From: an uncultured Actinomycetota bacterium
Lineage (GTDB): Bacteria > Actinomycetota > Actinomycetes > Actinomycetales > Cellulomonadaceae
Assembly (NCBI GenBank): GCA_963782165.1
Contig: CAWAIO010000002.1
Coordinates: 148,298-212,297 of the forward strand
Reading direction: 5' to 3'
Length of the DNA: 64,000 nt
Below the pieces are notes generated by a model, which was given only the letters and a program-made list of their open reading frames with translations, was not told the origin of the DNA and did no database searches. Of this stretch, positions 1 to 64,000 are shown piece by piece. The position numbers were made by a program, and so were the translations under genes. Numbering within the stretch: position 1 is the first letter of the stretch; each line of letters begins with the position of its first letter.

Positions 1-739
1 AGTCGCGGTCGTGCAGCGGGGAGACCGTCGGGGACTCCAGGCCGGGCGTGAGGGCCACCGCGGCCTCGACGAGGTGCGCGGGCACGTCGTAGTCCATCAG
101 GACGTACTGACGGGCCGTGAGGACGCCCAGGAGCCGGCGCGTGAGCGTCTCCAGGCCTGCGGAGACTGCGTCGTCGCTCACCGAGGCCGGGCGGATCAGG
201 ACGGCCTCGGACTTCAGGATCGGGTCGCCGAAGACCTCCAGGCCCGCTCCGCGCAGGGTCGTGCCCGTGGAGACGACGTCCGCGACGACGTCCGCGATGC
301 CGAGCTGGACGGCGGACTCGACCGCGCCGTCCAGGTGCACGACCGAGGCCGTGACGCCGTGGGCGCGCAGGTGGTTCTCCACCAGGACCTCGTAGGACGT
401 GGCCACGCGCAGGCCCTCGACCTGGTCGAGGGAGGTGATGGTGCCCACGGGGGCCGCGTAACGGAACGTGGAGCCCGCGAAGCCGAGCTGCATGTGCTCG
501 ACGGCGTCGGCCCCCGAGTCGAGCAGCAGGTCGCGGCCCGTGATGCCGGCGTCGACCGTGCCGGTGCCCACGTAGACCGCGATGTCGCGCGGGCGCAGGA
601 AGAAGAACTCGACGTCGTTGTCCGGGTCCGCGAGCACGAGCTCACGGGTGTCGCGGCGCTGGCGGTAGCCGGCCTCGCGGAGCATGTCGACGGCGGGCTC
701 GGACAGGGAGCCCTTGTTGGGGACGGCGATGCGGAGCAC
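1..739 (-). CDS. hisG: ATP phosphoribosyltransferase (3' end runs off the window)
   Basis: Manual translation from GTG at 739 gives [14 protein letters not shown]...[11 protein letters not shown]...GITGRDLL, the HisG signature. It lies downstream of hisE and is absent from the ORF track because it is truncated. Confidence 0.95.
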
Positions 740-930
740 GAGATCCTCGCGTTTCTTGGGGAGGTCGGGGAACGGGGCGGTCGGGACGACCGATCACCCG
801 GTCGGTGCGCGGGCGACGGCCGGCGCGGGGACGGACGGTGGACGACTGCGGACGACGGACATGCGTGAGGGAAGCGACCCGGGTGCCTGAGCCCCCGTGC
901 GCCTCCCCCTGGACCCGGACCTGGCCGGGC

Positions 931-1194
931 TCACAGATGCTTGTACACGTCCTGCAGGGTCAGGCCCTTGGCCAGGAGCAGCACCTGCACGTGGTACAGG
1001 AGCTGGGAGACCTCCTCGGCCGTCTTGTCGTCACCCTCGTACTCGGCCGCCATCCATACCTCGGCGGCCTCCTCGACGATCTTCTTGCCGATCGCATGGA
1101 CACCGGCATCCAGCTCCGCGACCGTGCCGGAACCGGCGGGTCGGGTGGTGGCCTTCTCGGTGAGCTCGGCGAACAGCCCTTCGAACGTCTTCAC
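931..1194 (-). CDS. hisE: phosphoribosyl-ATP diphosphatase
   Basis: [11 protein letters not shown]...[17 protein letters not shown]...EEVSQLLYH; TACCCT -10 lies 6 nt before the GTG. Confidence 0.95.
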
Positions 1195-1303
1195 CCGACC
1201 AGGGTAGTCGCCCGGTGACCGGCGGGCCCAACCGTCCCGCCCACCGGTCACCGGGCGGCCCGCGACCGGCCGGCGGGCCCGTCGACGACCCGCCGGACGA
1301 ACC

Positions 1304-1771
1304 TCAGAGGTCGCGCAGCGCGACGACGGTCGCGATCGCCGCCTCCACGGCCTCGGCCCCCTTGTCCTCGCGCGAGCCCGGCAGCCCCGCACGGTCCAGC
1401 GCCTGCTGCTCGTCGTCGCACGTGAGGACCCCGAAGCCCACCGGGACGCCCGTGCGCACCGAGACGTCCGTCAGGCCCGTGGTCGCGGCCGAGCACACGT
1501 ACTCGAAGTGCGGGGTCCCTCCGCGGATGACGACCCCGAGCGCGATCACCGCGTCCGCGCCGCGCTCGGCTGCCCGTGCCGCGGCCACGGGCAGCTCGAA
1601 CGAGCCAGGGACCCGGACCTCCTTGACGTGCGTGACGTTCGCGGCCGCGAGCGCCCGGCGGGCTCCTGCGAGGAGGCCGTCCATGACCTCGGTGTGCCAG
1701 CTGGCGGCGACCACGGTGATCCGTAGCCCGGTGCCGTCGACGGTGATCTGGGGTGCTCCTGCGCCGCTCAT
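1304..1771 (-). CDS. ribH: 6,7-dimethyl-8-ribityllumazine synthase
   Basis: MSGAGAP...VPGSFELP...[15 protein letters not shown]; ATGA overlap with the ribBA stop. Confidence 0.96.
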
Positions 1772-3225
1772 CTGTCGCTCTCCTCGGTGGTGGGTGTGGT
1801 GGGTGTGGTGGGTGTGGTGGGGGCGGGCCCGGTGCCCTGCTCGGGCGTGATCTCCAGGGTGTCCAGGAGGTGGCCCATCGCGACCTTCTTGGTCATCAGG
1901 TACCCGTGGTTGTGCTCGCCGTGCCCGACCTCGAGCCGGTGGGCGTCCACGACGTCGATACCGTGCGCCGCCAGGCCCGTGACCTTGGCCGGGTTGTTCG
2001 TCAGCAGCGTGACGCGGTCCAGGCCCAGGTCGGTGAGGATCGCGGCCGCGGCCCCGTACTCGCGCCGGTCCACGGGCCAGCCGAGCTCGAGGTTGGCCTG
2101 CACGGTGTCGAAGCCCGCGTCCTGGAGCTCGTAGGCGCCGATCTTGGCGAGCAGGCCGATCCCACGGCCCTCGTGCCCGCGCAGGTACACCACGGCCCCG
2201 CCCTGGGCGGCCACACGCTCCATGGAGGCCTGCAGCTGGGGGCCGCAGTCGCAGCGCAGCGACCCGAACGCGTCCCCGGTCAGGCACTCGGAGTGCACGC
2301 GCACGAGCGGGGTCGTGCCCGCGGCGCCCGTCGCCGGGTCGGGCGCGCCTCCTCCCCCGGCGGGCACCGCCACGGGCACCAGGGCCACGTGCTCGGCCCC
2401 CGTGCGCAGGTCGCGATAGCCGTGGACGCGGAAGTGGCCGTGCGCGGTGGGCAGGTCCGCGACGCTCGTGGCCTGCACGCGCGGCGTGGTCCCCGGTCCG
2501 GTCTCCTGCTCGGGCACCACGGGGTCGTGCTCGCGGCGCCACGCGATGAGGTCCGCGATGGTGATCAGGACCAGGCCCGCCTCCGCGGCGGCGTGCGCGG
2601 CGTCGTCGAGCCGCATCATGGTGCCGTCGTCGTTGACGAGCTCGGCGATCCCCCCGACCTCGCCCACCCCGGCCAGACGCACCAGGTCGACGGCGGCCTC
2701 GGTGTGCCCGGCACGGTGCAGGACCCCGCCGGGCACGGCCCGCAGGGGCAGGACGTGCCCGGGACGGATGAGGTCGACCGATCCCGAGGCCGGGTCGGCC
2801 AGGACGTGCAGGGTCCGGGCCCGGTCGGCCGCCGAGATGCCCGTGGTCACGCCCGTGGCCGCGTCCACGGTGACCGTGTACGCCGTGCGTCGCGGGTCCT
2901 GGCTGTGGGGGACCATGAGAGGCAGGTCCAGGGCGTCGGCGCGCGCGGCCGGCATGGGCGCGCACAGGTAGCCCGAGGAGTGGCGGATCGTCCACGCGAC
3001 CCACTCGGGGGTCACGCTGCGGGCCGCGAAGATCACGTCGGCCTCGTTCTCACGGTCCGGGGAGTCGGCGACCAGGACGGGGCGTCCCGCGCGGATCGCG
3101 TCCAGCGCCTCCTCGATCGTGCCGGTGCGCACGGGGTCCACGTGCGGGCCCGCGACAGGGACAGCAGGGACGGCGGGTTCGGCGGCGCGGTGGCTTCCCG
3201 GGACGGTGTTCATGGCGGTGCTCAT
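1768..3225 (-). CDS. ribBA: bifunctional DHBP synthase / GTP cyclohydrolase II
   Basis: [42 protein letters not shown] and GHEGRGIGL motifs. Confidence 0.96.
1786..1822. repeat. 9-bp tandem repeat (GGTGTGGTG) x about 4, encoding (PTT)4 at the RibBA C-terminus
   Basis: ggtggtgggtgtggtgggtgtggtgggtgtggtgggg read directly. Confidence 0.85.
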
Positions 3226-3905
3226 TCCTGTGCTGCGCTCGTGCCGAGCAGGTCGGCGGCGGTCGAGGGGGTCCCCGCACCCGGGGCGCCGTCCCCGTGG
3301 GGCGCGCGGGCGCCGAGCAGGCGCTCGACGTACTTCGCGATCACGTCGACCTCGAGGTTGACCCGGTCCCCCGGCACGAGCGATCCCAGGATCGTGGCCT
3401 CGAGCGTGGTGGGGATCAGGGAGACCCCGAACGTCGAGGGGCCCACGTGCGTCACGGTCAGGGAGACGCCGCTGACCGTGATCGAGCCCTTCTCCGCGAC
3501 GTAGCGGGTCAGACCCGCGGGCGCGGACAGGACCAGGTCGTCCCACCGCGCGCCGGGCGTGCGGCTCACCAGCTCGCCGACGCCGTCGACGTGGCCCTGG
3601 ACGATGTGCCCGCCCAGACGCGTGTCGGCGCGCACGGCCCGCTCGAGGTTCACGGGCGAGCCCGCGGCCAGGTCGCCGAGCGCGGTGCGGCGCAGCGACT
3701 CGGGCATCACGTCGGCCGTGAACGTGCCGTCCTGCCCTACACCCGTCACGGTCAGGCACACGCCGTTGACCGCGATCGAGTCGCCCAGGTGCGCGTCCGA
3801 GGTGGCCAGGGGTCCGTGCACGGTCAGTACCGCGTCGGACTCCTGTCCGCCCGGGAACGCGATCTCGCGGACCGTACCGATCTCTTCGACGATTCCGGTG
3901 AACAT
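3222..3905 (-). CDS. ribE: riboflavin synthase
   Basis: MFTGIVEE N-terminus, GDSIAVNGVCLT, GGHIVQGHVD, VNLEVD. Confidence 0.96.
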   Translation of the reverse strand: MFTGIVEEIGTVREIAFPGGQESDAVLTVHGPLATSDAHLGDSIAVNGVCLTVTGVGQDGTFTADVMPESLRRTALGDLAAGSPVNLERAVRADTRLGGHIVQGHVDGVGELVSRTPGARWDDLVLSAPAGLTRYVAEKGSITVSGVSLTVTHVGPSTFGVSLIPTTLEATILGSLVPGDRVNLEVDVIAKYVERLLGARAPHGDGAPGAGTPSTAADLLGTSAAQE

Positions 3906-5182
3906 CAGCTCTCCTGTTCGGGGGTGGTGCGGGGGACGGTGCTCGGCAGACGTGCGGACACGGGGGGCGAGGCGCGGGCCACGACCAGGACGTCCTCGCC
4001 CAGGCGGCGCACGTCGTGCGTGACGAAGCGGGGAGCGCCCGCGAGCGTGGTCACGCCCAGGTCGCCCACCGACCCCAGGCCCGCCCCCAGCAGCACGGGC
4101 GCCAGGTAGGCGTGGATCTCGTCGACGACCCCGGCCACGAGGAACGCGGTCGCCAGGCCGGGCCCGCCCTCGACCAGGACGTGACGCACCTCGCGCGCGC
4201 CCAGGTCGGCCAGCACGGCCCGCACGTCGCGCGTGCGCAGGTGCAGCACCGGCCCACCGCCGTCGGCGGTCCAGGCCCCGCCCGGCGCGAGCCGCACGTG
4301 CGCAGGAAGGTCACGGAGCCCGACGACGACTCTCACCGGTTGATGGTCAGCAAGCCCGGGCTCCAGCCCGACCACCCCACCAGCGACTCTCACCGGTTGA
4401 TGGTCAGCAAGCCCGGGCTCCAGCCCGACCACCCGCTCGCCGCCGGGGGCGGCGCTCGCGGGCGAGGCGACGGTGGTGCGCGCCGTGAGAGACGGGTCGT
4501 CGGCCACGACCGTGCCGGTGCCCACGAGGATCGCGTCGACCTGCGCGCGCACCCGGTGGGCGTGCTCGCGCGCGGCCGGTCCGGTGATCCACTGCGAGGT
4601 GCCGTCCGCCGCGGCGACGCGCCCGTCCAGGGTCGAGGCGAGCTTGAGGGTCACGTACGGGCTCCCTCGGCGCACCGCGACCAGCCACGGGCCGAGCAGC
4701 CGTTCGCCCTCGGCCTCGCGCAGCCCCGCGGCGACGCGGACGCCGGCCGCGCGCAGTCGCTCGCCTCCCCCGGTGGCGACGGGGTTCGGGTCGCCCACGG
4801 CGTAGACGACCTCGGCCACGCCCGCGTCCAGCAGCGCCTGCGCGCACGGCCCGGTGCGCCCGGTGTGGTTGCACGGCTCGAGCGTGACCACGGCCGTCGC
4901 GCCGCGCACGTCCACGCCGCGCGCACGTGCGTCGGCCAGGGCCGCGGCCTCGGCGTGCGCGGTGCCCGCTCCCTGGTGGAAGCCCTCCGCGAGCAGCGCC
5001 CGGGGTGCGTCGTCCACGGGGCCGCGCGCGGCGGCGTCGGGCAGGGAGTCCAGCGGGCGGGGCGCGGGCCCCAGCACGACACAGCCCACGCGCGGGTTGG
5101 GGCCGTGCGCCGGACCGCGCGCGGCCAGCTCGAGCGCGCGCACCATCGCGGCGTCGATCGTCAGGGTGGGCCTGGCGCCCAT
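3905..5182 (-). CDS. ribD: riboflavin biosynthesis deaminase/reductase
   Basis: PNPRVGCV, HAE, TLEPCNHTGRTGPC, SQWITG, EGG; SD GGAGGAGG before ATG 5182. Confidence 0.95.
   Translation of the reverse strand: MGARPTLTIDAAMVRALELAARGPAHGPNPRVGCVVLGPAPRPLDSLPDAAARGPVDDAPRALLAEGFHQGAGTAHAEAAALADARARGVDVRGATAVVTLEPCNHTGRTGPCAQALLDAGVAEVVYAVGDPNPVATGGGERLRAAGVRVAAGLREAEGERLLGPWLVAVRRGSPYVTLKLASTLDGRVAAADGTSQWITGPAAREHAHRVRAQVDAILVGTGTVVADDPSLTARTTVASPASAAPGGERVVGLEPGLADHQPVRVAGGVVGLEPGLADHQPVRVVVGLRDLPAHVRLAPGGAWTADGGGPVLHLRTRDVRAVLADLGAREVRHVLVEGGPGLATAFLVAGVVDEIHAYLAPVLLGAGLGSVGDLGVTTLAGAPRFVTHDVRRLGEDVLVVARASPPVSARLPSTVPRTTPEQES
4327..4434. repeat. identical 51-bp direct repeat with 57-bp period, in frame inside ribD
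   Basis: Copies at 4327-4377 and 4384-4434; the peptide VVGLEPGLADHQPVRV occurs twice. Confidence 0.92.
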
Positions 5183-5299
5183 ACGTCCTCCTCCCGGTGA
5201 GCACGACGCTCCGGGGTGAGGGGTGGCGGACGCCGCGGGACCCGAGGGTCCACGGACGTCACGGCACCACGGCACAGGGCTCCGCCCCGCGCCGCCACG

Positions 5300-5418
5300 T
5301 ACTTCCTCCCATCCGGACTTTCACCGTCGGTCCTGGAGTTCCACCAGGTCAACCACGCCGAGGCGCGGGTCGCGGACTGTCACCGCCGGCTCGGAATTAC
5401 ACCGACCCCGGAGCACGT
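5300..5418 (-). ncRNA. FMN riboswitch (RFN element)
   Basis: Minus strand GUGCUCCGGGGUCGGUGUAAUUCCGAGCCGGCGGUGACAGUCCGCGA...GACCUGGUGGAACUCCAGGACCGACGGUGAAAGUCCGGAUGGGAGGAAG matches the RFN consensus and lies upstream of ribD. Confidence 0.97.
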
Positions 5419-5572
5419 GTGTGCGTACTGCTCATGCTGTCGAGCCCGGACCTCGCCCACCGAAGGTGCGCGCCGGGCCCGGCTTCTCGTCTCCACCCAG
5501 CATGCCACACCGGCGTCGGGCGGCGGGCACGCGGGCCGGCCCGTCCCGCGGGCTGGACCGATGTGAACGACG

Positions 5573-6236
5573 TCAGTGCGCGTGGCCCTCCGCGAGCGCC
5601 CGCAGGGCCGCGATCTCCTCGGGGATGTTCTCCGCCCCGTAGACCGCCGAGCCCGCGACGAACACGTTGGCGCCGGCCTCGGCCGCGCGCTCGATCGTGG
5701 CGCGCGAGACGCCGCCGTCGACCTGGATCCACACGTCGAGGCCGGCCTCGGAGACGGCGTCGCGGATGCGGCGGATCTTGGGCAGCGTGCCCTCGAGGAA
5801 GGGCTGCCCGCCGAAGCCCGGCTCGACCGTCATGACCAGGAGCATGTCGAACTCGGGCAGCAGGTCCAGGAACGGCTCGACCGACGTGGTGGGGCGCAGC
5901 GCGAGGCCCGCGCGCGAGCCCAGGCGGCGCAGCTCGCGTGCCAGGCGCACGGGGGCCGTGGCGGCCTCGGCGTGGAAGGTGACGGACGCGGCGCCGGCCT
6001 CGGCGTAGCCGGGGGCCCAGCGGTCCGGGTCGGCGATCATCAGGTGCGCGTCGATCGGCACCGGGCGACACCTGGGCCAGGCGTTCGAAGACCGGCAGCC
6101 CCAGGGTCAGGTTGGGCACGAAGTGGTTGTCCATCACGTCGACGTGCGCGTAGTCGGCGGTCGCGATCGCGCCCAGGTCGCGCTCGAGGTTCGCGAAGTC
6201 GGCGGACAGGATGCTGGGGGCGATGAGTGCGGACAT
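5573..6236 (-). CDS. rpe: ribulose-phosphate 3-epimerase (apparent frameshift near 6062)
   Basis: [24 protein letters not shown] in one frame; [25 protein letters not shown] in another. Confidence 0.93.
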
Positions 6237-6333
6237 GGGCACCAGCCTAGAGGGCGCCCGCTGCGCGTGCGGAGACGCGGAAGGGCCGGTCCGGGTGGCC
6301 CTCACCACCCGGACCGGCCGGGGACGCCAGCGC

Positions 6334-7957
6334 TCAGGCCCGACGGCGCAGCAGCGTCAGGTGCATCGCGTCGGTCCCGTGGACGTGCGGCCAGCAGCTG
6401 CACGTCGGTGCGGTCCGCGAGGGGGATGTCGTCCCCGGCGACCTGCCGCACGGCCGCGGCCGCGTCGAGCACCTCGACGTCGTCGCGCCCGGCCAGGACG
6501 TCCTTGACCACGAGCTGGGTCTCCGCCAGGTGCGGGGAGCACGTGACGTACCCGACGACGCCGCCCGGGCGCACCGCGTCCAGGGCCGAGCCGAGCAGCT
6601 CGCGCTGCAGCGTCGTGAGGGTCGCGATGTCGCCGGGGGTGCGGCGCCAGCGCGACTCGGGGCGCCGGCGCAGCGCCCCCAGACCGGTGCAGGGCGCGTC
6701 GACCAGGACGCGGTCGTACGCGCCGGGCTCCTCGACCCCCACCCGGCGCCCGTCGCCGACCTGCACGCGCTCGACCGCGTCCGCGGGCACGGCCGCGAGC
6801 GCCTGCTCGACCAGGCGGGCCCGGTGCGGGGCGAGCTCGTTCGCGACGATGCGCGCGCCCTGCTCGCCCGCGAGGGACGCCAGGAGCGCGGCCTTGCCGC
6901 CGGGGCCGGCGCACAGGTCGAGCCAGCGCTCGTCGGGGTTGGCGGGGCCGTCGGAGGTCTCGGCCCCCGGACCGCCGGCGCCCGTGCGTCCTGCCGGCTG
7001 CGTGGGCGTGGCCGCGAACGCGAGCGTCACGAGCTGGCTGCCCTCGTCCTGGACGCCTGCGGCCCCGTGGCGGACCGCGGGGATAGCGGCCGGGTCCGAG
7101 CCGGACAGGACCAGGGCCGTGGGCGCCCAGCGCCCGGGCGACGTGGTGGCGTCCCCGCGCACGTCGTGCGTGACCTCGCGCGCGAGGCGCTCGCGGCCGA
7201 CCAGGCCGGGGCGCGCCACGAGCGTCACCCGGGGTGCGGTGTTGTCGGCCTCGAGCAGCTCGGCCAGGTCGTCGGCCGAGCGCCCCGTGCCGACCAGGGC
7301 CTCGCGCATGGCGCGCGCGATCCACACGGGGTGGGACTGGGTGATCGCGAGGCGCGTGACGTCGTCGGGCGCGTCCGCGGAGATGGCCTCGAGCCACTCC
7401 TCGAGGGTCGAGCGTGAGATCTTGCGCAGGACCGCGTTGACGAACTGGGCGCTGCCCGCCCCGGCGCGGGCGCGGGCCAGGCCCACGGTCTCCGAGACGG
7501 CCGCGTGCTGGGCCACGCGCATGCCCAGGAGCTGGTGGGCACCCAGGCGCAGGAGGTCGAGCACGTTCGGGTCGACCTGGTCGAGCGGGCGGTCCACGCA
7601 GCGGGAGATGATCGCGTCGTAGCGCCCGCGCAGGCGCAGGGTGCCGTAGGCGAGCTCGGTCGCGAAGGCCGCGTCGCGCCCGCGGATGCCGCGCACACGC
7701 AGCAGGGGCGGCAGGACGAGGTTCGCGTAGGCGTCGGAGGACGCGACCTCCTGCAGGACGTCGAACGCGACGTTGCGCGCGGGGTCGCTCACCTTGGCGC
7801 GCTGGGAGGGAGCCGACTCCGACCGCTGGCCCGCGCCCCGGGCGCGGGCAGCGCCCCGCTCGCGCCCCTGGGCGTCGCGCCGGTCGCCGCCGGACCGGTC
7901 GGGTCCGGTGCCCCCGCCGCGCTGGGGGCTTCCGGGGGTGCGTGCCTCGCCGCTCAT
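6334..7957 (-). CDS. rsmB: RsmB/Sun family RNA m5C methyltransferase with NusB-like N-domain (apparent +1 indel near 6394)
   Basis: [22 protein letters not shown] and YVTCS. The conserved C-terminus [12 protein letters not shown] is restored by removing one base, with a stop at 6334. Confidence 0.9.
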
Positions 7958-8907
7958 GCGTGGTCCTTCGTGTCGTCGGGGGTCCCCAGGACGACGTGGT
8001 CGTCCAGGCGGGCGCCGCGGGCCCAGTCGGTCGCGGCCATGTGCTTCTTGCCCACGGGGGCGACCTCGCCGAGCGCGACCGCGTGCGTGCCGGTTCCCAC
8101 GAGGACCTCGCGCTTGGTGGTGCGCAGCTCGCCGGGTGCCAGGTCCGCCACCTCGGGGCGCGGCGTGACAGGTCCGAGGCCCAGTCGGGCGCCGCCCGGC
8201 AGCGTGGTCCAGGCGCCGGGGGCGGGCGTGCAGCCACGCACCTGACGGTCGATCGCGAGCGCCGGGTGGGTCCAGCGCACGTGCGCGTCCTCGGGGGTCA
8301 GCTTCGCGGCCGTGCTGATGCCCTCGGCGGGCTGGGCGACCGGGGAGGCGGCGCCGTCCTCGATCGCGTCGAGGGTGGCCACGAGCAGGCCGGCTCCCGA
8401 GGTCGCGAGCCGTGCCAGGAGGTCACCCGCGGTGTCGCGGGGACGGATGGTCTCGGTCATGGTGCCCAGCACGGGCCCCGTGTCCAGCCCTTCCTCGATG
8501 AGGAACGTCGTGGCGCCGGTGACCTCGTCGCCTGCGATGATCGCGCGCTGCACCGGGGCTGCGCCGCGCCAGGCGGGAAGCACCGAGAAGTGCAGGTTGA
8601 CCCAGCCGTTGGGGGGCACGTCGAGCACCTCGCGGCGCAGGATCTGCCCGTAGGCGACGACGGGCGCGCAGTCGATCTCCAGGGCCTGGAGCCGGGCGAC
8701 GAACTCCTGCCCACGGGGCAGGTCGGTGATGACCGGGATCCCGGCCGCCTCGGCTCGGACCCGGACGGGGCTGGGGGTCAGCCTGCGCCCGCGGCCCGAC
8801 GGCGCGTCGGCACGGGTGAGGACGGCGACCACCTCGTGCCGGGAGTCGATCAGGGCATCGAGGGCCGGGACGGCCGCTTCCGGGGTTCCGGCGAAGAGCA
8901 CACGCAT
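7954..8907 (-). CDS. fmt: methionyl-tRNA formyltransferase
   Basis: [31 protein letters not shown]. Confidence 0.96.
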
Positions 8908-9028
8908 GGGGCGAGTCTAGGCGGTGCACCCCTGCAGGCAGGGACGACGGCGCCCTGCGGGCGGGCCTCACCGGGCGACACGCGGGGCCCGGTGAGCCGT
9001 CAGCGCCCGGTCCGGGGCAGGGCGCCGA

Positions 9029-9700
9029 TCAGGCCGCGGCGACCTGGACGCCGAGCTCTCGCAGCCTCGCGCGCAGCCCCGCGACGTGCTCGAAGCGCAG
9101 CGTCCGGAACCCCAGCTCTCCGGCGGTCGTGACGTTCGCCACGGAGTCGTCGACGAAGAGCGTGCGCGCGGGGTCCAGGGCGAAGCGCTCCGCCGCGACC
9201 TCGAAGATGCGCGGGTCCGGCTTGATCAGCCCCACGCGCCCCGAGACCAGGACGTCCTCCATGAGCCCGACCGCCGGGGCGGCGGGCTCGGCCTCGTGGA
9301 ACATCTCCGCGGACCAGTTCGTCAGCCCGTACAGCCGGACGCCGAGGGCATGCAGCTCACGTACGACCTCCTCGGTGCCGGGCACGGGACCCACGAGGCT
9401 CGCCGCGAAGTTCTCGGTGTACACGTCGAGCGTGCTCACGTGCTCGGGGTGGTGCTCGGCGAGCTCGCGGCGGGCGTCCGTCCAGGACCGGCCCGCGTCC
9501 TGGCGCGCGTTGAAGGTGGGGAAGTCGACGGCGTCGAAGAACGCCTCGACGTCGGCACGGGCCATGCGTCCCTCGTAGGCCGCGTACGGGTCCCACGTCA
9601 CCAGGACGTTGCCGAAGTCGAAGAGCACGGTGTCGATCGCGGGGGCGGACGCACTCTCCCCGGGGGTGCCGCTCGGGGGCGCGGGCGCGGTGGGGTTCAC
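9029..9700 (-). CDS. HAD-superfamily hydrolase
   Basis: LFDFGNVL, LTNW, KPDPRIF, FVDD; GTGA overlap with the priA stop. Confidence 0.88.
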   Translation of the reverse strand: MNPTAPAPPSGTPGESASAPAIDTVLFDFGNVLVTWDPYAAYEGRMARADVEAFFDAVDFPTFNARQDAGRSWTDARRELAEHHPEHVSTLDVYTENFAASLVGPVPGTEEVVRELHALGVRLYGLTNWSAEMFHEAEPAAPAVGLMEDVLVSGRVGLIKPDPRIFEVAAERFALDPARTLFVDDSVANVTTAGELGFRTLRFEHVAGLRARLRELGVQVAAA

Positions 9701-12023
9701 AGCATCTCCTTGGGGTCGAGCTGGACGCGGACGGTTCCACCCTCTCGCTTCGCCGAGCGCACCGCGAGGGAGGCCGAGAGCTCGCGCGCGAGCCGGCGCC
9801 CCTCGCGCAGCGGCACGCGCACGATCGTGCGCACGGGGGGCTGCAACGACGGGTCGCGGGCGGGCCCGCCGCGCGCGGGGCGGGCCGCGGGCTCGGCGAC
9901 CTCCACGGGACCGAGCGTCGTCGAGGAGTCCGCGAGGCCCACGCGGGCCACCACCGCGTCCACGGCCGTCCGGTCCCCCGTGACCGCCGCGACCCGTACC
10001 GCGGGCGGCAGGTCGAGCTCGCGGCGCTCGGCCAGCTCGCGGTCCGCGAACCCGGCCGGGTCCCAGCGCACCAGGGCGTTGGTGGGCCCGGGGGCCGCGT
10101 CCCCCACGAGCAGCACCTGGCCACCCTCGCGGGCCGACCGCACCAGGCCCGCGGCAGCGAGCCAGCGGTGCAGGGCGTCCTGGGCGACCGCGAGCCCCAC
10201 GTGCGCGGTGCTCAGCGCCGCATCGAGCAGCAGCGCGGCGGCGTAGCCGCCCTCGGCCACGGGCTCGGCCCCCGGGGTCGCCACGACCACGGCGGGGCGC
10301 GGCCCGACGGCGGCGATCACCCCGCCCGGGGCGCTCGCCCCCGAGACGCGCACCGCCACGCCCGGGAAGGCCCGCCCGAGCTCCTCGGCCGTGCGACCCG
10401 ACCCGACGCGCACCGAGCGCAGGCCCGTCCAGTGGCACTCGTCGCACGACCACGCCCCGGCCAGTGCCCCGCACCACGCGCACTGCGGCGGTGCCCCGGG
10501 CCCGGGCAGCATGAGCGGCCCGTGGCACGTGCCGCAGTGCGCGGCCGTGCGGCAGCGCGCGCACGCCACCACGGGCATGTACCCGGCGCGCGGGACCTGG
10601 ACCAGCACCGGGCCCGCGCCCAGCGCGTCCCGCACGGCACGCCACGCCGCGCTCGGCAGGCGCGCGGCGGCCCCTGCCCCCTCCGACGCGAGCTCGACCG
10701 ACGTCAGCGCCCGCACCCGCGGGGCCCGCGCGCGCAGCACCTCGCGCGGCGCCGCGACCTCCCGGGCCCAGCCCGACGCGAGCAGCGCCTGGGCCTGCAC
10801 CGTGCGGCTGACCGAGCCGAGCAGGAACGCGGCCCCCTCCAGCTCGCTGCGCAGCGCGAGGACCTCACGCGCGTGCGGGTAGGGCGAGCGGGGCTCGGCG
10901 AGGGTCTCCTCGCCGTCGTTCCAGCACGCCACGAGGCCCAGGTCCTGGACGGGCGCGAACGCTGCGGCCCGCGTGCCGATCACGATCGGTACCTCGCCCC
11001 GCAGCGCCGCGAGGAAGCTGCGGTAGCGCGGCGAGGGGCCCTCGTCCGCGGTGAGCCGCACGAACTGCCCGTCCTGGCGCGCCGTGCGGGCCGTGTAGCC
11101 GGCGAGCTCGAGCGCGCGCGCCATCTGGTCGACGTCCCGCGCGTCCGGCAGCACGACGAGCGCCCCGCGCCCGCCCGTCACGGTCGCGCGCACGGCCTCG
11201 GCCAGGGCCAGTGCCCAGTGCTGGACGGCCTGCGCCGGGTCCTCGTCGCCTGCCCCGCGTCCGCCCGCGGCCCGGGCGCCCTGGACGGGCATCCGTCGGC
11301 CACGCGGCCCGGCAGGGCCGTCCAGACCGCGCGCGGGCCCGACCCGCCGACCAGGTGGTCAGGAACGCGGCCCCGCCGCGATAGGGGGCCCACTCGGAGG
11401 GGCGCGCCGCTGCGGGCGGCCGGTGCGCCGCGGCGGGCGTCCCGGCGCCCGCGGTGCTCGTGGGGACCGCCTCCGAGGCGCTCGCGGACCCGGCGTCGTC
11501 GAGGCCCGGGGCCGGGGGCTCGGCGTTCCCTGCTCGCCGCCCGACGACGCCGCCGCCTCCGCCCGTGCGTGACGCGGCGGGATCGCCAGGCGCAGGACGT
11601 CCGAGAGGGTGCCCGCGTAGTGGTCGGCGACCGTGCGGCACAGCTGCGCGACGTGCGGGGTGAGCACCCGCTCGGGGAGACGAGGCCTTGAGCGGCACGA
11701 GGCGGCCGTCGTGGTCGCTGTGCTCGGCACGGGCCAGGACGAACCCGTCCACCTCCTGGGGCCCGAACCGCGCCTTGACGCGGACGCCGGGCTGGGCGCC
11801 CGCCGCCATCGCGGCCGGGACCAGGTAGTCGAACGTGCGGTCCAGGTGGTGCGGGGACAGGTCGAGGACCACGCGGGCCACGGGCAGGTCGCTCGAGATC
11901 TCGAGCGACCCCACCGGGCGCGCCCCCTTGCCCGGGGACCGCGCAGCGCGCGGCGCCTCGGGCGGCGGGGAGCAGCGTCGCAGCTGCTCGCCCGCGTCCC
12001 CGGCGGTGTCCTGCGCTGGTCAT
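9697..12023 (-). CDS. priA: primosomal protein N' (actinobacterial PriA; several apparent frameshifts at 11270-11920)
   Basis: [42 protein letters not shown], CxxC zinc motifs and a VRVQLDP C-terminus; synteny metK-priA-fmt. Confidence 0.9.
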
Positions 12024-12029
12024 CGCCCT

Positions 12030-12051
12030 ATCTCAGCACGCGCCACCCACA
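12030..12051 (-). promoter_or_regulatory. candidate PafBC-type promoter of priA (TGTGGG-N10-TGAGAT-N6-ATG)
   Basis: Geometry matches the mycobacterial RecA-NDp motif TGTCGG-N10-TA-N3-T with 2 mismatches; shares TGTGGGTGGCG with the rarA upstream region. Confidence 0.45.
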
Positions 12052-12074
12052 CCGGGCGAACCGCGCGACGTGGC

Positions 12075-13287
12075 TCAGACCGCAGCCTGAGCGCGGTCGA
12101 CGCGGTCCGTGCGCTCCCACGTGAAGTCGGGCAGCTCGCGACCGAAGTGCCCGTAGGCCGCGGTCTGCGGAGTAGATGGGGCGCAGCAGGTCGAGGTCCG
12201 CGATGATCGCGGCCGGGCGCAGGTCGAAGACCTCGTCGATCGCGGCACGTGATGCGCTCGACCGGGACCGTCTCGGTGCCGAACGTCTCGACGTACAGGC
12301 CCACGGGGTGCGCCTTGCCGATCGCGTACGCGACCTGGACCTCGCAGCGGCGCGCGAGCCCGGCCGCGACGACGTTCTTGGCGACCCAGCGCATGGCATA
12401 GGCGGCCGAGCGGTCGACCTTCGACGGGTCCTTGCCCGAGAACGCGCCGCCGCCGTGCCGGGCCATGCCGCCGTAGGTGTCGACGATGATCTTGCGGCCC
12501 GTGAGCCCCGCGTCGCCCTGGGGGCCGCCGATCACGAACTTGCCGGTCGGGTTCACGAGCAGGCGGAAGTCCGCGACGTCCAGGTCGAGCCCTTCGACGA
12601 CGGGGGCGACGACGAGCTCGGCGACCTCGTGCGCGCAGCGTCTCCTGCAGGACGTCCTCGTCGTGCTGGGTCGAGAGCACCACGGTGTCGAGCGCGGACC
12701 GCACGGTCGCCCTCGTAGCCGATGGTGACCTGCGTCTTGCCGTCGGGGCGCAGGCCCGGCAGCGACCCGTCCTTGCGCACGAGCGGCCAGCCGCTCGGCG
12801 AGGCGGTGCGCGAGGAAGATCGGCAGCGGCAGGAGCGTGAGGGCGTCTCGTCGCGACGCGTAGCCGAACATCAGGCCCTGGTCGCCGGCGCCCTGGGCGT
12901 CGAGCGGGTCAGCGAGATGCTCGGGCCCGAGGAGTCGTCCCGCATCTCGAGGCCTTGTCGACGCCCTGCGCGATGTCGGGCGACTGCTGGCCGATCGAGA
13001 CCGAGACGCCGCACGAGTCGCCGTCGAAGCCGATGGCGGAGGACGTGTAGCCGATCCCCCGCACGACGTCGCGGACGATCTGCGGGATCTCGACGTAGGC
13101 CTCGGTCGTGACCTCTCCCGCGACGTGCACGAGGCCGGTGGTGACCATGGTCTCGACCGCCACGCGTGACGACGGGTCCTGCTCCAGGAGCGCGTCGAGG
13201 ATGGCGTCGGACGATCTGATCGCAGACCTTGTCCGGGTGACCCTCGGTCACGGACTCGGACGTGAACAGGCGCAGGTCGTCGCTCAT
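12075..13287 (-). CDS. metK: S-adenosylmethionine synthetase (multiple apparent frameshifts)
   Basis: [68 protein letters not shown]. Confidence 0.95.
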
Positions 13288-13352
13288 GCGCATCCAGCCT
13301 ACTGTCTCGCACAGGCGAACACGGCATCCGATCCTGAGACGTGAAGGAGATC

Positions 13353-14625
13353 TCAGTCCGTGGTCACGGCGAGCGGCAGCGAGAGCTTGACGACGGCGTC
13401 CCAGACCGCGTCCGCCACCTCGCGCTTGGACCCCGACGCCTGCGCCGACGACCTCTCCCGCGCCGTCGAGCGATCGTGACCTCGTTGCTGTCGGTGCCGA
13501 ACCCCCGTCCGGCGCCGACCGGCGTTGACCGCGATCAGGTCGGCGCCCTTGCGCCGCGCCTTGGCGCGGCCGTGGTCCAGCACGCTGCCGGACTCGTCGC
13601 CCGTCTCGGCCGCGAACCCACCACGACCTGCCCGGGTCGCAGGCGCTCGTGCGCCAGCTCGGCCAGGATGTCGGGGTTCTCGACGAGCTCGATCGGGCGC
13701 GGGCGCCTGGCCCGGCACCTTCTTGATCTTGGCGCCCGGGGTGCTCGCGGGCCGGAAGTCGGCGACCGCGGCGGCCATCACCACGACGTCGGCGCTCGGC
13801 GCCGCGGCACGCACCGCGTCCCGCAGCTCGGCGGTGGACTCGACCCGCGACCACGACGGTCCTCGATCCCGCGCACGGACTCGAGCTGGTCGGTCACGTG
13901 GGCGAGGTTCGCCGCCGACCAGCGTCACGTCGCGCGCCGCGCGTCCTGCGGCCGCCGCGCGAGCGCGACGCCCTGGCGCCCGCTGGAGCGGTTGCCGATG
14001 AACCGCACCGGGTCGATGGGTTCGCGCGTGCCGCCCGCGGAGACGACCACGTGCCGGCCGGCCAGGTCCTGCGCCGGTCCCGCCGGCTCGACCAGCGCGG
14101 TCGGCGACCAGCGCAGGCGCTCGCGGGCGATGTCCTCCGGCTCGGGCAGGCGGCCGGGGCCGGTGTCCTTGCCCGTGAGCCGGCCCGCAGGCGGGCTCGA
14201 TGACGTGGACGCCGCGCTCGCGCAGCGTCGCCACGTTCGGCCACGGTCGCGGGGTGCTCCCACATCTCGGTGTGCATCGCCGGGGCCATGACCACCGGGC
14301 AGCGCGCCGCCAGCAGGGTGGAGGTCAGCAGGTCGTCGGCGCGGCCGACGGCCGCGCGCGCGAGGAGGTCGGCGGTCGCGGGGGCGACGATCACGAGGTC
14401 CGCGCCCTTGCCGAGCGCGACGTGCGCACCTGCGGGACGTCGTCGAACACCTCGGTGCTGACCTGCTCGCCCGAGAGCGCCTCGAACGTGGGCGCACCCA
14501 CGAACGCGCAGCGCGGAGGCGGTGGGGACGACCCGCACGGCGTGCCCCTGCTCACGCAGCAGGCGCAGCAGGAGGACGGCCTTGTAGGCGGCGATTCCCC
14601 CGCTGACACCCAGCAGGATCCTCAT
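13353..14625 (-). CDS. coaBC: phosphopantothenoylcysteine decarboxylase/ligase (multiple apparent frameshifts)
   Basis: [58 protein letters not shown]. Confidence 0.94.
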
Positions 14626-14692
14626 CGGTACGAGCCCTCCCTCGCGCCCACGCCTCGCACGGAACGTCCACCCGCCCGGAGGCGGTCGACGG

Positions 14693-14965
14693 TCAGGGAG
14701 CCGGGACGTCCACGGTCTCGATGGTGAGCAGGCCCTGGTTGATCTCGCGCATCGCGATCGACAGCGGCTTCTCCTGGTTGCGGGTCTCGACGAGCGGGCC
14801 CACGTTCTCCAGCAGGCCCTCGTTGAGCTGCGAGTAGTACGCGTTGATCTGGCGAGCACGCTTGGCGGCGTAGATCACGAGCGCGTACTTGGAGTCGGCG
14901 CGCTCGAGCAGCTTGTCGATGGGCGGGTCGGTGATGCCCTCGGGGGCGGCGATGGTTCCGGACAC
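14693..14965 (-). CDS. rpoZ: RNA polymerase omega subunit
   Basis: [11 protein letters not shown]...[17 protein letters not shown]...[11 protein letters not shown]. Confidence 0.96.
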
Positions 14966-15191
14966 AGTCTCACTCCGTGAGTCAGGGGGACCTGCGACGG
15001 TCTGTCAGGGCCGGTGCAGGATGGATGGTTCAGGTCCGACGTGCGGACCTTGTACAGCTGGGTCGATCACGAGGTTGCGCGCGCTCAGCACGCACGCGCC
15101 TGACGACCAGTCTACTGGGCAGGCACAAGTCGTCGGGGCGGCCGGTCGTCCTGCGCGCCGGGCCGACCTGGTGCGCGCACCGCACCACCGC

Positions 15192-15814
15192 TCAGGCGAC
15201 GGGCTTGAGTCCCATGGCCTCGACGAGCGCGTCGGTCGCCCGGTGCACCTCGTCGTTGACGATCACGACGTCGAACTCCTGCTCGGCGGCCAGCTCGACG
15301 CGTGCGGTCGCCAGCCGGCGCTCGCGCTCCTCGGGGCCCTCCGTGCCGCGTCCGACGAGGCGGCGCTCGAGCTCCTCCCAGCTGGGCGGGGCGAGGAACA
15401 CGAACCGCGCCTCCGGCATCGAGGCACGGACCTGGCGCGCCCCCTGGAGATCGATCTCCAGCAGGGCGGGCACGCCTGCCGCGAGCTTCTCCTCGACCGG
15501 ACGTCGCGGGGTGCCGTACCGGTTGCGCCCGTGCACCACGGCCCACTCGAGCATCTCGCCCTCCGCGACCAGGCGGTCGAACTCCTCGGCCGAGACGAAG
15601 TGGTAGTGGACGCCGTCCACCTCGCCCGGCCGCGCGTCCGGGTGGTCGCGGACACGGAGAGCCAGACCTGCGGGTAGCGGGCCCGGATGTCGGCGGACAC
15701 GGTCCCCTTCCCGACGGCGGTCGGGCCCGCGAGGACGGTCAGCCGGGCAGGGTGCTGTGGTGCGGCGGGTGACGAGGCAACCGGCGCAGCGGGTGAAGCG
15801 GAAATGTCAGCCAA
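15192..15814 (-). CDS. gmk: guanylate kinase (apparent frameshift near 15630)
   Basis: [41 protein letters not shown]. Confidence 0.94.
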
Positions 15815-16117
15815 ACCTCTCGATGAGCGCCGCGGACTGGTGGGGTCCCAGCCCGCGGACGCGACGCGTCTCGGCGATCCCGATCTCTTCCATGATCGCC
15901 CGGGCCTTAACCTTACCTACGCCAGGGAGCGACTCCAGCAGCGCGACGACGCGCAGCTTGCCGATCACGTCGTCCGTGCGGCCCTGCTCGATCACCTCGG
16001 CGAGCGAGCCCTGGGAGTACTTCAACCGGTTCTTGACCTCGGCGCGAGCTCGGCGTGCCTCGGCCGCCTTCTCGAGTTCGCCGCGCGCTGCTCGGGGGTC
16101 AGGGATGGTAGTGCCAC
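15807..16117 (-). CDS. mihF: actinobacterial integration host factor (apparent frameshift near 16078)
   Basis: MALPSLTPEQRAA / LEKAAEARRARAEVK...LLESLPGVGKV...RRVRGLG. Confidence 0.92.
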
Positions 16118-16244
16118 GCAAGTCACCTACTTGTCCTCAGACGGATGGGCCCACACGTGCACCGGGGCCGCCGACCGGATCACGAGCCCCGGTGGCGACC
16201 TCGACACCTTCGAAACTAGTCACACCTGGCAGGTCAGGCAACGC

Positions 16245-17129
16245 TCACACGCCCTGAGCAGCGAACTTCCTGACGATCTTCTCCCTGGTCGCAGGCTCGA
16301 CGCCGCACGCGTCGAGGTACCCGTCGATGCTCCCGAACTCCTGCTCGGCGAGCGCCCACGCTCCCTGCAGGTACTCGGGCTCGACGCCCAGCAGCGGCGT
16401 CAGCGCCTCCTTGTCGAGTCCGGGGATCGGGGGGATCACGGCCGCCATGCCCTCGACCGCGGCGGCGCTCGCGAGGTACTCGTCGAGCCGGTCCGCGTCG
16501 CTCACGCCGCAGAGGTACTGGACCAGGGCGACGATCCACCCCGTGCGGTCCTTGCCCGCCGAGCAGTGCACGACGACCGCGCCGTCGGCCTCCGCGACGT
16601 CCCGCAGGGCCTGTCCCACGGTCCGACGGATCCCGGGGTCCGTGACGAACGTCGCATAGACGCCGTGCATCATGGCACGGGCCAGAGCCTGCGGATCCTT
16701 CGAGCCGATCAGCTGTCCGATCATCGCGGCCGTGTCGGCAGACCGCTCCTCGGTGTCCTCGGCGTGGACCGCGGCGTCGGGGGCTCCGTCGCTCGAGGCG
16801 CGCAACGCGTGCCCGACGCCGGCCCCCGGGTCCATCCGCCGGGGCACCACGCGCGTGGTCGCCGGGACGACGTCCTGCCCGTCGCGCTCGACCTCGTCCT
16901 CCCCGCGCAGGTCGAGGTCGACGGTCACACCGAGGGCCTCGAGCGCCGCCACGCCCTGGGGCGTCAGGCGAGACAGGCCGGCGGTGCGCAGCAGGACGCC
17001 GGTGCGCAACGGCTCGGTGGCGCCGACGGGTACGGCACGGCCGCCCACGTCGCGCGCGTTCCAGGTCCCGGGGATGTCGAGAGCCCCGGGGTCGTCCGTC
17101 CGGGCGTGAGCAGCGAGAGAGGAGGTCAT
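16245..17129 (-). CDS. tyrosine-protein phosphatase family protein (Y_phosphatase3/MptpB-like)
   Basis: NARDVGG, DLR, HCSAGKDRTG P-loop, EYLAS. Confidence 0.88.
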   Translation of the reverse strand: MTSSLAAHARTDDPGALDIPGTWNARDVGGRAVPVGATEPLRTGVLLRTAGLSRLTPQGVAALEALGVTVDLDLRGEDEVERDGQDVVPATTRVVPRRMDPGAGVGHALRASSDGAPDAAVHAEDTEERSADTAAMIGQLIGSKDPQALARAMMHGVYATFVTDPGIRRTVGQALRDVAEADGAVVVHCSAGKDRTGWIVALVQYLCGVSDADRLDEYLASAAAVEGMAAVIPPIPGLDKEALTPLLGVEPEYLQGAWALAEQEFGSIDGYLDACGVEPATREKIVRKFAAQGV

Positions 17130-17253
17130 GGGGCGAGTCTGTCAGGTGGCGTCAAGAGCCGCCCCACGGTCGGTCGAGAGCCGCCGCATGTCCGAGGAGG
17201 CGCCCACCGGGATCGGTGGACGCCCCCTCGGACGTGCGCGAGCGTGCTGCCGT

Positions 17254-18148
17254 TCAGCCGCGCAGTGCGTCGGCCGCCTCGCGCGAGGCCGCCCGTGCCG
17301 CCGCGAGGAGCGAGGCCGCGTCGGGTCCGGCCGCGAGCACGCCGCGCGACGACGACGCCAGCACCTGCCGACGGGCGTCGCCGAACACCGCGGCGAGCTC
17401 GGCAGCGCCCGCGCCCTGCGCGCCGACCCCGGGGGCCAGGAGCGGACCGTTGACTGCCGCCAGGTCCACCCCGGTGTTGCGCGCCGCGTCACCGATGGTC
17501 GCTCCCACGACGAGGCCGATCGACCCAGCGGGTCCGACGCCCGCGTTGAGGGCGGCCGCCTCCGCCGCGAGTGCCGCGCAGCGACCGCCAGCGGACGTCG
17601 GCCCCGGCGCCCGTGCGGGCGTGCTGGACCGAGGCGCCCTCCGGGTTGGAGGTCAGGCACAGCACGAACAGCCCGCGCCCCGTGGCGAGCGCGGCCTCGA
17701 CGGCCGGTGCCAGCGAGCCGAAGCCCAGGTACGGCGAGACGGTCAGCGCGTCGCCCGCGAGCGGCGAGCCGTCGCGCAGGTAGGCGTCGGCGTAGCCGGC
17801 CATGGTCGACCCGATGTCGCCGCGCTTGGCGTCGACGATCGCTCAGCGTCCCGTGCCGGCCCCGTGGCCGCCGCGGCGGCCAGGACCTCCTCGAGCACCG
17901 CGACGCCCGCGGAGCCGTGCCGCTCGAACAGCGCCGACTGCGGCTTGAGCGCAGCGACCGTGCCCGCCCACGGCCTCCACGACCCGCAGGCGCGAACTCG
18001 CGCAGCCCCGTGGCGTCGTCGGGCAGGCCCCACGCCGCGAGCAGGCCCGGGTGCGGGTCGATGCCCACGCACAGCGGCCCGTGGGCGTCCATGGCCGCGG
18101 CGAGCCGCGCCCCGAAGGGCGCGACGGGCCGGGGTCACGGCGGCGCCG

Positions 18149-18152
<4 letters not shown>
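17254..18152 (-). CDS. pyrF: orotidine-5'-phosphate decarboxylase (multiple apparent frameshifts)
   Basis: [57 protein letters not shown]. Confidence 0.93.
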
Positions 18153-21517
<3,365 letters not shown>

Positions 21518-21520
21518 GGC

Positions 21521-22781
21521 TCAGATCTCACTTTCGGAGGACGGGGTGACCGGTGCGGCGTTCGTCGCGGAGCCGGAGGCCCCTGCGGAGTCGCGCATCA
21601 GGTCGAGGAAGCGGTCGAAGAGGTAGGCGGCGTCGTGCGGGCCCGCGGCGGCCTCGGGGTGGTACTGCACCGAGAAGGCCGGGCAGGTCGAGGCACGCGA
21701 GCCCCTCGACGACCTGGTCGTTGAGACCGACGTGCGAGACGACGACGCGGCCGTAGCGCCCGCCGTCGTGCGGGGCGACGGACTCCCCGTCGCGCGGGGC
21801 GTCGACGGCGAAGCCGTGGTTGTGCGCCGTGACCTCGACCTTGCCCGTGGTGCGGTCGAGCACCGGCTGGTTGATGCCGCGGTGGCCGTAGCCCAGCTTG
21901 TAGGTGCCGTAGCCGAGCGCGCGGCCCAGGATCTGGTTGCCGAAGCAGATGCCGAAGTACGGGATGCCGCGGTCGAGGACCGCGCGCAGCAGCTCGACCT
22001 CGGTCGTCGCCGCGCCCGGGTCGCCCGGGCCGTTGGAGAAGAACACGCCGTCGGGCGCGAGCGCGACGATCTGGTCGATCGTGGTCGTGCTCGGCACGAC
22101 GTGCACCCGCACGCCGCGCTCGGCGAGGCGCTGGGGCGTCATGGCCTTGATGCCCAGGTCGACCGCGACGACCGTCGCGACCGGCTCCTGACCGGCGTGC
22201 TCGCCCGAGGGCTCGACGACGTACGCCTCGGGCGTGCTGACCTCGCGGGCCAGGTCCGCACCCGTCATGGCCGGGGCCGAGCGGACGAGCTCGACGAGCT
22301 CCTCCGTGGGACGCGGGTAGCCGCCGCGACGCAGGTCCTCGCCCGAGAAGATGCCCGCACGCATGGCGCCGAGCTCGCGCAGGTGGCGCGTGAGCGCGCG
22401 CGTGTCGATCGAGCTGATGCCCACGACGCCCTGCGCCGCGAGGTCCTCGTCGAGCGAGCGCGTCGCGCGCCAGTTCGAGGCACGGCGCGCGGGGTCGCGC
22501 ACCACGTAGCCGCTGACCCAGATGCGGGTCGACTCGGCGTCCTCGTCGTTGACACCCGTGTTCCCGATGTGCGGAGCCGTCATGACGACGATCTGCCGGT
22601 GGTAGGAGGGGTCGGTCAGCGTCTCCTGGTAGCCGGTCATGCCGGTGTTGAAGACGATCTCGCCGAACGTCGTGCCGCGGGCGCCGTAGGCCAGGCCCGG
22701 TAGGGTCGTGCCGTCCTCGAGGACCAGGACAGCGGTCCGGTCGTCGGCCTGGGCGTCCGTGCTGGGGGTCGAGATGCTCAC
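21521..22781 (-). CDS. carA: carbamoyl-phosphate synthase small subunit (apparent frameshift near 21685)
   Basis: [45 protein letters not shown]. Confidence 0.95.
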
Positions 22782-23342
22782 TGCTGCGGCTCCTTCGAGT
22801 CGTCGTTCGGTGCGCTGTCGGCGGCGGGAAGAAGCTCGCGGACTGCGTTCAGGAGGGTGGCACGGTCGGCGGTCTGCTGGGTCCGCAGTCCAGTATCCAA
22901 GCGTGTGGCGGGCGCGCCGCCGGCGGCCGGGACTGTCCAGGTCAGCACGACGAGGCCGTCCTTGCCCACGTACTTGCCCGCCATCCCGGGGGCCAGCGAG
23001 ACGGCCTCGAGGGCGCTCGCGGCCAGGAAGAGGTCCGGTGGCGCCCTGGCGGGAGACCAGGACCCCGGTGCGGTGCACGGTCACGGTCGCGTTCGACCGG
23101 AAGCCGAGGCGGTGCGCCCCGACGCGGGCGAGCCAGTCCCCCGCGAGCGTGCTGGAGACGTAGACCGCGGTCACGGGGCCGGCCAGGACCTCGCCCAGGT
23201 CGCCCTCGGGGACGGCCGGCGGGGCGGGGACGGTCTGGGCCGTGCGGGTCGTCAGGCGCCTGAGGCCCACGAAGACGACCGCGAGCAGGACCAGGCCGAT
23301 GACGACCCAGATGCCGACCGCGACGGGAAGGGGGAGGTTCAC
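22778..23342 (-). CDS. conserved actinobacterial membrane protein of the pyr operon (Rv1382-like; apparent frameshift near 23035)
   Basis: N-terminal TM helix, [31 protein letters not shown]; typical position between pyrC and carA. Confidence 0.75.
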
Positions 23343-24683
23343 GAGCGGACCCCCACGACCTGCTCGACGGGTGCGCCGTCCAGGACGGTCGCACGCCCGC
23401 GCAGGAAGGTCGCGACGACCCGTCCCGGCAGCTCGGACCCCTGGAAGGGCGTGTTGGTGCTCGCGGTGGCCTGCGTCCGAGCCGTCGACCACGCGCCGGG
23501 CGGCCGGGTCGACCAGGGCCACGTTGGCGGGCTCGCCGACCTCGAGAGGGCGACCCTGCGCCGTCGGGCCCTCGTCGATGCGGCCGATGCGCGCGGGCGC
23601 GGCCGACAGGACGCGCGCGACGTCCGCCCAGGTCATGCGGCCAGAGTCGACCATGGTCTCCTGGACGACGCTCAGCGCCGTCTCCAGGCCCGTCATGCCG
23701 AACGCGGCCGCGGCCCACTCGCAGTCCTTGTCCTCGCGCGTGTGCGGGGCGTGGTCGGTCGCGACGATGTCGATCGTGCCGTCGGCCAGGCCCTGGCGCA
23801 CGGCCTCGACGTCCGCGGCGGTGCGCAGCGGCGGGTTGACCTTGAACGTCGGGTCGTAGTCGCGCGCGAGCTCGTCGGTGAGGATGAGGTGGTGCGGGGT
23901 GACCTCGGCCGTCACGTCGATCCCGCGGCCCTTGGCCCAGCGGATGATCTCGACCGAGCCGGCCGTGGACAGGTGGCACACGTGCAGGCGCGAGCCCACG
24001 TGCTCGGCGAGCAGCACGTCGCGCGCGATGATCGCCTCCTCGGCGACCGCGGGCCAGCCCGCGAGGCCGAGCTCGGCCGACACGACGCCCTCGTTCATCT
24101 GGGCGCCCTCCGTGAGGCGCGGCTCCTGCGCGTGCTGGGCCACGACGCCGTCGAACGCCTTGACGTACTCCAGCGCGCGGCGCATCAGGACGGGGTCGCA
24201 GACGCACTTGCCGTCGTCCGAGAACACCCGCACGCGCGCGGCCGAGTCCGCCATGGCGCCGATCTCTGCGAGATGGTGGCCTTCGAGGCCCACGCTGACC
24301 GCGCCGACCGGGTGGACATCGACCCAGCCCGCGTCGCGCCCGATCCGCCACACCTGCTCGACCACGCCCGCGGTGTCCGCGACGGGGGTCGTGTTGGCCA
24401 TGGCGTGCACGGCCGTGAAGCCGCCCACCGCCGCGGCGCGCGTGCCCGAGACGATGGTCTCGGCGTCCTCGCGGCCCGGCTCGCGCAGGTGCGTGTGCAG
24501 GTCGACGAGGCCGGGCAGGGCGACGAGGCCGGTCGCGTCGACGGCGGTCTCACCGTCCGCGACGGGGCTGCCCGTCGCACGGACCTCGGTGATGACACCG
24601 CCGGCCAGGACCAGGTCGACCGGGGCCGCGCCCAGCGGCGCCGCGCCCTGCAGGACGTAGGTGGTGGTTGGTGGTCTGCTCGC

Positions 24684-24687
<4 letters not shown>
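23339..24687 (-). CDS. pyrC: dihydroorotase (apparent frameshifts near both ends)
   Basis: [46 protein letters not shown]. Confidence 0.94.
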
Positions 24688-26414
<1,727 letters not shown>

Positions 26415-26653
26415 TCACCCTACCGCCCGACGGGGAGGGTCCTCGGCGCTTCTCACGGGGTGGGCAGGCGTCGTTGGTCACAGTGCGACGGCCGTCGTGG
26501 CGAGGGGCCCGGTGACAGCGCCGCGCGTCCGCGCAGGGGCCGACCAGCCGGGCCCCGGACGCACGGACGCCGGCCCCACCGCGAGGGCGGGGCCGGCGTC
26601 CAGGGGCACGACGTGCCACCGAGATGGCGTGAGGCGCTGCCGGTCGACCTGGC

Positions 26654-27070
26654 TCAGGCCAGGATCGTCGGCTTCATCTCCTCGATGCGAGCCAGCAGGC
26701 CGTTGACGAAGCTCGGCGAGTCGTCCGTCGAGAGCTCACGGGCGAGGTCGACGGCCTCGTCGATCGCGACGGCGTCGGGGACGTCGTCGTTGTAGAGGAT
26801 CTCCCAGCTGCCGATGCGCAGGAGCGCGCGGTCGACCGCGGGCATGCGCTCGAGGGTCCACCCGTGCGAGTAGGTCTCGAGCAGCTCGTCGATCCGCTCG
26901 CGGTACGCCAGGACTCCCTCGACGAGGTCCACGGTGTACTGCGGCAGGGGCGTCTGGCTGCCCGAGTCGACGATCCGGTCGGCGAGGAGGGTCTGCGGGT
27001 CCAGCTGGCGCTGCTCGGCCTCGAAGAGGACGTCGAGCGCGCGCTTGCGTGCCTTGGTTCGTGCACCCAC
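26654..27070 (-). CDS. nusB: transcription antitermination factor NusB
   Basis: ARTKARKRALDVLFE, WTLERMPAVDR, AIDEAV, FVNGLL. Confidence 0.96.
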   Translation of the reverse strand: MGARTKARKRALDVLFEAEQRQLDPQTLLADRIVDSGSQTPLPQYTVDLVEGVLAYRERIDELLETYSHGWTLERMPAVDRALLRIGSWEILYNDDVPDAVAIDEAVDLARELSTDDSPSFVNGLLARIEEMKPTILA

Positions 27071-27071
27071 G

Positions 27072-27635
27072 TCAGTCGTTCACGCGCCCCAGGTAGGAGC
27101 CGTCGCGGGTGTCGACCTTGACCTTGGTGCCCTGCTCCAGGAACAGCGGGACCTGGATCTGTGCGCCGGTCTCGAGCGTCGCGGGCTTGGTGCCACCGGT
27201 GGAGCGGTCGCCCTGCAGGCCCGGCTCGGTGTAGGTGATCTCGAGGACGACCGACGGGGGCAGCTCGACGTAGAGCGGCACGCCCTCGTTGGTCGCGACG
27301 AGCGCGCTCTGGCTCTCGAGCATGTAGTCCGCGGCGTCGCCGACGGTCGCGGCAGGAACCGTGATCTGGTCGTACGTGGACGTGTCCATGAAGACGAAGT
27401 CCTCGCCGTCCTTGTACAGGTACTGCATGTCGCGCTTGTCGACGTTCGCGGTCTCGATCTTGAGGCCGGCGTTGAAGGTCTTGTCGACGGTCTTGCCGGA
27501 CAGGACGTTCTTCATCTTGGTGCGAACGAAGGCGCCACCCTTGCCGGGCTTGACGTGCTGGAACTCGATGATCGTCCACAGCTGGCCGTCGAGCTTGAGC
27601 ACGGTGCCGTTCTTGATGTCGTTGGTCGTCGCCAC
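27072..27635 (-). CDS. efp: elongation factor P
   Basis: [42 protein letters not shown]. Confidence 0.97.
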
Positions 27636-27830
27636 GTTCGGTCTTCCTGTCGCGTTGTCATGGGCTGCCGTCGGGGTGTCTCGCGGTGGGAGCCACGTGC
27701 GATCCACTGATGCGCACACGTTCGGGTGCGCGCCCTGGCGGTAGCGGGCCTCTCCTGGCGGGCTCCCCGCGCCGTCAGCAGCGTTCGAGCGCTGCAGCGT
27801 TCCCGGGGGCCGCGAAAGGCCCGGTCCAGT

Positions 27831-28448
27831 CTACCGGAGGAGACCAAGGATCGCTGCGCCGAGGATTCCGGTCGCTCCGGCCCAGATCATCGAGGCCAGC
27901 GTGCCGATCATGAAGCGCTCGGCCGCGACGGGGTGGTCGCGCAGCTCGGGGTAGCGCCCCAGGCCCTTGATCGCCACCACGAACGCGACCCCTGCGGGGT
28001 AGCCGGCGAGCAGGCAGCCCGTGATCGCGAGGCGCTCGAGGATCCCGATCCAGGTGCCGCCCCGCAGGGTCTGCACGGCTTCCTCACCGAGGGGCCCGCC
28101 AGGATCCGACGGCGCCGCGCCGGTCGCGGGGTCGGGTGCGGCGGGCGGGGCGGCCGGGGCCGACAGGGACGACGCGGGTGGCCCGGCAGGCACGCCGCCG
28201 GTCGGCGGCGGCGGCGGGGGGACGGGAGCAGCGCTCGACGCCGTGGCCGCCCCTGCGGCCGGAGCGACGCGGCCGGGCGGCGGAGGGACGGGGCCAGGGT
28301 CATGGGCCGGAGGGGCCTCCCCCTCGATCTCCGAGCGCCGGGCTGCGGCCCGCAGGACCCACGGGGTCACGAGCATCCCGCCCAGCACGCTGAGCACGAG
28401 GGTCGCGACCACGACCCCCGCCACGGCCATCCCTGATGCGAAGCTCAC
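27831..28448 (-). CDS. membrane protein, SatE/DUF3307-like C-terminal module with a Pro/Ala-rich loop
   Basis: N-terminal TM helix, then LRGGTWIGILERL...VAIKGLGRYPEL...AERFMIGTLAS; GTGA overlap with the upstream gene. Confidence 0.75.
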   Translation of the reverse strand: MSFASGMAVAGVVVATLVLSVLGGMLVTPWVLRAAARRSEIEGEAPPAHDPGPVPPPPGRVAPAAGAATASSAAPVPPPPPPTGGVPAGPPASSLSAPAAPPAAPDPATGAAPSDPGGPLGEEAVQTLRGGTWIGILERLAITGCLLAGYPAGVAFVVAIKGLGRYPELRDHPVAAERFMIGTLASMIWAGATGILGAAILGLLR

Positions 28449-29059
28449 GCGTCTGCCTCCTGCAGGAGTCTGGTCACGACCGGCCGGACGGCCGCTTCCT
28501 CGAACCACAGGCTCGCGCGCAGGCGTTGGCTCACGGCCTGCTCGCTGATCCCGAGGTCCCGGGCCACATCCTTCTGGGTGCCACCCACACGCGCGAGCGC
28601 GTCGACAGCCTCCCACCCCGCAGGGGTTCGGCGCGCACCGACCGCGAGCAGGAGCCGCAGGAGCGCCTCGACCTCGCCGGCCGCGGCGGGATCCGGCCCT
28701 TCGACCGCCAACGGGACGGGGCTGCCGCGGGTCTTGGCCCGCTCGACCGCAGCGCGGGCGTGCACGAATGCCGATCCGGACGCCTCGCGGGAGGCCTGGG
28801 GCAGACGCCCGTCAGGGCCGGGCAGCACCTGACCGATGCCGAGGCCCGTGCTCCAGCCTCCCCACCTGCCCAGCGCGAGGACGATCTCCACGACGAGCGC
28901 GGCGTCGTCGAGCACTGCCTGCACCTCGTCGCCGACGGTCCGGTCGAAGGCGATGACGACCCCCGTGCGGTCCTCGTAGGGCGCGAGGCGCTCGAGCAGG
29001 TCCGGCACGAGGTCTCCCCGGCGGGTGCTGGCTCTCTGGTCCACGGTCAGGACGAACAT
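28445..29059 (-). CDS. SatD-like protein: class III nucleotide-cyclase-like domain plus C-terminal HTH
   Basis: MFVLTVDQRAS, RTVGDEVQ, GLGIGQV, SGSAFVHAR; HTH TQKDVARDLGISEQAVSQRL; TACCGT -10 lies 6 nt before the ATG. Confidence 0.78.
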   Translation of the reverse strand: MFVLTVDQRASTRRGDLVPDLLERLAPYEDRTGVVIAFDRTVGDEVQAVLDDAALVVEIVLALGRWGGWSTGLGIGQVLPGPDGRLPQASREASGSAFVHARAAVERAKTRGSPVPLAVEGPDPAAAGEVEALLRLLLAVGARRTPAGWEAVDALARVGGTQKDVARDLGISEQAVSQRLRASLWFEEAAVRPVVTRLLQEADA

Positions 29060-29075
29060 CCCTCCACGGTAGACC

Positions 29076-29136
29076 CTTGACCCATGATCCTCAAGGTCTG
29101 GATCTTGATTCACCCGTATCAAGCCTCCAGGCTTGA
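29076..29136. promoter_or_regulatory. periodic operator-like array CTTGA-N10-TCAAG-N8-CTTGA-N10-TCAAG-N8-CTTGA
   Basis: CTTGA at 29076, 29104 and 29132; TCAAG at 29091 and 29119; immediately upstream of the SatD-like gene -10. Confidence 0.75.
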
Positions 29137-29147
29137 TGCTGCGAGAT

Positions 29148-29594
29148 CTAGGCCGCGAGCCGCGCCACGATCGCCAGGACCGCGAGGCGGTACGAGTCGA
29201 ACCCGAACCCGGCCACGGTGCCCGTCGCCACCCCGCCGATCACCGAGTTGTGGCGGAACTCCTCGCGTGCCGCGGGGTTGCTCAGGTGCACCTCGACGAG
29301 CAGCAGACCCGCCTTGGTCACCTGCGCGGCCGCATCCCGCAGAGCGTACGAGTAGTGCGTGAACGCCGCAGGGTTGAGGACCACGTGCGCCCCGTCGTCG
29401 ACCGCGCCGTGCAACCAGCCGACCAGCTCCGACTCGTCGTCCGTCTGGCGGACCTGGACCTCGAGGTCGTTCTCCGCGCCCCACCGCTCCCCCGCCGCGA
29501 CGAGGTCGGCATAGGACGCCGCCCCGTAGACGTCGGGCTCGCGGACGCCCAGGCGACCGAGGTTGGGACCGTTGAGGATGAGGACGCGAGTCAT
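29148..29594 (-). CDS. aroQ: type II 3-dehydroquinate dehydratase
   Basis: LNGPNLGRLGVREPDVYG, NPAAFTHYS, EVHLSNPAAREEFRH. Confidence 0.96.
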   Translation of the reverse strand: MTRVLILNGPNLGRLGVREPDVYGAASYADLVAAGERWGAENDLEVQVRQTDDESELVGWLHGAVDDGAHVVLNPAAFTHYSYALRDAAAQVTKAGLLLVEVHLSNPAAREEFRHNSVIGGVATGTVAGFGFDSYRLAVLAIVARLAA

Positions 29595-29696
29595 GCGCCC
29601 GAGCCTAGCGGGGTGGGCCTCCTCCGCGGGGTGGGCGTCCAGCGGCCCGCTCACGCCGTTCACCCTCGCGCCCGCCGGACGGTCTACGATGCGCGC

Positions 29697-31163
29697 GTGC
29701 CAGATCACCAGAACGTGACCCCCGCCACACCCGGCCACGGGTCCGTCGACTCACCCGTACCGGGCGCCGCAACCTCTTCTCCCGCCGTCGGCAGACGCCA
29801 GGTCCTCGCCTGGTCCCTGTGGGACTGGGGCTCGGCCGCGTTCAACGCCGTCGTCACGACGTTCGTCTTCACGCGCTGGATCACGAGCGACGCGTTCGTC
29901 GAGGCGGGAGCTGCCGACCCCGACGCGGTCATGGCCGACCACACCGCCTGGCTCGGGTGGGGCCTGACGATCGCCGGCGCGCTCATCGCGCTGCTCGCCC
30001 CCGCGCTCGGGGCGCTCGCGGACGCCTCGGGGCGGCGCAAGGTGTGGCTCGGCGTCAACACCGCGGCGACCGTCGCGGCCATGGTCGCCATGTTCTTCGT
30101 GCAGCCCGTCCCCGGTTCGCTGTCCGACGCCGTGATCCTGGGCGTCGTGCTCCTCTCGGCGGGCAACGTGTTCTTCGAGCTGGCCTCGGTCGCGTACAAC
30201 GCCCTGCTGCTCGACATCTCCACGCCGCGCACGATCGGGCGCATCAGCGGCATCGGCTGGGGCGCCGGGTACGTGGGCGGGATCGTGCTGCTGCTCGTGC
30301 TGTTCGTGGGCTTCATCAACCCGGAGGTGGGCTGGTTCGGGATCACGGGCGAGGGTGGCATGGACATCCGGGTGAGCGTCCTGCTCTCTGCCGTGTGGTT
30401 CGCGGTGTTCGCGATCCCCGTGCTCCTGGCCGTCCCCGAGACGCCGCGCCCGGGCGGTGCCGCGCCCATCGGCGTGGTGGGCGCGTACCGCAAGCTCGGG
30501 CGCGACCTGGTCCACCTGTGGCGCACGCGTCGATCGACGCTCGGCTACCTCGTCGCGAGCGCGGTCTACCGTGACGGCCTGGCGGGCGTCTTCACGTTCG
30601 GGGCGGTGATCGCCTCCGGCACGTTCGGCTTCAGCGCGAGCGAGGTCATCGTGTTCGCGATCGCCGCGAACGTCGTCGCGGGGCTCTCGACGATCGCGGC
30701 CGGCTGGCTCGACGACCGCATCGGCCCGCGCCGCGTGATCCTGGGCTCGCTCGTGGGCCTCGTGATCTCCGGCACGGCCGTCTTCGTCCAGCACGACGGC
30801 GGCGCGAACGTCTTCTGGGTCTGGGGGCTGCTGCTGTGCGCGTTCGTCGGCCCGGCCCAGTCCGCGAGCCGCGCCCTGCTGGGCCGCATCAGCGACGAGG
30901 GGCGCGAGGCCGAGGCGTTCGGCCTGTACGCGACCACGGGTCGTGCGGCGAGCTTCCTCGCGCCGATGGCGTTCGCGACCATGGTCGCCGTGTCGGGCGA
31001 GCAGTTCTGGGGCATCCTGGGGATCGTGGCCGTGATCCTCGTCGGGCTGGTGCTCATGCTGTTCGTGCGCTTCCCGGTCGGCGACGGGGTCAACGGCGGC
31101 AAGGACCTCGTGACGGCGCCCGCGAGCGCCACGAGGACGGCACGCACGGAGGACCGAGGATGA
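29697..31163 (+). CDS. MFS transporter, UMF1/ATG22-like
   Basis: WSLWDWGSAAF, about 12 TM segments, GWGAGYVGG, YRDG, GPAQSASR, FGLYATTGR; TACGAT -10 lies 6 nt before GTG 29697. Confidence 0.88.
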   Translation: MPDHQNVTPATPGHGSVDSPVPGAATSSPAVGRRQVLAWSLWDWGSAAFNAVVTTFVFTRWITSDAFVEAGAADPDAVMADHTAWLGWGLTIAGALIALLAPALGALADASGRRKVWLGVNTAATVAAMVAMFFVQPVPGSLSDAVILGVVLLSAGNVFFELASVAYNALLLDISTPRTIGRISGIGWGAGYVGGIVLLLVLFVGFINPEVGWFGITGEGGMDIRVSVLLSAVWFAVFAIPVLLAVPETPRPGGAAPIGVVGAYRKLGRDLVHLWRTRRSTLGYLVASAVYRDGLAGVFTFGAVIASGTFGFSASEVIVFAIAANVVAGLSTIAAGWLDDRIGPRRVILGSLVGLVISGTAVFVQHDGGANVFWVWGLLLCAFVGPAQSASRALLGRISDEGREAEAFGLYATTGRAASFLAPMAFATMVAVSGEQFWGILGIVAVILVGLVLMLFVRFPVGDGVNGGKDLVTAPASATRTARTEDRG

Positions 31164-31176
31164 CGAGGGACCAGCC

Positions 31177-32391
31177 ATGACGGAGCCTCTCCGCAGGACG
31201 GGCGCCCAGGGCCGCCGCGAGGCCGCCGCACCGGGCACGCACCCGGGCGCAGGGCTGTCCTGGGAGCCGGACCGGCTGCTGGCCGGTTTCGAGGCCGCGA
31301 CGCTCGCCACGGGCGGCCCCCCGCCTGGTGCGCGCGCGGGCCTGCTGTCGCTCGTGCCTGCTCTGCCGGGCCGGGGCGCGAGCGGCCGGGAGTCCGCTGG
31401 GGGGCTCATCGGGCCTGACGCCGATGCCGGGCCGGCGGTGGTCCCCGAACCCGGCCCGCCGCCCGTGGCCACGCTCGTGCGCCGCACGTGCGAGGAACCG
31501 GAGGCCGGTGGCCCGCGGGGTGCGTTCCTGCACGTGCACGGCTACAACGACTACTTCTTCCAGGAGCACCTGGCACGGGCCGTCGAGGACGCGGGCTACG
31601 CGTTCTTCGCCGTGGACCTGCGGGCTGCGGGCCGTTCGCTGCGCCCCGGGCAGGTCCCGCACTTCGTCGAGGACCTGCGTGAGCCCGCCACGGACCTGTC
31701 GGTCGCGGTCGCGGCCGTCCGCGGGCTGCACCCGGGTCTTCCCGTGGCGGTCCACGCGCACTCGACGGGGGGCCTGGTGGCACCGTTGTGGGCGCACGCG
31801 CACCGTCGCCGGCACCTGGTGGACGCGCTCGTGCTGGACTCGCCGTTCCTCGACCTCAACTCGAGCTGGCTGAACCGGACGATCGCGACCAGGGTGCTCG
31901 ACGCCGTCGGGCCGTGGTCTCCCCTGGCGGTGCTCAGCGCCGCTCCCTCCGCGTACGCGACCCACCTGCTCGCGGCCAACGGGGGGCGCTGGGAGTTCGA
32001 CCCGGAGCTCAAGCGTCCCGACGGGGTCCCGGTCCGGGCCGGCTGGTTGCGGGCCGTGCGCCAGGGGCAGGCACGCCTCGCGCGCGGGCTCGACGTCGCG
32101 TGCCCGGTGCTGGTGGCCCACTCGGCCGCCTCGGGCCCGGACGATCTGGCGAACCCTCTGCTCGACGAGCAGGACACGGTCCTGGACGTCGAGCAGATCG
32201 CGCGCCTCGCCCCGCGCGTGGGTGCCGACGTGACGATCCGCTCGGTCGAGGGTGGGGTGCACGACCTGACGCTCTCCGCGGACGGTCCGCGCGAGGAGTA
32301 CCTGTCGGCGATGCTGACCTGGCTCGAGGACCAGTGGCGTCACCTGGGCCGCCCGGGGCACCACGGACGCGTCTCGGGTCCTGCCCGATGA
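31177..32391 (+). CDS. alpha/beta hydrolase (lysophospholipase-like)
   Basis: HGYNDYFFQ, VDLR, AHSTGG nucleophile elbow, DTVLD, GVHDL. Confidence 0.85.
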   Translation: MTEPLRRTGAQGRREAAAPGTHPGAGLSWEPDRLLAGFEAATLATGGPPPGARAGLLSLVPALPGRGASGRESAGGLIGPDADAGPAVVPEPGPPPVATLVRRTCEEPEAGGPRGAFLHVHGYNDYFFQEHLARAVEDAGYAFFAVDLRAAGRSLRPGQVPHFVEDLREPATDLSVAVAAVRGLHPGLPVAVHAHSTGGLVAPLWAHAHRRRHLVDALVLDSPFLDLNSSWLNRTIATRVLDAVGPWSPLAVLSAAPSAYATHLLAANGGRWEFDPELKRPDGVPVRAGWLRAVRQGQARLARGLDVACPVLVAHSAASGPDDLANPLLDEQDTVLDVEQIARLAPRVGADVTIRSVEGGVHDLTLSADGPREEYLSAMLTWLEDQWRHLGRPGHHGRVSGPAR

Positions 32392-33212
32392 GCCGCGCGG
32401 ACCGGCGCGGCGGTCGCCCCGGCGCATGGCGTCACCCCTACCTGGACTCACTCACGGGGTTCGTCGCGCTCGCGCACCGCGGGTTCTCGCTCGACGGGCT
32501 CGAGAACTCGCTCGCGGCGTTCGCCGCCGCTCGCGAGCTGGGGTTCGGGTACGTCGAGACGGACGCGCACGCGACGTCCGACGGCGTCGCGGTGGCCCTG
32601 CACGACGCGAGCCTGGACCGCACGACCGACGGCACGGGGCTGGTCGCGGACCTGCCCTGGGAGCGGGTGCGCGGCGCACGGATCGGGGGTGTCGAGCCGG
32701 TCCCGCTGCTGGAGGACGTGCTGGGGACCTGGCCGGACCTGCGGGTCAACGTCGACGTCAAGGCGGACTCCGCCGTCGGACCGGTCGCGGCGGCGATCGA
32801 GCGCACCCGAGCGCACGATCGCGTGTGCGTCGCCTCGTTCTCCCCGGCGCGCAGGCGACGGACGGTCGAGCGCCTGACCCGGCCCGTGGCGACGTCGACG
32901 GGCACGAGCGAGGTCGCGACGTTCCTGCTCGCGGCCCGGGCCGGGGCCCCGCGGGCACCGTTCGGGTCGCTCGCGTCCTGGGCGCTGCGGGGGGCCGACT
33001 GCCTGCAGGTACCCGAGCGCCAGGGACCGCTCACGGTCGTGGACGCCCGGACGGTCGCGGCCGCGCACGCCGCGGGCCGCCAGGTGCACGTGTGGACGAT
33101 CAACGACCCTCTCGAGATGGGACGGCTGGTCGACCTGGGGGTCGACGGGATCGTGACGGACCGCGCAGACCTGCTGCGCGAGGTCCTCCTCGCGCGGGGG
33201 CGCTGGGCCTGA
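32388..33212 (+). CDS. glycerophosphodiester phosphodiesterase
   Basis: AHRG, ENSLAAF, ETDAH, HD..LDRTT, HVWTIND, VDGIVTD. Confidence 0.92.
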   Translation: MSRADRRGGRPGAWRHPYLDSLTGFVALAHRGFSLDGLENSLAAFAAARELGFGYVETDAHATSDGVAVALHDASLDRTTDGTGLVADLPWERVRGARIGGVEPVPLLEDVLGTWPDLRVNVDVKADSAVGPVAAAIERTRAHDRVCVASFSPARRRRTVERLTRPVATSTGTSEVATFLLAARAGAPRAPFGSLASWALRGADCLQVPERQGPLTVVDARTVAAAHAAGRQVHVWTINDPLEMGRLVDLGVDGIVTDRADLLREVLLARGRWA

Positions 33213-33247
33213 GGCCCGCCCTGAGCGAGCCGCGTCCGGGACGCACG

Positions 33248-33279
33248 ACGGCCCGTCCCCACCGGTGGGGACGGGCCGT
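33248..33279. terminator. perfect palindrome between convergent GDPD and aroB, probable bidirectional terminator
   Basis: acggcccgtccccacc/ggtggggacgggccgt. Confidence 0.7.
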
Positions 33280-33321
33280 TCGCCGACGCGGTGCACCCTC
33301 ACGGGGCCCGACGGCGTCGCG

Positions 33322-34509
33322 TCAGAGGGCGATCGGCCCGCCGCGGGGAGCGTCGATCGCGATCTCGGCGTACGCGGCCGCGAGGAGCGCCGGGTCCGGC
33401 CCCTCCAGGCGCGAGGGCTTGCCGATCCCGTCGAGGACCACGAAGCGCAGCAGGTCGCCGCGGGACTTCTTGTCGCGGCGCATGGCTGACAGGAGCTGCT
33501 CCCAGCGGTCCCCGCGGTACGTCAGGGGCAGCCCGAGGCTGCCGAGGATCGCGCGGTGCCTGTCCACGGTCGCGTCGTCGAGGCGTCCCGCGAGGCGCGA
33601 GAGCTCGGCCGCGAAGACCATACCGACCGACACGGCCGCGCCGTGGCGCCACGCGTAGCGCTCTGTGAGCTCGACCGCGTGGCCCAGGGTGTGACCGTAG
33701 TTGAGGATCTCGCGCAGGCCCGCCTCCTTGAGGTCCTCCCCCACGACGCGCGCCTTGACCGCCACCGAGCGTTCGATGAGCTCGACGACGACCGCCCACG
33801 TCGACGCGGGCACGGTGGCCCCGCCCCAGTTCTTGAGCTCGTCGATGTTCTCCTCGACGAGCTCGAGGATCCGTGGGTCGGCGATGAAGCCGGTCTTGAC
33901 GATCTCCGCGAGCCCGGCGACGAAGTCGAACCTGGGCAGCGACTCGAGCGAGGCGACGTCGCACAGCACGCCCGCGGGCGGGTGGAAAGCACCCACGAGG
34001 TTCTTGCCCTCGGCCGTGTTGATGCCCGTCTTGCCGCCCACGGCCGCATCCACCATGGCCAGCAGCGTCGTGGGCACGTGCACGACCTTGATCCCGCGCA
34101 GCCACGTCGCCGCGACGAAGCCCGCGAGGTCCGTCGTGGCTCCCCCGCCGACCGAGACGATCGCGTCGCTGCGCGTGAAGTCCGCCTGCCCCAGGACCTG
34201 CCACAGGAACGCGGCGACCTGCGCGGTCTTGGCCTCCTCGGCGTCGGGGACCTCGGCGATGTACGCCTCGTAGCCCACCGCGAGAAGGTCCTCGCGGACC
34301 GTGTCCGCCGAGGTGGCGAGCGCGGCCGGGTGGATCACGAGCACCCGGCGGACGTCCGGCCCGAGCATCGAGGGCAGCTCGCCCAGGAGGTGCCTGCCGA
34401 TGAGGACGTCGTAGGGCTGGTCGCCCTCCACCCGGACGCGGGCGGGCGTTGCCGGCCGTCCCTGCGCGTCCTGCGGTGCTGCGCTGACGGTCTCCTGCTG
34501 GTCGGTCAC
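33322..34509 (-). CDS. aroB: 3-dehydroquinate synthase
   Basis: [50 protein letters not shown]. Confidence 0.96.
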
Positions 34510-35078
34510 TGCTCGCTCCTCGTGGTGTCGGCGCGTGCCGCGGAGGGCACCTGGCCGAGTGCTGTCTCGATCTCGTGGGCCACCTGGCCCGGGGTGCGGG
34601 CATCCGTCAGGACCCGCAGCGTGGCGAGCCGCTCGTAGACAGGACGCCGCCCGTCCATGAGCGCCTGCCACTTGGCGCGCGGGTTGCCGAGCAGCAGCGG
34701 ACGCGCCTGGTTGAACCCGACGCGGGGCCCCGCGTGGGCCAGGGAGACGTCGAGGAAGACCACGACCCCTCCGGCGGCCGCGTAGGCCTCGAGCGCCGCC
34801 TGGGTGTACTCGTCGAGGACTGCGCCGCCGCCGAGGGCGAGCACGCCGTCGTGGACCGCGAGGGCCTGGGTCACGGCCTCGCGCTCGAGCGCTCGGAAGC
34901 GCGGTTCGCCGTCCTCGAGGAAGACGTCCGCGACGGACTTGCCCGCGACGACCTCCACGTCGGTGTCGGTGTCGCGCGCGGCCAGCCCGAGGCGTTCGGA
35001 CAGCACCCCCGCGACCGTGGACTTGCCGCAGCCGGGAGGGCCGATCAGGACGACCCGGGGGCCGGTGCTCGACGTCAT
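34506..35078 (-). CDS. aroK: shikimate kinase
   Basis: [29 protein letters not shown]. Confidence 0.94.
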
Positions 35079-35079
35079 C

Positions 35080-36297
35080 TCAGCGCAACAGCTCGGGCAC
35101 GGAGGACAGGTAGCCCTCGACGTTGCGGCGGACCTCGACGACCGAGTCGCCGCCGAACTTCTCCAGCACGGCCTCCGCGAGGACGAGCGCGACCATGGCC
35201 TCGGCCACGACCGCCGCGGGCGGCACCGCGCACACGTCCGAGCGCTGGTGCTGGGCCTTGGCGGGCTCTCCCGTCGCGACGTCGACCGTCGCCAGGGCCC
35301 GGGGGACTGTCGAGATGGGCTTCATGGCCGCGCGCACGCGCAGGACCTCGCCGTTGGACATGCCCCCCTCGACGCCCCCCGCGCGGTTGCTCAGGCGGTG
35401 CAGGTGGCCGTCCTCGCCGCGCACGATCTCGTCGTGGGCCTGCGACCCGCGCCGGCGCGCGGTGCGGAAGCCGTCGCCGACCTCGACGCCCTTGATGGCC
35501 TGGATGCCCATGAGCACGGCCGCGAGGCGTGCGTCGAGCCGCCGGTCCGACTGCACGTAGGTGCCGAGCCCCGACGGGACGCCGTAGGCCAGGACCTCGA
35601 CCACACCACCCAGGGTGTCGCCCGCCTTCTGGCACTCGTCGATCTCCGCGACCATCGCGGCCGAGCTCGCGGGGTCGAAGCAGCGCACCGGGTCCGCGTC
35701 GAGGCGCTCGACGTCCTGGGGCTGCGGGAGGGGTGCGTCCTCGGGGACGTCGACCGTGCCGATGCCCACGACGTGCGAGACCAGGCGGATCCCCACGGCC
35801 TGCTCGAGGAACTTGGCCGCGGCCGTGCCGAGCGCGACACGGGTCGCGGTCTCGCGCGCCGAGGCACGCTCCAGGACGGGGCGCGCGTCGTCGAACGCGT
35901 ACTTGCGCATGCCGATCAGGTCCGCGTGCCCGGGGCGCGGGCGCGTGAGCGGGCGGTTGCGTGCGATCTCGCGGACGTCCCCGGTGCCGGCGTCGATCAG
36001 CAGCGCCTCGGCGGGCACGGGGTCCGCGCTCATGACGTCGACCCACTTGGGCCACTCGGTGTTGGCGATCTCGATCGCGAGCGGGCCGCCCTGCGTGAGG
36101 CCGAGACGCAGACCCGCGAGGATGCGGACCTCGTCCTGCTCGAACTTCATGCGCGCACCGCGCCCGTAGCCCAGACGGCGGCGCGCGAGCGCGTCCTGCA
36201 CGTCCTTCGTCACGAGCTCGACCCCTGCGGGCAGCCCTTCCAGGATGCCGACCAGCGCCGGACCGTGCGACTCACCCGATGTCAACCAACGAAGCAT
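35080..36297 (-). CDS. aroC: chorismate synthase
   Basis: [46 protein letters not shown]. Confidence 0.97.
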
Positions 36298-36345
36298 GAG
36301 CAGAATCCTCCCACGCCGCACGCGCCCGCCCCGAACCCGCCCGCA

Positions 36346-36375
36346 GTGCGGACCGGTGGGCCGACCGGTCCGCAC
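36346..36375. repeat. 12-bp-arm inverted repeat in the aroC/peptidase divergent region
   Basis: gtgcggaccggt-gggccg-accggtccgcac. Confidence 0.7.
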
Positions 36376-36436
36376 CGCGGGCGCGGCCTGTGGACGACGC
36401 CCGCGGGGCTCCTCGGCGCTGCGCTAGGTTCGCCGG

Positions 36437-37135
36437 GTGACGAACGCAGGGGGCGGGGGTCCGGCCGTCGCGCCGGGACAGGACAGAGCGAGCACGGTGA
36501 TGCACGGCGACCACGAGGCACCGAGGCCTCGGGTCCCGGTGTGGCGTCGGGCCGCCGACGAGGTCGGCGCGCACCGCGCCGCCACCTGGGCCGTGGGCGT
36601 CCCCGTGACGGTCCTGACTCTCGCGGGGGCCGTGCACGTCGGCCATCCGCCGGCCTCGCTGCCCGCGACGGCCTTCCTCGCGGCCGTGGGCTCGGCCCTC
36701 GCGCTGATCGACGTGCGCACGCACCGCCTGCCGAACGCGCTCGTCCTGCCGGCGTACCCGGTGCTGGCCGTCCTGCTGGGAGCGGCGAGCCTCCTCGGGC
36801 CCGACGACGGCGCACCGGTCCGGGCCCTGGCCGGCGGCATGGTCCTCTACGGTGCCTACTTCCTCCTGGCCCTCGCCCCGTCGGGGCTCGGGTTCGGGGA
36901 CGTCAAGCTCGCGGGACTGCTCGGCGCCTACCTCGCATGGTTCGGCTGGTCCGAGCTCGTGGTCGGCGCGAGCGCGGCCTTCCTCCTGGGCGGCCTGGCG
37001 TCCGTCGCCCTGCTCGCCACGCGGCGCGCAGGACGACGGACACTGATCCCGTTCGGCCCGTTCATGCTGACGGGCGCCGCCCTCGGGGCGCTCTGGGGAG
37101 CAGGCGTCGTGAGCCAGGCGTTGCTGACCGGCTGA
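36437..37135 (+). CDS. prepilin peptidase (family A24)
   Basis: IDVRTHRLPN and GLGFGDVKLA (two catalytic Asp), IPFGPFM; TAGGTT -10 lies 6 nt before the GTG. Confidence 0.88.
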   Translation: MTNAGGGGPAVAPGQDRASTVMHGDHEAPRPRVPVWRRAADEVGAHRAATWAVGVPVTVLTLAGAVHVGHPPASLPATAFLAAVGSALALIDVRTHRLPNALVLPAYPVLAVLLGAASLLGPDDGAPVRALAGGMVLYGAYFLLALAPSGLGFGDVKLAGLLGAYLAWFGWSELVVGASAAFLLGGLASVALLATRRAGRRTLIPFGPFMLTGAALGALWGAGVVSQALLTG

Positions 37136-37136
37136 G

Positions 37137-38045
37137 TCAAGGGGCCCCGGCGACGCTCGGGGCGAGCGCCTCCTCGAGGGCTGCGGCCATCGCGGCCAGC
37201 GGCGCGACCTGACCCGTCATGAGGCGCACCTGCTCGGCCGCCTGGTGCAGGAGCATGCGCTCGCCGCCCACGACCCTGTCCTCCCGGTCCGGCGTCCCGG
37301 CCGACCAGGCGCGGGAGAGCGCCGTCGGGCGGGGGTCGTAGACCACGTCGAGCAGGACGCCTCGCGGGGCGGCGCCCCCCGCCGCGGCGTGCGCGGTGAG
37401 CGCCTCCGCGACCGGGTCTGCCGCGCGCGAGGGCAGGGTCGACACGACCACGTCGACGTCGCGCACGCGCGCGCTCGCCGGGTCCAGCACCTCGAAGCGC
37501 GGGGTCACACCCATCCGGTGCGCGGCCCGCTGGAGGCCACCCGTGCGGCCGAGCGAACGCACCAGCACGGTCGGGGACGTGCAGCCCAGCTCGGCGAGCG
37601 CCGCCAGTGTCGAGGCGGCCGTCGCCCCGGCCCCCAGCACGACGGCGGACGCGACCGGCCGCTCCCCCGGGCCGCTGCCCAGCCCCTCGCGCAGTGCCGC
37701 GACCAGGCCGTGGACGTCCGTGTTGGCCCCGACCAGGGTCCGTCCGGAGCCCGTGGGCTGGAACAGGACCGTGTTGACGGCCCCCACGACCTCGGCGAGC
37801 GGCTCGACGTGGTCGAGCAGCTCGAACACGACCTGCTTGAGCGGCATGGTCAGGCTCAGGCCCGCCCACGCGTCGTCGAGACCGACCACGAAGCCGGGCA
37901 GCTGCTCCTCGGTCACGTCGATCGCGGTGTACTCCCACCCGTCCAGCCCCAGGGCGCGGTACGCGGCCGAGTGCAGGACGGGTGAGAGCGAGTGGGCCAC
38001 GGGGTGGCCCAGGACGGCGGCGCGGTGCACGTCGCTCACCGTCAC
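37137..38045 (-). CDS. aroE: shikimate dehydrogenase
   Basis: GHPVAHSLSP, SLTMPLK, AVNT, NTD, GAGATA, DVVY, MLLHQA. Confidence 0.94.
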   Translation of the reverse strand: MTVSDVHRAAVLGHPVAHSLSPVLHSAAYRALGLDGWEYTAIDVTEEQLPGFVVGLDDAWAGLSLTMPLKQVVFELLDHVEPLAEVVGAVNTVLFQPTGSGRTLVGANTDVHGLVAALREGLGSGPGERPVASAVVLGAGATAASTLAALAELGCTSPTVLVRSLGRTGGLQRAAHRMGVTPRFEVLDPASARVRDVDVVVSTLPSRAADPVAEALTAHAAAGGAAPRGVLLDVVYDPRPTALSRAWSAGTPDREDRVVGGERMLLHQAAEQVRLMTGQVAPLAAMAAALEEALAPSVAGAP

Positions 38046-39184
38046 GGGTTCTCCTTCTCCCACGCGCGCAGCTCGGCGACATACTTCTCGTGCTCGGCGT
38101 TCGTGGACGAGAACTTGGTCTCTCCAGTGTCGAGGTTCACCGCGACCCAGAAGAGCCAGTCCCCGGGCTCCGGGTTGAGCACGGCCTCGATCGAGGCCTT
38201 GCCCGGCGAGGCGATGGGGCCTGGCGGCAGCCCCTTGTGCTGATAGGTGTTGTACACGTTGGAGGCATCAGCCATGTCGGGCTTCGTGATCGTCGTCCCA
38301 GGACGCCCCAACCCGAACGCGACCGCCGCATCGATCTGAAGGACCATGTCTCGTTCGAGCCTGTTCTCGATCGCCCGTGCCATCTTGGGGCGGTCCGCGT
38401 CGGCCTTGGCCTCACGCTCGACCAGCGACGCCTTGATGATGACCGTCTGCCGGTCCGCGGGCGCGACCCCCAGCGCGTCGAGGTTGCTCACGGTCGCCGC
38501 GACCATGTTGGCCACGATGGTCTCGGGCGTGTCGTCGGGCTCGAGCAGGTAGGTCGACGGGAAGAACCAGCCCTCGAAGTTGCCGCCGGCCTCGGCCGGG
38601 AGGCCCACCGCGGCAGGATCTGCCATGGCGGCCTCGAACTCCTCGACCGGTTTCCCGGTCACCGACACGGCACGATCGATGACCTGTGCCTTGGTGAACC
38701 CCTCGGGGATCGTCAGCTTCGTCTCGTTCTTGCTCTCCTTGGAGAGCAGGAGCGCCACGGCAGCCGAGCCCTTCATCTCGGTGAGCATGGTGAAGTTGCC
38801 CGGCTGGATCTTGCTCGCCTCGGGGTTGGCCTTGTAGGCGTCCGTGAACGCCTTGACCGACTTCACCACCCCGGCGTCGACGAGCGTCTGCCCGATGACC
38901 GCACCGGTCGATCCCGGCTCGATCGTCACGTCGACCGGGTCGACACCCTGACCCTCGTAGTCCGACGCGGCGAACGGGTTCTCGAAGCCCAGCAGGCTCG
39001 ACGCGTTCGAGACCAGGTAGTACCCGGCCCCGCCGACGAGCAGGAGCGCCACCACCACGATGAGGGTGCGACGACGCCGACGCTGGGCGCGCTTCTTCGC
39101 GGCCCTGCGGTCCCTGCCACCCGAGCGGGACGCCCGGGTCGGTTGCTCGTGCTGCACCGGCGGGCGTTCGAATAGGTCGGTCAC
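38042..39184 (-). CDS. mltG: endolytic transglycosylase
   Basis: Basic stretch plus TM anchor, TIPEG, EGWFFPSTY, ASLVEREA, YNTY, GLPPGPI. Confidence 0.93.
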   Translation of the reverse strand: MTDLFERPPVQHEQPTRASRSGGRDRRAAKKRAQRRRRRTLIVVVALLLVGGAGYYLVSNASSLLGFENPFAASDYEGQGVDPVDVTIEPGSTGAVIGQTLVDAGVVKSVKAFTDAYKANPEASKIQPGNFTMLTEMKGSAAVALLLSKESKNETKLTIPEGFTKAQVIDRAVSVTGKPVEEFEAAMADPAAVGLPAEAGGNFEGWFFPSTYLLEPDDTPETIVANMVAATVSNLDALGVAPADRQTVIIKASLVEREAKADADRPKMARAIENRLERDMVLQIDAAVAFGLGRPGTTITKPDMADASNVYNTYQHKGLPPGPIASPGKASIEAVLNPEPGDWLFWVAVNLDTGETKFSSTNAEHEKYVAELRAWEKENP

Positions 39185-39239
39185 GGGAGATTGCCTCCTG
39201 ACGAGTGCGTGCGCGGCGGTCCTTGCCACGTCACGACGA

Positions 39240-39770
39240 TCAACTTTCTACGTACTCTCCAGCGCGCGCCCCCGCGCTCCGCTCACGGTCCAGAGCGGTC
39301 TGGAGGATGATAACCGCCGCTGCCTGGTCCACGACAGAGCGCTGCTTGCGCCCGGCGCGACCCGAAGCCCTCAGCGCCTGGTGGGCGCTGACGGTCGTCA
39401 TCCGTTCGTCGACGAGGTGCACCGGGACGGGTGCGATGGCACGGGCCACCAGTCCAGCGTACGCACGTGCCCCCTGGGTGGCGGCACCTTCTGCCCCGGA
39501 AAGATGGCGAGGGAGCCCGATGTACACCACACGTGCACCTCGTTCCTCCACTTCCGCCGCGATCCGGGCGACGTCGCTCGGCAGGGGCGAGGCGGCGTCG
39601 TCGGGCGCCGGAACTGCGGTCTTGAGGTCGCGCGCGAGGGTCTCGACGGGCGTCGCGATCAGTCCGTCGGGGTCGCTCGTGGCGAGCCCGACGCGGACGC
39701 TGCCCACGTCGACGCCCAGGCGGGCGCCCCTCGGGAGAGGGACGCCCGCCTGGTGCTCGTCGAACGTCAC
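39240..39770 (-). CDS. ruvX: YqgF/RuvX family nuclease
   Basis: LGVDVGSVRVGLA, IGLP, DERMTT, VDQAAAVIIL; follows alaS. Confidence 0.92.
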   Translation of the reverse strand: MTFDEHQAGVPLPRGARLGVDVGSVRVGLATSDPDGLIATPVETLARDLKTAVPAPDDAASPLPSDVARIAAEVEERGARVVYIGLPRHLSGAEGAATQGARAYAGLVARAIAPVPVHLVDERMTTVSAHQALRASGRAGRKQRSVVDQAAAVIILQTALDRERSAGARAGEYVES

Positions 39771-39781
39771 CCGGTCGCCGC

Positions 39782-42477
39782 TCAGAGCGCCGAGGCGACG
39801 TCGTCGCGGATGCCCGCGAGGGCGGCCGGGAGCGCGGACACGTCGGTGCCGCCCCCCTGGGCCATGTCGTCCTTGCCCCCGCCGCCGCCACCGAGCACGC
39901 CCGACGCCTTCTTCGCGAGGGCGCCGGCCCGCAGGCCCGCCTCGCGCGCCGGCGCGTTGGTGACGATGACGACCTGGGGGCGCCCCTTGCTCACGCCGCC
40001 GACCGCGACGACGCTCGGCGCGGAGTCCGCGAGGCGTCCACGCACGTCGAGCGCGAGCGCACGCAGGTCGTCGGCCGAGGCGACCTCGCCCGCGTCGTGC
40101 ACCACGACGCGCGTGGTGCCCACGGTCTCCGCACCGGCCGCGAGGTTCGAGGCCGCGGCCAGGAGCTGGGCCTGGCGCAGCGCACCGAGCTCCTTCTCCG
40201 CGTCGCGCAGGCGCGAGACGAGCGAGCTCACCCGGTCCGGCAGCTCCTCGGTGCGCACGTTGAGCAGGCCCGTGAGCTGCCCCACCAGGGCGTGCTCCTT
40301 GGCCTGGAAGCCGTAGGCACCGTCGCCGACCAGGGCGTCGACACGGCGCACGCCCGAACCGATCGAGGACTCGCCGAGCAGCGTGACCAGGCCGAGCTGG
40401 CCGGACTGCTTGACGTGCGTGCCCGCGCACAGCTCGCGCGACCAGTCGCCGCCGATCGAGACGACGCGCACCTGGTCGCCGTACTTCTCGCCGAACAGCG
40501 CCATGGCGCCCAGGGCCCTGGCCTCGGCGATGGGCATGACCTTGTCCGTGACCTCGAGGTTCTCGGCGAGCTGGGTGTTGACGCGCTCCTCGACCTCGGA
40601 CAGGACCCCCGCGGGCACGGCGCTCGAGGCGCGGAAGTCGAAGCGGATGCGGCTCGGCGCGTTCTCCGAGCCGGCCTGCGTCGCGTCCTTGCCCAGGGCC
40701 TCCTGGATGGACTTGTGGATCATGTGCGTCGCGGTGTGAGCGCGGCTGATCGCCTTGCGGCGCGCCGTGTCGATCTGCGCGGTGCCGGGGTCCCCCAGCG
40801 CCACGACGCCCTCGACGAGGCGCCCGCGGTGGACCGAGAAGCCCTTGATGGGGCGCTGCACGTCGTCGACCTCGATGGTCGCGCCGCCGTCGAGCACGAT
40901 CGTCCCGTGGTCGGCGAGCTGGCCACCGGCCTCGGCGTAGAACGGCGTGCGGTCGAGCACGACCTCGACGTCGGCCGGGGCCGTCGCGGCCGGGGAGGGC
41001 ACGCCGTCGACCATGAGGCCCACGACGTTGACCGACGCCGTGGCGTCGGTGTAGCCGAGGAACTCCACGGGGCGCGCGAGCTCGCTCTGCAGCGCCTCGT
41101 AGGCCGCAGTGTCCACCCCGCCCGTGCGCTTGGCGAGCGCGTCGGCGCGAGCACGCGTGCGCTGCTCCTGCATGAGGGCGCGGAACGCCTTCTCGTCGAC
41201 CTGGACACCCTGCTCGGCGGCCATCTCGAGCGTGAGGTCGATGGGGAAGCCGTAGGTGTCGTGCAGGGCGAACGCCTGGTCGCCGGGCAGGACGGGCGTG
41301 CCGCCCGCCCCCGCCGTGGTCTTGGCGGCCGCGACCGCAGTGTCCAGAATCGTGGTGCCCGAGGTCAGGGTGCGGCGGAACGCCTCCTCCTCGGCGTAGG
41401 CGATCTGGGAGATGCGCTCGAAGTCTGTCCCGACCTCCGGGTAGGAGGCCTGCATGGCGTCGCGCGAGACCGGGAACAGCTGGGGCAGCGAGGGGTCCTC
41501 GACGCCCAGCAGGCGCATGGCGCGCACCGAGCGGCGCAGCAGGCGGCGCAGGACGTAGCCGCGGCCCTCGTTCGAGGGGCGCACGCCGTCGCTGATGATC
41601 ATGAGGGCCGAGCGCACGTGGTCGGCGACCACGCGCATGCGCACGTCGTCGTCCTGGTTCGCGCCGTACTGCTTGCCTGAGAGCTTCTGCACCGCCTCGA
41701 TGACGGGGAAGACCTCGTCGATCTCGTACATGTTGTCGACTCCCTGCAGGACGAGCGCGAGGCGCTCGAGGCCCATGCCGGTGTCGATGTTCTTCTTCGT
41801 GAGCTCGCCCAGGATGGGGAAGGACTCCTTGGTCCCGCCATCGCCGCGCTCGTACTGCATGAAGACGAGGTTCCAGATCTCCAGGAACCGGTCGCCCGCG
41901 AGGTCGATCGCGGGGCCGCCGTCGGGGCCGTAGGCCGGGCCGCGGTCGTAGAAGATCTCGGAGCACGGGCCGGCGGGTCCACGGGCACCCGTGGACCAGT
42001 AGTTGGGTCCTCATGCCCAGGCCCTGGATGCGCTCGTCCGGCAGCCCGGCGATCTTCTTCCAGAGCTGGCGCGCCTCGTCGTCCTCGTGGAAGACGGTCA
42101 CCCAGATCTTGTCCCGGGTCGATGCCGTACCCGCCCTCGTCCTGCGACCGCGTGATGAGGTCCCAGGCGTAGGTGATGGCACCCTCCTTGAAGTAGTCCC
42201 CGAACGAGAAGTTGCCGTTCATCTGGAAGAACGTGCCGTGGCGCGTGGTCTTGCCCACGTCCTCGATGTCGAGCGTGCGCACGCACTTCTGCACGCTCGT
42301 CGCGCGCTTCCAGGGCGCGGTCTGCTCGCCCGTCATGTACGGGATGAACGGCACCATGCCCGCGATGGTGAACAGGGTCGACGGGTCCGGCGAGATCAGC
42401 GACGCGGAGGGCACGACGGTGTGGTCCTGGGCGGCGAAGTAGTCGAGCCAACGCTTGCGGATCTCGGCGGTACGCAT
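39782..42477 (-). CDS. alaS: alanine--tRNA ligase (apparent frameshifts at about 42005-42120)
   Basis: [56 protein letters not shown]. Confidence 0.96.
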
Positions 42478-42634
42478 GATGTCCTTCGGAGGTCGGTGAT
42501 GGAACGGGCCGGGGCGCGCCGCTGGGCGGCCGACACCGGCTAGAACAAGTATGTTCCCGCCGTGCTTCCCTCCCGGACCGTGCGCGCTGCGCGACGGGCG
42601 GGAGTCGGCCGGCGAGAGTGGTCCGGCGGGTGGA

Positions 42635-42976
42635 TCAGTAGAACGAGTACCCCAGGAGGTCCTCGTCCTCGTCGAGGTCGGGGCTACCCGTCCGCTCGCG
42701 CCGGGCGGCGCGGGCCGCGCGCACGTCGTCGGGGTGCGGCTGGCCCTCCGCGAGCAGGGCCGCGAGCAGCTCGGCCTCGCGAGCGTCGCGCGCGGTGCGG
42801 AACTCCTCGCGGAACACCGCGACGAACCCCGTCGCCTTCTCCCCGAGCGCGTTGACCTGGTCGGTCGCCTGGTCGACGAGCGAGGCGGGCGCGTAGCGCG
42901 CGATCACCTGGCGTCCCTTGACCACCACGACGACCGTGATGGCGACGCCGACCCCGACCCAGAAGACCCGTCGCAT
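42635..42976 (-). CDS. small membrane-anchored protein (DUF6167-like) downstream of DUF948
   Basis: [21 protein letters not shown]; helical tail REAEL; typical position before alaS. Confidence 0.7.
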
Positions 42977-43351
42977 CAGCGACCGGCCCGCGGGCCCGAG
43001 CGCCCCGAGGCGCGAGCGAAGGCCTGGCGCACACCGTAGGTGAACGCCGCGACCTTGACGAGCGGGGCCCCGAAGGTCGCCGCGTACAGACCCGTGAGCG
43101 CCGACACGTTCTCGCTGACCTGGGCTGCGGACGTCGTGATCGTGTCGACCTTGACGAGCTGGCTGTTCGTGGTCGCGACCGTGGTCGCGGCCTCGTCGAG
43201 GATCGGCACCGAGTGGTCCGTGACCTCCTTGATGCTCGACGCGGGCCTCGTCGAGGACCCGGCCGAGCTTGACCAGAGGCACCGCGAGGACCCCGACCAG
43301 CAGCACGAATGCGATGGCGGCGATCAGCCCGGCCACATCTCCTACGGACAT
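42976..43351 (-). CDS. DUF948 family membrane protein (apparent frameshift near 43235)
   Basis: MSVGDVAGLIAAIAFVLLV...KLG / VDTIT...NVSALT...PLVKVAAFTYGVR. Confidence 0.82.
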
Positions 43352-43416
43352 CTCCTGCTCCTCCTTCGATGGCGCGACGCGACGAGCGGCACGCCTCGCG
43401 AAACCTTACCCGCGAC

Positions 43417-43464
43417 GCACGAACGCCCCGCTCCCCGTCGAAGCGGTGAGCGAGGCGTTCGTGC
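43417..43464 (-). terminator. long hairpin downstream of rpsD
   Basis: gcacgaacgcc...ggcgttcgtgc outer arms with inner pairing. Confidence 0.6.
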
Positions 43465-43494
43465 ACGGCACGCGGCAGAGACCGCGCAGGAGGA

Positions 43495-44123
43495 TCAGCG
43501 AGCGTAGTACTCGACGACGAGCTGGACCTCGCAGGTCACGGGGACCTCGACGCGCTTGGGGCGACGCACCAGGACGGCGCTCAGCTTCTCGAGCTGGACG
43601 TCGAGGTAGGCCGGGACGGCCGGCAGGACGTCGCGGTGCGCGCCGGCAGCGGCGACCTGGAACGGCATGGTGGCCTGGCTCTTCGGCTTGACCTGGATCG
43701 TCTGGCCCGGCTTCACGCGTGAACGAGGGGCGGTCGACGATCTTGCCGTCGACGAGGATGTGGCGGTGCGCCGACGGCCTGGCGTGCCTGCAGGATGGTG
43801 CGGGCGAAGCCGGAGCGCAGCACGAGCGCGTCGAGACGCATCTCGAGGTTCTCGACCAGGGCCTCACCGGTCAGACCGGCGTCCTTGCGGGCGTCCTCGT
43901 AGGCACGGGCCATCTGCTTCTCGCGGAGCGCGTACTGGGCGCGCAGACGCTGCTTCTCGCGCAGACGGACCGCGTAGTCCGACTCGGTGCGGCGACGGGC
44001 GCGGCCGTGCTCACCGGGCGGGTAGGGACGCTTCTCGAAGTGCTTGACGGCCTTGGGCGTGAGCGCGAGGCCCAGCGCGCGGCTCAGGCGCACCTGGCGG
44101 CGCGAACGGGTCACTGAAGACAC
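43495..44123 (-). CDS. rpsD: 30S ribosomal protein S4 (apparent frameshifts at about 43715-43775)
   Basis: PPGEHG, LREKQRLR, LEMRLDALV, QARQ, HILVDG..VDRPS, QLVVEYYAR. Confidence 0.95.
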
Positions 44124-44410
44124 AGTGTGTTCCTGTCCTGTCGTGTTCTTGACGTCACACCCGTGCGGATTGCCGGGTGCGGGACCAGCCGATGAGCCAC
44201 CGCCGCGATCCGTGAGGATGTCGACTCCCCTCGACCTGGATCGAGGGTGTCCTGCGGGGCTGCGGGGCCGAGGTCCCAGGTGGCCGTCCCTGCCCTGACG
44301 GGCCGAGACAACCTGAGAAGTCTACCGCACGGGGCACGGGGGCCGGTCCGCGGGCCTCTTCCGCGGCCCGCTCGCCCGGAGGGCGGGGGGTCCTCGCCTC
44401 GCGCGCGGCG

Positions 44411-45948
44411 TCAGTCGCCCAGGATCTGCCGGATGCGCTCGAGCCGCTCGGTCACCGAGCGCTCGAACCCGCGGTCCGTCGGGGTGTAGTAGCGGGTGCC
44501 CGGCAGGACGTCCGGGCAGGTACTGCTGGCGCGCGACCGCGTGCGGGGCGTCGTGCGCGTACTGGTACCCCTTGCCGTGCCCCAGCTCCTTGGCCCCCGC
44601 GTAGTGCGCGTCGCGCAGGTGCGCGGGCACCGTGCCGACCTTGCCGGCCCGCACGTCCGCGAGCGCCGCGTCGATCCCGAGGTAGGCCGCGTTGGACTTG
44701 GGGGCCGTCGCCAGGTGCACGACGGCCTCGGCGAGGATGATCCGGGCCTCGGGCATGCCGATGAGCGCGACGGCCTGGGCCGCGGCGACCGCGGTCTGCA
44801 GGGCGCTGGGGTCGGCCATGCCGACGTCCTCGGCGGCGGAGATGACGATGCGCCGGGCGATGAACCGGGGGTCCTCCCCCGCGGCGATCATGCGCGCGAG
44901 GTAGTGCAGGGACGCGTCGACGTCGGAGCCGCGCATGGACTTGATGAAGGCGCTCGATGACGTCGTAGTGCTGGTCGCCGTCGCGGTCGTAGCGGACCGC
45001 GGCGACGTCGATCGCGCGCTCCATGGTCTCGAGGTCGACGACCACAGGTCCGTGTGCCGCCGCCGGGGCGGGCGTCTCGTCGGGCTCGGACTCGTCGCCC
45101 GCCGCGTCCCGCGCGTCCTCCTCCCCCGGGTCGGCCGCCCTGCCCGGCCCGACGGCGTCGCCCGGCTCGGGCGTGCCGTCGTCGGGACCCGCGGTGGGCA
45201 CCGGAGACTCCGGCACCTCCGAGAGCGCGGCGCCCGCGGCGGCCTCGAGGATCGTCAGGGCCTTGCGGGCGTCGCCGCCCGCGAGGCGCAGCAGGTGCTC
45301 CTCGGCCTCCTCCGCGAGCGCGACGGCCCCGCCCAGCCCGCGCTCGTCGACCACGCGCGCGACGCACCAGGGCACGGACGTCGCCCGATGTCGAGGGGCT
45401 GGAGGGTCAGCAGCAGCGAGCGCGACAGCAGCGGCGAGTTGACCGAGAAGCTCGGGTTCTCCGTGGTGGCCGCCACGAGCGTGACCCAGCGGTTCTCCAC
45501 GCTGGGCAGCAGCGCGTCCTGCTGGGACTTGGAGAAGCGGTGGACCTCGTCGATGAACAGGACGGTCTCGCTCGCCGCCCGTGGCCAGCCGGCGCCGGGC
45601 GTCGTCGATGACCTGGCGCACGTCCTTGACGCCCGCGGTGACGGCCGAGAGCTCGACGAAGCGCCGGCCCGAGGTCGAGGCGATGAGGTAGGCGAGGGTC
45701 GTCTTGCCCGTGCCGGGCGGGCCCCACAGGATGACCGAGCCCGGGGCCGCGCGCGAGGCGCCGGCGTCCGTCCACGGCTCGATCAGGCGGCGCAGCGGCG
45801 AGCCGGCGACCAGCAGGTGCTCCTGCCCGGCCACCTCCTCGAGGGCCGCAGGGCGCATGCGCACAGCGAGGGGCGAGCCCGGCCCCGGGCGGGGTGTCCC
45901 CTGGGTGCCGGAGGTCGCGGCGTCGAACAGGTCCATCCCGGGAAGCAT
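44411..45948 (-). CDS. rarA: replication-associated recombination protein A (several apparent frameshifts)
   Basis: [64 protein letters not shown]. Confidence 0.92.
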
Positions 45949-45954
45949 GCCTCG

Positions 45955-45976
45955 AGCCTACGCACCGCCACCCACA
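45955..45976 (-). promoter_or_regulatory. candidate PafBC-type promoter of rarA (TGTGGG-N10-TAGGCT-N6-ATG)
   Basis: 1 mismatch to TGTCGG-N10-TA-N3-T. Confidence 0.6.
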
Positions 45977-46108
45977 CGCACCGACCGGCGTGTGCCGGCG
46001 CGCGCCCTCGCGCTGTCCCCGGTCGCGTGCCGTCGCGCACCGTGGGAGCGGTCCGCTCACATCCTGCACGACCCGGCGCGGTCGCGGCCGAGGTGCCATG
46101 CTGGCCGG

Positions 46109-48353
46109 GTGTTCGAGAGCCTGGGGCGCACCGTCGCCCACCGTCCCCGCCTGACCGTCGCCGTCTGGATCGTGCTGACCGTCCTCGGCTTCGCGCTCGC
46201 CGTCGTGGGGGTCCACGGCGAGAGCCTGTTCGACCGCCTGACGTCGGGCGAGCCCGCGGTCCCGGGCTCGCAGAGCGAGCGCGGCACGCAGATCCTGACC
46301 GAGCAGGACACGACGGGCGAGGAGATCTCGTTGCTCGTGAGCGGCGTCGACCCGGCCGACCCTGCGGTCGCCGAGGCCATGGACCCCGTGCACCAGCAGC
46401 TCGCCGCGATCACCGGGGTCGCGACGGTCGTCGACCCGTTCGTGATCCCCGGGGGGATCGAGACGGCGGCCGCCCAGTCCCTCGTCGCGGCCGACGGCGA
46501 CGGGTTCCTGGTCGTCGGTCACGCTCGAGGCGGGCCTCGACGAGGAGACCACGGCCGCCGCGGCGAGCGACGTCGTCGAACGGCTCGAGGCCGTGCCCGA
46601 GGACCTGGCCGAGGCCGCCCCGGGCGCGACCGGGCTCGTCTCGAGCAACGACCTGATCGTCGAGGCCATCACGTCCCAGGTCGAGAAGGACCTCACCACG
46701 GGCGAGATGATCGCCCTGCCCATCGCCCTGCTCGTCATGGTGCTCGTGTTCGGCGGGTTCCTCGCGGCCGCGATGCCCATGGCCGGGGCCATCGCCTCGA
46801 TCGGCGCGGGTCTGGGCGTCCTGCTGGCGCTGTCCTACCCGCTCACGATCGACGCGGCGGTCGTCAACGTCGTGACCCTGCTGGGCCTGGGCCTCTCGAT
46901 CGACTACGGGCTGCTGATCGTCTCGCGCTTCCGCGAGGAGCTGCACCGCCTCGTCGACGAGCGGGACCCCTCGCCGGCCGGGACGCCGGTCCCCGCGGCG
47001 CGGGCCGAGGTCACGACCGCAGTCGTGCGCACCATGGCCACCGCGGGCCGCACCGTCGCCTTCTCCGCGCTGACCGTCGCCATCTCCATCGCGGGGCTGA
47101 TGGTCTTCGAGCCTGACATCCTGCGCGCGATCGGCGCGGCAGGGCTCGCGATCATCCTGATCGCCGTGGCTACCGCCTTGACGCTCGTGCCCGCGCTGCT
47201 CACCCTCGCCGGGCACCGCCTGGTGGCCCCCAGCATCCTCAGCCGCGTCCCCGGCCTGCGGGCCGTCCTGGCGCGCACGGCCGACGTCCAGTCCGACGAA
47301 GGCGTGTTCTCCCGTCTGACCGGGCGCGTCCAGCGTCACCCGGTGTGGGTCATGCTCGGCACCGTGGCCGTCCTGATCGTCCTGGCGCTGCCCGTCCTGG
47401 GGCTGCAGATGCGCAACTCGGGTATCGAGCTCCTGCCCCAGAGCTCTCCCCAGCGCGAGTTCGTCGACGAGGTCACCGCCCAGTTCCCCGCGTCCGAGAG
47501 CCCCGACCTGCGCATCGTGACCGACTCCACGCCCGAGCAGGCCCAGGCCTGGGCCGAGGAGATCGCGGGGCTCGAGCACGTCGAACGGGTCGACCCGGCG
47601 GCCCCCGTTGGCCCCGACCACGCGGTCGTCGGGGTCCATGTCGACACCGACGACGCGGGCGGCCCCGAGGCAGTGGCCGTCGTGGACGAGGTCCGGGCTC
47701 TGGACCCCGGCTTCGACTTCTACGTCACGGGCCAGGCGGCCGGGCAGGTCGACTTCCGGGCGGCGCTCGCGGACCGGGTGTGGTGGGCCGTGGGCATCGT
47801 GGTGGTGGCGACGTTCGTGCTGCTGTTCCTCATGACGGGATCGGTGCTCATCCCGGTCAAGGCGCTCCTGACGAACGCCCTGTCCCTGGCCGCGTCGCTC
47901 GGCGTCCTGGTGTGGGTGTTCCAGGAAGGGCACCTGGAGGGGGTGCTGGACTTCACCTCGGCGGGCGGGATCGAGACGTACGTCGTCGCCCTCGTGATCG
48001 CGTTCGCGTTCGGCCTGGCGATGGACTACGAGGTGTTCCTGCTCTCGCGCATCAAGGAGCTGCACGACGCCGGCCTGTCGAACGACGAGGCCGTGCGCCT
48101 GGGGCTGCAGCGGTCCGGGCGCATCATCACCTCGGCCGCGGCCATCATCATCGTGGTCTTCGCGGGCTTCGTGTTCGGTGAGCTCCTCGTCATCAAGGAG
48201 GTCGGGTTCGCGCTGGCCGTGGCCGTCTTCATCGACGCGACGATCGTGCGGATCCTGCTGGTGCCGGCCACCATGACGCTCCTGGGCCGGGCCAACTGGT
48301 GGGCGCCCAAGCCTCTGGAGCGCCTGTACGAGCGTTTCTCGATCACGCACTGA
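46109..48353 (+). CDS. MMPL (RND) family transporter (apparent frameshift near 46519)
   Basis: GLGLSIDYGLLIVSRFREE, TAGRTVAFS, FGLAMDYEVFLLSRIKE, GRIITSAA, LVPA, NWWAP. Confidence 0.92.
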
Positions 48354-48370
48354 GCCGACCCTCCCCCGCT

Positions 48371-48435
48371 CCGTTGAGTGCGGAGTTCTTGTGCGACACG
48401 CCCGGCGTGTCGCACAAGAACTCCGCACTCAACGG
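48371..48435. repeat. 65-bp perfect palindrome (32-bp arms), REP/REPIN-like
   Basis: ccgttgagtgcggagttcttgtgcgacacgcc-c-ggcgtgtcgcacaagaactccgcactcaacgg. Confidence 0.92.
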
Positions 48436-48443
48436 CGGGCGGC

Positions 48444-49289
48444 TCAGTGGCGGCTCTCGAACTCCTGCACCACGGCGTAGCCCAGCCGGGTGTAGACGCG
48501 GCGGGCGGCGTCGTTGTCGGCGTACATGCCCAGGGTCACCCAGTCCGCCTCCGCGAGCCCGGCCCGGGTCACGACGGCCGTGGTGGCCGCGGCGATGCCG
48601 TGCCCGCGCCATGCCGGGTCGGTCGCGATGCTGCCCAGTGCCCAGGGCGTGCCCGGTTCAACCTGCCGGGCACCGACGACGCCGCGCAGCGCGCCGTCCG
48701 GGTCGCGCCAGCCCCACCAGCGGGCCCACGGGTCCTCGGGGCTCATCTCCGCGAGCGGGTTCGCGACGTCCAGGCAGGCCTGCACCTCGGCCGCGGCCGA
48801 CGGCCCGGTCAGCGCCTCGACCCGCTCCTCGCCCGGCTGGGTCGGCGGGGCCTCGCGCGTGGCGAGGAAGTCCCAGCTCGACACCGACCGCCCCTCGCCG
48901 TCGCGCAGGACGGACGGCAGGTCCTGGGCAGCGACGCGCTCGCCCAGGAGGTCGAGCGTCCCGCGGGGCAGGCCCGCGCTGACCACACGGTCGCCGAGCG
49001 CACCCGAGCCCACGACGCGGGCCAGCAGGTCCGCCGTCGCCCCGGCCGACCCCACGCCCCACAGGCCGACGGCCTGCGCGGGGCGAGCGGCGCCGTCGGG
49101 CCCCTCGATCCCGTCCGCCGGGGCCGCGAGCGCCACGCTCAGCACGCACGCCTGCTCGTCCTGCCACACCCCGCGCACGTCCCACTCCGCGAGGTCCGTC
49201 AGGACAAAGGGGTGGGAGGCCCACCGGTCCGTCAGACCGGTCGAGCCTCCCAGCGTCCTTGCCAGCGTGCGGGTGTCCGGGGCGCTCAC
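48444..49289 (-). CDS. GNAT family N-acetyltransferase
   Basis: C-terminal [13 protein letters not shown] and [13 protein letters not shown]; GTGA overlap with the aspS stop. Confidence 0.85.
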
Positions 49290-51120
49290 GCCTTCCCGGT
49301 GACGGCAGGAGCGGCGTCGGTGTCTGCAACGGCGTCCGGTGCGGGCGCCGCCTTGGGCTTGGCGTCGACGCCCGCCTCCTTGCGCTGCTGCGCCGTGATG
49401 GGCGCGGGTGCCTGCGTCAGCGGGTCGAACCCGCCGCCCGACTTGGGGAACGCGATGACGTCGCGGATGGACTCCGACTTCGTCAGCAGCGCCACGATGC
49501 GGTCCCAGCCGAACGCGATGCCGCCGTGCGGCGGGGCGCCGAACGCGAAGGCGTCGAGCAGGAAGCCGAACTTCTCCTGCGCCTCCTCCTCGCCGATGCC
49601 CATGACCGCGAACACGCGCTCCTGGACGTCGCGGCGGTGGATACGGATCGAGCCGCCACCGATCTCGTTGCCGTTGCACACGATGTCGTACGCGTAGGCG
49701 AGCGCCTCGCCCGGGTTCTGCTCGAACGTGTCGATCCACTCGGGCGTGGGCGAGGTGAACGCGTGGTGCACCGCGGTCCAGGCCGAGTTGCCCAGTGCGA
49801 CGTCGCCCTCGTCGGCGGCCTCGCCCGTGGGCTTGAACAGCGGGGCGTCGACGATCCAGACGAACGCCCAGGCGTCCTCGTCGATCTGGCCCGTGCGCTT
49901 CGCGATCTCCTGACGGGCCGCGCCCAGCAGGGCGCGCGACTCGTTGGTACGGCCCGCGGCGAAGAACACCGCGTCGCCCGGCTGCGCGCCGGTCGCGTCG
50001 CGCAGGCCCTCGCGCTCGGCCTCCGAGAGGTTCTTGGCGACCGGGCCCGCGAGCGTGCCGTCCTCCTGGAACGTCACGTACGCCAGGCCCTTGGCCCCGC
50101 GCTGCTTGGCCCACTCCTGCCAGGCGTCGAACTGGCGGCGCGGCTGCGAGGCCCCGCCCGCCATGACGACGGCGCCCACGTACTCGGCCTGGAAGACGCG
50201 GAACGGGGTGTCCTTGAAGTAGTCCGTGAGCTCGACGAGCGGGTTGCCGAAGCGCAGGTCCGGCTTGTCCGACCCGTACAGGCGCATCGCGTCGTGGAAC
50301 GTCATGCGCGGGATGGGCGTGGGGATCTTGTACCCGATGAGGTCCCACAGCGCGACGAGGATCTTCTCGCCGAGCGCGATCACGTCGTCCTGCTCGACGA
50401 AGCTCATCTCGACGTCGAGCTGCGTGAACTCGGGCTGGCGGTCCGCGCGGAAGTCCTCGTCGCGGTAGCAGCGGGCGATCTGGTAGTAGCGCTCCATGCC
50501 CGCAGACCATGAGCAGCTGCTTGAACAGCTGCGGGGACTGCGGCAGGGCGTACCAGGAGCCCGGGCGCCAGACGCGCGGGCACCAGGAAGTCGCGGGCGC
50601 CCTCCGGGGTCGAGCGGGTCAGGGTCGGGGTCTCGATCTCGACGAAGTCCTGCGCGTCGAGCACGCGGCGCGCGGCCTGGTTGGCCTTGGCGCGCAGGCG
50701 CAGGGCGTGGGCCGGGGTGGGGCGGCGCAGGTCCAGGTAGCGGTGCTTGAGGCGCGCCTCCTCACCGATGACCTCGGTGCCCTCGAGGGCCGTGGAGACC
50801 TGGAAGGGCAGCGGCGCGGACTCGTTGAGCACGACGACGTCGCTCGCCACGACCTCGATCTCACCCGTGGGGAGGTTCTTGTTCTCGTTGCCCTCGGGGC
50901 GCCGGGAGACCTCGCCGGTGACCTGGAGCACGAACTCGGCGCGCAGCGGGTGCGCGATCGCCTCGTCGCGGATGACGACCTGGGCGATGCCCGAGGCGTC
51001 ACGCAGGTCGATGAAGGCCACCCCACCGTGATCGCGGCGACGGTCGACCCAACCGGTGAGGGTGACGGTCTGACCGATCTGCTCGGCCCGCAGGGAGCCG
51101 GCTGTATGGGTGCGAAGCAC
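49286..51120 (-). CDS. aspS: aspartate--tRNA ligase, probably non-discriminating (apparent frameshifts at about 50500-50570)
   Basis: [59 protein letters not shown]. Confidence 0.96.
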
Positions 51121-51257
51121 GGGGAGTCCTTCCGGAACATGCCGGGGCGCACAGTGGCGTCCCGGGATGGGAGTGGGGAGTGCGCAGACGACGCACGCGG
51201 ACGAGTCTAGTCTGTGGGCGGACCACGTTCGCAGGGGACACAGCCTGGGAGGCACGC

Positions 51258-51725
51258 ATGGCCAGACGGATCGCGACCACGGACCGGATCGGGCGCGACG
51301 AGCTCGTCGCGTTCCTGCGCGCCAACAGGCGAGCCGTGCTCCTCACCCGGCGGGCGAGCGGGGCACCCCAGATGAGCCCCGTCGCGTACGGGGTCGACGG
51401 CGAGGGGCGCGTCGTGGTCTCGACCTATCCCGACCGGGCCAAGGCCGTGAACCTGCGGCGCGACCCCGCCGCCTCGCTGTGCGTCCTGGGCGAGGACTTC
51501 GACGACGCCTGGGTCCAGGTCGACGGCACCGCCGAGGTGATCGACCTGCCCGACTCGGTCGAGCCCCTCGTCGAGTACTACCGCTCGATCGCCGGGGAGC
51601 ATCCCGACTGGGACGAGTACCGCCAGGCCATGGTCGCGCAGGGCAAGTCGCTGCTGCGCGTGACGATCACCGGCTGGGGCCCCGTGGCCACGGGCGGGTT
51701 CCCGGCACGGCTCACGCAGGACTGA
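51258..51725 (+). CDS. PPOX-class (F420-dependent-type) oxidoreductase
   Basis: [34 protein letters not shown]. Confidence 0.85.
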
Positions 51726-51792
51726 GCGCGGGCGTCCGCTGGGACGTCTCGTTCAGCGGACGAGCGCCGGGCGCGCCCTCCGTACGCCCGCG

Positions 51793-52935
51793 CTAGAAGA
51801 GCAGCTGCTCGGCGCTCGCGGACGCGCTCGTGCCTGTGCGTGCCGGCGCTCTGCCGCTGCCCCGGTGCTGCGCCACCAGACTCCCGGCCGGGTAGTCACC
51901 CTCGTCGGGCCGCGCCCTCTCGCCAGGAGACTCGGGGTGCCAGGCGGTCCGGGCGTGGCCCGACGTGCGCGCCTGGTCGCGGTGCCCGGCGCTCGCGAAG
52001 CCGCGCTCGACGAGCAGCGGGCGCACCCGGTCCCACAGCCAGTCCCGGTACGCGCGGCTCGCGTACGACCCGCCCGCGTAGACGCGTTCGTAGCCCGCGA
52101 CCCGCTCGGGGTGGTCGCGGCGCAGCCAGGCCATGAACCACTCGCGCGTGCCGGGCTTGAGGAACAGCGGGAGGACCGTGGCGCCGGTCGCGCCAGCCTC
52201 GTGGACCGTGTCGAGCAGGCGCGTGAGGTGGTCGGTCGAGTCGGTGAGCCACGGCAGGACCGGGGCGATCATGACCCCGCACGGCAGCCCGGCCGCCCGG
52301 GCGGCGCGGACGAGGTCGAGGCGGGCGCGCGGCGTGGGCGTCCCCGGCTCGACGGCCTGCTGGAGGTCCTCGTCGACGAACGCCAAGGAGACCCCGATGC
52401 CCACGTCCACGCTCTGTGCCGCCTGCGTCAGGCGCGGGAGGTCGCGGCGCAGGAGCGTGCCCTTGGTGAGGATCGAGAACGGCGTGCGCGAGGCTTCGAG
52501 CGCATCGATGATCCCGGGCATGAGCCGATAGCGACCCTCGGCGCGCTGGTACGGGTCGGTGTTGGTGCCGAGCGCGACCGGCTCCCCCGTCCACGACGGC
52601 TTGGCGAGCTCGGTGCGCAGCACGTCGGCGACGTTCACCTTGACGACGATCTGGTTGTCGAAGTCCTCGCCGGGGTTCATGTCGAGGTAGCGGTGCGAGG
52701 GGCGCGCGAAGCAGTAGGAGCAGGCATGGGAACAGCCGCGGTAGGGGTTGATCGTCCAGGTGAACGGCATCCGGGACTCCCCCGGCACCTTGGACAGCGC
52801 GCTCTTGGCGGCCACCTCGTGGAAGGTGACACCGGCGAACTCGGGCGTGCGCACGGTCCGCACCAGCCCAGCCGTGCGCGAGAGCCCGGGCAGGGCGCCG
52901 TCGTCTGCCGCGATCGCCTGCCCGTCCCACCTCAT
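51793..52935 (-). CDS. Rv2578c-family radical SAM protein (SplB-like)
   Basis: MRWDGQ, INPYRGCSHACSYCFAR (CxxxCxxC), GTNTDPYQRAEG, LTK, C-terminal QLLF. Confidence 0.92.
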   Translation of the reverse strand: MRWDGQAIAADDGALPGLSRTAGLVRTVRTPEFAGVTFHEVAAKSALSKVPGESRMPFTWTINPYRGCSHACSYCFARPSHRYLDMNPGEDFDNQIVVKVNVADVLRTELAKPSWTGEPVALGTNTDPYQRAEGRYRLMPGIIDALEASRTPFSILTKGTLLRRDLPRLTQAAQSVDVGIGVSLAFVDEDLQQAVEPGTPTPRARLDLVRAARAAGLPCGVMIAPVLPWLTDSTDHLTRLLDTVHEAGATGATVLPLFLKPGTREWFMAWLRRDHPERVAGYERVYAGGSYASRAYRDWLWDRVRPLLVERGFASAGHRDQARTSGHARTAWHPESPGERARPDEGDYPAGSLVAQHRGSGRAPARTGTSASASAEQLLF

Positions 52936-52943
52936 GACACCAT

Positions 52944-52959
52944 TCGAACACATGTTCGA
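52944..52959. promoter_or_regulatory. LexA SOS box
   Basis: TCGAAC-ACAT-GTTCGA, a perfect actinobacterial consensus 8 nt upstream of the radical SAM start. Confidence 0.9.
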
Positions 52960-53005
52960 CCGGGCTGTCGAAGTGACCCGCGGGCGTGGCGCCAGGGCGG
53001 TCGGG

Positions 53006-53704
53006 CTAGCCGAGGCCGACCGCCCGCACCCACCGGTCGACCAGGGGTCCGGCGTCGGCGACCTCCTCGCCGCGCACGGCGAGCCCGGCCCCCAGGACCG
53101 CGTCGGGAGCGAGCTGCGAGTAGACGTCGGGTGCCCGCCCGAGGCCGCTCATGGCATGCGTCGTGACCGGCAGGATCGTGGCGCCCGGGAGCGAGACGCC
53201 GTCGAGGAACGTCGACATGATCAGGGGCGGGCGCACGTTCCAGATCGGGCTCGCGAGGATCACCGTCCCGTAGCCGGACACGTCCGGCAGCGGGTCGGCG
53301 ATCTGGGGGCGCGCGTCCGTCTCCTGCTCGCGCAGGTTGCGCGCCACGGTCTCGTCGTAGGAGTGCGGGTAGGGGTCGGCGGCCGCGATGCGGTAGAGGT
53401 CGCAGCCGGTGCGGTCGGCGATCATGGTCGCCAGCACCTCGGTGTTGCCGACCTCGATGTCCCGGCGCGCTCGATACCAGTAGTTCTCCCCGGGCCGGGA
53501 GAAGTACGCCAGCAGGACGCCGCCCTCCGTCGGGCTCACCGCGCCGGGCCGGGGCGCGGTCGTCGGGCCGGGGGCGCCGGGCCCCGTCCGCTCCACGCGT
53601 GCGCCGGACCCTCCGGACCCGGCGCACGAGGCGGCGACCAGGACGGCAGCCCCGGTGACCGCGACGCGCAGCAGGTCACGGCGCGAGACCGCGGCGGCCG
53701 TCAC
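53006..53704 (-). CDS. flavodoxin-like protein with Tat signal and possible lipobox
   Basis: SRRDLL twin-arginine, LVAASC, YFSRPGENY, GNT, SPIW, TH.MSG. Confidence 0.82.
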   Translation of the reverse strand: MTAAAVSRRDLLRVAVTGAAVLVAASCAGSGGSGARVERTGPGAPGPTTAPRPGAVSPTEGGVLLAYFSRPGENYWYRARRDIEVGNTEVLATMIADRTGCDLYRIAAADPYPHSYDETVARNLREQETDARPQIADPLPDVSGYGTVILASPIWNVRPPLIMSTFLDGVSLPGATILPVTTHAMSGLGRAPDVYSQLAPDAVLGAGLAVRGEEVADAGPLVDRWVRAVGLG

Positions 53705-54606
53705 GCGCCCGCCGCCCGGTCGGCGGCGGGCGTGACGCCGGATCCGGCGTCCCGGGTCGCCGCGAGCGAGGCCAGCAGCGCGAGGGCGTCGGCGGCCGGG
53801 CTCCCCGGGGCCGCGCTGTACGCCACCAGGGCCAGGCCCGGCTCCTGGGCGAGCTCCATGACGTCGTAGTCGAGGGCCAGGACCCCGATCTCCGGGTGAT
53901 GCAGGCGCTTGAGGCCCGCCCGGTGCACCCGGACGTCACGCGTGGCCCACAGGTCCCGGAACCGCTCGGAGCGCGTCGAGAGCTCACCCACCAGGTCGCT
54001 GAGCGCCTTGTCGTACGGGTTGCGTCCCGCCGCACCGTGCAGCGCGGCGACCGAGGCCCGCGAGACGTCGTCCCAGTCGACGTAGAAGCGCCGGGCCGCA
54101 GGGTCGAGGAACGCGAACCGGGCAGTGTTGGGAGCGGTGCCGGTCGCACGCGCGAAGTCGTGGACCGGTGCGTGCAGCTCACGGGCCAGCGCGTTGGTCG
54201 CGACGATGGCACCGCGGCTGTCCGTCACGTACGCCGGGGTCGCGGTCATCGAGTCCAGGACACGCTGCACGGACACCGGGACCGTCACCGCACGCGTCAC
54301 CGCCCGGCGCTTGCGGGCAGGCTGCCCGGCCGTGCGCGCCAGGTGGCGCAGGTGCAGCGTCTCGGCCTCGTCCAGGCGCAACGCCGCGGCAAGGGCGTCG
54401 AGCACCGCGTCCGATGCCCCCGCGAGGTCGCCACGCTCGAGCCGCGCGTAGTACTCCGACGACACTCCCGCGAGCACCGCGACCTCGTCCCGCCGCAGCC
54501 CCGGGACCCGACGCCGACCCGTGCTCGGCGGCAGGCCCACGTCGGCCGGCGTCAGCCGGGCGCGGCGGCTGGCCAGGAAGTCGCGTACCTCGTCTCGATG
54601 ATCCAT
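53701..54606 (-). CDS. XRE-family HTH regulator with MmyB-type ligand-binding domain
   Basis: FLASRRARLTP, RRVPGLRRDEVA.LAGVS.EYYARLERG, LVGELS..SERF..LW. Confidence 0.92.
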   Translation of the reverse strand: MDHRDEVRDFLASRRARLTPADVGLPPSTGRRRVPGLRRDEVAVLAGVSSEYYARLERGDLAGASDAVLDALAAALRLDEAETLHLRHLARTAGQPARKRRAVTRAVTVPVSVQRVLDSMTATPAYVTDSRGAIVATNALARELHAPVHDFARATGTAPNTARFAFLDPAARRFYVDWDDVSRASVAALHGAAGRNPYDKALSDLVGELSTRSERFRDLWATRDVRVHRAGLKRLHHPEIGVLALDYDVMELAQEPGLALVAYSAAPGSPAADALALLASLAATRDAGSGVTPAADRAAGA

Positions 54607-54756
54607 GCCATCGACCCTACGAGCGTCCCACCGACCTAGCCACGCACTGGCAGTACACCTCTCCGCAGGGCATTCCTCCCCGTCCCGGGTGATGGTGGAG
54701 TGGAGGCGAGGCGCCGCCGACCGGCGGACCGGTACGGCGGACGAAGGGACCCAGAC

Positions 54757-55797
54757 ATGCGAGCGACGTACCTGTACGGAACGGGCGACATCCGGGTCGA
54801 CGAGGTTCCGGACCCCGGGCTCCAGGAGCCTGGCGACGCGCTCGTGCGCGTCGTCCGGGCGTGCGTGTGCGGATCGGACCTGCACCGCTACCACGACTAT
54901 GCGGGCGAGCCCCGTCCCATGGGCCACGAGCTGCTCGGGGTCGTCGAGGAGGTCGGTGCCGAGGTGACCACCGTGCGTCCCGGGGACTTCGTGATCTGCC
55001 CGTTCGGCATCCAGGACAACACGTGCGTCTACTGCCGCGAAGGCATGCAGACCTCCTGCGTCCACGGGCACTTCTTCGGCACCGGCGGAGTCGGCGGTGC
55101 GCAGGCCGAGGCCGTGCGCATCCCCCTCGCCGACGGCACCCTCGTCAAGACCGGCACGGCGCTCGCGGACACCGACGAGGCGATGCTGAACTCGCTGCTG
55201 ACGCTGTCCGACGTGTTCCTCACCGGGCACCACGCCGCGCACAGGGGCCGGGTGGGCCCAGGCCGGACCGTGACGGTGATCGGGGACGGTGCCGTCGGGC
55301 TGTCCGCAGTCCTCGCCTCGCGACGGCTCGGCGCCGAGCGGGTCGTCCTCATGGGACGCCACACCGACCGCACCGACCTGGGCGTCGAGCTCGGCGCGAC
55401 CGACGTGGTGCCCGAGCGCGGCGAGGAGGGCGTGGCCAGGGTCCGCGACCTGACCGACGGGCAGGGCACCCACGTCGTGATCGAGGCCGTCGGGCACGTG
55501 CCCGCCTACCAGCAGGCGTACGGGGTCGTGCGGGTCGGCGGCGTCATCTCCCGCGTCGGGGTCCCGCAGTACGAGGACGCCCCCGTGGGGTGGGGTTCGC
55601 TGTTCGGGCGCAACATCACCCTGACGGGCGGGCCCGCCCCGGTGCGGGCCTACATCGAGGAGGTCCTGCCCGACGTGCTCGCCGGACGCATCGATCCCGG
55701 CCGCGTGTTCGACCGCGTCCTCCCGCTCGACCAGGTCGCCGAGGCCTACCGCGCCATGGACGCGCGCGAGGCCCTCAAGGTCGCGCTCGTGCCGTGA
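54757..55797 (+). CDS. zinc-dependent alcohol dehydrogenase
   Basis: CGSDLH, GHE, DxxCxxC...C, GDGAVG. Confidence 0.92.
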   Translation: MRATYLYGTGDIRVDEVPDPGLQEPGDALVRVVRACVCGSDLHRYHDYAGEPRPMGHELLGVVEEVGAEVTTVRPGDFVICPFGIQDNTCVYCREGMQTSCVHGHFFGTGGVGGAQAEAVRIPLADGTLVKTGTALADTDEAMLNSLLTLSDVFLTGHHAAHRGRVGPGRTVTVIGDGAVGLSAVLASRRLGAERVVLMGRHTDRTDLGVELGATDVVPERGEEGVARVRDLTDGQGTHVVIEAVGHVPAYQQAYGVVRVGGVISRVGVPQYEDAPVGWGSLFGRNITLTGGPAPVRAYIEEVLPDVLAGRIDPGRVFDRVLPLDQVAEAYRAMDAREALKVALVP

Positions 55798-55927
55798 GCC
55801 GCACCCCGTCCCCTCCCACCGGCGAGCAGCAGCGCTCCCCGCCGGTACGGCCTGCCACGCGCGCCCCTCGGCGCGCCGGCCACCATCCTCTCCGACCGCA
55901 GCACCAGCACCGATCAAGGAGCACCCC

Positions 55928-56818
55928 ATGAGCACCCACTCGACCCCCGCCCTCACCCTGAACAACGGCGTCACGATGCCCGCCCTGGGCTTCGGCGTCT
56001 TCCAGACGCCGCCCGACGAGACGGTGGCCTCGGTCCGCACGGCCCTCGAGACCGGGTACCGGCTCGTGGACACCGCCGCGGCGTACGGCAACGAGCGCGA
56101 GGTCGGCCGCGCGCTCGCCGCGTCGGGCCTCGACCGCAGCGAGGTGTTCGTCGAGACCAAGGTCTGGATCAGCGACTACGGCTACGACACGACCCTGCAC
56201 GCGTTCGACAAGTCCGCGGGCAAGCTCGGCCTCGAGCAGATCGACCTGCTCCTGCTGCACCAGCCCCTGCCATCCAGGTTCGACCTCACGCTCGAGGCCT
56301 ATCGCGCCCTGGAGACGCTCCTCGCGGACGGCAAGGTCCGCGCGATCGGCGTGAGCAACTTCATGCCCGAGCACCTCGACCGCCTCCTGGAGACCGCGAG
56401 CGTCGTCCCGGCCGTCAACCAGGTCGAGGTCCACCCGTACTTCCAGCAACGCGACCTCCAGGCCGTGGACGCGACCCACGACGTCCTGACCCAGGCCTGG
56501 TCCCCCATCGGCGGCATCACGTCCTACCGCGAGGGCGGCGCACGCACGTTCGACGACCCCGAGATCCTCGCGATCGCCCGCGCCCACGACAAGACCGCCG
56601 CGCAGGTCATGCTGCGCTGGCACCTGCAGGAAGGCCGCTCCGCGATCCCCAAGTCCACCAAGCCGGCTCGCATCGCCGAGAACTTCGACGTGACCGACTT
56701 CGCGTTGACCGACACCGAGCTCGCCGCGATCGACGCGCTCGACCAGGGGGTGCGCCGCGGCCCCGACCCCGCCGACATCACCCTCGAGAGCTTCGGCGCC
56801 CCGATCCCCGAGGCCTGA
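55928..56818 (+). CDS. aldo/keto reductase
   Basis: GFGVFQ, DTAAAYGNE, TK, LLHQP, IGVSNF, NQVEVHP, IPKS, ENFD. Confidence 0.94.
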   Translation: MSTHSTPALTLNNGVTMPALGFGVFQTPPDETVASVRTALETGYRLVDTAAAYGNEREVGRALAASGLDRSEVFVETKVWISDYGYDTTLHAFDKSAGKLGLEQIDLLLLHQPLPSRFDLTLEAYRALETLLADGKVRAIGVSNFMPEHLDRLLETASVVPAVNQVEVHPYFQQRDLQAVDATHDVLTQAWSPIGGITSYREGGARTFDDPEILAIARAHDKTAAQVMLRWHLQEGRSAIPKSTKPARIAENFDVTDFALTDTELAAIDALDQGVRRGPDPADITLESFGAPIPEA

Positions 56819-56842
56819 CCATCGGCCGGGCACCCGCCCGCA

Positions 56843-56883
56843 CGCGTGAGGCCCGGCAGAGAACCCCTGCCGGGCCTCACGCG
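56843..56883. terminator. 17-bp-stem hairpin between convergent AKR and hisS
   Basis: cgcgtgaggcccggcag-agaaccc-ctgccgggcctcacgcg. Confidence 0.72.
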
Positions 56884-56915
56884 CGTCCACCCGGGTCAGC
56901 GCCCGGACGCCAGGC

Positions 56916-58313
56916 TCACTCCCCCGCAGGCACGACCCGCGGCCACAGGTCCTCCTCGGCCGGGGTCCACACCGCCGGGTCAGCGGCGACCTGCTCGCCC
57001 GAGCGGATGTCCTTGACCTGGTGCGCCACGACCTCCCCGTCCGCGCCGATCCCCGCGGGGAACCACACGAACGGAATGCCGCGACGGTCCGCGAACTTGA
57101 TCTGCTTGCCGAACTTCGCCGCGCTCGGCGCGACCTCGACCGGGATGCCGCGCGCACGCAGCGCGAACGCGACCGCGTCGGAGGCGGGACGCGTCTCCTC
57201 GCTCGTGACCGCGACCACGACCGCGCTCGGCACCGACCGCGTCGAGCGGACCAGGCCCGCGCTCAGCAGCCGCGAGACCAGGCGCGAGACCCCGATCGAG
57301 AGCCCCACGCCCGGGTAGGTGTTCGCGCCGTCCGAGGCCAGGGTGTCGTACCGCCCGCCCGAGCAGATCGACCCGAGCTGCTCGTGCCCCACCAGCACCG
57401 TCTCGTAGACCGAGCCCGTGTAGTAGTCCAGTCCGCGCGCGATCTTGAGGTCCGCGACCACGACGCCCGGCGCGCGCACGGCCGCCGCGTCGATCAGCGC
57501 CGACAGCTCGCGCAACCCCTCCTCGAGCAGCTCCGAGGTCACGCCGTGCTCCGAAGCGAGCGCCCGCACCCGCTCCGCGACGCTCGCGTCCGAGCCGGAG
57601 ATCGCCGCGAGCGCGAGGCACGCGCCCGCCTGCTCGGGCGTCGCGCCCGTCTCAGCGACGAGCAGCGCCCCGACCTTGTCCGGCCCGATCTTGTCGAGCT
57701 TGTCGATGCTGCGCAGCACGCCCTCGACGTCGTCCAGCCCCAGCCCGCGGTAGAAGCCCTCGGCGACCTTGCGGTTGTTCACCAGGATGCGCACCTCAGG
57801 GACACCGATCGATCGCAGCTCGCCCAGCGCCTCGGCCATGACCAGCGGCAGCTCGACCTCGAAGTGGTAGGGCAGATCACCCGCACCCACGACGTCGATG
57901 TCCGCCTGCACGAACTCACGGAACCGCCCGTCCTGGGGACGCTCGCCGCGCCACACCTTCTGGATCTGGTGACGCTTGAACGGGAACGCCAGGTGACCGG
58001 CGTTCTCCAGCACGTAGCGCGCGAACGGCACCGTCAGGTCGAAGTGCAGGCCGAGCTGCTTGTCGCCCTTGGCCGACTGCCCCTCAGCGCCCCCCTGGGA
58101 ACCCTCCTCCTGGAGCCGGCGCAGCACGTACACCTCCTTGGAGGTCTCGCCCTTGCGCAGCAGCTGGTCCAGGGGCTCGACGGCTCGCGTCTCGATCCCC
58201 GCGAAACCATGGAGCTCGAACGTGCGACGCAGCGTGTCGAGCACGTGCTGCTCCACGACGCGTCCAGCAGGGAGCCATTCGGGGAAACCGGAGAGAGGTG
58301 TAGGTCGGGCCAT
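56916..58313 (-). CDS. hisS: histidine--tRNA ligase
   Basis: LSGFPE, FDLTVP, RGERPQDGRFREF.Q.D, RGLDYYTG, GGRYD. Confidence 0.96.
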   Translation of the reverse strand: MARPTPLSGFPEWLPAGRVVEQHVLDTLRRTFELHGFAGIETRAVEPLDQLLRKGETSKEVYVLRRLQEEGSQGGAEGQSAKGDKQLGLHFDLTVPFARYVLENAGHLAFPFKRHQIQKVWRGERPQDGRFREFVQADIDVVGAGDLPYHFEVELPLVMAEALGELRSIGVPEVRILVNNRKVAEGFYRGLGLDDVEGVLRSIDKLDKIGPDKVGALLVAETGATPEQAGACLALAAISGSDASVAERVRALASEHGVTSELLEEGLRELSALIDAAAVRAPGVVVADLKIARGLDYYTGSVYETVLVGHEQLGSICSGGRYDTLASDGANTYPGVGLSIGVSRLVSRLLSAGLVRSTRSVPSAVVVAVTSEETRPASDAVAFALRARGIPVEVAPSAAKFGKQIKFADRRGIPFVWFPAGIGADGEVVAHQVKDIRSGEQVAADPAVWTPAEEDLWPRVVPAGE

Positions 58314-58357
58314 GGGACCCGATCTTTCCAGACTCCCGGACCGGACGAGCAATCCGC

Positions 58358-59158
58358 TCACAGACCGCGCAGGTACGGGTTGGTCCGGCGCTCGCGGCCG
58401 ATCGTGGTCAGGGGCCCGTGGCCCGGGACCACCTGGAGGACGTCGTCGAGGTGCCCGACGACGTCGCGCAGGGTTTGCTGCATCGTCTCGCCGTCGCCGC
58501 CGGGCAGGTCGGTGCGCCCCACCGACCCGGCGAAGAGGACGTCCCCCGTGAGCACGACCCCGGCCGGGTCGGTGGGGGCCCCGTCCGCTCCGGGGGCGAC
58601 GGGCAGGTACAGCGTCGAGCCCTGGGTGTGACCGGGCGCGTGCCAGGCGTCGACGAGGATGCCGTCCAGGTCGAGCCGGACGGGCGGGTCGGTCGCGACC
58701 TGTCCGTCCGCCGGGTCGACGCCCGGCGTAGGGGCTGTCCCGAACGTCCTGACCTCGGCGGGCTCCCGGTAGTCCTCGAGGCGGGCACCTTGCTGCGCGA
58801 GCGCGGCGGCCAGGGTCGAGGCGCGCTCCCCGGTGGCGGGAGGCGCGTCCTCGATCGTGCCGAGGGGGTCGGGAAGGCGGTAGGCGTCGCGGGCGTGGAT
58901 CCACAGCGGCACCCCGTACGTCTCGCACAGCTCAGCGGCGTCCCACGTGTGGTCCGCGTGCCCGTGCGTGGCCAGGACCGCGCGCGGCTCGAGCCCCTGC
59001 TCGCGCACGAGCTCCACGACGCCCGGGACGACCCCGGCACCGGCGTCGACGATCACGCAGGGGCGCGCGACGCCGTCGGGCAGCGATCCCTCGAGGCGGG
59101 GGACGACGAGCGTGCAGTTGGTGCCGAACACGGGGGCCACCACGAGGAAGAGGTCCAT
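58358..59158 (-). CDS. MBL-fold metallo-hydrolase (glyoxalase II-like)
   Basis: THGHADH, PGHTQGS, TGDVLF, GRTDLPGG, PGHG. Confidence 0.92.
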   Translation of the reverse strand: MDLFLVVAPVFGTNCTLVVPRLEGSLPDGVARPCVIVDAGAGVVPGVVELVREQGLEPRAVLATHGHADHTWDAAELCETYGVPLWIHARDAYRLPDPLGTIEDAPPATGERASTLAAALAQQGARLEDYREPAEVRTFGTAPTPGVDPADGQVATDPPVRLDLDGILVDAWHAPGHTQGSTLYLPVAPGADGAPTDPAGVVLTGDVLFAGSVGRTDLPGGDGETMQQTLRDVVGHLDDVLQVVPGHGPLTTIGRERRTNPYLRGL

Positions 59159-59347
59159 GTGACGACACTAGCGACCCGCACAAAGGGGGCACCTGATACC
59201 GGACCGTGACCTGAAAGGCGACACGACACGGCGCCAGAACGCTCCCGGTGCCTAGACTGTCCTCTGAAACCGTGGATCACCCGTGCACAGAACGCGCCCT
59301 CGCGCCCGCACGCGGAGCGGCCCGTGACGTGAGACGAAGGAGTTGGG

Positions 59348-60064
59348 GTGACGACGAGCAAGCGCGAACGCGAGCGTGCCCGCCGCCGCGAGGAGAAGTG
59401 GACCCAGCGCCAGGCGCAGGCCCGCGCCCGCACGCAGCGGACGTGGACCGTCGTCGGCGCGGTCGCCGCGCTCGCCGTCGTGGGCGGTGTCGTCGTGCTG
59501 GCGCTCTCCGCGAACTCGGACGCCGACGCGACCGACAAGACCTTCACGCTCCCGTCGCCCGCCGCCGCCGAGGACCGCGAGTGGACGGGCGAGCTGCGCA
59601 CGAGCGCGGGCGACATCGAGCTCACGCTCGACGGTCAGGCCGCGCCCCAGACGGTCGCGAGCTTCGTCTCGCTCGCCCAGGGCGGGTTCTTCGACGGCAC
59701 GGACTGCCACCGCCTGACGACCTCGGGGATCTTCGTCCTGCAGTGCGGGGACCCCACGGGCACCGGGACCGGGGGGCCGGGCTACACGTTCGGCCCCGTC
59801 GAGAACGCACCCGAGGACGGGTTCTTCCCCGCCGGCACCATCGGCATGGCTCGTGCCCAGACCACGGACTCCCACGGCAGCCAGTTCTTCCTCGTGTACG
59901 AGGACACCACCTTGCCGACCGACACCGGTGGGTACACAGTTTTCGGCAAGATCACATCCGGCTTGGACGTCGTCCGAGCAGTCGCTGACGCGGGGACAGC
60001 GGACGGGGCCCCTGACGGCTCCCCCGCGACCCCGGTCACCATCGAAGGAGTTGAGACCCAGTGA
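59348..60064 (+). CDS. membrane-anchored cyclophilin-type peptidyl-prolyl isomerase
   Basis: Basic N-terminus plus TM, CHRL, LQCGDP.GTGTGGPGY, GSQFF, YTVFG. Confidence 0.92.
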   Translation: MTTSKRERERARRREEKWTQRQAQARARTQRTWTVVGAVAALAVVGGVVVLALSANSDADATDKTFTLPSPAAAEDREWTGELRTSAGDIELTLDGQAAPQTVASFVSLAQGGFFDGTDCHRLTTSGIFVLQCGDPTGTGTGGPGYTFGPVENAPEDGFFPAGTIGMARAQTTDSHGSQFFLVYEDTTLPTDTGGYTVFGKITSGLDVVRAVADAGTADGAPDGSPATPVTIEGVETQ

Positions 60065-61783
60065 GCGAGAGCACCGAGAACCACGCGAACTCTCCGGCGC
60101 AGGCATCCGAGGAGGCCACCGCAACGGAGCAGGTCGAGGTGCCGGCGGTCGCTGAACCGGCCGAGGGCGCCGAGGCACCCGCCGCCACGGAGGCCGTCGA
60201 GACCGACGCCACCGTGGCAGCAGCCGACGAGGCCACCTCCGTCGAGGAGGTCGCGCCCGTCGCGGACGAGGCTCCTTCCGAAGCCACGGCCGACGCCGAG
60301 GTCACCGAGGCAGCACCCGCGGCGGACGAGACGGAAGCCGCACCGGCCCCCGCGCCCGACGCACCGGAAGCCGCACCGGCCCCCAAGCCCAGCCCTGCAC
60401 CCAAGCCGAGCGCCGTCCCGGTGCCGCGGCCCCCGCGCCCTGGCGCCCCGGCTGCTGCGGCCCCCGCCGCCACGTCGATCGCACCGGCCGCGGCCGCAGC
60501 GGTCATCCCTGACGACAGCGCCGCCGCGAAGGCCGCGGCCGGGTTCGGTCGCGTCGACGAGGACGGCACGGTCTACGTGACCGAGTCTGCGGGCGAGCGC
60601 AGCGTCGGGCAGTTCCCCGGGGTCACCCCCGAGGAGGCGCTCGCGCTCTACGTGCGCCGGTACCTGGACCTGCAGGCCAAGGTCGCGCTCTTCGAGGCAC
60701 GGCTGACCGGTACGGACCTGTCCGTCAAGGAGATCGACTCGACGCTCGCCAAGCTCGGCGAGGAGACCGCCGAGCCCTCGGCCGTCGGCGACCTGGACGG
60801 ACTGCGCGCGCACGTCGAGTCGCTGCGTGCGGTCGCGGCTGCCCGCCGTGCCGCAGCTCGAGGCCGAGCGCAACGCCGCCAAGGAGGCGGCGCTCGCCGC
60901 CCGCACCGAGATCATCGAGGCAGCCGAGAAGATCGCCTCGACGGACCCGGCACGCATCCAGTGGCGTCCCGCGGGCGAGGAGCTGCGCAAGCTGCTCGAC
61001 CAGTGGAAGGACGCCCAGCGCAACGGGCCCAGGATCGACCGGGCCAGCGAGGAAGCGCTGTGGAAGCGCTTCAGCCACGCCCGCACGGCCTTCGACCGTG
61101 AGCGCCGGCACTACTTCGCCGAGCTCGAGCAGCGCAACTCCTCCGCGAAGGAGGTCAAGGAGAAGCTCGTGCAGCGGGCCGAGGCCCTGCAGAACAGCAC
61201 GGACTGGGGCGCGACGGCCGGCGCGTTCCGCGACCTCATGACCGAGTGGAAGGCCGCCGGACGCGCCAACCGCCGCGACGACGACGCGCTGTGGGCACGC
61301 TTCCGTGCGGCGCAGGACGCGTTCTTCGAGGCCCGGGACGCGCTCAACGCCGCCACGGACGCCGAGTACGCGGAGAACCTGGTCGTCAAGGAAGCCTTGC
61401 TGGAGCAGGCCGAGAAGCTCGTCCCCGTGACGGACCTCGCACAGGCCAAGACGGCTCTGCGGGACATCCAGGAGAAGTGGGAGGACGCCGGCAAGGTTCC
61501 TCGCGCCGACGTCCAGCGCGTCGAGGCTCGCCTGCGTGCGGTCGAGACCGCGGTCCGCGACGCCGAGCAGTCCCAGTGGTCGCGCTCCAACCCTGAGACG
61601 CGTGCACGCGCCGAGGGCGCGGCCGCCCAGCTCGAGTCCGCGATCGCAGGCCTCGAGGAGGACCTGGCCGCTGCGACCGCCAAGGGCGACAAGCGCAAGA
61701 TCGCCGAGATCGAGTCCTCGATCGCGGCTCGCCGCGCCTGGCTCGAGCAGGTCGTGAAGGCCGCCGAGGACTCCCGCGGCTGA
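60061..61783 (+). CDS. DUF349 domain protein with acidic Ala/Glu/Pro-rich N-terminus (apparent frameshift near 60855)
   Basis: FGRVDEDGTVYV, repeated W...QWK...LW.RF...F units, NPETRARA. Confidence 0.88.
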
Positions 61784-61812
61784 TTCCTGCACCACCCGAG
61801 GGGCCTGGCCGG

Positions 61813-61840
61813 GCCTGTGGACGACGAGAGTTTCCACAGG
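61813..61840. promoter_or_regulatory. inverted CCTGTGGA...TCCACAGG motif upstream of the AbiEi-like gene
   Basis: gcctgtggacgacgagagtttccacagg. Confidence 0.5.
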
Positions 61841-61889
61841 TCCGACCGGGCCCCTCGCGCGTGTCCGGACGGGGCGCCAGGCTGTCTCC

Positions 61890-62576
61890 ATGTCCACCGG
61901 TACCGCTCCCCCCGCCCTCACGCCCGCCCCACGGGACGCCGCGCCCGAGGGAGCCCGCCTCCCGGCGGACCTCGCCATGGCAGTCAGCGTGCTGCCCGCC
62001 CCAGAGCTCGTGCGGCCGGCTCACGTCGGCGGCGACGTCGCGTTCGCAGACCTGCTCCGCTCGGGGGCGCTGGTGCGGGTCCGCGGCGAGGTCGCCGTCC
62101 GCCCGACGACGCCGATCACCCCCGCGGTCCGTGCGGCCTCCCTGGCCCACCTCGCGCCCGAGCGCACCGTGATCGGCGGCCTGAGCGCCGCGTGGGTGCA
62201 CTGTGAGACGCCTGCTCCCTCGACCGTCGAGGTGATCCATCCGCTCGGCGTCCACCGCCCGCCTCCGCTCCCCGGTCGCGCCCCGCGGCAGAGCGCCCTC
62301 CTGCGGACCGAGGTCGTGCCGCTCGGGGACGTCCTGGTGACGACCGTCGAACGCACGGCCCTGGACCTCGCGTGCCTGCACGACCCGCAGACCAGCGCTC
62401 CCGTCCTGCACGCGCTCGTGACACGGTGCGGGCTGGACCTCGGCGCGGTCCAGGCCGCGCTCGACCTACGGTCTCGGCGCACCGGTGCGCCCAAGGCGCG
62501 ACGTGTCCTGGACATGCTCGCCGGACGCGAGCTGGCCGCGCCCGCAGGCGGCGAGCCCGGCCCCCGTCTACCGTGA
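61890..62576 (+). CDS. AbiEi-like (type IV antitoxin C-terminal-like) protein
   Basis: GLSAAWVH and VTTVERTALDLA motifs typical of actinobacterial AbiEi-like/DUF559-associated proteins. Confidence 0.65.
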   Translation: MSTGTAPPALTPAPRDAAPEGARLPADLAMAVSVLPAPELVRPAHVGGDVAFADLLRSGALVRVRGEVAVRPTTPITPAVRAASLAHLAPERTVIGGLSAAWVHCETPAPSTVEVIHPLGVHRPPPLPGRAPRQSALLRTEVVPLGDVLVTTVERTALDLACLHDPQTSAPVLHALVTRCGLDLGAVQAALDLRSRRTGAPKARRVLDMLAGRELAAPAGGEPGPRLP

Positions 62577-62580
62577 ACAG

Positions 62581-63723
62581 ATGCCTCGTTCCACGACCCC
62601 GGCGGTCGAGCTCGACGTCGACGGACGCACCGTGCGCGTCACGAGCCCGGACCGTGTGGTCTTCCCCGGCCGCGGGCTCACCAAGCTCGACGTCGTCAGG
62701 TACTTCCAGTCGGTCGGCCCCGGGATCCTCGCGGCGCTGCGCGAACGGCCCACGACGCTCGAACGCTGGCCCAAAGGCGTGTTCGAGGGGGCCCGCCTCA
62801 GCACGCGCACCGACAGCAGCGGCGACGCGTTCTTCCAGAAGCGGCTGCCCCAGGGCGCACCGGACTACGTCGAGACCGCCCGGATCGCGTTCCCCAGCGG
62901 CCGTACGGCTGACGAGGTGCGCCCCACCGAGCTCGCGGTCGTTCTCTGGGCTGCGAACCTCGGCACCCTCACGTTCCATCCGTGGCCGGTCACGGGCGCT
63001 GACGTCGAGGCTCCCGACCAGCTCCGCATCGACCTCGATCCCCAGCCCGGGACCGACTACTCGGACGCGGCCAGGGTCGCGCCTCACCTTCGCGAGGTGC
63101 TCACCGAGCTGGGGCTCGAGGGATTCCCCAAGACGTCGGGCGGGCGCGGTCTGCACGTGTTCGTCCCCGTCACGCCGGACTGGGGCTTCGTCGACGCGCG
63201 CCGGGCGACTATCGCGATCGGGCGCGAGCTCGAACGACGCCTGCCGGACCAGGTCACCACGAAGTGGTGGAAGGAGGAGCGAGGCGAGAAGATCTTCGTC
63301 GACTACAACCAGATGGCCCGCGACCGCACGATCGCCTCGGCCTACTCGATCCGTGCCAACGCCCGCGCCACGGTGTCGGCTCCCCTGCGCTGGGACGAGG
63401 TGCCCGACGTGGGGCCCGACGACTTCGACGTCCTGACCATGCCGGCGCGCTTCGCCGAGGTCGGCGACCTGCACGCACGCCTCGACGCCACGAGCCCGGG
63501 CGAGCGGTACTCGCTCGAGGCCGCGCTCGAGCTCGCGGCGCGTGACGAGCGCGACCACGGGCTGGGCGACCTGCCCTATCCGCCCGAGTATCCCAAGATG
63601 GCGGGCGAGCCCAAGCGGGTCCAGCCCAGCAAGGACGCCTCGCGGCACAGCCAGGACGGTGCGGACGAGGAGGGGTCTCAGACAGCGCCTGGAGCGCCCG
63701 GCAGCAGCTCGTCGAGCCGGTAG
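62581..63723 (+). CDS. stand-alone LigD-type primase-polymerase (Prim-PolC-like)
   Basis: SPDRVVFP, TKLD, ERWPKG, FFQK, DLDP, KTSGGRGLH, WWKEER, FVDYNQ, SAP. Confidence 0.93.
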   Translation: MPRSTTPAVELDVDGRTVRVTSPDRVVFPGRGLTKLDVVRYFQSVGPGILAALRERPTTLERWPKGVFEGARLSTRTDSSGDAFFQKRLPQGAPDYVETARIAFPSGRTADEVRPTELAVVLWAANLGTLTFHPWPVTGADVEAPDQLRIDLDPQPGTDYSDAARVAPHLREVLTELGLEGFPKTSGGRGLHVFVPVTPDWGFVDARRATIAIGRELERRLPDQVTTKWWKEERGEKIFVDYNQMARDRTIASAYSIRANARATVSAPLRWDEVPDVGPDDFDVLTMPARFAEVGDLHARLDATSPGERYSLEAALELAARDERDHGLGDLPYPPEYPKMAGEPKRVQPSKDASRHSQDGADEEGSQTAPGAPGSSSSSR

Positions 63724-64000
63724 CTCACGGGCTCCTCGAGCTGCTCGTAGGTGCACGAGCCGGGCTCCCGGTCCGTGCGCCAGCGCCGGAGCTGGACCGT
63801 GTGCCGGAACCGGGACCCCTCCATGTGGTCATAGGCCACCTCGAGGACCTTCTCGACGCGCAGCGGCACGAACGACAGGTCCTTGGTGCCGCTCCACCGC
63901 GACTGCGCGCCGGGCATGCGTCCGGACCCGGGGCTCTCCCACCCCGCCCAGGGGTGCTCGGCGGCCTCGTGGCTCCCGGGGTCCAGCACGAGAGGGGCCA
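63678..64000 (-). CDS. ligC: ATP-dependent DNA ligase LigC-type (C-terminal part; start outside the window)
   Basis: RMPGAQSRWS..KDLSFVPLR, EVAYDHMEG.RFRH, RWRTDR, SCTYEQL. Confidence 0.88.
   Translation of the reverse strand, partial: APLVLDPGSHEAAEHPWAGWESPGSGRMPGAQSRWSGTKDLSFVPLRVEKVLEVAYDHMEGSRFRHTVQLRRWRTDREPGSCTYEQLEEPVSYRLDELLPGAPGAV

Follow-up and report, generated by a model that had tools for sequence, protein, structure and literature searches.

Two overlapping genes lie between aroQ (PF01220) and efp in an uncultured actinobacterium of the Cellulomonadaceae, one for a protein that joins a cyclase-like domain to a DNA-binding domain and one for a membrane protein (Table 1). Do they form a signalling system for defence, a self-regulated membrane protein gene, or a pair in which one partner restrains the other? 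An earlier note on the window, by which we mean the whole stretch of 64,000 nucleotides analysed here, had proposed an autoregulated second-messenger system with the layout of the anti-phage systems CBASS and Pycsar. The module itself was confirmed: its coordinates, its flanks and the stop/start overlap of the two genes (GTGA at 28445-28448) are as that note had described them, and the motifs that it named are present in the translations of gene 1 (VLTVDQRAS, RTVGDEVQ, GLGIGQV, SGSAFVHAR) and gene 2 (GTWIGILERL, IKGLGRYPEL, ERFMIGTLAS). The feature is genuine; its family is catalogued but uncharacterised, and the partner is here a minimal one. The reading that we prefer, with a probability of about 0.5, is an autoregulated guard pair of the antitoxin/toxin kind, in which SatD, the product of gene 1, would restrain a harmful membrane protein, SatE.

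The closest named homologues come from Oerskovia and Cellulosimicrobium. In G+C content both genes are close to the window, and their GC3 (0.88) is somewhat lower than that of aroQ (0.94) and efp (0.96). In the ORF list of the window, carB, carA/pyrC and pyrB (18135-25700) appear split across reading frames, which suggests indel errors in the assembly (4.27 Mb, 83% complete); genes 1 and 2, unlike these, are intact. A gene for an ATG22/MFS-type transporter (PF11700; 29697-31163, plus strand) is divergent from aroQ.

Table 1. Features of the satD-satE locus, in window coordinates.
Feature	Position	Strand	Basis or remark
Gene 2, short SatE, 205 aa	27831..28448	-	four long hydrophobic helices
Gene 1, SatD-family protein, 204 aa	28445..29059	-	palm/cyclase fold about 1-139, HTH about 149-183
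HTH, recognition helix EQAVSQR	28511..28615	-	HTH models
Gly43-Asp44-Glu45 hairpin, predicted second metal ligand	28925..28933	-	in 117/117 partnered copies
Asp7 codon, predicted first metal ligand, end of strand 1	29039..29041	-	conservation; role predicted from the fold
Operator box 3, 8/10 (2 mismatches)	29063..29080		contains putative -10
Operator box 2, perfect	29091..29108		gene-proximal arm overlaps putative -35
Operator box 1, distal, perfect TCAAG-N8-CTTGA	29119..29136		pattern match

A divergent SatD and a short SatE

The best Pfam match of gene 1 is SatD (PF16264; residues 33-183, 21.7-23.5 bits, E 4.8e-5 at 23.5), which falls below the gathering score of 29 bits, and NCBIfam returned no match above its cut-off. 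Many close relatives of gene 1 are annotated as PF16264, and its D-x3-S, GDExQ and G-x5-AR motifs as well as its HTH align with family members that score above the cut-off. Judged by these sequence comparisons, gene 1 encodes a divergent member of the SatD family, which comprises 2,580 clusters at 50% identity (E <= 0.001). HTH models match residues 149-183, in agreement with the HTH that the earlier note had seen after the gene 1 motifs.

Gene 2 has no Pfam match, including none to PF11750 (DUF3307). However, its profile matches the C-terminal half of DUF3307 proteins adjoining SatD (E 8e-17 to 4e-11) and recovered 4 of 23 PF11750 loci, three of them with SatD; thus, gene 2 is a short SatE without the His-rich half. 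The likeness to SatD/SatE that had been noted earlier therefore extends to both genes, through PF16264 for gene 1 and through this profile for gene 2, and gene 1 is followed by a coupled partner homologous to SatE. Gene order and overlap equal those of the sat operon of S. mutans (SatD, PF16264; SatE, PF11750 DUF3307), whereas gene 2 lacks the His-rich PF11750 half. In many lineages this half is missing or degenerate, and short partners occur outside Actinomycetota as well. PF11750 is absent from 33 aligned short forms, was not found in the host assembly (83% complete), and His motifs are confined to some long forms (44-46 of 73 among the paired loci of other phyla).

What gene 2 retains is a helical core and a species-specific Pro/Ala linker of about 80 aa (residues ~38-120; window about 28090-28335), whose length varies freely among relatives, their proteins being mostly of 115-225 aa. 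A 132-aa form of a relative was predicted to fold into four long helices (pLDDT 93). Structural searches with this model yielded nothing above helical-bundle noise (WbaP, Z 9.0; UBIAD1, Z 8.2), and Foldseek found no match at E <= 0.001. Neither Pfam nor PADLOC detected an S-2TMbeta, CARF or SAVED domain in gene 2, the partner model being all-helical, and the ESM Atlas returned unnamed actinobacterial clusters only. K161, R165 and G182 are invariant in the 117 partners found directly downstream of SatD across the order, and E138, R139, E177 and S186 occur in 115 of the 117. The short partner described here defines a minimal SatE core, made up of K161, R165 and G182, and by the positive-inside rule the conserved charged face of SatE would lie in the cytoplasm.

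The AlphaFold model of gene 1 (pLDDT 94.9) supports the predicted cyclase/palm fold claimed earlier. Comparison of residues 1-139 with 48,161 chains placed the class III cyclase 1y10 first (Z 11.1, rmsd 3.2, 119 aligned), followed by GTP cyclohydrolase III (Z 10.7), GGDEF (Z 9.9), the mCpol domain of Panoptes OptS (9mnr; Z 8.9, rmsd 2.7, 99 aligned) and the uridylate cyclase 8jsz (Z 8.8), scores that point to no single enzyme family. Profile comparison with one mCpol (E 0.7) and with one adenylate cyclase was not significant, there is no Pfam match to PF18182 (mCpol), and a search of PDB sequences returned short stretches only, mostly of the HTH. No Foldseek match of the gene 1 model reached E <= 0.001; its top full-length rows are regulators of the PucR/CdaR type (Rv2242 9f80; 3onq), in which a palm-like domain precedes an HTH, at E values of at least 0.012 and an rmsd of about 14-15 A. 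To our knowledge, such regulators have degenerate sites and no dedicated membrane partner.

As in class III cyclases and PycC, the palm fold is combined with an aspartate on strand 1 and a GD hairpin, and D7 and D44 would correspond to the two metal-binding aspartates if the residue equivalence suggested by the model holds. The hairpin aligns with those of adenylate cyclase and mCpol in profile alignments that are not significant. The motif line-up with the class III palm proposed by the earlier note thus stands for the fold and both aspartates and fails in the Asn/Arg register: the class III pattern G-x-x-V-N-x-A-x-R, for which GPSVNLASR of the host genome's own adenylate cyclase served as reference, contrasts with GSAFVHAR in gene 1, which is one residue shorter, lacks the Asn and has its Arg one residue early, so that the motif has to be corrected to G-x-x-F-x-x-A-R (G95..A101-R102). 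The gene 1 domain is also shorter than that of class III cyclases and PycC. The AKTRG that follows R102 resembles, by eye, AKLRG of one mCpol, to which the profile comparison is not significant. In the host assembly (83% complete) the class III cyclase is single, and no GGDEF domain was found.

These features bear on an alternative in which SatD would act as a one-component regulator, its palm serving to bind a nucleotide or SatE without catalysis, SatE would have an ordinary membrane job, and harm would follow only from its overproduction once repression is lost. The missing class III Asn/Arg and the PucR/CdaR-type regulators at the head of the full-length Foldseek rows, none at E <= 0.001, are in its favour. 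However, the near-invariance of D7/D44, S11, E45, Q47 and R102 looks like that of a catalytic site rather than of a degenerate sensor, and mainly for this and for the pattern of decay described below we consider this alternative rather unlikely.

Joint loss of the acidic site and the partner

Among 301 genomes of the order, the gene 1 profile was found in 147 and the partner profile in 167. After removal of one locus without a match and five duplicates, 153 gene 1 loci were analysed, including that of the window. The partner lies directly downstream in 117, is lacking within ~3.9 kb in 30, and is ambiguous in six, where it has moved nearby or the flank is short. In other phyla 73 of 80 loci are paired, although the GDEF/AR patterns used for that scan favoured intact copies; in Lactobacillales there were matches in 47 of 201 genomes, and of 30 loci analysed 29 are paired. 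Paired records also occur in Haloarchaeal, Agrobacterium, Salinivibrio and Fusobacterium sequences. The two genes co-occur, as the earlier note would have it, and both aspartates are conserved in the order, in other phyla and in Lactobacillales.

Across the order, all 117 partnered copies have D7, S11, G43, D44, E45 and G95, and 95 of them have R40, which aligns with the Lys of KTIGD in the host genome's cyclase (an alignment that is not significant). The full set D7/S11/G43/D44/E45 occurs in none of the 30 partnerless copies; D7 persists in a single one, which carries S11G and G43A, and in all six ambiguous copies. Both aspartates, S11, E45, Q47 and R102 are near-invariant across phyla. The residues of the site decay only upon loss of the partner, and the HTH sequence is retained in the partnerless copies, a pattern that speaks against SatD as a repressor only. 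That the site is invariant only as long as the partner exists suggests that restraint of SatE, or at least a function shared with it, is tied to the acidic site.

On a quick IQ-TREE phylogeny with SH-aLRT support only, the partnerless state needs four changes, all of them forced by starred branches. Two clades, of 11 and 17 members, and two isolated rows make up the partnerless set, and each of the four is surrounded by partnered copies; inheritance looks mostly vertical within families. In 10 genomes with partnerless copies no partner was found genome-wide, with positive controls recovered in 5 of 5. Against the guard reading stand three MAGs that carry an intact SatD and in which no partner was found, one locus in which an intact SatD adjoins a truncated partner, and one genome (G147) that carries an intact-looking partner without SatD.

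The converse state is rare. By hand comparison, 26 of the 301 genomes had gene 1 without a partner match and 46 had a partner without a gene 1 match. A divergent SatD was already on record for two of these 46; the remaining 44 and four further loci were fetched, and in 38 of the 48 an intact SatD, in one case with G43S, immediately precedes the partner, seven had it nearby on the opposite strand and one ~5 kb away. Of the 167 genomes that bear a partner, 2 yielded no SatD: G224, which is complete and has a degenerate K..R motif in its partner, and G147, which is 95% complete and has the motif intact. In terms of events, the asymmetry shrinks to about 4 against 2.

Several variant arrangements were observed. 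Partnerless SatD paralogues of one conserved clade (family f9; L076, L080, L081, L084, L088, L117-L119, L121, L123, L124, L127) persist with D7N and an intact HTH, often with an intact pair elsewhere in the genome, and have possibly been reused as plain transcription factors. In other loci the pair is rearranged, on opposite strands or in reversed order (L215, L224, L226, L230, L234, L237, L244, L069, L151); since these keep the acidic site intact, translational coupling is not required. One Lactobacillales genome (G768) has four PF16264 matches, of which two are adjacent pieces of one copy and one has internal stops.

Operator array and putative promoter

Upstream of gene 1, three TCAAG-N8-CTTGA boxes recur with a period of 28 bp, which bears out the operator array claimed earlier. 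The exact pattern WCAAG-N8-CTTGW occurs in the 4.27-Mb assembly only as the two perfect boxes, as compared to 16 matches of the reversed-pattern control. Matches with two mismatches abound in the window (39, against 6.7 expected), so that the phasing and the perfect copies carry the operator signal. A wider regulon was considered and rejected at the level of exact matches, no exact box being present elsewhere in the assembly.

A strict sigma-70 scan found no promoter site; we assigned the promoter from conservation in 39 anchored loci. In these, boxes are located at -49 and -21 from the ATG, TTGA at -35..-32 and TAnnnT at -12..-7, with A(-11) and T(-7) in 39/39, and these positions relative to the ATG suggest a leaderless promoter covered by the boxes. 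The corresponding hexamers in the window are a putative -35, TTGAGG (29094-29089, minus strand), and a putative -10, TACCGT (29071-29066, minus strand), spaced by 17 bp and ending 6 bp before the ATG; the gene 1 transcript is likely leaderless. The left arms TCAAG are conserved though they lie outside the promoter elements.

Two boxes at 28 bp are found upstream of 60 of the 117 partnered and of none of the 30 partnerless copies (control windows, 1/816 and 0/210), by a score built on the consensus of the own clade, which misses other operator types. In Lactobacillales both loci with a QAVNQR helix carry phased copies of the window's box, a QATNQR locus has one copy, and helices of the SALSKR type go with a different 28-bp-phased palindrome. 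The type of recognition helix tracks the type of operator, a covariation in sequence that argues for binding of the boxes by SatD's own HTH. Autoregulation, a further claim of the earlier note, appears likely, the boxes being unique, phased, overlapping with the putative promoter and matched to the recognition helix. Operators that overlap the promoter and recur nowhere else as exact copies also suit the alternative that SatD is a repressor only.

Restraint or activation of SatE

Transposon data from S. pyogenes bear directly on the direction of control. According to PMC11323703, satD, which 178 of 249 genomes carry, is the only accessory gene that is essential, and operon o_0362 consists of two genes, group_1290, classed as Essential in 9/9 datasets, and group_1858, classed as Non-essential in 9/9, with trmFO as the operon that follows. 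As the order satD-satE-trmFO is found in seven Lactobacillales loci, group_1858 is likely SatE, probably in its long form, unlike the short form described here. When an accessory gene is essential and its operon partner can be dispensed with, it looks like a restraining partner, and this, together with the partner-dependent site, leads us to favour the guard pair. However, autorepression by itself could produce the same 9/9 versus 0/9 pattern, which is a further point for SatD as a repressor only; derepression alone might account for the essentiality, as might cold spots of transposon insertion.

According to the guard reading, an HTH dimer of SatD would bind the boxes that overlap -35 and -10 and thereby repress its own promoter. 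D7 and D44 would bind metal and NTP, as D6/D57 in Panoptes OptS, and SatD would either transfer a nucleotide to SatE or make a small one for the invariant, presumably cytoplasmic K161/R165/E177 face of SatE to bind. Without input from SatD, SatE would damage the membrane or growth; nucleotide depletion, stress or phage are candidate triggers of its release.

The model for this logic is Panoptes, for which the accessible part of PMC12657218 describes D6/D57 of OptS as catalytic and a constitutive OptS product as restraining the toxic OptE. Like Panoptes, the pair combines a minimal, synthase-like palm that has two acidic residues with a membrane partner, and by analogy the synthase would be needed because the partner is harmful. 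Unlike Panoptes, gene 1 carries a fused HTH, lies behind an operator array and does not match PF18182, its partner has no S-2TMbeta, CARF or SAVED effector domain, and the pair is embedded among housekeeping genes and common (147-167 of 301 genomes), whereas mCpol occurs in 1 of 301. In one genome (G005; L184, 1474-2608) a 128-aa mCpol (PF18182) precedes a 279-aa ORF whose C-terminus is hydrophobic, an arrangement like that of Panoptes; this genome also carries a SatD/SatE pair.

Pairs of the MNT-HEPN type are autoregulated toxin-antitoxin systems with an enzymatic antitoxin. The present pair would share with toxin-antitoxin systems the antitoxin-first order, the stop/start overlap, and an HTH and palindromic operator on the antitoxin side; the S. 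pyogenes data add the transposon pattern of an essential antitoxin and a dispensable toxin. It differs from MNT-HEPN pairs in that the fold is a palm and not that of polymerase-beta, and in that the partner is a membrane protein and not a nuclease. By analogy, then, the pair would work most like Panoptes or an enzymatic toxin-antitoxin system, while it falls short of membership in Panoptes, CBASS or Pycsar. Its stable placement among housekeeping genes is unlike that of most toxin-antitoxin or defence modules. One observation from a plasmid may be added: on an Agrobacterium pAt plasmid (NZ_CP011248.1; L277, 3007-6195), a pair with a short partner adjoins an annotated antitoxin and a nucleotidyltransferase-HEPN gene.

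A CBASS- or Pycsar-like anti-phage function, in which infection would switch the cyclase on and its product would activate the membrane effector, was the analogy drawn by the earlier note. The layout of synthase and membrane protein, the uridylate cyclase 8jsz among the fold matches (Z 8.8) and the intact site that travels with the partner agree with it. Such a system, however, predicts a dispensable cyclase, contrary to the essential satD of S. pyogenes with its non-essential operon partner, and an inverse, restraining logic fits the data better. The genomic surroundings are also those of housekeeping. Among 759 neighbouring ORFs from 100 loci (called by a simple codon model; 269 clusters), the 40 largest clusters are mostly pyrB, efp, nusB, aro genes, IF-2, rbfA, tyrS and ispG, and since these are housekeeping genes, phage defence gains no support from them. 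PADLOC matched 8 of 150 neighbour representatives (150 of the 269 clusters scanned), mostly by generic ATPase, helicase and oxidoreductase models plus two PDC candidates, and gave no meaningful match for gene 1 or gene 2 beyond short HTH stretches. Thus, the suspected proximity to defence islands was not observed, and neither was a CD-NTase or PycC model match. Phage records yielded no match for either SatD query, and plasmid records few (1 and 11). We regard an anti-phage system of this kind as very unlikely.

The same neighbourhood suits another alternative, namely that SatD and SatE together form a housekeeping enzyme or signalling unit that serves membrane or stress physiology and involves no toxicity; the invariant Lys/Arg of SatE might, for example, complete an active site or recognise the product. 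Any shared function would account for the joint loss of site, partner and operator, and inheritance looks mostly vertical within families. Papers that link the sat operon to acid tolerance do so second-hand, as far as their accessible text goes; PMC10326533, PMC13492114 and PMC12077213 repeat the label from the S. mutans operon. This alternative nevertheless leaves both an essential satD with a dispensable partner and the rarity of partner-only genomes unexplained, and we deem it improbable. The sat operon is said to have been associated with acid tolerance by Kremer in 2001, and the label of SatD derives from operon context alone. Our literature search, which covered cyclase, toxin-antitoxin and palm among freely accessible papers, found no functional study of SatD, in line with the statement of the earlier note that SatD/SatE have no established biochemistry.

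Taken together, new here are the partner-dependent site of SatD, the rarity of partner-only genomes and the link to the S. pyogenes transposon data. A more far-reaching form of the guard reading, which we put forward only tentatively, is that of a very widespread guard system in which an HTH-fused palm synthase constitutively makes a nucleotide, or nucleotidylates an invariant Lys of SatE, and in this way holds a four-helix membrane toxin shut; equally tentatively, the enzyme would control its own transcription and SatE would present a new nucleotide-sensing face. If true, the pair would be the equivalent of Panoptes on a housekeeping scale, in archaea as well as in bacteria, and depletion of the nucleotide pool or of SatD would cause it to kill or stall the cell. 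Should the guard reading as such hold, it would reveal a new family of palm-fold synthases, a new family of membrane effectors and possibly a new nucleotide signal, in a system present in about half of the sampled genomes of the order and in many phyla, and it would explain a published puzzle, namely why S. pyogenes has a single accessory gene that is essential.
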